A stretch of 64,000 nucleotides of DNA, from contig JBDOQK010000006.1 in the NCBI GenBank assembly GCA_040437565.1, forward strand, positions 434,001 through 498,000. Reading direction: 5' to 3'. Positions 1-64,000 of this stretch are shown piece by piece. The translations under genes and the position numbers were made by a program. The stretch comes from Albugo candida. Lineage: Eukaryota. Every line of letters begins with the position of its first letter. The first letter of the stretch is position 1. The notes below the pieces were generated by a model. It searched no databases, was not told the DNA's origin, and saw only the letters and a program-made list of their open reading frames with translations.

Positions 1-516
1 TTCAGAGTGCTGTTTCTCGAATAAACTGTGTCGTTTGATGTACGGCGTTCTCCTCATTGAAGGGAGCTTATCACTATCGATACTGACATTTGTCAGAGTC
101 TCTTGAACGGAGGTTTTGTACTCTTTCAGCTCACAGGTTTTGAGCGTGGGATGAAGTGTTTCCTGTCGTATTGCGTCTATTTCCACGTGCGTTACAGACT
201 CGGTGAACGATATGTGGTGGGTTTCTATTTGAATGGTACTTGTATGTTGCTTCGTATCACTCGTCAGTCGAACGTGATCCTCCTGATCCTCAATGATAGT
301 TTTTGGTTGATCCTCAATGGTAGTTTTCGGAATTAACATTTGGTTAAATAACGGACTCCAAATTTGCAATGATGAATGTATTTTACGCATTATTTGATGC
401 TGTTTCCGAACTTTAGTGAGTATACGAGTGGCGCATCGATGGGAGGCGCAAATGTTCTCATCAATCTCTTGTAAGAGAAATGTGATGCGCTGCTGGATTG
501 CGTCGTCATCCGTCAT
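1..516 (-). CDS. ASK1: DASH/Dam1 complex subunit Ask1-like protein (3' end runs off the window)
   Basis: Not in the ORF track because it runs off the edge. ATG at 516 reads MTDDDAIQQRITFLLQEIDENICASHRCATRILTKVRKQHQIMRKIHSSLQIWSPLFNQ, matching the Ask1 N-terminal pattern (EQxITLxLQEIDxNF..aH..it..ilp.v......W..FF). The frame stays open to base 1 and includes a 24-nt tandem PKT[TI]IEDQ. Confidence 0.7.
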   Translation of the reverse strand, partial: MTDDDAIQQRITFLLQEIDENICASHRCATRILTKVRKQHQIMRKIHSSLQIWSPLFNQMLIPKTTIEDQPKTIIEDQEDHVRLTSDTKQHTSTIQIETHHISFTESVTHVEIDAIRQETLHPTLKTCELKEYKTSVQETLTNVSIDSDKLPSMRRTPYIKRHSLFEKQHSE

Positions 517-660
517 GGTTGGTATGAACTGTTATATAACATTATATCGACTGGGTGTCCACAACGTGTTGTAATATTTCACAATTCTATCATGCAATAT
601 TGCGTTCGAAAGAGAAACTCTCAAGATCTTTTGATCATTCACGACTCAAAGTACAAGTTT

Positions 661-2040
661 ATGGAGAATTATGTGAGTGAAGAAACTATACGTCGTTTCT
701 TACTTCGAGTCGGCTTTCGAGAATATACCGATCAAGTGGTAGCGTTAGTTCGGTCGTCCTTGCTTGCGTTTTTGAAAAAAGTAACACGGACCATACTCAT
801 ACTTTCTAACCATTATAAATGTACAAGCATCCGATTGGTCGAAGTATTACAAGCATTAGACTTTCATCAAATCCGTCTTTATGGATTTGATGATGTTTGT
901 GTTATTGATTGGCCACGAGGAAAGGAAACGATGCATATTACCGAGTTGGTCGAGCTAAAGACAATGCTCACGACACAATGCTGTGAGCCTGAAACGGAAT
1001 TGGGACCGGGAAGTTTTTATAACCGACCAGAATTTGTTAGTAATCTAAAAAGCTGGCCAGAGGATGAGGATGAGGATGAAGACGATGAAGAAAGTGAATG
1101 GTCGTGGACAAATAATACCTCCAGTGAGGACTCTGAAGATAGTGACGCGGAAATTGAGTCAGCTGATTCGGAAACAAGCCCTACTACTGACGGAATCACA
1201 CGGTGTAAGGATCAGAAGGAACGTTTGATGCAATCAATTGAAGCTGCTCAAATGAGATGCGACCAGGAATTGATATTACAGGCATCCGAAAGCTCTGTGG
1301 ATTATGAAGACACACCAATTGGACAGGGATACTTTTCCGATTACGACGATCAAAAACGTTCACAAAATTTAAGTGATTTCGAGGCTCATTTTGTAGAAGA
1401 AAGTTCCGGGTGGAAAATATCTGAAAACTCGAAAAAAATGGAAGACGAGTATGCCGAACGAATACTCAAATCGGAGAACGATCGCGTTGATGGAAATCAG
1501 TACCTGATGTCTCGTCAATGTTTCGCCGATCTGTTCAAAATGATATTGTGTCAGCACCGAACCGTTTCGTCAGCTGCACTTAGTGCCTTACACAACGCTA
1601 CCGAAGGCTACCTGCATCGCTGTCTGACAGAAGGACATTTGGGTGAGGAAATTAAATCCATTCTGCTCACAGATCAAGCCAAACATACAAGAAACATTGC
1701 GTCCATCCTACAGAATCAATTGGATGAAAAGAATGCCAAGGTAACTGAGCAAGAAGTCGTGATTGCGGAAATGAAATGTAAGCAAGAGGAATTACAAAAT
1801 CATATCTTACAGCTACAAAAATTGTTGTATGGGAAAGATGGTGGCAAAGAGAACGATAACCCCAACGCCGACTGCCGTTTCGATGGATCTAGTCTCGGTA
1901 AAACTCCTCCGTTACTTTCTTACAGACAAATACTAATACGTGGTGCGTTATGAACAGGGAAACGAAAGAAGACTTTTGATCTGAAAAATACAAACGAAAT
2001 GTTTCCGGAAAGTAAAAAAATACGGTTGGGCACGCTATAG
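661..2040 (+). CDS. Double histone-fold protein: H4-like fold, acidic linker, H3-like fold, coiled coil, bipartite NLS
   Basis: ORF 592-1953; ATG 661 is favoured because an Inr-like TCATTC lies at 635-640. Nt 670-888 align without gaps to histone H4, ending in LYGF; nt ~1447-1698 resemble H3. A predicted intron at 1898-1957 (GTAAAA...TACTAAT...CAG) adds GKRKKTFDLKNTNEMFPESKKIRLGTL* ending at 2040. Confidence 0.75.
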
Positions 2041-2668
2041 ACATGAGAAACTGAATGACACTCGACATGCGACATCATAAGGCTGGCTGTTGCGTGCTAT
2101 GCGCCAACAAACCGAACCATCAAACAGCACCACTTATTACTCGTTTTTTAGGTTGACAAGAATCAGTGTCATTTTTTACGAAAGTTGAACGTTGTATTGG
2201 AATACGACGTATGATTGCTAGCTCAAGTAGTATGAGATACTTGTAGCAACTTTGGAGCCTCTGCTCTATAGTTCTTTATTATAATTTAGTTGACCTTCCG
2301 CGCTTATTGTGCGAGATAAACCTATGGGTAGAATTATCACCAATAGTATAGTTAAATCCTCTTTATAAGCCAAGGAGTAAGAATGATTGCTCGTAATATG
2401 TGCGAATACTATTGAAAAAAATCGATTTTTATGAAATGTCACAGGTTGCAGTTGGTTGGGCACAATTATTTAATTACACATTTGTATTAACCGTCGACAT
2501 ATTCGTTCTTCGTGCACCATTTACAAAATTGTCGTAAGAAATCACAGCGATTCTAATTCACAATAAATAAGCGCATAGCAAATTGAATGCCACATGTTCA
2601 CCCCATTTCAGATATAATTGACGTACTAGTGGATACTATCGACGATTTGAAAGACACTACAAATTCAC

Positions 2669-5044
2669 ATGGTAATTCATGCCTCACATTATGTATACGT
2701 ACCTAACAAACAATGTTTAGAGTCTGAAGGCACACAATTCAAGGAACCACCACCCTATCAAAAGACTTTTAATTTCGCCAATCATACACAAGCCAACCCG
2801 CCAATATCCGCCAATCCCCCATCGTTATTGCCGACCATGCAAAAGCCTTCCGAGCAATTAACTGCCAAATTCTCTACAGCCCAAAATAGCAACAATTTTG
2901 AGCGCTCCAGGTACCTTGGTGTGATCCAGCTCAATCATACTCAATGGGAAGTGAGTAGCGGAACTCAAAGCCTCCTCAATGGCTTCAAAACAGAGGAAGA
3001 AGCAGCACATGCTTATGACGCATACTTGAGAGAGTTTGAACCGTTCAGATACGAAAGAGACGCCAACTTCTGCCCGGAATGCGGCCATTTCGTCAATCCT
3101 TTGAAATACTCGCAATATGTGAACGAATGCATATGTCAGAGTTTAAAGCCCGATGAGAATATCCAATTGGGCGACTTGCAGAATGATCCTACCGAGCCAA
3201 AAGAACAATTGACTTCACATACGAGTTTGGAGTCAATCTCTTCCTCTGTTTTTGACTGTTTAGATGATGAAGGCCTCATACAGGAAGGCCTCAAAGATAT
3301 ACAGCCTCGGGTCTCAATCGAAGAAAGCAGCATCAAAACAACACAAGTCTCACCAGATCTTCTTGAACAAAACTCTTCAAGTCCGTCTTTCTCTAACGTG
3401 ACACTGGAACCGAAGAGGAAAATGCATCCAGCGACAGATAAACCAGGCCTTTGCAAGCAACACAGTCTTGATTTCGACACCAGCATGCTATTTGACTTGG
3501 CTGAACCCAAAGTCGAACGCGGTCTCAACAAGCTTCACAGTTTGGATTACAATATCGATGCAATGAGCGATGTATCTCGGCATTCCGACACTTTCAATAC
3601 GTTAGCTGCTTGGAATCCGACTTTGCGCATCGATACTATTGCTGAAGTGCGTTCTCCAGAGAAAGAAAACTGGCAAGTCTCAACAGGAAGCACACAACCA
3701 GCGACACCAAAGGCTTATATCAAAATACAAACAAAGTTTCTACACAAATACTGGCGAAATGATCGTAAAAACATTCAATGCTTTCCGTATTGCCCCGAAC
3801 ATGGAGATTATTATCGCGTTCGTATCGAGAATCTTCAGCACAGCGGAAAAGGAGTGTGTCGAGCCCCTGTCAAAGCACACATTCACATCCCATTCCAAGC
3901 GAAAACGATCCAAGAAAATGCGTTTCTCATTTTGGCTCGATGCAACAACAATCACTCACCCTCCGCTTCCTACGGCTACCGCCAAGTCTTATCGCACGCA
4001 GAAATGAAGGTTTTGGAAGCAGCAAGCGCAATTGGGATTGTTCATTCGTACACACAAACTCACGATTTCATTTCATTTGATGTGGAATTCCTACCGGATG
4101 TCTGGAAATTCGACTTTGAATTGCCAAAGAAACGTCGACACAACAATGAGAGTATCCACTTACCGGTTGAAAAGGACGACACCCAAGCGAAAATGAACGG
4201 AGAATTCGTCTACTACTTTGAGATTGACGTTTATATTGTAGATCAAGAGACTCTCACCTTTCAGCGTTTGGGTCGTGTGGAGTCTGGATTGTTTGAGATT
4301 GCAAGTACGCGGACGTTAGTACGACAACGAAATCGTTTGATGGAAGAGCAGAGATCACCGACATCAGCTATAGCGTCAAGATTTTTGGACGATGAAATCG
4401 TAGAGCAGACGGTCATTCCGAAGAAAAAGGTTAGGATCCATTTGGCACAATTGGCTCGATCGAGCACACTTCAGAGTGATACCGACACAGACACGACATT
4501 GGCTGCTCCGATCGCGTCCCAGATCGAGCCGTTTCCTGCATCAAAGCAGTTGGAAATCATTCCTCACGTGAGTCATTTCGGATTATCGGCTTTTGTTGGC
4601 ACAATTATGGCATTTGGAATCGTTCATTTCGTCGTAAGTCTTCCTCTATTGCTACTTGCTTTTGTCCTTCCATGCACCTCAACTTTTGTCGGCGTGACAA
4701 CCGATAAAATGGCTCAAATGGATCTCTACGCAGCCAACAAAGTGCATGTGGCTGACGATGCTCCTCACAAAGTACATCGATTGATTTCGATTTGGGGAAC
4801 GCAGGAGCCAAATGGAGCTTTATGGCGTCGTTTTGGGTATCTTCTCGCGGGAAAAACGACATTTGGCGTCATTGGTGGACTTTTATTTTTCATTCTATCG
4901 ACGCTTTCCGTGCTTTCATATCCATTCCAATCCATTTCTACAGCATTGAGAAGTCGTGCAATCGATTGTGCGCTTTGGATTCGGCGTTGTGTATGGACAT
5001 TCACAGACACAGAATCGATGGAATTGAAAGCCCGTGCTTCCTGA
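2669..5044 (+). CDS. AP2-like DNA-binding domain protein with a central conserved domain and C-terminal transmembrane segments
   Basis: 791-aa ORF. SRYLGV...W...GFKTEEEAAHAYD is AP2/ERF-like, followed by CPECGH..CIC; central KYWRNDRKNIQCFPYCPEHGDYY block; NLS-like PKKRR and PKKKVR; two long hydrophobic stretches near the C terminus. Confidence 0.7.
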   Translation: MVIHASHYVYVPNKQCLESEGTQFKEPPPYQKTFNFANHTQANPPISANPPSLLPTMQKPSEQLTAKFSTAQNSNNFERSRYLGVIQLNHTQWEVSSGTQSLLNGFKTEEEAAHAYDAYLREFEPFRYERDANFCPECGHFVNPLKYSQYVNECICQSLKPDENIQLGDLQNDPTEPKEQLTSHTSLESISSSVFDCLDDEGLIQEGLKDIQPRVSIEESSIKTTQVSPDLLEQNSSSPSFSNVTLEPKRKMHPATDKPGLCKQHSLDFDTSMLFDLAEPKVERGLNKLHSLDYNIDAMSDVSRHSDTFNTLAAWNPTLRIDTIAEVRSPEKENWQVSTGSTQPATPKAYIKIQTKFLHKYWRNDRKNIQCFPYCPEHGDYYRVRIENLQHSGKGVCRAPVKAHIHIPFQAKTIQENAFLILARCNNNHSPSASYGYRQVLSHAEMKVLEAASAIGIVHSYTQTHDFISFDVEFLPDVWKFDFELPKKRRHNNESIHLPVEKDDTQAKMNGEFVYYFEIDVYIVDQETLTFQRLGRVESGLFEIASTRTLVRQRNRLMEEQRSPTSAIASRFLDDEIVEQTVIPKKKVRIHLAQLARSSTLQSDTDTDTTLAAPIASQIEPFPASKQLEIIPHVSHFGLSAFVGTIMAFGIVHFVVSLPLLLLAFVLPCTSTFVGVTTDKMAQMDLYAANKVHVADDAPHKVHRLISIWGTQEPNGALWRRFGYLLAGKTTFGVIGGLLFFILSTLSVLSYPFQSISTALRSRAIDCALWIRRCVWTFTDTESMELKARAS

Positions 5045-5109
5045 AGGATTGTTGCGAATGTGAAAATACGAAATGCGATTGAATTCTCTATCTACATGCA
5101 CTTGACACC

Positions 5110-6743
5110 TCACGATCGGAATTCCTCGCCGCCCGTCATCTCTGTGAATTTACTTGCAAAATCAAAGTCTTCCGTCTTGCTCTTGCTATCTTCATCGTCA
5201 TCAAAGATCCATGTGGTTCCTGGAACGTATTTCGCGTCTTCCGAGTCATTCACTCCCACCGGAAGCTTTGTGCCTTTTGCATACAGCGGTCCAGTCCCCG
5301 GCATTGCGTCCGCTATCATGGTCGTCTCGCCGATATCTTCGACTCGATGGAGCAAATTCTTTGCCAAAATGCTACCCGTTCCAGCTTTCTTGAAGAAGGA
5401 ATGCTTTAGGAGCGCCGATGTCGCCGGTCTGAAAGTCAAATTCAATACAAAAAGCAAGATAAAAATCGATGAAAGAAACCTTTTCGTGGGATCTTTTTGT
5501 AAGCAAATTTTGACGACGTCTTTGAAATGGCGCGTAAACTCGTATCCAGTTCCATCGTCCTATCCAGCGTCACCTTTCGGCATCGATCGCAATGGACGAG
5601 CACAGGGGCACTTACATCATATGTTCGAAGTGAAGGCGGGTCTTCCTGCAGTGTCAGTAATAAGACCTACAGAAAAAACTTGAGCGATTGTCTTGGCTTT
5701 GTAAAGGGTACCTTCATCGGCTGGAAACGCGCGTACGGAGCGTATCCTTTAGCGAGTTCCAAAGCGGTGATTCCAAATGACCAAATATCGGCTTTGTAGT
5801 CGTATCCTCGAACTTGCTCCATGACTTCAGGTGCCATCCAACACGGAGTCCCAACAAATGTCTGTACAACAGTTTAGAAGATGTATTTTCGTGAAAGAGA
5901 GCTATTTGGACCTGACGATTCTTCCGTCGATCTCCACCCTCCATCATCCATCCAGAAACGCCGAAATCCGCGATCACAACGTGCCCTTCACTGTCGAGCA
6001 AAATGTTTCCGGCCTTAATATCTCTAAAGCGAATTTTGTTGAGAAAACGCGAAAAGAGACGTAACCATATGAATGTACCGATGGATTTGGCCATTTTCAT
6101 GGAAATACTGCAACCCTTTCAGAGTTTCATGCAGAATCACCGCCAAAAACTCTTCTTTGAGACCTTCGCCGAGGCCTTTTTTCTTTAAGACATTCATTAC
6201 GTGCAAGCATGACCCTGATGNNNNNNNNNNNNNNNNNNNNNNNNNNNNNNNNNNNNNNNNNNNNNNNNNNNNNNNNNNNNNNNNNNNNNNNNNNNNNNNN
6301 NNNNNNNNNNNNNNNNNNNNCCATAGTTGATCTCTATGCACAAAACTGTGTGGACCTGTTAGATTCAATGCAATTCATTCAATTCTTGATGGATTGGAAC
6401 CTGCAGTAACATTTCAACACATTTGGATGATTGGTCATTTTCATCGTTTGTACTTCGGCCTAAAGAGAACGCTTTAAGTACGTTCTCGTTTTGGTAAAGA
6501 ATGGTTTTATGTACTCGAATATCTTCGAAGCTTGTCGTGATTTTTTCCAGATCCATTATCTTTAGCGCGACATCGACGTTTTTTTTAATACAGTGCGCCT
6601 TCCATACTTTTGCGAAAGCGCCCTACAGAAACGAGTGGATACTATAAATGGTACACGACGATAGAGAGATGACTGCGCACTTGGCCTATTTGTTCGACAA
6701 GGCGATAGTCTGAGGCATTGGTTGGCCACTCATCTGACATCAT
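5110..6743 (-). CDS. STE20-family Ser/Thr kinase, OSR1/SPAK (Fray)-like, multi-exon, spans an N gap
   Basis: Spliced pieces: [105 protein letters not shown]. Confidence 0.88.
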
Positions 6744-7255
6744 TTTGATATGTGCTAGTGTCAGGCGCTAATTTGTAGCTTCGCGTGCAATTTGAGTTGG
6801 TTTTCCACGCGTTAAATTACAGTCGGTGTCGAGTACCGTACCCGCAACATAAAGACGAGGCCGTAAAATGTCAACGTTATTCTTTTGTGAATGTTGTTGG
6901 AATGTGACATGAATGGATACAGTCGTCTCTCTAAGATTCCCTAATCGCTAGGTCCAATGCGGGGCGGAATTGGCAAGGTGAGACGTCTCTTACAAACTTG
7001 CATATAAGTATGAATAAAATCGTATATAACTAATCATTGGCCAGAAAAGAAAAAACCTAAGAAAGAAAAAAGCCTTTAGGAGGAGGAGGATATCGCCCCG
7101 CCCAGAAAATCATTTTTTTGGGATTTAGCAATAGATAGAAACGGGAGAGGTTGCCTCCCCATTTCATCGTCCCTCCCACCTCGAGAACACCACAATATTT
7201 AAAACTTGAACGCTGTATCGAGCAAAATATGTTTCTGATAAAATAACTGTAACAC

Positions 7256-7716
<461 letters not shown>

Positions 7717-7864
7717 AAATATATCAAATTTGCTTTCTTGTTAGCTATAGTTAAATTACATTGAAGGCAAAAAACTTGCAATTTTTTCTTTTACAAAACC
7801 TATTTGCCTGCTTTTCTCGTTAAAAAACGTCACTTGAAGAAAAAACCTCGCACGTTGTGTCACT

Positions 7865-8519
7865 ATGAACACAAATGTAAAGCGTCTACGTAAGGAATTG
7901 CAAGAATTGCGACGCAATCCAGAGTCCGATATGGTGTTGTATCCTCAAGAGGACACAATCATCAACTGGAAGGCGTTTATCAAAGGACCTCAAGATACTC
8001 CATTCTACGATGCTGTCTTCGAACTTGCGATACAAACGACGTCGCTGTACCCTATGGAACCCCCCAAAATGAAGTTTATAACAAGGATCTTTCATCCCAA
8101 CGTTCATTTTAAGGTTAATTATTGCAAATCATATAAGGCGAATAAGCTATTGAATATTTGTATTAGGATGGTAACATTTGTCTGGATATTTTGAAGAAAG
8201 AGTGGTCGCCGGCTTGGACTCTACGAGTTGAGTTTGAATATTTTTATAAGAAATTGCTGATCTTACATTGCATTTATGTTTGGAAATTATAGGCGGCATG
8301 CTTAGCCGTGACTTCATTATTATCAGACCCGGCAGCGGACTCGCCACTTAACTGTGATGCAGGTGCCCTCTCGTGCATTGTTTAATGCAAATTTAACAGT
8401 TATGGTTTCCGGTTATAGGAAATATGATTCGTGCAAATGATATGATTGCGTACAACTCAATGGCGGAAATGTATGCGAAAGAATTTGGCTTATCGAGACT
8501 TCCAGACACGCCATATTGA
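7865..8519 (+). CDS. PEX4: Ubiquitin-conjugating enzyme E2, peroxin-4-like (3 introns)
   Basis: FHPNVHFK/DGNICLDILKKEWSPAWTL/...DSPLNCDA/GNMIRANDMIAYNSMAEMY resembles plant PEX4 (HPNVHFK, WSPAWTL, DSPLNCD). Confidence 0.85.
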
Positions 8520-9727
8520 GCGCTCAAAAAAAATAACTCAATTTTTTTACACATAGCGTCTGGATAAATTGAATGCTTTTTGTGCTGTATTCAGTCACCT
8601 TAGTCAATTGTCAAAAATTGGAATTATCTGACGATGATCAGCGTTTTGAACAGCTAAGAGCTTTGAGTAGTCATGATGAGTTAAGTTACCAACTATTGCG
8701 GAAATTCACGATGTCAGAGTAGATAGTGACAATAAAAACGTGTTTTATCGCGCTTGCGTACACTTTAATTCGAAATATTGAGTCAACGTTTTCATGAGTG
8801 TTTTTTTTTAACCGAGTTTTTGTACGTGTGACATACCGGTGACGAATTTCGTTATCATGACCTTTCAGGAGAAAAATTCAGCCAATAAGCTGATGGAGCA
8901 CGCTCCTTTTTGGAACGTTCACGCATGCAATGTGCAACTCAACCAAAAAGATTATAGTACTATACGCTAACGGTACATTTATGATAGTTGTAAAGCTACT
9001 GCACCGACATCAAGTATACTTGTAGATGCAAACGCACATTACTTATTTGTATACCAGCTGGAAACCGGAACTCCGTAAATCAATGTTGGCTGGTATTATC
9101 TTGGTAAACCTTAATCCCTCTGATCGTCGACTATTTCGCAACCGTAATGAATACTTTATCCATGTATTAATCACTTTGAAAATTGTTATAGCACATAAAT
9201 TGATACTTTCTCTCTGCCACACGAATGCGTGGAGCACAAACAGTNNNNNNNNNNNNNNNNNNNNNNNNNNNNNNNNNNNNNNNNNNNNNNNNNNNNNNNN
9301 NNNNNNNNNNNNNNNNNNNNNNNNNNNNNNNNNNNNNNNNNNNNAAAATTGTTATAGCACATAAATTGATACTTTCTCTCTGCCACACGAATGCGTGGAG
9401 CACAAACAGTCAATAGTTTGACTTGTGTGTAAATCTGTCTCCCTTTCTGACAACGTAAGCAGAAGGGACATACTGTTTGGTGCCTTGGCTCCACTTTGAT
9501 AAAATACCAAATGCGTCCGCCTTGCAAAAACTTCTTCTAGTATACACCATTTATTGATATCAAGTCAAATTATACAAGTTACGGAAGAAGCTCAACGATT
9601 AGGCAACATTACAGTTTGGAATTTATTTGTTCAGCATTAGAAACGCCATTACTAAGCATTCAACATAGTCAGCAAATAATATTGCAAACCACATTATACC
9701 TATAGCATTCTGAACGGCTCCGCTGTC

Positions 9728-12031
9728 ATGGACCACGGCACGAGCCCCGATGAAAAGTTGAAGTTAGATGATGATGCGGAGGATATAGTTACCGAGCAAG
9801 CAATCGTCAATGAGGACACCGACACTGTAAAAAACCACAAGCAAGAGGTTTCCACCACACTGCAACCTGTTATTTCCAATGTTGTACAAATATTGCACGA
9901 AAGTATGCAGCGGTCGTGGGGAAATGTACGTACGAGTACCTGTGTTTTGTTTACAAGTACATCCTGAACAAAACGTGTAGGCACTCTGTCAAATCACTCA
10001 CAAATACGAGTGCCCGTTATCTGAGGTATACTGCAAGCTATTTTTACCTTACAAAGTTATGTGATGAATGTCTTGTAGTATGAAAGCGTCCTCACAGAGC
10101 AAACTAACTGGACTCCATTGGATTCCAATAAGAAGGCTCAATCCCTCATCCAGGAGTTGCACGAGACTAAAAATCGTGTAAAGGAAACCCAGAAGAACTT
10201 ACATACTTTACAATCGGAACACAATTTCCTGACTGAGAAACTAAATGTCTATCGCCTCGTAACCACTGAATTTCGACGTGAATTACTTAGTGAGCGTCTC
10301 GCACATATCGATTCTGTTAAAGAAACCGATGAACTGCGTGCTATGTTGAATGGAACCGGTACGGACATTTTGGTCAATAAACACGAAGACGTTAATGACC
10401 CCTGGCACAAGACTTCGGGGCAAATAGATGACCGAAATCATGAGCATGGATCTAACGTGTCGTTGTTCACTTCTTTCTATTCCACCTCTGCTGAAAACAA
10501 TGAACAAGAGTTTGGAGATGAAGAAAATATGTCCTGTACGCTGAGTGCACAACGGTCGTTACAAAGTACACTCATGGACCAATTTCTTCCCTCAACATTA
10601 CTGGATTCTCCTCAAGCAGCTACACAGTCGAAAAAATTTCAGTACGTTGATGAGGAAATAAAAGAGGTTGAAGAGGATTCATCTCGCATCTTGAATTGTA
10701 AAGGTTGTAGCAACATGTACTTTACGACGGATACAAAATGTCACGAGTGTGGTAAAGATGTTGCACCAAGCACTGAGGAAATTCCTCATGAATCGGAAAC
10801 CGAAACTCAAGAGAATGAACAAGAAACGAGTATCTCTACGACCATTTCCTCAATTTTGACAGAAATATTTGACTTTATGCCGATGCAAGACGTGGAAAAG
10901 GTTTTACAGCAAGCAGAGGGGGAAACCTCTTTGGCGGTAAACTACATCCTCCGAAACCATCCTAGTTTGAATCCATCGATTTCTACTGACCCAAATACTC
11001 AAAGACCAAATCTAGCTCGTTGCTTGAGTGGAAATCCCCTCACAAGTGCATCGAACAATTGGAAAACAGAACTCTGTGTATATTACTTACAAGGAAAATG
11101 CAATAAAACACGGCGAACGTGTTCTTTTGCACACGGCGAGGAGGATTTGATGCGATTGAACCGAGGCAAACTCCTCACGAATCCAGCATACAAAGCGCGA
11201 TTGTGTCCGCTCTTTATTGAAGGAAACTGTCCGAAATCAAGAAGAGACTGCCAATTAGCGCATGGAGAAGCCGACTTGAGGGAAGGTTTGCTATTGCTGA
11301 CGGCACCTTCGAGTTTGGTGAATGCAGCACCGCGACAACAAAACTACAAAACAGAGTTATGTTTGTTCTATCTTCGCGGAAACTGCAATTATGCGAAGCA
11401 AGAATGTCGATTCGCACATGGCGAAGCCGATATAAGAACAGTTCAAGATAACACACTCGAATTAATACAACGAAATGCGTCCTATCCGACGTCAGCAGTT
11501 CCTGGGAAAGCATCCGAAAAGAGCGCTGAGACATCGTCATACAATCTCCGTGGCTTGGATCGCGCCGCTATCCAGGCTCAGCATCGATACCAGCAACAGT
11601 ACCAAGAGCAGTACCAGCAATCAAGGCGCTTGCCCCCACAAACAGTCGAAGGAGGAAGGAATGTTTACCTCACATCACAGAGCTTTACAGCACCTCAATC
11701 GACAATGAATACTTCGGCACTCGTTCCACCCTCATTCCCTCATCATCCGCAGTTTCAAGTTCCTATGGAAAGTATGCACGGATTCCCAATACAATACACA
11801 TCCCAGCAATCCAACACACCAAATCGATTTATGCAGCAAGGTGGGATTTATCAGCATCATGAAGTACCACTTCACCCAACACAACAGTTCCAGCAGCAAT
11901 TATCACTTCCCAACTCACAAGTTTCTGGTCAGTCACGAGATCCCCGAACACCTCAAAACCCGCGATACAGTGCACTCAATCCGGCATTCCGTCGTTCCAC
12001 AAATCACGATCAGGGATCTTGGTCGACCTGA
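9728..12031 (+). CDS. Triple CCCH zinc-finger protein with coiled coil, CxxC-CxxC ribbon, CUE-like domain and Q/P-rich tail
   Basis: Three (W/Y)K(T/A)xLC-x7-C-x7-C-x3-HG fingers; CUE-like ILTEIFDFMPMQDVEKVLQQAEGETSLAVNYIL; predicted 5' exons 9728-9925 and ~9981-10025 splice into the 637-aa ORF frame. Confidence 0.85.
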
Positions 12032-12266
12032 AGCTATTAGGCTTTGCGTAAAATTAGTTTTTCTTTTGAAATTTACAGGGCTACCGTCAACTTTTGTGAA
12101 TGAATAGATGAATTGAAAGTAAAGTGGTGTTAGTCATTTTATCTTACGGTATACGGTGATAAGGTCGACGACAGGGAGACGTACATAACAGGTAACTCGT
12201 TGAAGCCGACTTTCGGTACCACCTACATAGGCTTATGCAGTCGAGTTGCTGTGCAGTTCGAAGAGA

Positions 12267-15200
12267 TCAATACGGTTGTAACATGTCTAACTGAAAAGAG
12301 CATTGATGCGAGCATCCGGTGGGACAAACATCCTCTACTAAAAACCAGTCTCTCAAATGCTGAAAATGACCGCCATGCGAGCATACTGGACACCAGACAT
12401 ATAGTCCACGCACTGGAAGTTGACTAAATCGGTACTTAGTCTCGTGTTAGCGGGAAAATGATACAACGTACCAAATCGAGCATCGTGCTGGCATACTGCT
12501 ACAATGCGGACACAGAGACGGTTGTGATAATGAATTGGATGTGAAATTGGCCGATTCAATTGGTTTTTGGCAATTCGCGCAATTAGAATATACAAATGTG
12601 GATTTCTACAACGTATAGTCAGAAACTCAATTTCTTAGAGCTTAATCGTACCATATTCATTTGTCGAATGGCAGCGTCATTACATCGCGAAATGATCTCA
12701 TTGGCGACTCTGTACATCCGAAATTGATGCAGCATCTCAATGTAATGCATAAGCATTTGCTGCATCCATGAGCTTCCCATAAGCTTTTCCATATTGAATC
12801 GCTGACGCATTATAATTGCTATGCAAACGCATGTTTGAAGATCGCCTCTATCGGTGTAATACTCTAGCAAATCTTTGAGTATCACATTGCGGAGCCGTCG
12901 TAAATCGCCGTGAATGGCGTTTCCATGCACCAAAAGCGACGACGATGTGTTTTTATAATTCGGAACTGATTGGTAGACATCTTCAGTGCTTGGATTTGAG
13001 TTTCGACTGCTGTCTCGCTCATGGACGGGATCAAAAGGGTACGGCTCGAAGCCTTGCATCGCCTGCGGGTTCACATGATCCAATTGGTCTAGAAGGGATG
13101 ACGCCGGATTTCTGTGGTGCACACTAATTCTATCTGCACTATGTGCGCCTTTTGCTTTGGCGTCTCGCGTTTCCATGTCACTTTCGAGCATAAATTTCGA
13201 TTCGGACATTGCATCATCCTGACTTTGTATCGGTGTGTTTTTCATCGAAGGAGAGGCACTGAGTGGGATTGAATGATGTGTATCCAGGGTTTCTACCATC
13301 TCCAACGTGCTGTCATATAATTGCTGGGTTCTTGCTCGATTTTCATTTTCCGGAGGCAATTCAAGGCCTGCGGAATCGTTTGCGTGAGAGTCATTATTTT
13401 CACCAAAAATAAGGTCCAGAATACGCCACATATTACATAAACTCGCATTACCCGCAACCAATGCCACCTACAAAGAGGCTTTAGCAACGACATTAGAGTA
13501 ACATGCATTGCTACCAGAGCATTTCGTGCGCAAATCTGACTGAATGTCCACGTTTCACTGGCCAGCACATAATGTTTTGCAAAAAATCGAAATACGACTT
13601 CATCGAATCCGAAAGCATCCACAAGATGGAGACAATCATTGAATTCTAATTGAAGCTTCTGTATACGTTCTTCCTTTTCTCTGTACAATCTGACATTTCC
13701 GTCTAAAATCCCCTCCAACTCCTTAACAGAAAAGAGATTTTCCATCTCAATTAAATGGAGTGTCGTATCAGGTGCAAGATCGCCACTTTTTTTGATATCC
13801 GCGATGGACGAATCCCCGAAATTCATAGTCGGTGTACGGGACTCTGATACTGGAAAACTCTTTGTGTTGGCCCATGATTCAGTCAGAGACGAGAGATGTG
13901 TGTGGGAGGTCGCGCGACTGAGTTTTGTTTGTTGTGTCGATACATTATTCAAATTTCCCATTTGACGATTGCAGGGCTGAGAATATTTAAAGTGTCGGGT
14001 TGACGGATGCATAGTTTGGCTTATTCGGTCGTCTTGAGTGCTAGTGGACCCATCCGAGCCTGAATACGACAACGCTTTTGCAGGTTGGGTCGTACTCTTT
14101 TTTGTAGTAATGCTTTGTTGCAAAGTCGTCGCAATCTCTGGGCCTGTCACTGTGAATAACGAGCTGTTGGGATGAATATGCGTTTGAATTTTCAATACAT
14201 TGCAAGATCGGTCTGAATAAAGTCAATTTCTGAGAGGTAGTTTCAAGGTGGATGGGAGTCGTACCGATAAATGCGTGTGAGTACGCGATGTGACCTCGCG
14301 AACTGAGTGACAATGCTATCGTTGGGATACTTTGATGTGGCTTGAAGCTGTCAGAGAGAGAATGAAGCTTGAGCGTGCCATCTTTCGAGCATGCGAGCAT
14401 GTGCTGCCAATAATTCAAGCCGCCTGAATCTGAGCATCCATCGCTTAGACCTAAAGCGTCGATATGTAAATATTGTTACCTTCCGTACTAGCCTGCGATG
14501 AATCCATAGAAGATGTCGGTGTGTCGAGCCATAGGATCCCAGACGCGATGTCACTATGACCATTCATGGATGCCAATGGAATACAAGGGCGCTGTGTATC
14601 CCAAAGATGTATATTATTGTCCATCAACGATGCACTAGTTGCAATTTGATCACTACAATTTGGACGCCATGCCACACGGCCGACACTTGCAATAGTTTGT
14701 ATTGTTTGGTGTGGCTGTTGCTGCTTCATGTCCATGTCAGAAAGATCCCATATTTTCACATACCGATCCCGACCACCAGAAGCTACGATATTTGACCGAT
14801 TTGGATGCCAATCAACGGAAAGTACCAAACCTTTATGTGCTGTAAATTTGAGCTCCGGATGAGCATTTTTTCGAATATCCCAAATCTAGCACACATTTTC
14901 ATCATCGCACATATGAGTCCCAAGCATCATCTACCTGGATAATTCCATTCTCGAAAGCGGCTGCAAATCGATTTGGCTGGAAATGGCTGAAGCGGACATC
15001 TCGTACACTTTCGGAGCGTGGCTGATACACATTTCCAGCTTTTCCACGCTTATCCTACTCAAAATTTGTCACTATTTTCCTCACTTGCAAAGATGATCTC
15101 ATACCCACAGTTTAATAGTTCCATCCTGTGACCCACTCACCAGCAGGTTCCAGTCTGTTGGATGCCAGCATATTCGATTCACGGCCCGACGATGGCCGTT

Positions 15201-15683
15201 GAGAACTCGCTCTGACACCGAGTCAATACAGTGTCTATTTCTATCGCAAAATGTACCTTGAACGTGTTTGTATCCATCTTTTTGGAGGTTCCATATCACA
15301 ACAACACCGTTTGTAGCAGCAGTCGCTAATAAATGATTGCTTTCTACGCAACGTTTAGACTTGTGATCTAATTGTATGCATTCGAATTACGTGGATGCCA
15401 TCGGATGTCATTTGTGCTAAAGTTTAGACTCGATTTCCCAGCACGCAAATTCCGTTTCTCACTAAAGCCCATGGCTTCCAGCGCCATAATTCGCAATACT
15501 ACCATATAAGCGCATAAGGAATAAAATGTGAAGCGATTTGATATTTGTACCATCTCTTCCTCCGACAGCAACTAATTTATTATTTGGAGAAATTGCTAAT
15601 GCATTGAGTGGACCGTTAAAGTCGACAGACGAACGCACACTCGACGCGCTTTTGCGCACGGAATCTCGCTGACTCGATTCCAT
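12267..15683 (-). CDS. WDR24: GATOR2 subunit WDR24/Sea2, multi-exon
   Basis: N-terminal WD40 repeats (VAVGGRD, GHRRAVNRICWHP...SGSQDGTIKLW, IQTIASVGRVAWRP), GDLQTCV, and a C-terminal RING exon QLPVRGLYVWCPVCSHGGHFQHLRDWF...CPTGCSHQC. Confidence 0.9.
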
Positions 15684-15798
15684 TGCACTCACTTTTCGAT
15701 CAATTACATTAAAAAACTGGTATTTAAGATTTACACAATCAAAAAGTATGATGCTACTTTGGCTGATATGGGAGCAAAGAAGAGTAAGTGCTGTTCCT

Positions 15799-17034
15799 TC
15801 AACCCATTCCTGTGCCTATTTCTTGTTGTAATTGAGTTTCCAATTTACGATACGAAGATTCAGCGCGATTCCAATCCTTTGAGATCTGCAGACTCCATCG
15901 TTCAATGATCTCCAGTCGATCGAGAACAAAGCGCTGCATTAATATCAAAACTTTTTCGGCCATTCTAAGTTTTCCCAATTCTTCCAGTTTTGCTCCTGAG
16001 GCTATATCGCTGTTTGGTCGAGTCGCACGACGGGCAAAGTCGCTGATTGCTTGTGGAAACTTTGGAGCTCGGACGTGCATCAATTCGGGAGCGTATTTGG
16101 TATATCGACGACATGAATCTGGTTGAATCACCAAAGATGCAGCTTCGATAGCACGTCCAGCTTCAATTGCGAGAGGATAGCAATTGGAAACGAATTCTTT
16201 TAGTGTGCTCGTGTACTCTGGCGAAGTGAGATCAGAGAGTGCCGCACATAATTTTTGCAGTGCTTCTCGATATAACGCTCCACATTTTTCAACCTGATTT
16301 CGTATGCACTCACAGGCTCTCATCTCTGACACGTGCATTGAAATTTGTGCTTGGATTTCTTGAGCGTCGGAGCTGGGAACAGTATGCAAGAAGGAGCACA
16401 GTAAGCTCTGTTTTTCTCGCTTAAGATTTTCTAGCCGCATGGAAGGATCCATCTGATCAGCTCCAATTTGTTCCCTTCGATCCATGGAATCCATCGACGG
16501 CAAACATAAATCCCTTAGCGCTACGGACTGCCGTTCCAAACGATGCAATTCCGCGTCGACAGACAGCGAAGCACCCAATTTCGAATTTAATTCCTTTTTG
16601 AGTTTTCTCACTCGTTTCTCATGATTTCCCCAAAAGAAGCGTCGATAATTTTGCTTATTATCCTGACGCACAATCTTCTCAAGAAGTGCTTTCTGCGACT
16701 GTAGCATCAATTTGGAATCCTTTTTGGTCTTTTGTAATTCTGACTCGAGTTTCTCAAGTTCCTGCTTATCCAAACCCGTACATTGTGACTGTCGATGTAA
16801 GCGCTCAATCTCCTGATTCATTTCTTCATATCGCTGTAAGAATTGACTTCCCACATGAGAATTTACAACATGTTCTCCAAGCGATGTCGTACTTGCTCTT
16901 CCCATTTGTCCAAGCGATTTAGAACGTTTGTTTTCACACACACGTAGAGAGTATACATCTTGCAAGCTTGGTGTCGCGGTAGTAGTCGATGGGTACCGGG
17001 TCACCGAGCGTGAATTTCTCAAATGTAGTGGCAT
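15799..17034 (-). CDS. Hypothetical coiled-coil protein
   Basis: Uninterrupted 411-aa ORF rich in heptad-like helices; no family recognised. Confidence 0.7.
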   Translation of the reverse strand: MPLHLRNSRSVTRYPSTTTATPSLQDVYSLRVCENKRSKSLGQMGRASTTSLGEHVVNSHVGSQFLQRYEEMNQEIERLHRQSQCTGLDKQELEKLESELQKTKKDSKLMLQSQKALLEKIVRQDNKQNYRRFFWGNHEKRVRKLKKELNSKLGASLSVDAELHRLERQSVALRDLCLPSMDSMDRREQIGADQMDPSMRLENLKREKQSLLCSFLHTVPSSDAQEIQAQISMHVSEMRACECIRNQVEKCGALYREALQKLCAALSDLTSPEYTSTLKEFVSNCYPLAIEAGRAIEAASLVIQPDSCRRYTKYAPELMHVRAPKFPQAISDFARRATRPNSDIASGAKLEELGKLRMAEKVLILMQRFVLDRLEIIERWSLQISKDWNRAESSYRKLETQLQQEIGTGMG

Positions 17035-17570
17035 TATAGATATATCGACTATTAGCGGTCAGTTATGATCAATTATGTTCTCTATACATACACGTAACTA
17101 ACGCGAGGTGATTCACCCTTTTGAAGAGTGTCGTCGCATGGGTAGAGCACACAATCTGACGCAAGAAGTGGGACATGTGTACAGCCGACGGGGATAGGTC
17201 TGAAAAATTCTAGGAGGCTTCTGTGGTGCTTGTACCAAAGCATATATCTTTGTCAGTCACTTTGATGCGTGTTTTCTCCCGAAAGGATGTGCATGTAACT
17301 GTAAGTTGTCAGAAGAAGCCAGTATGAAACTTTAGACCTCATTCGTATCCTCAATAATTCACGTTAATTGAGATCATTACGCATCCAGTCATTCGGAATG
17401 CTTTCTGAGAAATGGTGTTTGACTGTCTGAGTCAAATAAGCAAAAGTGCAACAGAGATGAAGATACATGAATGGTATATTACTTGGTCGAATCTATATTG
17501 TGTATACTACATTAGAGGGAGAGAAATGCGAGGGTAACGTTTCTCATGATCGGATCGGAAAGACCTTTCT

Positions 17571-18179
17571 TCACTCAGAGCTATCTGCGTCATGGAGTGT
17601 AGCCGCTGTGACAGATTTAATCGTTTTAACAAAACGGCCTTTAACCCGCGGACGTGCGTTCGCTAGCGCTTTCCGAACTCCATAACGCACAGTTTTCTGT
17701 AATAAACGCTGATAATACGATAATTAGTAATGTTATATGATACTACCATTGTGTACCTTTTCTCGTTTACGCATATACTTTGAGAGTAGTTTCTGCCGAG
17801 CTCGTGGTGAATATATTCCAATATAGTTTACTTTTTTATACTGGAGAGTATCCTGAGACCAATCACTTTGCAGGGATTCGTTTTTTTCTACTAACGAGTG
17901 GTCATACCGAATAGACGGCAATGGACGCGCCAAGAAACAATCTTCAAAGCGTTGATATCGTGGCTTTCTCTCGTGGTAAAAGCTCTGTGGAGCTTTAGCT
18001 TTAGCTTGCTGCCATTCCAACACGACGCTAAGAAACAACCGCTGCGAGCTCACATGCTATCAATGCGTGTTTAGTGTCAGCACCACGATTTTACATACAA
18101 GAAATCGTACCTGTAATGCATCTCTTGCGTCAGCGGCATTTTGTGATCGCAAATTCCATAATCGTAGACATTCTATCAT
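17571..18179 (-). CDS. Small CCT-domain protein (2 introns)
   Basis: Spliced: ...YIGIYSPRARQKLLSKYMRKREK/...KTVRYGVRKALANARPRVKGRFVK, the CCT (CONSTANS/TOC1) motif. The 5' exon 18179-18111 is inferred from splice signals. Confidence 0.8.
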
Positions 18180-18539
18180 CCGATCGCTATTAATGCTATG
18201 TGCCACGAACCTCAACTGATCATCAAAGCAAATATGTGTCTTGTTCGAATCCGAATACGTCGTCAGTGAAGACGCAAACATTAGCAAAATTTCCCAATCA
18301 GTCGTTAGAGTGCGTGATTCTTAATCACTGACTTGATTGTAAGGAGTGTGTTATGAGCATATTTTGTCAAAGAATTCGTATTCGCATCCGATTAGGGTTG
18401 AGCTGTGGACATTTGGCAAGTAATTCAGTGCTACACGCATTGGCTATTTTCAGAGACAGCAACAATCTGACATCAAATTACTTGCGATTGAGGGAAAGGT
18501 TAAAGCAGCTGTAGGAATCAGTTTCGAGGTATATCTGTT

Positions 18540-21500
18540 TTACGCAAACTTCATATTTCTGGAGAAATAGGATCGTTTTTCCCGTTCTGATTGTTCCTTA
18601 TCCGAATGCAATTCCCCGCACTCTTTTGCCGATTGTGATGCGCTTTGAACCGTTATATTGCTCATTTCCAGACATTCTTCTTGTTTGAATAAATTACGCA
18701 AGCTTCGGGTCGATTCGGCACTCCGAATGACGGAGCCAGATGTTTCGATAGTGGAGGCACGAGGTCGCAGGGACAGAGGCTTTTGTGAAAGTGCCAATTG
18801 AAATGTGTCTGTGGCTCCAATTGACACCTCCTTTAGCATTTTTTTTTTGGTTTGTTTCGACTTTTTCTGACTTGAGAATGAAAATGGGACGACATAATTG
18901 TAATTTGCCACATGTGTCAATGTCTTCAAAGGCGCTAATGCTTCGAAATTCGCCCAACGCGATGTACCAAATTGATCGCGAAGAAAATTGGCAATATTTG
19001 TAAAGTTTCGGCCGACTTGAGACAAAATGTCGAGAATCACATCGCGACGAATACGTAGCAGCAGGTTCATCAATGAGCATGTTTTATCGCAGTACACCAA
19101 TGCATGTATTTTGATCTGAAAGCCTCGCATTTCCTCGAGCGATTGCTGAGAAGAAGCATTGTCCTTGTTCTTGTACGTGACAAAAGCTTCGATGGTACCG
19201 ATGCGAATGTGCTTGAACAAAAACTTTCTCGATTCAGACCGTCCACGAGCTCGAATTTCCGGGTCTTGGAGCTCTTCGTCGTCCTCTCCCGGCGATTCCG
19301 ACTCAATGCGACTGTCGATTAATGACTCTTTTCGAGTCGAACTGCTGGTAATAAACTCTTTCCAATCTTTTGGTCGGATCACTTCTGTCGATGACCGTAT
19401 TTGAATGCCACTAGCCCACGTATACGGTGTAGTACGAGACGCAATTTGAGCCGCTTTGCGAAGTGCTGTGCCAACTCCAAGTCGTTCATTGGTATACGTG
19501 CCTTGATTTTGAGCATCTAAAGTCAGAAATTGAGATCTTATGTGCTGTGCATTTTTCTTGGCGACTTGAGATGTTGTGGTTTCCATAGAGGAAGAAAAAT
19601 AGGTCGATAGCTGAAGGATTAAATCTTGGGTGATGCAAAGCTGGACTGGATGAACGTTGACCTCAAAATGCTGAATAACGCCAAGCTCTCCACACGGACG
19701 AGTGATTTCAGCGTCCATACGCAGGAAGAAATCGTTTTCGCCAATGCAAGTTGTGTTGGAAGTTGGTAGAAGAAGTTCGGGGTAATAGGTTCCAGGACTG
19801 AGATTCCAACACGAAAAATTTTCAATTTTTAATGAGCACGCACCCGACTTGTCTTTTTGCTGTTTGAGCGTGAAAACGACCTCATTCAATCTCAGTTGTA
19901 AGATGTCTGCGTGGATAGCGCCGAGACGTACTATCGAACTATGAAGCGCAAATTCGACTTTTGTACTGGATCGCTTTGCCGACTTGTTGGTAGCCTGGAT
20001 GCCGAGTTTACGCACTGCCTCACATATCACATCATATTCTGTGGTCGCTCGTTTGATTTCCGTCGTAAGAGGATCTCCAGAGTCTGTGTAAATGCCTGAC
20101 GTCGAGGAAGAATGAGAAGATGGTATTCTTGGACGTGGTGCTCCAAAAGCATTCACATAGTAATCTTGATCGCAATCAGCAGCTCGTCTTTCGATGGAGG
20201 CATTCCATTGACACGATTGCCACCATTGCAGGTACGAGATCTCCCACTGTAATTGTTTTTTCAACAAACTCATCTGCTTTAAGGAATTAGGATCCGTGTT
20301 TCCAGCTTTTGCCAGTCGTTTTACTTGCGAGTTCCAAAGACTTTCTGATTGAGCGTCTCGAGAGTCTTTAGCGTCCAAGATCGTCTTGATAGATTCAACA
20401 CTTTGTAGTATGATATCTTTACAGGTGACATGCAAATTCGCCTGTAGATCAGAAATGCTTATCTGTACATCTCTGGCGATGCTCGCCTCACGTGACAGCT
20501 GCACAATCACATTTAGCGGCATTGGTGCGACGACTTGGCGATACAGCCCTGATGTAGTTGGGCAGTATGATCCATCCGCCAAAGCCCGAAGCCAAATGGC
20601 TTTTGACGTGACATCAACATCGAGTGGAGCAGCAAAGGACTCGGATCCGTGTATAGAAATATCGATCATTTCCAGCCTAAAATCTTGCGACACAAACTTT
20701 TTCAAAACGCCATCGTGGAGCGCTAAAAGCGTCGATCCCTACAGAGAAACCTTTGTGATGTCTTTCGCATTGGAAAAAAAGCATCACACACCTTATGAGT
20801 AGCGTCCTGGAAGTTAATTTGGCAATCGACAAACTTGAACAAGAGATAAGCTTCCATCTCGTCAAGTGGAAACGATGATGACTCACGTGTCGAATTCTGA
20901 GATTCCGATTCGGAATGGCATGTTGGCTGAAAGATTTGACCGCTTTCAAATCTCTCTCCATTCAGAATCGCGAAAAATTTCGGATCTTCAGCCAGTGATG
21001 TAGGTTTCTTTGGTGTCACAACAGTGTCCGAGGGATGCTCGACTGAATCCCGGCATATTGTGCTATTTCCAGCGACGTTTTCCTGTCGAGAGAGAACTCG
21101 AAGTAAATGTAATCCGCTATGGACAATATCAATCAATGTTTTGATTCCTTCAAGCGTCAGCAAAATTCGCATTTCTTTCGTTCCAAAACCCATCCGAAAG
21201 CCTGAATGACGAAATTCTTGGAGAAAAACGCATTGAGAATCGTATTCGTGTTGATTCTTCTCACTCAAAACTTCCTCTTCGGTATCTCTGAATCGAAAGG
21301 GATTGTGTTGTGTTATTGCAAAGTGATCCAAGATGCTTTTCCTCGAACTGGATCGATCTTCTTTAGCGGTAAAGTCTTGATGGCGAGACTTTGATTCCGA
21401 AGGCTTCAAGCTCGAAACGACCTTCAAATCATCCATTTTTGACCTCTTCCCTCCAACATGCACACACGCGTAATGCACGGAAAAGCAGGGCTCTCCTCGG

Positions 21501-24500
21501 CTTCCAGAATGAGCAGTGCAGATACGACATTCGACCTTTTTTGTCACAATTGCTAAATCTTGTATTTCCCAAACAGCTCGGTCGTCGGAGATACCTGCGA
21601 CTACTTTGGTTGTGACTTCGATGCTGTCATTGACGAAAGCCCGGATTCCGATCAAATGGTTCTGGTTCGCGTAGATTGCAGCGTCAATATTTGATATTTT
21701 GAATGCATCAATGTGGAAGCTTTTCCATATCTGCTGCACTTGAAATCTGGCTGGAAAGGAGGTTTTCTCGGCATTTTGGTTCTTTTCAAATTGTCGAAAA
21801 GCTGGTTTTGGTGTCGATTGTTGTGATAGAAGCATTTTGTAGGCTTTTACGAACGCAATCAGCCACTCGAGTTGGTTCAAGTAGAGCACAATCGTGCTTC
21901 TAGACGCCATTTCCTGCTTACTTGCAGTGCGATTGCAGCTGAATGAGTACAAGGTGCTGGAGGCGATCTCTCCTTTGAAATGCACATCAAGCTCGGAAAA
22001 GGCTTCCTCTCGGTATATCTGCGTGTACGCTGAAGCCTTTTTGGTGAATGCACTCTTCTTGCTGCTGTTCCACAGCAATGCGACCTCACATGTGATGCTG
22101 CTGATCTCAACCATGTTGGAGAGTGCTTCCGGTTCCGTTCTCAGATGTAAGCGGTTGACACTCATACTGACAGTGTGGAGAGCCCAACCGAGAGACCAAT
22201 TTTGCGCTGAAATGGACAGAGAATCGAACGAGTTTTCAGGATTGAATAAATGCAAAGTAGTACTTTCGACCAAAATGTGCAAATTTCCATCAAAATGATT
22301 CCAAAGGATATCCCAAATGAATGGTTTTGGCGTATTTGATGGCTTTGTAACACAACTTCTCGCTATGAGCTTCCAAAGCTCCACTATCGAAGGCAATTGT
22401 TTTGGACTGAACGCGATAACGGGAGTCAAAATGTTCGCTTCTATGAATACAAAGTATTTCCAATCGCTCTCAATGCTTAGTTGCGATTCTTTTTTCACAT
22501 TTGCATCAAAGCGAAATTGATCGATTGCAAGAAGAGGAACGCTAAAGTTTCGTATATAGAAGGAGACGTTATTTGCTTCGATGAGAGCGCTACTATGAGA
22601 TGGAAGACGAGCTCGAGATGGAGTGATCTGATGATCGAGATCGAGGCTCACTTGCTTGACACTCAGAGAGAAAATAAAGCCATTGGACGGGATCACGCTT
22701 TGAATGTCAATTCTTTCCCGCATGTCCTCGGTATAGTATTGTCGCTTCTTGTCGTGTTTGTAAGTGTTTGTGACTGCTTTCACCCTTTTGATCCAGGCTT
22801 TGGAAGCAAACACATCATTCCTGACGTCCGCTGAAGGATCCGAAGGCTTTGATGGATCTTCAAATATAAGCATTTGTGACTTCATCATTTCCCTCTCTTC
22901 CAGAGCCTCGACCCAAATTGGGTGAATACGCTGAAGCCAAGATGCAAGAGGATCATCCAAGCATTCGACATTACAATCTGTCACTCGAATCCAAAGATTC
23001 TGACGTCGCGTTCGAGTCGTAAATTCCTGAAAATATTGTGAAAAAGTGGGATGTTGGGGTCTCCAGTACTTTTGTGCCATACGAATCGCCTCTTCTTTGT
23101 GAGGTTCCACCGCTTTGGAGAGAGATTCAATGATACACGTGGTGTCCCATTCAACGGCGAGACGAAGACATACTCCATCAAATGTCAGTAGAATTCCATC
23201 CAGGTTTGACAAATCGTCAGCAGAAGCTCTTCCCGTGCTCACTTTTCGAGCTTGCAGCAATTGCTCAAAGTAGCCGTAAACGTAGTCCAGAGATTTATTC
23301 AGCGTGTGCTTGACGATCAAGCTGTTTATGGACAGCACTTGCTGGGTGCCCGTAGAAACGCAAACGGATTGAAATTCCCACCAATCTGGCATATCGTACC
23401 CAGCAAACACACCGATACAAAGCTTGCTTTCAATTCCTTCTACCAGTGACACTTTAATTGATATATTGGTAGCATACAGTCGATGAAGCTTCATACCCGA
23501 CGCACTGATGAGATGTGTAAACAACAGCTCATTTCGCTTGCATTCTTCGACGTCATCCATGGGGATATGGAGGCCTACCCGGCGATTAATTCGACTCTTC
23601 TCGTCGGTACAAAATGTCGCGTGGGCTTTTCGAACTCGGTAAAGCATTTCCCAGGCGGATAACGTGATGCTCCTAACGAGTTCCATGACTCGAAGTTGAC
23701 TTTCAAGGTCCCAAGCAAGCCAGACAGAGTCAATGTATAGATCGAGAACGCTTTGGTCACAAGTAGTGATACGCATTTCTTCCAGAGAAAAGGTGTGAGC
23801 GTAGAGATACACGGATGCTTGCGTCTCGCGAGAATGCATATCGAATGATGAAAAGCACGTAGAAGAAGAGCTACGGTATCCGCCAGCTCTCAATGAGACC
23901 TGAGAGCGCCACGCATGCGGTCGAAAACGGCGGTCCGAATAAGGCTCTTTTCTATCCTTATCCAACGTCAAATCGACTTTCGATCGTGGTGCTGAGCATC
24001 CCTTTTTTGGAAAGTTGGTCGATGCCTCAATCTCCGAAATTGACATCAGCAAGCGATGTGTGTGCTTACAGCTCGCCATCACAAGCGATTCAGCTGATAC
24101 ATAATCGACGCAGCTGTGGTCTTGCCACATGGACGGGAAAATGGCGATAATGTTTGTGATTGTCAGACGGAATACCAGTCTTTCCGTCGTGTTTGAGAAG
24201 ATCTCATCGGCCGCATTCTTCATTTTTGGGACCAAAGGCCCAGGATGAAGACCGTACATTTCATGAGCTTCACTCTCGTATTTGTCTTGAATAAAGGAAG
24301 ATATGACGCATAGTAGCACTTCAGCCATTCCACCGACCGCATGAAGCGTCTGAGAAGACCACTTGACTTCAAGCCATTCAGCCTTCACGTCCATTTCTGC
24401 ATATTGCTCTCGAGCAATCAATCGCGTTGTAGGAGAAAGAAAGACTCTCATAAAGTCGAGTGACAAGAAGGCCATTTTGTGGATTTGAGGCTCTTTGAGA

Positions 24501-25940
24501 TAAAAAAGTTGCAAGCGAGAGCATTGAATTTCGGCTTTGGATCGCACGCCGAGATTTTCTTCCGAGAGGAATGGATGAGCGTAAAGTGTGATTTCTTCGA
24601 TGAGAATTAACGTGTTTGGAACGGCTTTTAGGAATACGTCACAGAATTCCTCGACAGCTTTCAGTTGCATTTCAGTCCGAATCACTTTGACTTGGATGTG
24701 GATCTCCATCCTCGCGTGCGATCGACAGGCCGAGTCGTGTCTCAGGCCATCGGCTGGGCTTCTGGATTTCGTGATAGCTTGATACGAAGCTTCTACAGCC
24801 GCAGTAACCCAACGTCGAAGATCTTTACTGATAGTGAATGTGATTCCGCGACTTTCAACCATTACTTTCAACTTTGATGCTTCTATGTCCTCTGTTGGTG
24901 CTATTTCCGATGAGATTGTGGAAGTCTCCCAATTGAATTCTCCTTTGATATAATCCCATCGAAGAAAGTCGAGGATACTCGTCTTTGTGCATCGATCTCT
25001 TATTTCTATTGAGACTGGCCCAGAATCGATACTCATAAGACGTTCGGTACATTGGCTTTCCCAAGAACGTTTTTGAATCTGTTCTTGGATCTGTATGGCG
25101 ACTTTGCCCACAGATGTGACCATGGAAGCTTCAAAATGCGATATAATGTTGATGGAGCATTGTTGGACCTCCACGGAAACGTATTCTGGAAGCTGATGCA
25201 GAATTGCGTTCAAGCCAGAAAGGGCATCCGTCTTATTCACAGAACAATTCCCGGGGTCCTTGAAGATCAGCTCACGCAAAAAGCTGAGGTAGTCGATGGT
25301 CACATGCACACCCGAACAAACGACCATGATGGAAGAAGGTACCGGGATTGTGTAGCCTGTACTGCTTTTATTGGAAAATATCGCGTGTAAGAGAGTCTTA
25401 TGGACGACACATGTGCCCATAAACCCCTTCATACTCATTTTCGATGGCTCATTATAAAACGCATCCAATACAATTTGTACTTGATCTTTGATCGCATCAA
25501 ATTGCGCTTTTAAGGTGAATTCTATTTTCTGTAAGGAAATCAATCTCAGACATCAAATACGGACATAAAAGGAATACCTCTGCACAAAGTATGTCTTCTT
25601 TTGCGTCGTCATACACATTCACTGCACATTGGGATATTTTGATTTGTATCAAATGCACAAAATAGAGAAAGACTCGTTTTTTTAGCCAGAAATACGGCTT
25701 TGCTGCCATTTGCATACATATAGAGCTTTTTTGTGCGAATTGAATTTCGTCGTCTCTGACAGTCAAATCGATGCGAATGTCGTCAAAACACACAGTTATT
25801 AAGCTCTGATGCATTGGCGAGCATACAAATCGCCATACATTTTTCCAAAAGATAAATCTGATGGACGTAATGCGTAGAGACAATGCGACATACTGATGTA
25901 CTCTTATGTTCGACAGGAACCCGTCTAAGCAGAGATGCAT
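18540..25940 (-). CDS. BLTP2: Bridge-like lipid transfer protein BLTP2/Hobbit/FMP27/SABRE family
   Basis: Joined ORFs of 175, 1606 and 721 aa. Motifs CLDDPLASWL, HFEVNVHPVQLCIT...YF, FKHIRIGTIEAFVTYK and LVYCDKTCSLMNLLLRIRRD are typical of the C-terminal Apt1 region. Start codon approximate. Confidence 0.75.
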
Positions 25941-26184
25941 CGCTATCAGGATCAGGTGGGAAGGGAGGAAACTGTGGGGTACGTTTGCATATTTGAGAAA
26001 CAACGCGCGATACGATAAATCCAAGTATCTATAGAGAATGCCTTTAGTTTACTACATTGGTGATACCGCTTGAGATCAAACCTTGTGGAAAAAACACACA
26101 AGAAGAGCGAGTTTGATGTGAAGCATCCACATGCTGGAGCACGAAAGGTTACGATAATATCGGTACTATACCGACGTTATCGTT

Positions 26185-27156
26185 ATGCGTGACGTGATTG
26201 TAACTGGAAGGCACCCAAGTCAAAATATGCGTCCAATATTAAAGCAGTCGTCTTCCACGAGCTTTAGCGTCGACTATCGAAAGAATTCGATCGATCAATC
26301 AGTGAATGAAAATTATGATAAGTCACAATCCAAGCCAGCCCATCGTCGTGTTACCTTTTCACCGTTTACAAAGCATTCTCACCGCCGAAAACGTTATCGC
26401 TGTGGTGAGAGTTCGAGCCAGAATAAATCATGCACAAGGGGAAAATCGCGTTCCCGCGTCACAAGTGGGATGTATCGAAAAGATTTAAAGCAAAGTCGTG
26501 ATCAAGATAGAGGATCTGGGATTGAAAACGTACGTAATGAGGAATGGAACGAGAGATTGATGATTATGGAAATGCTCTTTCGGTTTGCACAAATGCATTC
26601 GAAAAGTTTGAAGGAGAAGGTACAGGACGCTATCAGGAAGTATACGTCGATGCAACTCGTGATAGAATGGTTTCGAATGCATGCTAACAAGTTGAAAGTA
26701 TTCACAAGAAAAGAAAAAGCACTTTTGAGTGGACGACGAAATCGTGCAATTTCGCGATCGATTCAGAGACGCAACATACTGCCAAGAACCGTCGAAAACT
26801 CCATCAATTACAAAACTTCTGCAGCATCCAAATTTGACCGCCCACTTCGGCTAAAAAAAGCACATGAAGGATGCTTTAAGGCTTTTGTAAACTCATCAAA
26901 AGAAACTTTATCGTCAAGAAATGCAAACGAGGCAACTTTAACATCGATCTCAGGCACCCAATTTTCGATTGATGCACTACCGGGATTACGTCGGGCGCAG
27001 AATGAAGCAAAACATTTCTTNNNNNNNNNNNNNNNNNNNNNNNNNNNNNNNNNNNNNNNNNNNNNNNNNNNNNNNNNNNNNNNNNNNNNNNNNNNNNNNN
27101 NNNNNNNNNNNNNNNNNNNNCTCACTTGTGCTCGCGACCCGTCTCTAGCGAAGTAA
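26185..27156 (+). CDS. Hypothetical basic protein, interrupted by an N gap
   Basis: About 278 codons open before the gap; K/R/S-rich; no family recognised. Confidence 0.45.
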   Translation: MRDVIVTGRHPSQNMRPILKQSSSTSFSVDYRKNSIDQSVNENYDKSQSKPAHRRVTFSPFTKHSHRRKRYRCGESSSQNKSCTRGKSRSRVTSGMYRKDLKQSRDQDRGSGIENVRNEEWNERLMIMEMLFRFAQMHSKSLKEKVQDAIRKYTSMQLVIEWFRMHANKLKVFTRKEKALLSGRRNRAISRSIQRRNILPRTVENSINYKTSAASKFDRPLRLKKAHEGCFKAFVNSSKETLSSRNANEATLTSISGTQFSIDALPGLRRAQNEAKHFXXXXXXXXXXXXXXXXXXXXXXXXXXXXXXXXXXLTCARDPSLAK

Positions 27157-27268
27157 TACAATGATGCCATGTCTCTCTGTAATCACCGACCTAATCTTTT
27201 TCATCTGTTAGTTTTGTAATCTCAATTTGAAATCTCTACCCATCACAATAATCAAAAGGCCTGCATCG

Positions 27269-28435
27269 ATGGGGTCCGTGATCTCAGCGCTTGTATTTCA
27301 ACCACCACCACCGTCGTATTCTCTATCACCTCGATACTTTTTCCTTCAAAACGCATTGCAAACTAAAATTGCCGCCTTCTATATTGAGCAAAAGTAGGTG
27401 CATTCTTCTCAATTCTATAGAAAGCATATACACACATATCAATTACAATTGTAGCTTTCTGATTTGCATCTTGGTGCAGAAATGCAGACTATGCTCTACT
27501 TTTTTCGCATGGAAACGCAGAAGGTATAATGATTGGACCGAATCAAGTGGTTGTATTTCTGAATTGGTCAATTTCCAGATCTTGGTCTCATTTACGACTG
27601 GTTCTTCGAGATTAGTCAGCGACTTTGTGTCAGTATGAGCTTGGCACTTTACGAACGATTTGTCGAGATGATATTCTCCCTGATAATAGGTGAACGTACT
27701 GGCTTATGATTACACTGGATACGGACGGAGTGAAGGGATAGCGAGTGAAGATGCGTGTTATGAGGACATTAGAGCCGCATATTTATATCTACGTGATGTC
27801 AAGAAAATACCCTCATACAAGATCATTTTGTAAGGAAGAAGGGCGACGATCAATACAAGACTATATACTAAACTGTAAATGATTTAGATACGGCAGATCA
27901 CTTGGCTCTGGGCCAACTACGCATTTAGCAGCAGCATTATCCAGCTTAAAGCAAATTGTAGCTGGTGTGATACTGCAAAGTCCAGTCTTGTCGATGTATC
28001 GCGTGGTTTTTCAATTCCGATTTAGTATGCCTGGCGATCTGTTTTGTAATATTGATCGAATTGCTGACATTGAGTCGCCTATTACGATTATACATGGCAC
28101 ACGTGATGAAGTTGTTCCATTTTGGCATGCGGAAATTCTGTTTGAAACATGTCAACAAGAATGGCGGTTTAAACCTTTATGGGTAACCGATGCTGGACAT
28201 AATAATATTGAAGTCTTCTTGAGGTTTGCCATTACTAATTTTTCGTCTCGAGTCGTCCTGACGCAAAACTTTATCCTTTATTAGTGCTTTCGGCGATCGG
28301 TTTTTCGAACATTTGATTGAATTTGTAAACATTTGTCATACGACTACAACGATACGGATGGAAGATTCAAAGCTTTCAGATTCGACAGCCTCAGCTTCTT
28401 CATCATCTATTTTCAGCCGACTTTTTCATCGATGA
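27269..28435 (+). CDS. ABHD17: ABHD17-like alpha/beta hydrolase (depalmitoylase family), multi-exon
   Basis: MGSVISALVFQPPPPSY, LLFSHGNAEDLG, AYDYTGYG, YGRSLGSGP (nucleophile Ser), IIHGTRDEVV (Asp), AGHNNIE (His). Confidence 0.88.
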
Positions 28436-28623
28436 TAGATACTGCAATACTAATGAATAGTAATAAAGATATACGACGTTGATATCAATCGCAATGTATT
28501 CGATTTGGATAAGTCACACTCAGAAATTCAAAGCAGTTTTACGCATACACGAGGCTCCAATATTGTAATTTCAGATTCAACTCCAAAACGTTGATGGAAC
28601 ATTCTGAGTATCCAAGTAGCGAA

Positions 28624-29119
28624 TCAGTAGGATAAATGCTCCAATGACGGCGCTAGAGTATCAACCATTGCCTCCATTCTCGCACGTAATAATCCTACTT
28701 GTGTCGATAACTTCGTCGTATGCGCACAAAGAAGGAATTTTGCTCCGATTGGTGCGATCGCAAGACGCCCATTCTGCGCAGAGAAATATGTAATTAATAA
28801 TAAGAATTGAGTACGCTTCTCTTATTACCTGCAATTCAATGTTCAAAAATTGAAGGTTGTCAGTTTCCGCCACACAATCTTTCCCGGATTGATTGTACTC
28901 ATTCCAAGTATATGTTGCAATGGCACCAATGACTTTGTGATCGGAGGGATTCATGGAGCTTGACGATCCCATCAAAGCGCCTTCTAAAGTCAGCAGCCTA
29001 CAAAGAGGGTTAAATGTCAAAAGTGGGGTTTACAAGGAAGCGACATCGTACATAAACGCATCGACTTTATCATCGACAAGCTGTCCCAAGATTGCAGGAA
29101 GTGTGCGTGTTCGAAGCAT
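28624..29119 (-). CDS. LAMTOR2: Ragulator subunit LAMTOR2 (roadblock fold), 2 introns
   Basis: Spliced MLRTRTLPAILGQ.../LLTLEGALMG...KVIGAIATYTWNEY...DNLQFLNIELQ/NGRLAIAPIGAKFLLC...GLLRARMEAMVDTL aligns along its length with LAMTOR2 (MLRPKAL...LLNNEGSLL...AAIASNIW...DNLKFI...GRVAI...LLC...GMLKAKAQAL). Confidence 0.85.
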
Positions 29120-29631
29120 CTGAGATACGATACGCTAAAAATGGTGCAAAAATGATATATTTCTCGTCACTTTGCATTCACGATTGCATCTACTCTTGCG
29201 TTTAAGTTGATGGGATTACATGGTGGCGTTTTATGATGTGAGTGGTTGATATATGGACGGGTGCACACTTCATTCGCCTAGTGACTTGACCCTAATCCAA
29301 CCTAGAGAACGCGAGTAAAGACGAGATAAGTAGCACAGAATACTGGCTGAAGTTTGAGTCTACACGACACATTGTATCATATCAAATCTGAATTACCAGT
29401 GAAGACAAGAGTGCGTTTTCAATGCGTAAGGGAATGCTCCCATCAGAAGCTTTGTCAGTTCAAAGTCGCGAGGATAATTCAATCTTGTGCTCAATACAAT
29501 GACGGGTAATGGAACCCTTGGTGTAATGAAGTCGATTCAAAAGGGACTTTTCAATTCGCAGTCAGTGGGAGTGGTGCAATAAGCGCTTGTGTGCTTTATC
29601 ACTCTCGAATTTGACGTCTGTCAAGGAAGCA

Positions 29632-29886
29632 ATGCAATTAATATTTTGGTTATCAATTCTGGTTCTCGTCAGAAGTACAAATATGATGATGGATGATCCT
29701 ATGACAATGGACGATCCTATGAAAATGAATGATTCTATGACAATGGAAGACCCTCTCTCTATGGGAGGCCTTTGCCGTGGACGACTAACGGAATCAATGT
29801 GCGATGCATCTGAACAATGTCGGTGGAATGGAACGTGTACTGACAAGACGCCTCGAACTCCTTTGAATCTAAATCGAACGAATTAA
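29632..29886 (+). CDS. Small secreted Met-rich, 4-Cys peptide (candidate effector)
   Basis: MQLIFWLSILVLVRS signal-like peptide, (MxMDDP)x4 repeat, C-x8-C-x5-C-x5-C domain; 84 aa. Confidence 0.65.
   Translation: MQLIFWLSILVLVRSTNMMMDDPMTMDDPMKMNDSMTMEDPLSMGGLCRGRLTESMCDASEQCRWNGTCTDKTPRTPLNLNRTN
29683..29754 (+). repeat. 18-bp coding tandem repeat, 4 copies (ATG NNN ATG GAY GAY CCT consensus)
   Basis: ATGATGATGGATGATCCT / ATGACAATGGACGATCCT / ATGAAAATGAATGATTCT / ATGACAATGGAAGACCCT. Confidence 0.9.
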
Positions 29887-30194
29887 ATAAATGCACACTT
29901 TATTTTTTTACCTTTGATTACTTTCTGGTCTTTTGTAACTCATGCTCACTGGGCACTCCATCCACGCCTATCGCAATGCTTAGCGCTCAACCAGACCACG
30001 GGCAATAGAACATTTCAAATTGATTCCAACTGTAAAAATTTTACTCCTAAATATACCGGCGACTTTGATTTCTGGTTTCAAATTATCCAACAAGCAGTGT
30101 AAATTCCAGCCATCTGTTTGGAAAAAATAATGTATGATATGACTAATAATTACATTTAGATATATAAAACTTGTGGTTGCCAGTAGTTAAACAA

Positions 30195-30267
30195 TCCCAA
30201 TTAGTCTAGGCGGTTAGGATACGTGGCTTTCACCCACGCGACCCGGGTTCGAGTCCCGGATTGGGAA
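30195..30267 (+). tRNA. tRNA-Glu (anticodon TTC)
   Basis: Acceptor stem TCCCAAT/ATTGGGA, D arm TAGTCTAGGCGGTTAGGATA, anticodon arm CGTGG-CTTTCAC-CCACG, T arm CCGGG-TTCGAGT-CCCGG, followed by T runs. Confidence 0.95.
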
Positions 30268-30844
30268 TATTTTGTTTTTGAGACTTGTTGCAGTCGTTGG
30301 ACCATTTTGATAATGTTGGCGTGAGGAGGACAACTGTCGTAAGGGTATACACGTGAGCTGGAGGCTTATATAATGGGTTTTGATTGCTAATACTTGAGGG
30401 TGTCAGTGGTCTCCAATTCCAAGCTTTTTGCGCGTAGCAAATTAGCAGAAAATCTTATTCCGGGCTCATATACGTTTTGTAAAAGTAATATATATACGTT
30501 CCATCGACTGTTGCTGAGAGTGGGGCAGATGAGATTAAGAATGGAGAGGCTTACAGTTTCAGCGGTATGCTCGAGTGCAATCTTTAAGAAGAAACTTGGA
30601 ATTTTTTCTCAGATCAAGCACTTGAGTATTTCAGGAGCGTCACAGATGCGCGCAAGAGTTGGGTATTATTGTTGATACCTTGCACAACCTTAAAGTTTCT
30701 GCTATAAAACGACCGTATTTTGCATCGTTGATTATTGAAAGCGTTCATGAGGGCACGCTATTTGTTTGTTGTTTTCTTTTTTTTTAATTCATGCCTTATT
30801 GTCCCACACAGCGGCTACAATACAATCAACCGTGACAAGTAGGC

Positions 30845-31213
30845 TTAGAACGAAAGAAACAAAAATAATCGGATGCCTACAAGAATGAAGAACTACCAGA
30901 ATAGCGAAATAACTTATATTAATTACAATTAAGTACTGCAGCTCGACAAAGCTACAATCACAGCAGGATCCATGATGACGTAATGAGGTCATCAGGTACA
31001 TTCCATCGCTTTCACATTGTATCCTTGTTGACTTAATGAGGTCAACATGATAGACTCCAGTACTTTGACATCGTATCCTTATTGACGTAATGAGGTTATC
31101 CGGATAGTTTCCACCACTACCACATTGTAGACGTTATGAGGTCCTGCACAAATGCGCTGGTGCTTGCTTTCCAATTGCATACGACGCCGTGCTAGTTCAG
31201 AGCCTTATCGTGT
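30845..31213 (-). repeat. Diverged duplicate of the last codons and 3' flank of the gene ending at 31727 (3' end of a paralog entering the N gap)
   Basis: Homologous but not identical to ~31468-31748. On the minus strand it ends HDKALN* (stop 31192-31194) versus HDRTQN* in the intact gene. Confidence 0.75.
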
Positions 31214-31860
31214 NNNNNNNNNNNNNNNNNNNNNNNNNNNNNNNNNNNNNNNNNNNNNNNNNNNNNNNNNNNNNNNNNNNNNNNNNNNNNNNNNNNNNNN
31301 NNNNNNNNNNNNNTGATCATAAGCAAAATCTTGCAGTAGGGGTTCTATATCTGAAATCCAGATGTGCTCCCTAGTGTATCCATGTAATTCATACCTTTAC
31401 TTTGTCTGCTGCTTCGCTTTACTTTCAAACTATCATGTATTATCGTAATAACGCACGCTTCTGGGGTCATAACGAAAGAAATAATATATTGTAAGAGCAA
31501 GAAGCACCAAATAGAAAGAAACAAATACCAGAATAGCAAAATGACTTATATTAATTACAATTTAGTACTGCAACTCGACAAAGCTGCAATCAAACGGCAA
31601 AACCCATCATGACGTAATGAGGTCATCAGGGTAGATTCCAGCACTTTTGCATGTATCCATATTGACGTTATGAGGTCATGGACAAATGTTCCGGGTGCTT
31701 GCTTTCCAGTTGCATACGACGTCCTGCTAGTTCTGCGTCCTGTCGTGTCCAGTTGATATCCTTTCCAACTGTTTTCTTTGTGCTTCGATCTTGTACTCGA
31801 AATTCTGAAGCTTCATTTGCAGAATGCTTACATGAATCTTGAATGACGCAATGAGGTCAT
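30973..31860. repeat. Degenerate ~53-bp minisatellite built on a TGAC-N8-GTCA palindromic core (7 cores)
   Basis: TGACGTAATGAGGTCA-like cores at 30976, 31029, 31083, 31129, 31610, 31663 and 31844 (the last lies inside the CDS). Confidence 0.85.
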
Positions 31861-32952
31861 ATCCGATATACGCTTGACGATCCTGGACTGCCGCTTCTTG
31901 ATTGGAACTTCTATTTCCAGCTGTCTGATTCTGAACTGCAGACGACGTATTGTTGTCTTTTGTTTCTTTGAACGCTTCCGAATAAATCAGCTGATCCTTC
32001 ATGTAAGCCTTCAACTCCTGCAGGATTGTATAGTACTTCACGGCTTTCGCATTGCATTCCATATTTGCTTGCTCCAATTGCTCGATCCTTTCTTGGCTCC
32101 GTTGATGTTGCTGTCGGTGACGAAGCTCCATCTTGTCCATAAGAGCCGTTTGCGTTTCCGTTAATTCAGAAGTCTTCAAATCGCCTGCGTGCTTGAGCTC
32201 GATGAGTTGTTTTTGTTGCTGCTCCATGAAAACCTTGAACCCGTCCAGCATCGCCTTTGATCTTGACAACTCTTCTTTGAGTATCGTGTGTCCTTCCGTC
32301 AGCTCCTTCAACCTGTCCCCGTCCTTTTCGTGTGACTTGTAAGCATAATCAAGCTTGCGTTGACAAATCCGGTTGCGTTGACGGCTTACTTCCAGCTGGT
32401 TGTTGAGTTCTTGCACGTTTGCTTTGAGTATACCGATTTGTTGACTGGCGCTTCGAAGTTGAGTCGTCTTCGCCTCGAGGGAGCGCGACAACTGGACGTT
32501 CTCTTTTCTGAGTTGTGCTACTTCCCTCAGTCGTGGTTGCGTTTGTGTTGTTGGAGCTGCCGTCATGATTGGGGTTCTTGTCGCGGTTGAAACCGCAGAC
32601 ACTCTTGCAGTGGAGGGCGCTGTCGCACGCGCACCCGTACCCGCACCCATTACGGGGCGATTGACACGAGTCGCTGTCGGAGATGTCCGTTGAATTGGGG
32701 TTGCACGTTGGGTTGAGGTCGTTTGCTGAGTTGAAGCTGTTCGCTGAGTCAAAGTCGTCCTCGTGGTATTGGTACGACTGGACGTTGTTGGCGGTCGATC
32801 CACGCGCTGTGGCGCCGTGCGCTGCTGAGTACGTGCTGGTGTTGTCACCGTGAAGGTGTGCGTAGTACAAATCCGCCACCTACACGCTTCATAGTCGTCG
32901 CCGGTGTCGCATTCCGAATGGAAGTCGTAGTAGTCCTTCTTGTTTGCTGCAT
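31727..32952 (-). CDS. Hypothetical protein: Thr/Arg/Pro-rich basic N terminus plus long coiled coil
   Basis: 373-aa frame 31727-32848 lacks an ATG at its 5' end. An upstream segment of similar composition, MQQTRRTTTTSIRNATPATTMKRV (ATG 32952), is in another frame and needs a short intron or a frameshift to join. Confidence 0.65.
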
Positions 32953-33119
32953 GTTAATACAATAGTTAGTATTTGTAAGTAAATAAAAGGAACGACACAG
33001 ACAGATATTGACCTGACCTCCCAAGTCTCTTAGCATGATGCTGCATGCTGATTGGAGACATTTACCTTTAAAAAAGGCCGCGCTTCCCGAGCGATTATAA
33101 TCGAACTCACAATCAGCGG

Positions 33120-33230
33120 ATGAAATGGACATGTCGATGAGTACACCTCATGTTGTGTGCCATTTGCAATCCGTCAAGAGCTGCAAAACACACACATGAT
33201 GGGGTGTGCTCATTGATATGTGCACCTCAT
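33120..33230 (+). other. Long imperfect inverted repeat / RNA hairpin
   Basis: Arms 33120-33168 and 33182-33230 with a 13-nt loop; the four substitutions in the 33129-33151 stem section are all G-U compatible on the + strand. Confidence 0.7.
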
Positions 33231-34088
33231 GCAACCCGATAGCTATTTTTAGATGTGGCGATAAGGTCTACCGTGGATTCCGAAAGTAGCGCTATGGCCC
33301 TCCTATTAGAGGTCTATTATACATCGACGTATAGTGTCAATGTGATAGATGCAACATGACAATTAACTAACACGGTTACAAACGCAAGAAGTAAATGCAT
33401 GAAATACATATTTACAAAGTTAGTCCCCTGTCACATAAATGGCCCTATCTCAACGACTCTGATTCATTCGGAACAGCTTGTCGTGTGTCTGATTACTAAG
33501 CTTCTGTTGCAATGAGATTGCTTGATTGTACTACTTGACGCAGATAGCGTTTCAATGCGATTTGGCGCCGTTTGACTGGAGATTTTCTGACGTTGGCCTG
33601 AACATTGGTGTCTTCGTGCCTTAATCCGATACAGCATACCCAATGAAGTAGAGGAAGTGGGTATAGCCTCACTTATCCGGGACAATGTGCTGAATGGACT
33701 GAGCGAGAAGAGAAAAGCTCACTGATCCAAAGCGAATTGTCCAGTGAACAAAAACTCCAGTATTGGCGATCTGGCTGAAAAGTTCGAGACAATCGGCATC
33801 TTCTATTCGAGCAGCTTGACAGCCAAACGCATCCTGCTGTGATTTTTGACAGATTTGTACTTTGTGGAAGACTGAAGCATAAACTGCTATGAAAACGTGT
33901 CCAATGCCGCAAGGACCGCTATCACGTTGCCAAATTTCCATTTAATGCACTTGTTCCCAATGGTAATTGAAAATAATCATACGAATTGGGAGTACTGCAA
34001 GCGCTCTAAGCATGCTTTTACTGCCTTGACTATTGTTGTCTTCCTTGAGATAAAAGGATTCGCTCGCATCGGCTCCATAAATCTGATC

Positions 34089-35458
34089 TCATTTTGGTAT
34101 GCACTTCTCTAGGACTAGAGGAAGTGATTTCGAGAAACGCAGCCTTTCATACTGCTTTGCATGAATGGCATGGCTCGCTCTTGTCTCCACCTCCTGATTA
34201 TACAACTCCAGCAAATCGACTATCTGGAATAGCTGAGAACTGATTGTATCGAGTAATTGTTTCGATTCGTCTTCAAATTGCTCAAGTTTTGTGAGCTGTC
34301 ATAGAACGAGTCAGAAAAAAAATGACGTGACGTCGATCGTACCGAATCAGACATTTGCTTCTCTTCCATGACATTCAATGTGTCTTGCAATGTATTAGAC
34401 AATTGGAGCACTTCATTCCTCAATGCGCGCATGTCGGGCGGCGCAATATTTGCGATTGGTACTCTATCTACCGCCGATTTCACTGCTGAGCACATTTCAT
34501 ATAACTTTTCAGTGATCAAGTCTATTTCACGTGCTGCTTTGCCAAAACCGTCGACCTAAAGTAATATTAACGATATCGGTCAATCAGATTGTGAACAAAG
34601 GGAGATACCTGATGACTGAGATTCTTCTGCAAACGAAATACGTGTTTCTCTTGATCGATACGACCTCTTAATTCGTATAGTGACTCCTTCTTGCATTGCA
34701 AAACTTTCCATGCACCAAAAATCTGCGTCTACAAAAGATAGCATTTTTACTACTGAAATAAAACATCTAAGAGCGCGATACCATGGCACTTTTTTCTTGG
34801 GTTCGAAATGTCTCCTCTGACTTTGCTTCCACAAAACACATTTGATAATACAAGCATGTCAGTAGCTCTATGTCCATTAAATTGTCAGCGGCTTCATATT
34901 CTGTTGTCCCTTTGTGCGCGGTTTTCGCGGTGATCCTCTCAGCCGTAGTACCTTGACATTTCGTTCGACTTCCGACTACGTCCAATTTTTCCTCCTTTTG
35001 ACGTATGATAGTTCCGTCGGAATTGACTCGTGATCTTTTACGTTGTTTACTTGCTCGATACTCTTGTAGACGCTCCTTGATGCCACCATCGATCTTCTCG
35101 GGAGGAGCCTTCACTGCCTCGTGTTCATTCCGTGTGTGTGATTGCGTCTCAGCAGTAAATGCATCAGCGCTCCGCTTGATCTTATTTGCTTCCTTATTGC
35201 TACGATCTAGAAAACAGAAAACTTGCTTTCTGTGTATTCCCTTTAACTGGATACATCTTACGCGTGCACTCCGGTTTTGTGCCGAGTGTTTTGGAGTGTA
35301 AAGACGTTTTGCGCTCGTCCAAAGCTTCCGCATTGTGTTTCTGTATGGCCTGCACATATCGCGAGGCCACCACTTTGACTATCCAACATCAATAGCGTCA
35401 TGAATTGCGCATACATTCATTAGAAACAAATACCTTTCCTTTTCGACTTTTGCTCCAT
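34089..35458 (-). CDS. HAUS8: Augmin subunit 8 (HAUS8/AUG8/QWRF)-like, multi-exon
   Basis: N-terminal KVVASRY (cf. VSSRY/IESRY); LYYQMCFVEAKSEETFRTQEKSAM/TQIFGAW resembles the QWRF motif (LLQWRFANARAE...Q...A...AW); AVKSAVDRVPI resembles ALKASTLRLPV. Confidence 0.6.
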
Positions 35459-35694
35459 GACCGTCATATAAGGTCAACCACATCACATGAGGTACGTGTC
35501 TCAATAGGCTGTGACATGTTCTTCCTCTCTTTTTTCACCGACTGTCTCTTACGCTTACAACTCGCTTTTTCAATAAAATTCGCTGGCTGAAAACCTTATA
35601 TTTACGTTTTAAAATCGCGTCGTAAATAAAAACTCTTTATTTATTTTGGTATCAAATTTCATCTCTGCATTACAATCATTCTGAAAATTCTCTG

Positions 35695-36929
35695 ATGCAT
35701 AGCCACGAAAACGAGACGCTGAGCTTCTCATTCGCATGCGGAGGCTGGCTGAAGATGTATCTGTTCGGTGTGGCAAAAGCACTTCAGGAATACAAGCTTG
35801 AAAAGAATGCGCGGATGATAGGATCATCAGCCGGAGCTCTCGCCGCAACAGGACTGCACAGCAGTGTGATTTCGAGAGAATCAGAGAATATGTTGTGGAG
35901 CGTTGTGTCCCACAAGTGCATGCATCCTTTTTTGGAGCTTTTCGCGTCCGAGAATTCCTTATTGATACCATACGCGCGACATCCGATCTCAGTCGATTCC
36001 ACGAGCTCAATAAGAGTGATAGAGTCGGCTCCTTGACCATTGTCTATTCGTCTTTAACAGCAAGAAAGTCTAGACGAGCAACAAAATTCATTTCAGAAAA
36101 TCACTTGGAAAAATGCTTAATCGCCTCGTGCACAGCGGCTCCAATTGTCGGAATGCCGTTCAAATTGGATGGAGAATATGTGATGGATGGCGCTGTTTTC
36201 GATTTCCAACCGATAATTGACAAAGAGACAATTCGGATCAGTCCGTTTTATTGCACAGATGCAGACATACGACCTTCACAATACGTTCCTATTTGGTGGG
36301 CTGTATACCCGCCATCCCAAGATGACGTTCGATGGCTTTTTGATCTTGGGTATGAGGACGGGCTTGCTTGGATATCGCGCTCGGGTGTGTGCAAGCAGCG
36401 ATTGCCCACACGTAGCGCTCTTCCTTATTATGGTAAGAAGTCGAGCGTTCGGCGTGTACTCGGCTATCAGATGGGTGGAAATCGACTTGCGGAAATGCTA
36501 TTGCTCGGGTTCTTCATATCTGTTTGGAAACCTGTGACGTTCTTCCTCTTGTACATCGAATTATATTTGCAGTCGTACATTACAGGCTGTCGGGCCATCC
36601 TTCACAAAACTGCGGAGAAGCGAAGAGTTACTGCATTGATCGTCCTCGTCGCTCTGTGTGTTTCTTTCGGAGGGAAATTTCCAATATCCATTGCAGCTTT
36701 TGGTGCATTTGTACTGGCACTATCGTTAGTCGTGAGCTGTGTATACAATGGAGCTACACAGGTTGGTTCCGAAGACTGGAAGAAATGTCAAGCGTGTTTA
36801 CGAAATATCGCGAGTTTGTCGCTTTTCCTTCGCGCGATTCCAATTCTTGGTTCTTCAGTACAAGTCAAACGCCATCTTTTTTTGCTCGAGCACTCTTTTG
36901 TGTATCGAGTAGCGCATCATTGGGTTTAG
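35695..36929 (+). CDS. Patatin-like phospholipase (PNPLA/ATGL-like) with C-terminal TM helices; apparent frameshift near 35863
   Basis: FSFACGGW glycine loop and GSSAG nucleophile elbow in one frame; ASC...DGA catalytic Asp in a second frame starting at 35865 (CDFERIREYV). Confidence 0.8.
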
Positions 36930-36998
36930 CTTCTCTTCTGCGTTGCGGATAGAGCAAATTCGTAGTCCTTCATAAATATATTTTTGTTTGATTGGTAA

Positions 36999-38208
36999 TC
37001 ATTCGTAAGCTCGAGCCAGAAATCCATGCAGTACATTAAACCATCGCAGTAACGAAGGCGAGATAAGAGAAGCTGTCAGTTTTCGCTGCAATATATATAC
37101 TGCCGTCCCACTTTGTACATCACAGCACAAAGCGAATAGGAAAAGACGAAAGACGATAACCCAAAAATTGTGATCCATACTGCCATAACAATGATAAAAG
37201 CGTATCCGACTACGTATTGAATTCGATTAGGGAGATTTGATATCCAGAGTACGTTATTCATTTCGTTGCACATATAGTGGCTACAGAGTACACAATGAAG
37301 GTCAAATCGACGTAGAGGATGTCGTATGCACGAACCTTTTGTCCCAGTTCATCAAGCATACCCAGCAGAATTCATGCTTGCAATAGCTACAGCTCATATG
37401 ATTACAGCCCTCTTCCTTCCATATACGAATGCGGCAGTTTGGGCAGCTTCGAACGAGAGACAGCCCGAATTTTCTCTTTGAAAGAGAACGTTCCCATTTT
37501 TGATACGTTGCATCTTCACTTTTAAGCAATTTATTGCGGCAAAAAATCCACGAGAGATAGTGTTTTCTTTCACCACATGCAAAACATGCAATCGTGCTGC
37601 ATTTTGGGCAAGAGTACGTTCTCCCTGGTTGCTCACAAACAATCAGTTCACTACAAAGTTTCTCCGGGCAATAACGAGCATTTGGATGTCGCTCATCCTT
37701 TGCAAGAAAGTGAGAGTTGTATCGACAACGTTATAGAAATGAACGCACATGAATACGCTTCAATGTATTCACATAGCGGTTGATCGCTTCCTTCCCTCCG
37801 ATTCTCAGCATGTCAGAATTGCCGATCGCACTTCCACAACCTGGAATAGGACACAACAGTTGACCTGATCGTCTATCAGTCCTCTCTTCTTCAAAATCAA
37901 GAAAATACGACAAAGAACCTGGCTCAACTTGTCTAGCTTGTATTTTAGACGACAGATATTGCTGCATACATCCTACAATGTTTTTCAGACGCTACGAGTC
38001 AGAATATCTATAGACAAAATAGACAGAACTTCCCACCGAGACAGAAACGATGGCTGCACGAAAGCTTCACAAAAGCGTCCGTTATGGATGAGGAGTCCGT
38101 ATAATGCAAAAGTGGTAATATATCGAGGCAAATGGAGCAGATACGAGGTGATAAAGTGTGCCTGACTTTGCGAATTCCATGCACAATTGGTGTCAGAAGC
38201 CATTTCAT
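36999..38208 (-). CDS. RBR (RING-IBR-RING) E3 ubiquitin ligase with C-terminal hydrophobic segment, multi-exon
   Basis: CSICLD...CSHRFC/..CMQQYL...CPIPGC; RING2 CPNCRIRIWKEEGCNHMSCSYCKHEFCWVC; downstream TM-like exon VVGYAFIIVMAVWITIFGL. Gene ends approximate. Confidence 0.8.
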
Positions 38209-38346
38209 TATTGTGGAATGCTTTTGAGCCAATTAAAGAGTGTATTAAGTGCTGACTTTTTTATGGTGCTCTTGAGCAACGAACATGACGATCGTACGAA
38301 TCGTAAGAATGGCTTATAAGTGCACTAAAAGTTATGCTACCGCTTC

Positions 38347-39186
38347 TCAGAACGGACGGATGCTTGCAGTACCTCGGAGTGAGTTTTTTAAGGCTTTTGG
38401 GTCGGCCCAAGAAGATGTCATGTAATCGTCAGCATCATCATCTGCGAGCTTTTTCATTTCTTCCTGCTTTTTGAAGTAAAACGCCATCATTGCTTTTTGC
38501 TCCTCTTCGGTAACTCCTGGCTCTCTTGACGGCATACCACCTCCTTTTTTCTGCAATTTAACAATAATCTTTGTTTTTTCGTTCTTTCCAACCATATCAC
38601 AAACAGTTTGGTCACGATAGAATTGTTTTCCAGCCCACCACAGTTCTGTGTTCTCAACATTTGTCACATCCAAGCTTGCTGCACGATCTGCAAGTGCTTC
38701 TTCCACATTTTCACGGTCTAATAGATTTTTGATAGGATCATGAGGGGGTAAACCCATTGGAAATGCCATCATGATAGCTCCTCTGATGTTCATGAGCTTT
38801 TCATTTAATTCGTGACGTGTGGTACACCTTTTCATCTGGAATTGCTGGAGATATTGTTTCGCATCTTCAGACACTTTGGCCATTGTCTCACGAAGTTGCG
38901 GACTCACACCTTCTCCAGTACGTAAGCCCAGAGGGTCCTCTTCATAAAACTCGCCTCGCGTTTTCTTCACACTGCAATCCTGATATGCATCAAGGCCCTG
39001 TTCGTTTGGTTTCATTGCGACACCAAATCTTCCCAAATCGGTAAGTGCATCTGCTAGCGCTGCCAAGCGAATTCGAGTGTTGTTGAGGTGGCACAGATCA
39101 AAGATAAGGTCTTCATTACTCGTTTCCGTACTAGCTTCATGTAGAAACTCATTCTTATCGCCGCGTTTCACGTGGAACAAAACCAT
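38347..39186 (-). CDS. CFAP298: Cilia- and flagella-associated protein 298 (C21orf59/Kurly/FBB18)
   Basis: MVLFHVKRGD start, RGAIMMAFPMGLPPHDP, ELWWAGK, GKNEKTKIIVKLQKKGGGMPSREP, WADPKALK. Confidence 0.92.
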   Translation of the reverse strand: MVLFHVKRGDKNEFLHEASTETSNEDLIFDLCHLNNTRIRLAALADALTDLGRFGVAMKPNEQGLDAYQDCSVKKTRGEFYEEDPLGLRTGEGVSPQLRETMAKVSEDAKQYLQQFQMKRCTTRHELNEKLMNIRGAIMMAFPMGLPPHDPIKNLLDRENVEEALADRAASLDVTNVENTELWWAGKQFYRDQTVCDMVGKNEKTKIIVKLQKKGGGMPSREPGVTEEEQKAMMAFYFKKQEEMKKLADDDADDYMTSSWADPKALKNSLRGTASIRPF

Positions 39187-39319
39187 TTGTTAAAGGTATT
39201 TGACGCTTCAATGCGCTCGTTCAGAAGCCATCCTTATTGACAAAAATGTATGTCTAGATTCTCTAAATTACAAAACACAAATGTTAATGAGCTTTTTTAC
39301 CAATCAACATTCGTGATTG

Positions 39320-41144
39320 CTAGATATGCGCGGGAGCCGCATCGTCGAGAGCTGACACGCGATACACTTTCGAAATGACACGGTTGCATATTGCGCACGT
39401 TCCTTTCTTTTTCTCACTCAATCCGCACGCATAACAGCAATAGAGATGGATGAAGCGATCGTGAAGAATAGCTCCATCTCTTGGATTCTTTTCACAGACC
39501 AAACATTTCATTTGTCGTACGACGTCCACTTGGATCAACTCGCGATTCTGCGCCACTAATCCATATTTCTCGGAATTAACTTCACTTATAGACGCCACCA
39601 CTTCATTCTCGCGCTTCAACGGACAAAGCGATTCATTTTCGACTGACTCTTCGCCTGTCTCGTCTTCTGGAAGGGGAATAATGAGCGGGTGATTCACGCT
39701 TTCGATATCCGATTCACTACATAGGTCGGATTCGACCGCTTCTTTTTCATTTTTACCCGTCATGAGAAATTTACTCTCAGCGGCGGACTTGTAAATGTCG
39801 CTCCAAGCTTTACAAACTTCTTTCATGCTTTTCGAACTACCCATGAATCGTTCGGGAGCTGAGATAAGTTTTTTGTACCGCCCGAACTCTTTTTTGACGA
39901 GAGATGAAAATTCTTCTTCGGGTAAAAACTCGTCAGAGCTACAACATTTACGACGATGATCAATCAAGGCGCACCACAATCGTTTGGAATGCAGCAGTTC
40001 CCATGATGAGATAATTCTCTGCAACGAACTCGTTAGTAATACAGTCAGAGTCAGCAGTATCCAGTGAAGCAATCGTACCGCACGGCATATATTTCCAACT
40101 TGAAATGTCGCAGAGATGGAGACATGCTGCCCGATACCCTTTAAAAGTCTACAGAGTGAATGTCATCATCCCTTCTCAAATTAAAAAGCGATAAAATATG
40201 TACTTTTTCATCCAGCGTCCTCGATACAGACGTGTAGCATCGAATGCGTATCCGGAAAAAGTGATTCTATACGCCTGTGCATGTCCTCGGTGCTTACATG
40301 CGTCACATCGCATTTGAGCTTCAATTCGAGCAGAACTTATTCGAGCCGCGGATTGAATACATCTTGTCAAATCAGCCGGCCATATCCCGTTTGCATTCAA
40401 AAGTGTCTGGTACCGAAAATGTAACTCTCTTTCGATGTGCTCCAGAGATTGCTGAAAAAGAGAGTATTTGGAAGGTTCTTGACGCATACGTTTGTCGAAT
40501 TTTGGATCCACGATGCAATGCTCTAAATATTGGACATACAGATGGAACCATTCTTTCTTTGTTCTAGACTTGTGAAACTCTAGAGTTCGAGCGGTGTCTT
40601 CCTGTAGATCCTCAGATTCAATAAATACGTGGGTTTTTGCTGGATCACCTTTCTCGCCGTTCATGTACTCCACTTGATTGTCGTCACATATAAAATCATC
40701 CAGATCGCCATCTCCATCAGCATACACCTTCTCCGAAAGATTTTGGCAGTCCTCCGCATCAAAACTCTTGTCTGACGGAGTCTCATTGGAAGCACTTGAT
40801 TCGTATTCCTTCGATTCAGATTCTTCATACTCACTCGACGTCTTCAAATCCTCCAAGCAATTTTCCAGCGTACGTTTCTGAAGTATGTCCTTAACGCTTT
40901 TATCAAACACTTTTTGCTCCTGACGCTTCCGTTCTAGCCGCGCACTCTTCCTAGCTCGGGTAGACTCCTCCGCACCAATTCGCTTTTTCAGCTTTATTTT
41001 TGTGCTTGGCTTTACAGGTATAGCCATCGCTTGCTCGTCTTCGTCCTCATCCTCTAATACAGCAAAAGGAGAACTCCGACGTCTTCGTTTCTTACGGGCT
41101 GGCGGTGTCACAACATCGAGACTTTCGTCATCATTGCTTGACAT
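39320..41144 (-). CDS. CCDC82/DUF4211-like protein with acidic N terminus and C-terminal MDM2-type RING
   Basis: NLS RKKRRRR, acidic DLDDFICDD, CDAC...ITFSG../FQVGNICRA; introns near 40200-40150 and 40077-40020 (TACTAAC branch); RING CLVCEKNPRDGAILHDRFIHLYCCYAC...CAIC. Confidence 0.65.
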
Positions 41145-41224
41145 CCTTATAATTACGAAAGAATACTTCCGGAAAGCGGCTACTTTTGTATTACTTTTGT
41201 TCAACATTGTCAGATATGTAGATA

Positions 41225-42628
41225 CTATGCCGCGCGATGAAGGTGACGATATCCCCGGCGTCGAGCGCGTTGCACTACAACGAGCGCACAAGAAATGACC
41301 AAAACGCATCCACCCACAGCGTATAAGACGAAATGATTTTTTCCGCTCGTAGATGGACTCTTATTTGTGCCAACCAAGTGCGATTTGGATGTGGCAAGGC
41401 GCTCAGATGGTTCATGATATCCACATATGGCTTCCCAACTTCCCGTTTGCTTGATGTGATTTCGTATAATGGCGTTGAAATCCATAAGCGGGCAATCTAA
41501 TCGGGAGCATTTCGATAGTTTGACCTGTTGACGCTCTGTTGCTGGTGAGTACAAGAACGTGCGAACAAAGTATGATTCTTGATCGTTTTGGTCCGATGTG
41601 TTAGTATGCAATTCGAAGAAAAGGGTTGTTCCCGGCTCTAGTGACGTTGAATTCATTGCTTCTGGTAATCCATTGAAACGGAAATCCCATCCCAGTAGTT
41701 TTCCTAATGCATGCAGCAACTCTCGATGTCCATGATAGGAGAAGTAGCGATATTCGCGTGAAGCAGGCGAACTTGGTTTAGCTGCTTCATTGAGATTTTT
41801 TAAAAGCAAGTCTGGAAATGCTCCATTCCAGTACGTGATCATTCGATCAGAGGAGTAATACCGTTCCATGAGATTTCGAAAGCCGAGTTGCTCGATCTTT
41901 TTCACAGTGGCCGTGTCCAAACCGGGTAAAGGCAGTAGACCTTCTTGCTCATCGAATGTAAACATATCGGCAATATCTTTCACAGCAAGAACGAGATCTT
42001 CTCCTTTTTGTACGTTTGGAACATTGGTCATATTGATTCCACATGCAGCCCCTACCTTGTCGAGAACATCCTTATATTCTCCTTGAAATAATTCGGGGGC
42101 TTTGTGTTTTGCATAATCAGCCAAATCACGAGCCAAGGTCGCCTTACAAGGACCTTTTGGAGCTGCAAAAACATGTTCGTGTTGTAAAAGTTCCATAGTC
42201 ACTGGTACGAGCTGTAACGGGAAGCCTTCAGGACCACTTCCGAACGGGTATAAACCAAGCGCAAGTGCCTCAGCACTATGAGCGCATCGAGTGGCAGCAT
42301 CTGCGCGAAAATATGCTTCAAAATGGAGACGCTTTTCGCCGCTGAAACTCTCTGAAAGAAACTTTTTTTCTTCAACGTAAATTTCCCGAATGTGGTTACC
42401 AACTTGTACAAGCTGATTCATCCCATTGACTGTCAATTGTGCTGGTGGCACTTTATACGCTTGAAGATTTTCGTGATTATGTGGGCAGATCGTGTGGGTT
42501 ACGTAATTGGGAGCGCGACTTCCATGTCGCGATAGTGTTATAAGGCGACGAAGCTCGCCAGCAGCGAGTTGTAAAAACACAGTGATCGCAAATGCAAAGA
42601 GAAGGGAGTGCTCGGATCGCGTCTTCAT
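41225..42628 (-). CDS. Histidine acid phosphatase (branch 2) with signal peptide and C-terminal TM anchor
   Basis: RHGSRAP catalytic motif, LTVNGMNQL, R(C)AHSA, YHGHRE in place of the HD motif; hydrophobic N and C termini. Confidence 0.88.
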   Translation of the reverse strand: MKTRSEHSLLFAFAITVFLQLAAGELRRLITLSRHGSRAPNYVTHTICPHNHENLQAYKVPPAQLTVNGMNQLVQVGNHIREIYVEEKKFLSESFSGEKRLHFEAYFRADAATRCAHSAEALALGLYPFGSGPEGFPLQLVPVTMELLQHEHVFAAPKGPCKATLARDLADYAKHKAPELFQGEYKDVLDKVGAACGINMTNVPNVQKGEDLVLAVKDIADMFTFDEQEGLLPLPGLDTATVKKIEQLGFRNLMERYYSSDRMITYWNGAFPDLLLKNLNEAAKPSSPASREYRYFSYHGHRELLHALGKLLGWDFRFNGLPEAMNSTSLEPGTTLFFELHTNTSDQNDQESYFVRTFLYSPATERQQVKLSKCSRLDCPLMDFNAIIRNHIKQTGSWEAICGYHEPSERLATSKSHLVGTNKSPSTSGKNHFVLYAVGGCVLVISCALVVVQRARRRGYRHLHRAA

Positions 42629-42688
42629 TCGAAATTCCGCGAATCGTACTTTATCGTACTGATACGATACAACAAGTAACACGGCAAA

Positions 42689-43789
42689 ATGAAAAAGTTG
42701 GAAGCAAATTCCAATACGAAACAGAAGGATTCCTCAGTCGTGCAATCACAATTTTCGGACCAGACAGCTGCGAAAGCAAATTTCCATAATGAAATAAAGA
42801 AAGAGGCAGACTACATCCCACCATATCTACGGCCATATATGATTCATTCACAGGACGACTTTTACGTGTCGCGCTTTTTCGATTCGAACTTTATCGGATG
42901 CCTTATGTACGAAGGATTTCTTCCTATCGCAACCGAATACGGCGATCGTCATCTTCTTCTTCCAAAACTTCATCGCAAACGCTGCGTCTTACTGCTGCAA
43001 GGGGTCATTCTTCACATCCCAAAGAACGTACTCAAGCGGAGCAAACGATACCATCTCGTCTTTAATCGTTCCTTNNNNNNNNNNNNNNNNNNNNNNNNNN
43101 NNNNNNNNNNNNNNNNNNNNNNNNNNNNNNNNNNNNNNNNNNNNNNNNNNNNNNNNNNNNNNNNNNNNNNNNNNATCGCAACCGAATACGGCGATCGTCA
43201 TCTTCTTCTTCCAAAACTTCATCGCAAACGCTGCGTCTTATTGCTGCAAGGGGTCATTCTTCACATCCCAAAGAACGTACTCAAGCGGAGCAAACGATAC
43301 CATCTCGTCTTTAATCGTTCCTTTGACGAAGTTGTCGAAGGATGTCATCAGCAACATGGCATTCCATGGCTTTACCCACCGATAGTTGAGGCATTTCGTG
43401 CAGTCTTTGACAGCGGAAAGACGGGTGAAACGAATCGTAACATTCGGTTTTATACAGTGGAGCTTTTAGACAGCAGCACAAACGAATTGTGTGCCGGTGA
43501 GCTTGGATACACTGCTGGAAAGGTATATACAAGTTTGACGGGATTCACACGTGTTAGTGGTGCTGGTACAATTCAACTGTATGCTCTTGGAAAAGCTCTC
43601 CAAGACGCAGGTTTCGAAATGTGGGATCTTGGAATGTCGATGAAATATAAGCTCGACCTCGGAGCGAGCAATGTTTCTCGCGATAGATTTTTGGAATTAT
43701 TTCATTCCTATAGGACACAAGAAATTCTCCTGAATCAGATTTTTGATACAAAGCATCCGATTCAAGTCAAAACGCTCTTGCAGAGTTAG
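42689..43789 (+). CDS. Leu/Phe-tRNA-protein transferase-like protein (Aat/ATEL1 family); internal gap duplication
   Basis: LLPKLH..RCV, FDEVVEGC..QHG..WLYPP, VEL...AGELGY..GKVYTSLTGF, GAGTIQL, WDLGM.M.YK..LGA. Confidence 0.82.
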   Translation: MKKLEANSNTKQKDSSVVQSQFSDQTAAKANFHNEIKKEADYIPPYLRPYMIHSQDDFYVSRFFDSNFIGCLMYEGFLPIATEYGDRHLLLPKLHRKRCVLLLQGVILHIPKNVLKRSKRYHLVFNRSXXXXXXXXXXXXXXXXXXXXXXXXXXXXXXXXXXIATEYGDRHLLLPKLHRKRCVLLLQGVILHIPKNVLKRSKRYHLVFNRSFDEVVEGCHQQHGIPWLYPPIVEAFRAVFDSGKTGETNRNIRFYTVELLDSSTNELCAGELGYTAGKVYTSLTGFTRVSGAGTIQLYALGKALQDAGFEMWDLGMSMKYKLDLGASNVSRDRFLELFHSYRTQEILLNQIFDTKHPIQVKTLLQS

Positions 43790-43927
43790 CTAATGGATTA
43801 CCATGGTTCAGATGGCGAATGCAAGAAAATGAGAAGGAAGGGATCGTTGGTGAAGCGCTTGAACAAAGAAGACATCACATTAGCTACAGACAACAGTGTA
43901 CAGAAAGAAAGAATGACGCCACAAAGT

Positions 43928-46900
43928 TTAAAGAAATCCTGCTTCTGATAGAGTATTGACGAAAAGCATGCTTTCTTGCGTGTTTGCTTGGCGAGCCAGC
44001 TGATGGAGGACATGGCTATTTTTTCGAACGCTACAAAATGAATGCGTCAAATGAGGATCAAGGGGATCAGTGACGAAGAAACTTACCGATCCAGGCGATG
44101 CCGTATATAGTTTTGAGCTTTTGTATTCAGTACTATTTTTCCTCGCTCTCTTCTTCCAGGTAGGTCCGAAAATGAAGCTTCTGAGGAAAGGTAGCCGAAA
44201 TTCCGAGGATGTAGAGCCTCCTGAATGACGTGATATATTTTGCAAAACTTTTGCCAATTTACAAGACCATCTTGCATGGAAGGAATCGCGTCCTCATACG
44301 AGAAGATGTCTTTGACCAGTATGAACCAACATGGAAGTCGTGGGGATCTTTCAGCTGCTTTAAAGCTGTTACGATAGCTGCGATAGTTATCTTCCGGAGA
44401 ACAAATTTGAAGGAGGATCTGGTGCTTTTCTGATGCTGTCACAGGAACAAGGCCCCAAGTCGACTTTAAGTGGCGAACACACGGTGCTGAAAGACCGGTC
44501 ATTATCTCGAAAAGCGTGTCAAAATTGTTGAGTTGATGGCAAACACTGGCAGCCTCGATGAAAAGAACAATGATTTTGGCACGTTCTGCGGCCTGTAATT
44601 GAGGATGAAGGATCTCGCTCGACACCCACTCAGCCGTCGCGTCAAAAAGCTCAATGAGAGCCATCACATTAGGTGCTTGAATGTATTTATCCTTACGTGT
44701 CCAAGCCTTGTTTGTCAACTCCCGTCTGCGTACTTTGGTAAAATAATGCTCCACTTCAAGCAATGTGAGCTGATTTGCGAGCTCGTCAGCTGATAAACCA
44801 GACATTGGAGCAATATTGTCAAAATTCAAGCTGGATGCACGTTCGTTGCGAGTTGATGGTTTCGTCGAATCCTCACTCAGCATTCTCGGTCGATCTCTTT
44901 TGCTTCGTCCACCAGTGACTCCTCGTGTCAACTTTGGCGGCTGAACAGGGTCTGTCTTACTTATTACTGGCACATTTACCGAATCGGAAGCACTTCGTGT
45001 TATTCTTGGCGTCTCTGGTCGCAATGATTTGGTCTCTAACGCCGAGGTTCGCTCACGATTTGGAGATTTCTCTCGTGTTTTGGCACCTGGTTGCGGTTCT
45101 GATGTGCTTGAAGGTGAAGAAGCCTTGTCAGGATTTTGTGAATTCTGCTGTTTCGTCTTGCTTGATCGTCGAATCACCTGTGAGATTAACTTTTGAAGCC
45201 TTTCCGCATGTTGTCGAACGGAAGCGATTGAGGAATCCATTTGAATTTCTGTCAAAAAGGTGTTGAGTTTTGTTGCAGCTCTTCCGTCTTCCAAGTCTTT
45301 TTGTATGTATCCGCTCTCTTTGATCCAAAATTTGAGTAAATTGATTAATCGTATTACCGAAACATGTCCTTCCGTCTCTGTATGCACATCAGTGCTTGTC
45401 TTTGAAATTCCAGCTTCTTTTGGTTCCTTTTGCCTATCATTAAGCCTGACTTGAGTCTTGGCCGACCTCTCTGTCTCACTACCAGTTGAAGTGTTCCGTA
45501 CGGCAACGTATCGTTTCATAAGCTTTTTTACAAACTCATACGGTGTGCAAAAACACGGATATGTCAATAGGAATATGTCTCGAAACTCTGTGTCGTCAAC
45601 ATGGTGCGAGTCGGTCAGTCGTACAACTAATTTACCCAAAGAAGCGTGCAAAATCTCCCTTTTCCTGTTCGTAGATCCCTGTTCTAAATAACGAATCTAC
45701 ACAAAAGCAAGAATCAGACAGTGTGACTTTGAATCAGTCAAGCATACCCGAAGGGGTCTTTCGTCAGCAGTGTTGGGTGTGGAGCTCCGACGTCGGGCGG
45801 ACTCGATAGTAAGTTGCATTGCATTGTGAAGCGGTTTTGCGAGAGTATTTTCTGCAGCTATTTGGTGTCTTATGGACGGAGTTCCATTTGATTCATTCGA
45901 AGAATCGTTTTTGGTGTCCAAAGACGGTTTTCTAATATCTATTTCTCGCGTGGAATGGGATTTGGTGGGGCCCTGCAGATCGCTGGAAGAAACAGTTGTT
46001 TTTTGACTCGTTCTCTTATNNNNNNNNNNNNNNNNNNNNNNNNNNNNNNNNNNNNNNNNNNNNNNNNNNNNNNNNNNNNNNNNNNNNNNNNNNNNNNNNN
46101 NNNNNNNNNNNNNNNNNNNCCACTCAGCCGTCGCGTCAAAAAGCTCAATGAGAGCCATCACATTAGGTGCTTGAATGTATTTATCCTTACGTGTCCAAGC
46201 CTTGTTTGTCAACTCCCGTCTGCGTACTTTGGTAAAATAATGCTCCACTTCAAGCAATGTGAGCTGATTTGCGAGCTCGTCAGCTGATAAACCAGACATT
46301 GGAGCAATATTGTCAAAATTCAAGCTGGATGCACGTTCGTTGCGAGTTGATGGTTTCGTCGAATCCTCACTCAGCATTCTCGGTCGATCTCTTTTGCTTC
46401 GTCCACCAGTGACTCCTCGTGTCAACTTTGGCGGCTGAACAGGGTCTGTCTTACTTATTACTGGCACATTTACCGAATCGGAAGCACTTCGTGTTATTCT
46501 TGGCGTCTCTGGTCGCAATGATTTGGTCTCTAACGCCGAGGTTCGCTCACGATTTGGAGATTTCTCTCGTGTTTTGGCACCTGGTTGCGGTTCTGATGTG
46601 CTTGAAGGTGAAGAAGCCTTGTCAGGATTTTGTGAATTCTGCTGTTTCGTCTTGCTTGATCGTCGAATCACCTGTGAGATTAACTTTTGAAGCCTTTCCG
46701 CATGTTGTCGAACGGAAGCGATTGAGGAATCCATTTGAATTTCTGTCAAAAAGGTGTTGAGTTTTGTTGCAGCTCTTCCGTCTTCCAAGTCTTTTTGTAT
46801 GTATCCGCTCTCTTTGATCCAAAATTTGAGTAAATTGATTAATCGTATTACCGAAACATGTCCTTCCGTCTCTGTATGCACATCAGTGCTTGTCTTTGAA

Positions 46901-47649
46901 ATTCCAGCTTCTTTTGGTTCCTTTTGCCTATCATTAAGCCTGACTTGAGTCTTGGCCGACCTCTCTGTCTCACTACCAGTTGAAGTGTTCCGTACGGCAA
47001 CGTATCGTTTCATAAGCTTTTTTACAAACTCATACGGTGTGCAAAAACACGGATATGTCAATAGGAATATGTCTCGAAACTCTGTGTCGTCAACATGGTG
47101 CGAGTCGGTCAGTCGTACAACTAATTTACCCAAAGAAGCGTGCAAAATCTCCCTTTTCCTGTTCGTAGATCCCTGTTCTAAATAACGAATCTACACAAAA
47201 GCAAGAATCAGACAGTGTGACTTTGAATCAGTCAAGCATACCCGAAGGGGTCTTTCGTCAGCAGTGTTGGGTGTGGAGCTCCGACGTCGGGCGGACTCGA
47301 TAGTAAGTTGCATTGCATTGTGAAGCGGTTTTGCGAGAGTATTTTCTGCAGCTATTTGGTGTCTTATGGACGGAGTTCCATTTGATTCATTCGAAGAATC
47401 GTTTTTGGTGTCCAAAGACGGTTTTCTAATATCTATTTCTCGCGTGGAATGGGATTTGGTGGGGCCCTGCAGATCGCTGGAAGAAACAGTTGTTTTTTGA
47501 CTCGTTCTCTTATTAAAATGCGCTTTTTCTTCAGCAATATGCGGGATAATTATCGTGGAGTTACTATCGGCACTATTAGCATTCTCGGATAACGAGGAAA
47601 TAGTCAATATCGCGCTTTTTTCCGTAAGAATGGAATTCGGATCCAGCAT
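43928..47649 (-). CDS. RasGEF (REM + CDC25 domains); single gene split by an assembly duplication
   Basis: REM HASLGKLVVRLT...FLLTYPCF..P; CDC25 ELANQLTLLE, APNV..IE.F, WVSSEIL, LNNFDTL, NYRSYR, LVNWQK; last exon ends LSEAGFL* at 43928. Confidence 0.88.
44626..47513. repeat. 1394-bp direct duplication (44626-46019 = 46120-47513) flanking a 100-N gap; likely assembly artefact
   Basis: The copies look identical at an offset of 1494, directly abutting the gap. Confidence 0.9.
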
Positions 47650-47984
47650 AAAGCTAAGCAAAACAAATGCAATGTTATTGGTGGAGCTAAATTATTTATA
47701 TCCAATCATAGACTATAAATAGAAGCCTTCCAACAATTGGCTCGTAATTACATATCTAGACAAAAGCATTGCCTTGACATCGCCAAGGTGATAAAAATGT
47801 GCGGACTGAGATGTTCTGGTATACTTGTCGGTAAAACTCTTTCGTTACCAGTAACTAACACGTATACGCAATGCCATGGCCGCATCGTTTTAGACGAGCG
47901 GTCAATGTAATTGTTCGGAGTGGCAAAAAATCAAGACCAAACGCGCTTTATAACCAATCATAATTCTCTCACTCTCTGAGCTTT

Positions 47985-50825
47985 ATGTCGCTCGTATTAG
48001 CTCAAAATGCGGAGGTATGTATGCTTTCTTCTCACAAAACTCTCACAGTGATAAATTTCTTTTTTTTTGCAATTTGTATCAGAATGCAATCCTCAGCTTC
48101 TATCAAAGCTCTGACGCACTCATTCAGCTCCAAAACCTTCAAAAATCCATGCAACAAGAGCTTCAAGCGCAGCAGCCAGCATTACTCGTTCCAAAGCTCA
48201 TCGAGTCAACACAAAATATTTTCGATATCGCAGTGCAACGAATCGTCGCGACGTTTTCGTGGAAATTGGTCAGTGGATCCTCAAAACTCGACACCGCCGG
48301 CATTACTGCGCTCTTGGACTTGTGCATCGATGGCGCAGTGGCCAATATCCTGTTCCAATTCGCTCCTTACAAGGTCCTGGAGGATGTCATGGAAAGTCAG
48401 CCAATTCAGACGTGTGAAGCGCTTTGGGACATTTTGGAAGTACGAAAAGCACGTCTTACAGCCTCTCCATTTTTCGATTCGTCTGGACGAACGACTAAAT
48501 CGTCTCTCACATTGCTACGGATGTGTAATGCACTGCTTCGAAGGCTTTCTAAGACACACAATACGGTGTTTTGTGGAAGAATTTTGGTTTTTCTGTCATT
48601 TACATTCACACTTAATGAACGCTCCGCCGTGAATTTACACAGCAAAGTACGTGGCTTTGATTGCCTCCCACTTGATACCGATGCAATTTTCTTCAGGCGA
48701 ACGTAGGGAATCTCACAACATTTGAAGATCGGATTACTTTTGAAGCAGCCGAAGCAGCTGAAAATACAAATCGGAACGAGTCAGATGACGCATTGTCAAA
48801 GGTATGTTCAACAGCGGTCTTACTGGCACTAATATGCAGATACTAGGAAGACTGTCAGGATGATGGGATGATGGAACCGATTGATTACAAATTGTATCAC
48901 ATTTTCTGGGATCTTCAGCGGTTTTTTCGGGAGTATTCATTGGCCTCAAGCAGTGTTTTGGACAAACAGACATTTGTAAGTACTTCCTTACGATACTTTA
49001 TCGGCATGTGGCGATAATCAGTTTATATCAGGTGGAAGAGCTCAATATGGTGCTTACTNNNNNNNNNNNNNNNNNNNNNNNNNNNNNNNNNNNNNNNNNN
49101 NNNNNNNNNNNNNNNNNNNNNNNNNNNNNNNNNNNNNNNNNNNNNNNNNNNNNNNNNNAAGACACACAATACGGTGTTTTGTGGAAGAATTTTGGTTTTT
49201 CTGTCATTTACATTCACACTTAATGAACGCTCCGCCGTGAATTTACACAGCAAAGTACGTGGCTTTGATTGCCTCCCACTTGATACCGATGCAATTTTCT
49301 TCAGGCGAACGTAGGGAATCTCACAACATTTGAAGATCGGATTACTTTTGAAGCAGCCGAAGCAGCTGAAAATACAAATCGGAACGAGTCAGATGACGCA
49401 TTGTCAAAGGTATGTTCAACAGCGGTCTTACTGGCACTAATATGCAGATACTAGGAAGACTGTCAGGATGATGGGATGATGGAACCGATTGATTACAAAT
49501 TGTATCACATTTTCTGGGATCTTCAGCGGTTTTTTCGGGAGTATTCATTGGCCTCAAGCAGTGTTTTGGACAAACAGACATTTGTAAGTACTTCCTTACG
49601 ATACTTTATCGGCATGTGGCGATAATCAGTTTATATCAGGTGGAAGAGCTCAATATGGTGCTTACTGCTTTCGAGGTCAATGCGTTCTCAGACGAGGATA
49701 TCACTCGATCGAGCGACCTCAATCGAAATGTATCCAAAACGACCGTCACTTCAGCATCCAAAATGTCAATTGACAAAATAATGCATGACGATGCTTCCAC
49801 CGATAAGCTCCAAGACCATTTTTTCCAGCCAAAATACTTGACCAATAGCCGACTTTTTCGACTCCAACTACGTGATCCCACGCTTCGAGAATGCGTACTG
49901 ACACAAGCGCTTATTCTATTGAATCATTTAATCCGTGCGAAATCGACAACGTCACAGAATTTCACACAAAAAAGCGAGATGGTCGAGGCATACGACCGCG
50001 TGATGAGGCTTCTTAGACGCACACCACCCGATGGTGCGGGCTATAGTGAGATGGTGGCCTCTGTCTTGGAAAGGGAGCGGAACTGGACAAAGTGGAAGGA
50101 AGAACGTTGTCCTTCCTATGAAAAGTACTCGGATTCTTCCGAAAAGCTTCTCGGGTCAAAAAAGCGACCAAACGAATCTGCTGCAGAACACTCTGTTGAG
50201 AGGAAGCGAGTCATCAAGAAGAAGAATGCAGCCGATACCAGTCTCATGGATCGAATTCTCGAAAGTGAAGCATCCCGTTCGTCCACATTGTTGGAAAGGA
50301 TCAAAGGAGAAGTGCGAGGTTGGTCTTTTGTCTCAGGTTGTGCTCTTGACTTGGGAATTCTTTGAATGAATAGCTACGAATATCCCTTTGCCCAAGCTCA
50401 TAGAAAGGTTCACAGAGGCGTGGGATCCAGCGAATGGTATCGATAAGGAGTATTGGCCTGATCAAGATGAGATATATTGTTGGCGAACACTTCGTCAGGG
50501 GATGAAGACGCACGTAATGTACCTGGACCATGCAATCGATGGCGCCGGCGCCGTCGTAAAAGCCATTTTGGGGATTGATACTCCAGCAGAATCGGCCAAG
50601 AATAAAGATACAATGACCGACGACGCAACGGTATTTGATGACAATCAAGAAAAAATAATCTCCGAGTCGCCAGAGAATGACAAGAAAATAACGGATTCCG
50701 CATGTTTGCAGAGCGGTAAGCCAAGTAGTTTGAAATCGCATACCTCCAAAGCATTTGGAACAAAGACAGCAAATACGAGAACCGGTGACGATGATTTGGA
50801 GGAAGGAGAAGAGATCGTGGCCTGA
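47985..50825 (+). CDS. THOC1: THO complex subunit 1 (Hpr1), multi-exon, with a gap-flanking duplication
   Basis: LLRMCNALLRRLSKTHNTVFCGRILVFLS...ERSAVN, FWDLQRFF, FQPKYLTNSRLFRLQLRDP, VLERERNWTKWKEERCP, DPANGIDKEY...WRTLR. Confidence 0.92.
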
Positions 50826-51041
50826 GAACGCTTGATTTACGGACCAGGAGAGGGTCCACTTTCATCGGAAGCCCAAGCAATGCTCTCACAAAGTACCATC
50901 TATTCCAAATCAAATCAAAAGCTATCGACAAGCTACACTACGCAGCCATTTGCATCATTTCCAAGTGTTCTAACGTATCCAATGTATCACGGTTCTGCCA
51001 TAAAATTCTATCATCCATGTATCCAACTGTCCAAATGAGAC

Positions 51042-53808
51042 TTATCGGATCATTTCCATCTCCAGGCTTCCAGGCTTTTTCCCATTCGAAATTACTTGCT
51101 GGAGCCAAATGCGAGTTTTGTATATCGCAAATAAATCGCGCACCAGTTCTCGAAAGTCGATACGTCTACGCCAACACATGTATCAGATCTATACACTGCT
51201 TCATTCAGCTTTTACGAACCTTTCCGCTTCAAAAAAGAATGTGAGTTTGTGTCTATCAAACTGATACTCCGCATCGATCACATTCATTGGAAGAAGACGT
51301 TGTCGGACTTTGCTTTTGCAAACTTCAAACACTTCACTTTCTTCGCGACGCTATCGAACAACAATGAGAGTGCGGGTATACGCCAACAATAGGTGGAGGA
51401 AAATACCTGTTCCAGCAATATTTCGATTTCACGTTGCGTCGCAAGACATAGTATCCGCTTTGTATATCCCTCGTGACGTACTGTTCCAAGCGCATCGTCT
51501 CTGCTCAGCACCAAGACGTCTTCTGTAGCGCCTCCCGGTTTCAAATCGCTGATTTGTCTGGCAATTCGACCGATATCTTCGCCTCGATCCGCTTCGACCT
51601 GACAGACGCACATTTGAGTGTCACAAAACGCGATTCCGTTGTCGCGCACGTACTTTGACATAGTCTCCAGGGTTTAAATTCCGAGCTCCAGAAAACAATT
51701 CTTGTCGACCACGCTTAAATTCGACTTCGTAGTGGGCTTCAGGAGGCGAATATGGTCGCGTGAAAGGTATCTGAGAACTTCGTGAGAAAGGTGGAGACGG
51801 AACGACTTCCGTGGAATTACGAGCCCAATCGTAATTATTGCCAGATGGTGTGATAATTGTGACATGAGGCTCCGTTGGAGGAGGAGGAGCCGGAAATATT
51901 CGCATCTCTGTTGGCTGATTCGACTGATAATACATCATGTTGATGTTAACAGCACCTCGAGGACCTCTGGCGACATTGTTTGGATGAATAGGTTGTGGAT
52001 TACGATTTGCCGGATGTGTCATCACTGGGTATCCTTCACCCGAGCATCGACGGTAAGATCCTTGCGGGCCGTACTGCGAAAAAAGTTGTGAGGTCAAATG
52101 CAAAGATTGTTGACTCCAGCATCTTTATACCTGTGAGTACGGAGAAGCAAGATGGAAAGGAACAGATGATTGACAAGTGTCCACTGATAAGCCATTCATA
52201 TCGGTAATGAGTTGATCGTGTTCCCTTCTTCCATGAAAATGAGCAGAATGTAAGGCATTCGATTGTGGTGCAGCTGGATGACCCATATGAGATGGTGGAG
52301 GAGGTGCGGTTGTACGCATCACTCCAGGTTTCATCGTAAAAAACCCATTTGTTGAATGTCGTGTTCGTAAGCCAAATTGCTTTGAATACCCCGCCCAACT
52401 CAGATCGCGTCCGTCCATTTCTAAATGAGCATTTGAATGATTTTGAGGAGCAGAGAACGAGAATGACTTCGCCCGAAGTCGGTGAAGTGGCTCTTGAGTT
52501 GGAGGAAGTGGTGGAAGTATACCGTCTGGTCGCGAGGTAAAATCGACCGAAGTTGCACGCAAATCTTTGCACCTACATTGAGACTCGATAAGCTACAGAT
52601 TACTGCAATCAGATTATGATAATTGTACCGATTACGAGACCGAACTTCAGCGCCGATTTCCACTTGATTCGTTGTTGTTTCTTGCAAACGACTACAATAA
52701 CGTGTAAGAAAGACGGCCTCGTAGTGATGTGAGTTACGTACTCGGAACCATGGGCATTTATCGCATCACTGGAAGCAACCCGAGAACATGCAGACTGAGG
52801 TGAATGGTGCAAATTCTCCCCTTGGAATTGCCATGTACTTGCATCATGACGCGTTCTCAAAACCGGGGACTTGACATACACGGAATCTAAGTTTTCTTCA
52901 TCATTTTGAGCCCCTGAAGCCAATTCATCGCTTCTCTTGTTTTGATTTTCTAATATCATGTACTCTCTCTCATCCTCGCCATTAGACATACTCTTCATCA
53001 AGGGAGCACACGAAATTGCAAGACCGACTTTATGAAGCTCATCCGAGCATAATCGTAATGATTCCGGTGGCTCATGAAGGCTTTCCTCACTACCTTGAAT
53101 TCCAGTATCCTTTTTCTTCGTCATTTGAGAACGTGCAGAGTCCATGTCGTGTTCTGCAAAACAAGAAGAAACGATATCGCGAAAACTTGCTGTTCGAGCT
53201 CGTGCCTTTTTCAGACTTTTATTCAAATGTGTCATATTCCCATGCAACATCGTCTGTGAATTCTGCATCTCATCTTCCGCACATCCGTTCTCCTTTTGAT
53301 TATCTGTACACGTTGCTGCTTTCATAAACCGATGTCCAAGCGGCCTCCAATGACTCGATTCAGGTGATCCCAATGAACAGGTGGAGAAAGAGTCTCCTGT
53401 TGAATACGATCGGAGTTTGTGAGATGATGCCGATTTGATTCTGGCTTTTGGGCGCTCCATAGCCGTCTTCCACGCTTCGCCCTCGCATTGTGACAGCGTC
53501 GCTTCTTCCTCTACCGGACTCGTACTAAGTGGTGGCGATGACGTTTGATACTGCGAGTCTTGTGTTTCGATTGCATCCAAACTTTGCTTTGGATTCTCTT
53601 CTTTGATCTGATTCATTGTCGTCTCAGCCAAAGCTGCCACACTCGACGATAGAAATTCAGACCATTCGTCTTCTGCACGTGTACTTGGTTGCTTGCTTTG
53701 CGTTGTCAATCCATCCAGTGATCGTGTCGGAGAGGGAGTTAACCCTTTGTATGTCGAAAACGACGAAGAAAATGTCGTGGAGGAAGAGGACGACGACGCG
53801 GAATACAT
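51042..53808 (-). CDS. PSP1 C-terminal domain protein with long low-complexity N terminus, multi-exon
   Basis: YEVEFKRGR...GDYVK/VEADRGEDIG...LLPMNVIDAEYQFDRHKLTFFFEAE/RIDFRELVRDLFAIYKTRIW; upstream S-rich and P-rich exons. Exon joins are inferred. Confidence 0.8.
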
Positions 53809-56800
53809 AGCGGCAAGTTCAGTACGCGTTGACGAGGTTTTCTAACTCCCTTTGTAGCAATAGTCCACGGAATCGAATTTTAGTGAGTATGGTACAATAT
53901 TTTTACGCTTCACAGTGATGATCTGAAATAAAGAAAAATAACGACAGAATGAAAATAAGAAAGCGACAATGCTTTTATGTGATGACACTATCGGAATGGA
54001 TTTGGTTGATGAAAGGTATGTGTGCTGCAGAGTATAATATGTCTTGTGGTTTACACCAAACGTTTTAGTTGCTGCGATAACAAGGAAGCGGTCTTGGATA
54101 TTTCAGTTTGTTTTTCTCTCTTTTCCATATGAAAAAAGAAAAGTACTAATTCGGAGTTTAAGTGAGTAATCAAGGTACTGAAGACCTAAACACCGTAACG
54201 AGCGTGTCGATTGGGGGATTAGGGTATTGCTAAATATCGAACGTATACCAGTTGGAATGTGACACGCTTTACGTTTTCAAGCTTCTGTTATAAGGAAGTA
54301 AAAGCTAGACTTTTATCTCCACAGTCATTGTACAAGACGACTTCAACATATGGTTGTACGCTATGGGTCATAGGTAGTCTACTTTTTGGAAGCTTGATTT
54401 TTATCAGAACCCGCGTCGGTAATTTTTTTGAATGTTCTAATTTGAAATCATGTTCTTGAAGTGGCGTCCTAAGGCGCTTTCGCAATTTATTCACTACAGA
54501 ACGCCATCGTTTTTGCATGCTTCCGACTTTTTGAATTATAAAACCACCGATCACCATCTCCCCACACCTCATCTAATGTATTAAATTCGATCGCTTATTT
54601 GGCCAGTCAAATATTCCCACTCACGCCTTTAAATTCGAAAGTTATAAATAACACGAATCTTCATTCGGATGAGAAATACGACCTCCACATCTTTCGTATT
54701 TACAACTCAAGGATGCACACTTCCGAGCGAAATGAAGTGCGCTGGATTTGATCTTGTAGGACTATAGTAGTGACCATTAGAGCCAATTCGAGTGCATGTC
54801 CTGTTCTATTATCAGCACGGATCAAAGGTTCCAAGCCGAGTACTTCATCTCACTCCAGCCATGAGTATCGCTTCTCTAACCGGTCAATAGATCTTTATGC
54901 TGTATGGCCCACCAGACGACTTCTGACAACAACGTACACGCTTTGACTCAACGTGCCCGCGGTCCTGTTATGCGGTTAGCTGATGATTTATTACTTCGCT
55001 ACAGAAGAAAGTAATAAATTAAAACGAGTAAGTTGACATCAGACTCACATTTCGGTATATTACGAGCAGCACTGGCTTGGCCACGTAAATGAATCCATCG
55101 CTCATGTAATATACTAGATTCTAATGAATCTATCAAAGTCGCATCGATTTTCACATCAATTACCGAACGATATTGTGTTCCGTTGTGTTGTAGGACCTGG
55201 CTACAGGGATCACTTTGGGATGAAGGACTCATAAGATCTAATTTCGTAGCTGTGTATTATCCTCGTGAAATATCTTTGATTACCTCGAAAACGCGTAGGA
55301 CTATAGCGCAAAGATAGAAAGATCTAAATGCACACTACTTTTTCATCTTTACCGACCGATAAAGTCGGCGTTTTCGATAAAGATTAGCTGAATTTATCAG
55401 TCATAAGTATCAAAAATACATTGTGCTGTATCTCTCAACCTGTTCACCTATTTGCAGCTAAACCCACCTTCCTTGAATTCGCAGAGAAGGAAATCTAAAA
55501 CTTTGCCTTTCTGATTAGCTTGACGAATAAATCGTGCTGTCAAGTTGTGCGAGTAATATAAGCTTAGCAATCTTTTTATAATATGATAGATTTGCATTCT
55601 GGGAGCAAGATGCCGATTTACGTCATCTATTTGTGCATTACTCAGTGAGACAGCGTGTTTTCAAGATAGTCGGATACTTGGAAACGATGCTCGACAAGAA
55701 TTCCATACTTGCTACAGTCTAGCCCGTTTAGAGGAAGTTTTATCTTAGAGTATGTGGAGCTCTACAGATATGTCTGTAAACAGCTGCGGCTGCCAGCATC
55801 TAATTAGCCCAAATCAACGAGTTCTGGACTATGCTTATGTAAAGGTGTCGTCTCACCGGATTCATCATATGATGGAATTACATAAAGAACCTATATTATG
55901 GTAGACATCCATTCAAACTCTGGCACCGAGGCGTTTTATATCACACTGGTTGCTTCATCAAACAACCGAGTCATTTGATATGACTATGACAGGAGATATT
56001 GTATCAATTAATATTCACCTCTACTAGCAGCAGCAACTTTTTCAACTTATTTCGCTTTTGTCGGAATGGTAGCTCGAAAGAACAATGCAGGTACAGAACG
56101 TGGTTTGGATTAATGCCAGAAAACACCAGCAGTTTTTTAATGCAGGCGGGAGGAGACGAGTGCTGTCGATAGAGGAAATTTAGAAACATGCTCTGTAACT
56201 CAAAAATCGCAATATGTTGTCAATTCAAGCGTTTATGATTCGATATTTTCAGATACACAAGAATAAGTTAAAACGAGCGACTTTGTATACATGGCGCTCT
56301 CAGTACATAGAATCTCTACCAGATGGATCCGATGGATAATGACAATGCGTGCTCTAACTGCGCTACTCAATTAATCAAGAGTTTGTAAAGCTGTGCGCTG
56401 TTCGAAAGCAATAGAAGAATGACGATGCTGCATAGATTAAGCAGGATCGAAGTCTACCTACTCTCATTCTTGATGCATTGCGCACCCTATTTGATTTAAC
56501 ATTTATTATGACCTCCATGCCGTCCACCGTGTTAAGAATTGCATGGCACGATATCACTTGGGCGCAGAGCTAAGCTTCCTAGGTGATACACCTACAACTC
56601 CAATGCGCAATTTCGCAGAATGCTGAGAAGGGCCTAATTCACGCAAGCCATCGTAGCTTCCCTTAAGCGAACAGCGCATCACATATTCATGTTCATTCGG
56701 ACATATGAGGGTCCTTTAAAATGATATTATACGGTAGAAAGATTATCTTCCATTTAGCNNNNNNNNNNNNNNNNNNNNNNNNNNNNNNNNNNNNNNNNNN

Positions 56801-56924
56801 NNNNNNNNNNNNNNNNNNNNNNNNNNNNNNNNNNNNNNNNNNNNNNNNNNNNNNNNNNTTTTGTATGAAGACTGATTTATGCGATACTTCGCTCGGTTGT
56901 GATGTTACTGGCAAGCTGACCATT

Positions 56925-59900
56925 TCAATGCAGTAATTCGGATGCAACACTGCCGAGCGCTTCGACACACTGAACGGTTGGAAAGTAATGCACCTTATCG
57001 ACTTTCATCTCCGCATAGCGAAGATCACCCGATGTGATTTTGTATATCTCCGATATGTGCCTCAGCGTCCTATCAGTGTTTTGTGTGCCATAATGATTAC
57101 TTTTGTGGATTTCAAACGCGACTTCGAAAACGTTGCTTTGCTTTCTTTCTGTGTCATCGTTTATAACCGTATGAGAGAAGTTTCTTGATCGTAGAATTCG
57201 ACGATAGATGATTTTTTCCGCTACCATTTCATCAAGTAACACCCGAAGATTTTGGAGGCTTACAATCTTTCGCATTGTGCGATGTAGCATGCGATCCGTT
57301 AGACCTGGGTTTGACAGCAGTGAATTACATATTCGCCGCTTCAACATGAGTGCTGTATCAACGTTGGTGTTTCCATCCAAAAGAAGCCATGGTTGTGACA
57401 AACAAAACGTGTTCTTCCATTTCAGATCCAAGTTTTGATGATCAAATTTTTTTTCTTGCGGTATGAGCCATATAGCTGCATGTTCCGCCAGTACATAACG
57501 AGATCCCTCATATGCACTCACATACCATACCATTTTCCGTGTGACTAATGTGTCGAGTACTCTTTGCAAACAGTCAATACCATCGATGCCATACTTTTCG
57601 AGAAACTTTTTTGAAACTTCAATTCTCAGTGAGTGCTGTAATTCGATATAAGATAATCCTTCTTCTTTCGACCGATCCAATTGTTGCAAAATCCACGATT
57701 CGATATCTCTATGAATGGGCAGTGTAATTCCTATCGGTTCACAAGGTCGTGCTGAGTCTTGATGGGTAGAGAATGCTTGCATCTGGGCTGTAGTCTCATC
57801 GACACAACTATCATCCGATAGAAATCGAGACGTGACACACCAGCTGTCCTGTAAAAAGTAATCAGATGATGCAATATTGAAATATTGTGATAAATGAGCT
57901 TCGAATCCTCTGACTTTTGTTCCCATATCATTTTGAGACAAAGGCTCGATGAAAAATATACTGAAATGCGATAAACCCATTGCCATGTACGAAAGCTCGA
58001 TGGCCATGTGGCTGTCCACCAAATTAGGCACTAATTCGTGCTCTTCAAGACACGATACATAATTCTGAGCCGAAGAAATGCCATTTCTTTTTAACTCACA
58101 TCCATCCACACCGGAGAGCAATTGGTTTCCTGCTTCAAAAGAGTTTTCTTTCTGAAAATTCGCATACTCAGTTGCTCCAAGAAAGAATTGTAGCGGATAA
58201 CACGATGAACAATGTTTCTTATTGAAAAACCTGATGCGAAAAGTGAAATTGCGTTGATGTTCGTACGTTTGATCTTTCCTAGTTTTGGGTACCCTGATCA
58301 CTCCAGCAAGCCATAAGTAACGCCAAACAAGTTGTGCTTCATCATCTTTCCAATTTGAAAGCAACATAGCAGCTAGGCTGGGCTCGTAGCTAGCCTCGTC
58401 GTGAAAAACGATCTGTAAAGCTCTGGAATGAAGTGCTGCTAGTCGCGGTTGTTGAATTATCTCCAGCTCTTCGTGAAAAATCTCGTTGGGATTCTTCAGT
58501 GCAGTGACGGATTTTTTTACGTTTTCGTATTGTGCCTTATTGTTGGGAAGCTCCATCAGCTCCTTTACACGCCGCTTACAAAGCAATTTCGGTTTTTCCA
58601 GCAATTGACCGATTGAATGCCATCCCAAAAGTGATCGCTTTAGCCTTGTATTACGAAACGCTGTTGGTTCGTCTTGAGCTTGTAACGCCACAGGGACGTC
58701 TATAAACCACTGATACGAAGCTCTTTCGATATAAAGCTCAAGAAGCTTTGCATCTAACTCAGGCTTCCAAAGCTCGATACTCTGACAATGAGGGCGATAT
58801 GGCATTCGTGAAAACCCTTCTTCATTTTGTTCCGCGCAAATACCATTCTCCTTTTGTCTAGTAGTTTTACTTTCCTTCTTTTCATTTGTTACGAGCTGAG
58901 AGACGTATTCCACATACGACAGACCAAGTCTCTTGTCTTTTCGAAACAAATTGACCTCTGTCGCGTTTTTTAAAGCTTCTTTCTTCAGTTTTCCGATATA
59001 TTTTGCATTCGAGTGTCGTTTCTTGTATAGCGCTTCAGTACCCTGTGCTGTGTCAGATCGGTCGGTCATATCAGCAGATTGTTCGAAGCTAGCACTCAGC
59101 GTGGTTGAAGCATCTGCTATCTGTGTTTTAACATTCTTTTGTGCATACTTCAAACCAGATGGTGTCCAAGATATTTTGCTATGTATGAGAGCCGTTGTCA
59201 GCGCCGCAGAACGAAGTACCTCATCCGTCTTATCAACAATCTGTTTTTCCAAACAATTAGAGTGCCCCCCTTTCAAAGAAAGCACCTCCAAGGACTTCCA
59301 GTACTTTTCAGCATCGTCGTAAGTCTTTAGGGTGTGATGTAGAGGTTCACGTCCTGGAATGCTTGTATAAACATCCACGCTTTCATGTGGTCGTGATGAG
59401 AGTATTGTATCGCCAGACTGTAAGGTGATTCGAAGACATTGCCGTATTCGGAAGAATCCACCTGAAAGTGTTGCTAAAGCGACTTGGGATATCGCTTCAT
59501 CGAATTGATCGGAACTGCTCTGTAAAGCTAAAAGATAGTCGCTTGGAGAACCTTTTACTTGTTCAACCAGATTCAATTCCTCCAGTACGACCAATAGTTT
59601 ATATAGTCGATCAATTTCTCCATTTCGAATCTTTTGAGCAGCTGTATGATCTAGTTTATTCCAAGAATCATCAGAGGAAATAAGTGATCGCACTTGAGTC
59701 TCTTCTTGATCTGTTAGCAAGTTGCTGACTCCTAACAACATGATAAACTCCTTCAAGGATAAAGTATCGAGTACGTTCTGAGGCGAGTAGAGTTGTTCTG
59801 CATGAAAATCTGACTTTGTTATCGTTTCTGCTATCTGTTCACCTGCACATGTGGCCTTGTCGATCTTTGTTGCTGTGATCTCAGTATTCTTCAATTGATC

Positions 59901-62327
59901 GCTATCGTTGTCAACAGCGTGACTATCTCTTGGCAAAGCCGAGTATTTAGAACCGCTGTGTCTAAGTTGAGGCATTTTTTTCCACATCAGCAAGTGAAGT
60001 GCTCGACAGCGGTACATGATTCCATGATACTGACCCAACCGACGGCTTTGCTTCCTCAATCGATTGTGTGCTTTTCTCACGGTCTTGTGGTGGCACGATA
60101 GGAAGTTGATTACTTGAACATTTTCGTTTTCTTTGCGAATAGGCAGATGAAAAGACCGAATGGTTTTTCTGTTTTTTGATAAAACAATAAAGTTTTTATG
60201 TTCTTTGTGAACACTCCCGTCTCGAAGTCTAGTTCGTCGTTCTTCTTTGAGCATACGTAAGAATTCCTCAATGCGATCTGTGTCGTTTTCAACTTCGCGA
60301 ACACCAATACATTTCTTGATTGTTGGTGCTTTCGTATGTGCATTCCCCATCCGTGCCGGAACTACAACCGATATAGCTTTGAATTCCTCCATGTTTAGTA
60401 ATTCATTTATAATTTTTCGTACGGAGCGTGTTGCTATAGTAGACAACTCCTGGGAGCATTCCGCTGCCATGTTCTTGCCTGATAGACGGCGTTCCCAATC
60501 AATCAGTCGATTTCGAAGCTGCGAATTGGAAATGATAAGCTCTTTTCTGACTAAATCAATGGCAAACTGTCGACGCTTCTCTCTTATACAAGGTATTTTG
60601 ACAGTGTGGCTAAGAGCTTCTTTTATACTTGCCGGTTGACATGTACTTCTGACACTTGGTGCAATCTCCCGGGTTTCGACATTGGAAGCTGGAGCTTCTA
60701 AAGTTACTTCTCTTGCGTGAAGGATCGCCTGTGCATGATGTGCCAAAGTAACTGTCGTTTCATCAAAAGATGGTGGCTGCTTTGGTGTGTCTTTCTTCAA
60801 TGCGCCAACATCAGAACTAGTGTGCTCTTCTTGGGAAGGGACAAACATTCGATACATGGTATTCTTCCCCACTAATACGCGCTCGACATCAATGTTGTAC
60901 TGAGCTATAAGGCCTTGCGCAAGTTTGTACGGAAGGCGAAAAGTAGGAACCCCAAGTACATCTCGTATTTCCGGAATAGTAGCACCGCGTTTCTTCTTTC
61001 TCTTGATACAATTGTATATCTGTTCTACCACACCAATCTCAACAACTGCACCCTTGCATGTATCTTGCCCTGCATTTAAATCCGAATCTTCAATGGCTGA
61101 ATCATGACGAAGTCGAAGACACCAAAGCTTTCTCCCGTTGCTTGCAGTTTTGACTGCATGACTAGATGCATTACATCTGGCCATAAATATCTCCAAAGGA
61201 AATTCCGGATCGATGTATGCTTCATGCAGTAGATAATTTCGTAATTTTTCTTGGGTTCCTTTCGATATGCCAAGTTCTCGAGCGATATCCGCAAGAACGC
61301 ACGTTTTTTGCCGTCGGAGTCGTAACACCTTCGCCATGACCATGCAAATCAATTCTCTAGGATAGCTCTCTTTCTCCATGGTCCCCTTTACATTGCCTAT
61401 ATCAGCCATGCACTTTGGTGCAAATCGCTTCAGATGCAGCATATTGAATCTTCGGCCTTTGACGGACACGATGTTCTTCACAATCAGTTTGGCGCCAGTC
61501 AGTACATCCAATAGATAATGAAACTTTCGAGCGTCTCCTCCAAATGCTTTATATTTACTCAACTCTGCTGCGCTTTCCCCTCGCTCGCGTGCCCTTCCCA
61601 GAAGTTCCAATAAATCAAATAAAACCGAGCAAGGACTGACCACAAATGGGTCCATGACACCCAAATGGCGTAGTCTCACTTCCTCACAAGCAATGATCCA
61701 AACACTTTTTTCTATTGCCGTATACTGTGACCGGATTGCCTCATCGTATTGCATTTGAGCCAAGCTCTCCGCCTTTTGTGCTATGAGATCGCCTCCGCTT
61801 ATTTTTGCATCCACTACTTCTATGCGTCTACTGTGCTCGGAATCTTCTTGCGTCACTATATTCTCGTCCATCCGTATCTTTTTCCCTGCTTTGAGCGCAT
61901 TGAATGGCTCTGTGCGCTTCTGAGGAGAGCGCTTTTGCTTGCTTCCATGAGCTGCAGAATATGGGCCACGTATCGGGGAAGTCTGATGCTCTACAGGAAT
62001 CAAAGTCGTTGTCCACGTTCGTTTCCTTTTCAAAGTGCGCGGGGAAGAACACAATGGCGCGTTAGTTGAAGTTGCATTTGGAGTATCTTCATTTCGATTG
62101 GACAATATCGTGCGATGAAAACTTAGATGCGAAGTTAATTTACGTAAAATGCTCCAAGTATGCTCTCTGAATGGAAGATCGTGTTGCGGATCGAGTCGAT
62201 TGTATAATTCGGAAACAGCTATACCCGACCTACCTTCAAGTGCAATTTCCTCGATGCAACCTGCTATGAATTCAGGAATAGCTCGTCTTTTTATGGACGT
62301 GTCGAGAGTTGCGCTGTTGCAGTGCAT
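56925..62327 (-). CDS. GTF3C1: Transcription factor IIIC subunit 1 (B-block binding; Tfc3/GTF3C1)-like
   Basis: 1800-aa ORF; IEEIALEGRSGI matches the N-terminal DEVALEGLDG motif; IIACEEVR..LG...LLELLGRARERG...DARKFHY..L...LIVK is the B-block winged helix; C-terminal PW..DG..N...NPG. Confidence 0.8.
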   Translation of the reverse strand: MHCNSATLDTSIKRRAIPEFIAGCIEEIALEGRSGIAVSELYNRLDPQHDLPFREHTWSILRKLTSHLSFHRTILSNRNEDTPNATSTNAPLCSSPRTLKRKRTWTTTLIPVEHQTSPIRGPYSAAHGSKQKRSPQKRTEPFNALKAGKKIRMDENIVTQEDSEHSRRIEVVDAKISGGDLIAQKAESLAQMQYDEAIRSQYTAIEKSVWIIACEEVRLRHLGVMDPFVVSPCSVLFDLLELLGRARERGESAAELSKYKAFGGDARKFHYLLDVLTGAKLIVKNIVSVKGRRFNMLHLKRFAPKCMADIGNVKGTMEKESYPRELICMVMAKVLRLRRQKTCVLADIARELGISKGTQEKLRNYLLHEAYIDPEFPLEIFMARCNASSHAVKTASNGRKLWCLRLRHDSAIEDSDLNAGQDTCKGAVVEIGVVEQIYNCIKRKKKRGATIPEIRDVLGVPTFRLPYKLAQGLIAQYNIDVERVLVGKNTMYRMFVPSQEEHTSSDVGALKKDTPKQPPSFDETTVTLAHHAQAILHAREVTLEAPASNVETREIAPSVRSTCQPASIKEALSHTVKIPCIREKRRQFAIDLVRKELIISNSQLRNRLIDWERRLSGKNMAAECSQELSTIATRSVRKIINELLNMEEFKAISVVVPARMGNAHTKAPTIKKCIGVREVENDTDRIEEFLRMLKEERRTRLRDGSVHKEHKNFIVLSKNRKTIRSFHLPIRKENENVQVINFLSCHHKTVRKAHNRLRKQSRRLGQYHGIMYRCRALHLLMWKKMPQLRHSGSKYSALPRDSHAVDNDSDQLKNTEITATKIDKATCAGEQIAETITKSDFHAEQLYSPQNVLDTLSLKEFIMLLGVSNLLTDQEETQVRSLISSDDSWNKLDHTAAQKIRNGEIDRLYKLLVVLEELNLVEQVKGSPSDYLLALQSSSDQFDEAISQVALATLSGGFFRIRQCLRITLQSGDTILSSRPHESVDVYTSIPGREPLHHTLKTYDDAEKYWKSLEVLSLKGGHSNCLEKQIVDKTDEVLRSAALTTALIHSKISWTPSGLKYAQKNVKTQIADASTTLSASFEQSADMTDRSDTAQGTEALYKKRHSNAKYIGKLKKEALKNATEVNLFRKDKRLGLSYVEYVSQLVTNEKKESKTTRQKENGICAEQNEEGFSRMPYRPHCQSIELWKPELDAKLLELYIERASYQWFIDVPVALQAQDEPTAFRNTRLKRSLLGWHSIGQLLEKPKLLCKRRVKELMELPNNKAQYENVKKSVTALKNPNEIFHEELEIIQQPRLAALHSRALQIVFHDEASYEPSLAAMLLSNWKDDEAQLVWRYLWLAGVIRVPKTRKDQTYEHQRNFTFRIRFFNKKHCSSCYPLQFFLGATEYANFQKENSFEAGNQLLSGVDGCELKRNGISSAQNYVSCLEEHELVPNLVDSHMAIELSYMAMGLSHFSIFFIEPLSQNDMGTKVRGFEAHLSQYFNIASSDYFLQDSWCVTSRFLSDDSCVDETTAQMQAFSTHQDSARPCEPIGITLPIHRDIESWILQQLDRSKEEGLSYIELQHSLRIEVSKKFLEKYGIDGIDCLQRVLDTLVTRKMVWYVSAYEGSRYVLAEHAAIWLIPQEKKFDHQNLDLKWKNTFCLSQPWLLLDGNTNVDTALMLKRRICNSLLSNPGLTDRMLHRTMRKIVSLQNLRVLLDEMVAEKIIYRRILRSRNFSHTVINDDTERKQSNVFEVAFEIHKSNHYGTQNTDRTLRHISEIYKITSGDLRYAEMKVDKVHYFPTVQCVEALGSVASELLH

Positions 62328-62753
62328 TTATAGGAATTTCTGATCCAATCGTTGATGTTGTGCGAGGAAACGAGCAATTGTCTTGCAAGATTTTAGCCAA
62401 TCAGATTATTTAGGACATGCATCAGGAATTGACATATTGGATGAAGGATTGAGGTACGAGTACATGACAGCTTTGTATGATGTTCTTGCCCGCGAAAGAC
62501 TTTAATACGTATCGAGTAGAAAATGCTTCATCGAACTTTCCCATACATATGTTTTCATGCGAAATGAAACAGAGAAAACAGAGAATTGCTGCATTGTCTG
62601 GACCGTCTCAAGCAACCAAGAAGGAAAGCATGTGATCGCAGTCAAAAGAATTACAAGTGAGAATCGTTCGCTTGGTCTGTCAATTTGCTCTATGTTGAGT
62701 TGCACATTACGAAAAACCACATTCGTCCACATTAAATTAGTTTGCGATCGGAA

Positions 62754-63500
62754 ATGAGTGCTACTGACTCGGAAATCGCCATCGAACAGATAACATTCAC
62801 GGACCGGAGTGTCTGGTTCTATCAAATTGTCCCCAAGTACATCTCTACACTTGAACCACGTGCAGATCAATGGGATATAGAGCATCCTTTCATGACGGGC
62901 TCAATTGAGGTGATACAACGAGGCGATGATTGTGTCATTCGTCTATACGAACCTCTCAAAGACACCACTGATAAAGTACTATTTGCTGAATGCCCAGTAC
63001 GGATCACTGCTGATTGCTCGCTGGATGTGTACGTACAAGATTGCGTCGATTCCTCACGTTACTTCATGATTCGAGTGGAAGATCGTGCGACCAAAAAAAG
63101 AGTGTTTGTTGGAATCGGATTTCCCGAACGAACAAGTGCTTTCAATTTCAAAGCTGCTCTACAAGATTATATCAAATATCAACGACGTCAGATAACGATC
63201 GCAGCTGCTACAATGTCACTCAGTAAGATCGATGCGGACACCCAAAATGCGTCAGCTGTATCACAAAAATTTGATTACAAGCTTCCACAAGGAGCGAAAA
63301 TACATATCAAATTGAAAACTAATATAGTAAACCAAAGAAACGATACAGAGGAAAAACGAAATACAGTGGAGACAACCTCAAGCGAAAAAGATAACAACAC
63401 ATTTGCGTCACTGAAAAGCTTTGCCATTCCACCACCGCCGAGTACCTCCACTTTTGATGCAGCACAAGATGATGAATGGGGACAATTTACCGCTGCCTGA
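62754..63500 (+). CDS. NECAP: Adaptin ear-binding coat-associated protein (NECAP)
   Basis: PHear domain RADQW...LFAECP...VDSSRYFMIRVED...FVGIGF.ER..AFNF..ALQD; C-terminal WGQF (WxxF) motif. Confidence 0.9.
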   Translation: MSATDSEIAIEQITFTDRSVWFYQIVPKYISTLEPRADQWDIEHPFMTGSIEVIQRGDDCVIRLYEPLKDTTDKVLFAECPVRITADCSLDVYVQDCVDSSRYFMIRVEDRATKKRVFVGIGFPERTSAFNFKAALQDYIKYQRRQITIAAATMSLSKIDADTQNASAVSQKFDYKLPQGAKIHIKLKTNIVNQRNDTEEKRNTVETTSSEKDNNTFASLKSFAIPPPPSTSTFDAAQDDEWGQFTAA

Positions 63501-64000
63501 TTATTTCAAAAACAGTAAGATGAAGAAAATTCCATATCGTGTAATTATTCTGTAAATGCTTTTGCTGGTCATCTCTGACGATTGGAGCTCCGCTTGTGCT
63601 TTGTTCATTCTGCTGCATCATCGTAAATTGCAAAGAGAGACAAATAAAAAATCTTTTTGTTTTATACTTTATCTCGCAGAGACAGCATTCAGCTATTGAT
63701 GCGTGCTCATTCAACATGCGCTGTCGCGATGACAACGACCGGATTTATTCCCATTGACGTTCCGCACTTAACTTATGTTCGGATATGTGTCTCTTCATTT
63801 CGATTGGCTGAAACAAATCGCTTCCAAAACGATCGAATTTTGGTACTAAAGGAATGTCGAACTCTAAGGATCCACTCTCACGACATACAGCAGAGATGCG
63901 CTCACAATCCGATATGCAAGCAGAAGCATCTTGGGATTGTGGCACGTGCACATTCCAAAACGAATCCAATCTCCAGTACTGTGAAATGTGCACGACGCCG

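Follow-up and report, generated by a model that had tools for sequence, protein, structure and literature searches.

The oomycete Albugo candida encodes a strongly acidic protein of 462 amino acids (pI 4.86) that, on the reading which we prefer and hold with about even confidence, is histone-derived at two places, with an H4-like and an H3-like part pairing in a non-nucleosomal module. Its gene lies in a 64,000-nt stretch of DNA – 'the window', to which all coordinates refer – from contig JBDOQK010000006.1 of assembly GCA_040437565.1 (positions 434,001–498,000, forward strand). As judged by sequence comparison, the H4-type histone fold of the N-terminal part is complete, and the H3-like part may not be a full fold. 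That H4- and H3-type segments share one polypeptide, H4 first, with an acidic linker between them, was the central claim of the initial annotation, and it is supported here.

A spliced gene kept across oomycetes

The interval 592..2040 holds a genuine spliced gene that is kept across oomycetes. The features of this part of the window are as follows:

1..516, minus strand: homolog of the DASH/Dam1-complex protein Ask1, cut by the window edge (Pfam DASH_Ask1, E 3.6e-7, 30.4 bits, cut-off 20.7)
592..1897, plus strand: exon 1, encoding amino acids 1–435 and the first base of codon 436 (open reading frame 592..1953)
592..669, plus strand: N-lead, amino acids 1–26, with a conserved basic patch, VRKR, and without a G/K-rich H4 tail (conservation track)
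670..888, plus strand: H4-derived histone fold, amino acids 27–99, from α1 to the C-terminal LYGF
889..1497, plus strand: acidic linker, amino acids 100–302 (203 residues, 56 D+E versus 18 K+R, pI 4.05)
1498..1683, plus strand: H3-like block, amino acids 303–364, from family-profile matches to H3; helix A (304–319) corresponds to H3 α1, the loop 320–327 to L1 and helix B (328–347) to α2 as far as L109; Gly348, 89% conserved, is followed by an amphipathic helix (349–364) without an H3 match
1684..1845, plus strand: predicted coiled coil, amino acids 365–418, inferred from the sequence pattern
1898..1957, plus strand: intron of 60 nt, GT..AG (donor g/GTAAAA, acceptor AACAG/g, the slash marking the splice site)
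1958..2040, plus strand: exon 2, the last 27 codons and the TAG stop, with the basic motifs GKRKK and KKIRLGTL

The Ask1 homolog is transcribed divergently, head to head with the spliced gene, its ATG lying 75 bp from the ATG at 592.

The gene was initially taken to begin at 661, which is wrong: the N-terminal MQYCVRKR lines up with the orthologs' MEYRVRKR and places the start ATG at 592, 69 nt further upstream. The intron and the spliced last exon, on the other hand, had been predicted correctly. A contig from public run X1 matches positions 500–1896 without difference and joins 1896/7 to 1957/8, leaving out exactly 60 nt with GT..AG ends, the runs being only presumed to be RNA; the figures for run X7 are the same as those for X1, probably reflecting the same data, and the intron is retained in contigs of runs X11 and X5. 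The spliced coding sequence of 1389 nt yields a tail that shares the ortholog motifs GKRK, xL[RK]x and KKx[KR][IV]xP, whereas the tail produced by reading through the intron does not.

Homologs carrying both blocks are found in Peronosporales, Pythium and Saprolegniales, as well as among metagenome sequences, the named members coming from Phytophthora, downy mildews, Pythium, Globisporangium, Aphanomyces and Thraustotheca. All 47 aligned members carry the two blocks, and an exhaustive homology search revealed no protein that bears the C-terminal block without the H4-like one. A quick tree agrees broadly with the relationships among oomycetes. This distribution supports a cellular gene inherited vertically across oomycetes, and the 'cellular' label that the locus had been given thus holds. 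Searches for relatives on metagenome contigs, and, with narrow search patterns, on viral contigs, found none. A homology search with P0058, one of six distant members, returned only itself, and an atlas search with member P0020 returned only its own cluster.

The H4-type fold, the H3-like segment and the regions around them

Amino acids 27–99 align with G28–F100 of canonical H4 without a gap and with 20 of the 73 positions identical, exactly as first proposed for nucleotides 670–888. The alignment has a BLOSUM62 score of 75, which none of 1000 shuffles reaches (mean −25.5, sd 9.5, maximum 15). Searched against the PDB by phmmer as a single sequence, the block finds H4 at E 0.0086, again gapless (5–76 versus 6–77); with the family profile the best E-value is 1.7e-7, to H4, and the best 60 of 107 matches are all H4. 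When compared by hhalign with 27 single H4-like proteins, it gives a probability of 99.5% and E 1e-22 over 75 columns. The membership of the N-terminal block in the histone-fold superfamily is thus reflected in an end-to-end match to H4. In Pfam, scattered matches of the 47 members to histone-fold families stay below threshold (Bromo_TP in four, CBFD_NFYB_HMF in four, TAF in one and TFIID-31kDa in one), and the window protein matches no family, save for a chance STT3 match at E 0.39.

The H4 residues R35, R36, R40, G42, R55, F61, H75, R78, D85, V86, A89, G94, Y98 and G99 are kept in at least 70% of members, with the intra-fold pair R78–D85 retained in 70–80%. The most conserved stretches are α1–L1 (RRFLLRAGF) and the C-terminal YG. 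The N-terminal block therefore resembles canonical H4 in its gapless match over G28–F100 and in keeping R78–D85, F61 and Y98–G99, but it is neither a core nor a variant H4: the acetylatable G/K tail is missing, R45 and K79, which contact DNA in H4, are retained by 0% of members, and the chain continues for 363 residues past YGF. Only 12–24 of the 73 H4 positions are retained, and most core α2 positions are altered. The earlier description of the protein as 'tail-less' is only roughly right: while there is no G/K-rich H4 tail, a 26-residue N-lead with a conserved RKR patch is present, and BLASTP aligns its YCVRKR with YCHGKRHR of a divergent H4.

The H3 likeness of the C-terminal block is limited to α1–L1–α2 (H3 ~57–109) and is seen at the level of family profiles only. 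We searched the PDB with a family profile (A4) built from 18 sequences: 23 of its 33 matches are H3-type, the best E-value is 0.027, and the H3-type matches all fall on H3 ~61–112. The top eight among 177,635 distinct PDB sequences are H3, Cse4 or viral H3 halves, always in one register. When a local HMM of the block was run against 462 decoys, ranks 2–12 were taken by proteins holding an H3 part, or by fusion models expected to hold one. By hhalign, the block scores 23.4 with the window's own H3, which none of 200 shuffles reaches (mean 9.6, sd 1.8); with an H3-half profile the probability is 96.2%, versus 1.0–1.5% with H4 profiles, and the accompanying E-value of 2.1e-9 is optimistic, because the profile was built after the best-scoring sequences had been seen. 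The H3 residues I62, F67, A88, A91, L92, E97 and L100 are kept in most members.

None of the hhalign alignments to H3 runs beyond L109. The proposed H3-like half thus stands for α1–L1–α2, where the family profile brings up H3-type chains in the top eight PDB rows, but not for anything further on. Two matches that had been read from the sequence by eye, EYAERILKS with αN and KSILLTD with VTIMPKD, are therefore unsupported by the alignments. Since neither L2 and α3 nor a counterpart of the H3 R116–D123 pair can be aligned in the C-terminal block, the claim that both folds are present is likewise unsupported: the first fold is complete, and the second is seen only as α1–L1–α2, followed by helical sequence without an H3 match. 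Compared with canonical H3, the block is without L2, α3 and the N-tail.

The linker between the blocks is D/E/S-rich, as had been noted (37 of its 203 residues are S or T), and contains the conserved islands H.TE.VE, EPDxEPG, SEWS, AQxxVD, GQGYxSDxDD and EDxxW. It has no Pfam match, and when searched alone against the PDB it returns nothing meaningful. Heptad-spaced conserved hydrophobics (L373, L377, V384 and I391) follow the C-terminal block, and the PDB matches of profile A4 to the part covering amino acids 365–418 are coiled-coil proteins only. The basic tail is a putative nuclear localisation signal. The median net charge in the family is +6 for the N-terminal block, +1 for the C-terminal block and −24 for the whole protein, which, unlike canonical H3 and H4, is net negative.

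Alternative readings and known double histone folds

Rather than pairing with each other, the two blocks could act in trans – the H4-like fold with genuine H3 or CenH3, or the H3-like segment with genuine H4 – making the protein a histone-binding factor, escort or decoy with the acidic linker as a chaperone tract; we regard this as possible but unlikely. Pairing between a divergent histone and an invariant partner does occur, CenH3 with H4 being an example, and this precedent favours pairing in trans, as do the concentration of N-block conservation in α1–L1 and the C-terminal YG, the acidic-aromatic islands of the linker and the incomplete H3-like part, with which half of the H4-like fold would be partnerless in cis. 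The length of the linker, far greater than in known histone doublets, counts against the reading that we prefer. However, the chain itself always contains a cognate H3-type segment (47 of 47 members), the H4 positions that are kept are few, with most of core α2 altered, and intramolecular pairing is seen in all tandem histone-fold proteins solved to date, as stated in the available portion of a 2026 review (PMC13088155). It is improbable, in our judgement, that the histone fold is confined to the N-terminal part, the protein then being a paralog of H4 that is greatly extended at its C-terminus and the H3 likeness being that of a generic helix-loop-helix. In keeping with such a reading, the window's own 80-residue C-terminal block alone finds no H3 in the PDB, its pairwise Smith-Waterman score with H3 is weak and is reached by 5 of 500 shuffles, the best PDB E-value of the block is only 0.027, and alignment ceases at L109. 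What argues for a true H3 relationship is the single register shared by the top eight PDB sequences, the run of H3-holding or expectedly H3-holding proteins through ranks 2–12 of the decoy comparison, and the preference for H3-type over H4-type profiles (96% versus 1–1.5%).

Descent from a subunit of the transcription machinery – a divergent ortholog of TAF8, or else of TAF6 or SPT3 – is very improbable. An atlas search with the distant member P0063 did put TAF8 clusters first (feature score 0.78 against a bar of 0.9; TM no higher than 0.28, for a model with pTM 0.23), the best of the four sub-threshold Bromo_TP matches reaches E 0.0016, and the architecture is like that of TAF8, in which a histone fold at the N-terminus is followed by a poorly ordered middle and, at the C-terminus, a basic import signal. 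TAF8 is, however, without an H3-like second block, and the oomycete family is without above-threshold Bromo_TP or TAF8_C; the invariant proline-rich region of TAF8, as described in the accessible part of PMC6672047, is missing from it. No TAF8_C, TAF6_C or TFIID-18kDa is among the Pfam matches listed, and the best 60 of 107 family-profile matches in the PDB are all H4. Moreover, Phytophthora infestans has separate genes for TAF6 (TAF, DUF1546 and HEAT), TAF8 (Bromo_TP and TAF8_C) and TAF9, according to the portion of PMC4030286 available. On these grounds, and given that Bromo_TP stays below threshold in 4 of 47 members, we rejected the TAF8 lead from P0063; TAF6 and TAF9 were rejected on the same separate genes and on TAF and TFIID-31kDa being lone matches in 1 of 47 members each. 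That the protein is not the ortholog of TAF6 or TAF9, on which the initial annotation depends, is thus supported, and the same applies to TAF8. SPT3 is likewise very improbable: neither TFIID-18kDa nor a TAF11-like family is among the Pfam families listed (the first 25 of 44 and of 34, a range that a lone weak match could escape), and the PDB matches (for the N-terminal block, the best 60 of 107) include no SPT3, TAF11 or TAF13 chain. The same PDB matches, with the same scope for the N-terminal block, contain no CENP-T/W/S/X or NF-Y/NC2-type folds, and these were rejected as well.

A further proposal concerns origin and is compatible with the reading that we prefer: an early oomycete may have gained a compact H4–H3 doublet, similar to those of giant viruses or environmental organisms, that was later stretched by the acidic linker. 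We find this improbable. The domain order is that of the Marseilleviridae doublets; short metagenome H4–H3 doublets (P0119, P0090, P0182, P0105, P0107 and P0121; 174–245 residues) score 17–26 bits with the C-block HMM versus ~10.5 for canonical H3, their H3 halves being its best matches outside the family; YxIPRSAF and LHxATExYL-like motifs are common to the short doublets and family members; and it has been proposed that giant viruses and relatives of oomycetes exchanged genes (PMC3749498, in the part available). The N-terminal block, however, scores higher with single H4s (55–67 bits) than with doublets (hhalign E 1e-22 versus 1.7e-18), viral doublets are absent among its best 60 of 107 PDB matches, and for the C-terminal block the solved viral doublets do not outrank cellular H3. 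The histones nearest to the short doublets are cellular H3 (E ~1e-33) rather than those of Marseilleviridae, and the narrow-pattern search of viral contigs brought up no relative. These short doublets share the H4-before-H3 order with the oomycete family, but their H3 folds are complete, and they lack the acidic linker, the coiled coil and the tail.

Fusions in which H4 precedes H3 are best known from giant viruses. The Marseilleviridae doublets (7N8N, 7LV8 and 9CVT; PMC8357426) resemble the oomycete family in having an H4-type fold and then an H3-type segment in one chain. They are compact and basic, with two complete folds and a short connector, and they wrap DNA into nucleosome-like particles. 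The oomycete protein, by contrast, is cellular and not compact: it has a 203-residue acidic connector and an H3 part that is unrecognisable after α2, followed by a coiled coil and a basic tail. Nor does it stand nearer to the viral histones than to the cellular ones, the viral-doublet H3 halves matching the C-terminal block at E 0.26–0.88 versus 0.027 for cellular H3 (PDB). Among cellular proteins, SPT3 of SAGA has a double histone fold, TAF13-like and then TAF11-like, with a long linker (PMC13088155, available portion); it likewise places two histone-type segments of differing kinds far apart in one polypeptide, but in the oomycete protein the types are H4 and H3, and nothing among the matches listed connects it with TAF13, TAF11 or SPT3, either by sequence or through Pfam. 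The animal 'HSIH' H3–H4 fusions (PMC13520046 and PMC13088155, each in part) are also cellular gene models with both fold types in one chain. As tabulated in the accessible part of PMC13520046, these are at least 88% identical to human H3 and H4, mostly in H3–H4 order, scattered in animals and equipped with short connectors, whereas the oomycete family, at ~25% identity, always has H4 before H3, carries additional domains and has been passed down throughout an entire class of stramenopiles.

Proposed role and significance

The protein is probably nuclear, as its sequence suggests, and, with a pI of 4.86, it is probably not a DNA-wrapping histone. We infer a role outside the nucleosome that involves pairing of the blocks, dimerisation and nuclear import. 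The H4-like fold and the H3-like segment would form a histone handshake, either within one chain or swapped between two; the coiled coil would link two such modules, replacing the H3–H3' four-helix bundle of the lost H3 C-terminal part; and the basic tail would take the protein into the nucleus. Given the strong acidity of the linker and the loss of several residues that contact DNA, the module would serve as a scaffold that binds proteins or associates with chromatin, or else as an H3–H4 mimic, and not as a DNA-wrapping nucleosomal histone. The chaperone-like linker, the centromere role and the decoy role of the initial annotation could be envisaged. A bolder version, which strikes us as just as improbable as the doublet origin, is a vertically inherited oomycete H4–H3 doublet that forms a tetrasome-like particle of its own, with the coiled coil bridging two pseudodimers, at a specialised location in chromatin, for instance the centromere, and that is possibly kin to giant-virus or environmental doublets; the head-to-head neighbour of the gene, Ask1, is a DASH kinetochore gene.

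Among the viral lineages surveyed in the available part of bioRxiv 10.1101/2021.11.30.470311, H4+H3 doublet genes occur only in Marseilleviridae. The 2026 review of double histone folds (PMC13088155) lists archaeal, Sos, ABTB2, SPT3, bacterial and animal high-identity families, and, in the portion available, no stramenopile family. Our search for published work on the oomycete family, which included four locus tags and covered texts other than supplements, found none. What is new, then, is an old, conserved and expressed (the runs being presumed RNA) cellular family that combines both histone types with an acidic linker, a coiled coil and a basic tail. If the role proposed here applies, the family would represent another route by which core histones are recycled into non-nucleosomal parts, and if kinship with the compact doublets is true, it would be a cellular counterpart of the viral histone doublets. 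It offers a testable way into oomycete chromatin or kinetochore biology.

Structure of the gene and its surroundings

The ORF of the H4/H3-like gene lies on the (+) strand and opens with an ATG at 592. Since the N-terminal MQYCVRKR of its product aligns with the ortholog start MEYRVRKR, we place the protein start here, 23 codons upstream of position 661, where the initial annotation had put it. The intron called at 1898–1957 stood up: a contig of public sequencing run X1 joins 500–1896 to 1957–2300, with exactly 60 nt bounded by GT..AG missing, and no contig of this run covers the intron. Run X7, with a contig of identical length and depth, was counted together with X1 as one data set. A low-depth X11 contig (1520–2008) retains the intron, and an X5 contig extends into it. 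The runs are taken to be RNA by guess only; even so, splicing is the best reading of a 60-nt GT..AG deletion that brings the frame back. Once spliced, the CDS of 1389 nt encodes 462 aa (53.4 kDa, pI 4.86), and its tail matches three ortholog tail motifs (GKRK, xL[RK]x and KKx[KR][IV]xP); the read-through tail, with the intron kept, aligns to none of the three.

Features of the window (coordinates, strand, description)
1–516, (-), DASH/Dam1-complex Ask1 homolog, partial ORF at the window edge (Pfam E 3.6e-7)
592–1897, (+), exon 1 of the H4/H3-like gene, end set by the GT..AG intron
1898–1957, (+), 60-nt GT..AG intron, skipped by the X1 contig
1958–2040, (+), exon 2, stop codon TAG at 2038–2040
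7306–7716, (+), canonical histone H3 gene, intron-less, 136 aa
7865–8194, (+), ubiquitin-conjugating enzyme fragment
10343–12031, (+), CCCH zinc-finger protein
18540–20669, (-), Hobbit/FMP27-family fragment
30195–30267, (+), tRNA-Glu(TTC)
38347–39186, (-), CFAP298 flagellar protein

The intron-less X1 contig is 9940 nt long, runs ~8 kb past the window start across the divergent Ask1 gene and merges several genes, and it does not demonstrate a single transcript. The GAT/GAG-rich stretch at 1059–1095, which codes for a D/E run, draws in fragments of unrelated contigs from the public runs, and depth there is therefore uninformative. The Ask1 homolog and the H4/H3-like gene are divergent, with only 75 bp between their start codons, and thus may have a common promoter; a discussion of oomycete Dam1-complex genes is given in PMC5439489. 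A motif scan found no H4 gene beside the H3 gene or elsewhere in the 64-kb window. Runs of N at ~6230–6330 and ~9240–9350 appear as X in ORF translations.

The H4-like and H3-like blocks

The H4-like half is real. Our recount of its gapless alignment to canonical H4 (aa 27–99, nt 670–888, against G28–F100) returned the 20/73 identities of the initial annotation, and the score of 75 was reached by 0/1000 shuffles (-25.5 +/- 9.5). As a single query against the PDB the window protein finds H4 at E 0.0086; a profile of 29 family members does so at E 1.7e-7, the best 60 of its 107 matches all being H4. Compared with a profile of 27 single H4-like proteins, the N-block profile (that of the H4-like part) yields 99.5% probability and E 1e-22 over 75 columns. 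At least 70% of the family keep H4 R35, R36, R40, G42, R55, F61, H75, the R78–D85 pair, V86, A89, G94 and Y98–G99, and R45 and K79 are lost. The N-terminal lead of the window protein has no G/K tail; in BLASTP its RKR patch falls opposite the KRHR patch of a divergent H4 (pair 25/98 identities, E 2e-10). LYGF also occurs in TAF6 and thus may not be strictly H4-specific.

The H3-like half (the C-block, aa 303–364) is real but partial. Aligning the family to the window's own H3 with hhalign selected H3 57–110, exactly the register read initially, at a score of 23.4 that 0/200 shuffles reached (9.6 +/- 1.8). A profile of 18 C-blocks searched against all PDB sequences gave 33 matches (best E 0.027), 23 of which, the top eight included, are H3, Cse4 or viral-doublet H3 halves, the H3-type matches always lying over H3 ~61–112; the other ten are coiled coils and designed helices. 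In a ranking by an HMM of 47 C-blocks, with 462 decoys (338 ORFs of the window and 124 collected proteins from outside the family), the gene itself was followed by eleven sequences with an H3 part or multi-histone fusion models: all eight that were inspected contain an H3 part, and the remaining three are fusion models (P0060, P0065 and P0081). Against a small H3-half profile the C-block reaches 96.2% probability over 52 columns, with an E of 2.1e-9 that is optimistic since the profile was assembled after the best-scoring sequences were known; against H4 profiles the probability is 1.0–1.5%. Counter-evidence comes from Smith-Waterman comparison with H3, where 5/500 shuffles reached the C-block score, and the window's own 80-aa C-block alone retrieved no H3 from the PDB.

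No alignment was found past H3 L109. Downstream of the H3-like stretch a glycine is kept in 89% of members, followed by an amphipathic helix (aa 349–364), a variable loop and heptad-spaced hydrophobics. As no counterpart of H3 L2, alpha3 or the R116–D123 pair was found, the alphaN and 'VTIMPKD' matches proposed earlier are unsupported.

Family range and relation to known histone-fold proteins

A word-indexed search recovered 38 homologs, every named one from an oomycete (Phytophthora, Peronospora, Hyaloperonospora, Plasmopara, Bremia, Peronosclerospora, Nothophytophthora, Pythium, Globisporangium and Aphanomyces). Saprolegniales (Thraustotheca and a second Aphanomyces paralog) came in through an exhaustive profile search, as did a clade of six metagenome proteins that share this layout; both blocks are present in 47/47 aligned members. 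A quick tree separates Saprolegniales, the metagenome clade and a third group; within the last, the window protein diverges below Pythium, Globisporangium and Phytophthora plus downy mildews, a pattern that fits vertical descent. Aphanomyces carries two diverged copies, P0039 and P0064/P0191; P0064 has a very long branch and a degenerate N-block.

Pfam assigns the window protein to no family, and the 47 members give only scattered sub-threshold histone-fold matches (Bromo_TP 4, CBFD_NFYB_HMF 4, TAF 1, TFIID-31kDa 1). With the distant member P0063 as query, an atlas search points to TAF8; its score, 0.78, counts as a lead only. Phytophthora infestans encodes a separate TAF6, TAF8 (Bromo_TP plus TAF8_C) and TAF9 (PMC4030286), and TAF8 has an invariant proline-rich region (PMC6672047), which the oomycete family lacks. 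SPT3, TAF11, TAF13, CENP-T and NF-Y chains are not among the PDB matches listed for the N-block and C-block profiles. The solved giant-virus doublets of Marseilleviridae match the C-block at E 0.26–0.88, no better than cellular H3 (0.027), and are absent from the best 60 of the 107 N-block matches. Six short H4-H3 doublets of 174–245 aa (P0119, P0090, P0182, P0105, P0107 and P0121), all from metagenomes and one on a 130-kb contig, appeared among representative matches. Four of the six score 17–26 bits with the C-block HMM, versus ~10.5 bits for canonical H3, and they have YxIPRSAF and LHxATExYL-like motifs in common with family members. However, N-block scores prefer single H4s, and the short doublets resemble cellular H3 (E ~1e-33) far more than they do the solved Marseilleviridae proteins; shared ancestry is therefore a lead rather than a result.

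Linker, tail and possible mode of action

The linker (aa 100–302) is acidic, as initially described (56 D+E versus 18 K+R, pI 4.05), carries conserved acidic-aromatic islands and matches nothing in the PDB or Pfam. Median net charges are +6 for the N-block, +1 for the C-block and -24 for whole proteins. The last ~20 residues (window 1846–1897 plus 1958–2037, and ortholog C-termini) read [ST]L[RKQ]xx..., then terminal K[KR]x[KR][IV]xP; the motif persists in the most distant members as well. Its specificity exceeds that of a generic NLS, and it may serve for docking.

The analysis shows a conserved spliced gene combining an H4-derived fold with an H3-derived alpha1-L1-alpha2 segment. The histone fold as such is not new, since a Plasmopara database record is already auto-named 'Histone-fold'. 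The portions seen of two 2026 double-histone-fold papers (PMC13088155, PMC13520046) list no stramenopile family, and literature searches on oomycete histone variants or doublets and on four locus tags, supplementary files being outside their scope, returned nothing on this protein. As far as could be seen, the H4-plus-H3 make-up and the range of the family are new. In every solved tandem histone fold, according to PMC13088155, the two folds clasp each other, and by analogy the H4-like fold and the H3-like segment would do the same. The predicted coiled coil would then pair two modules, replacing the lost H3 four-helix-bundle region, and the basic tail would direct nuclear import. Such an acidic, DNA-contact-poor module would be suited to protein binding and not to DNA wrapping.
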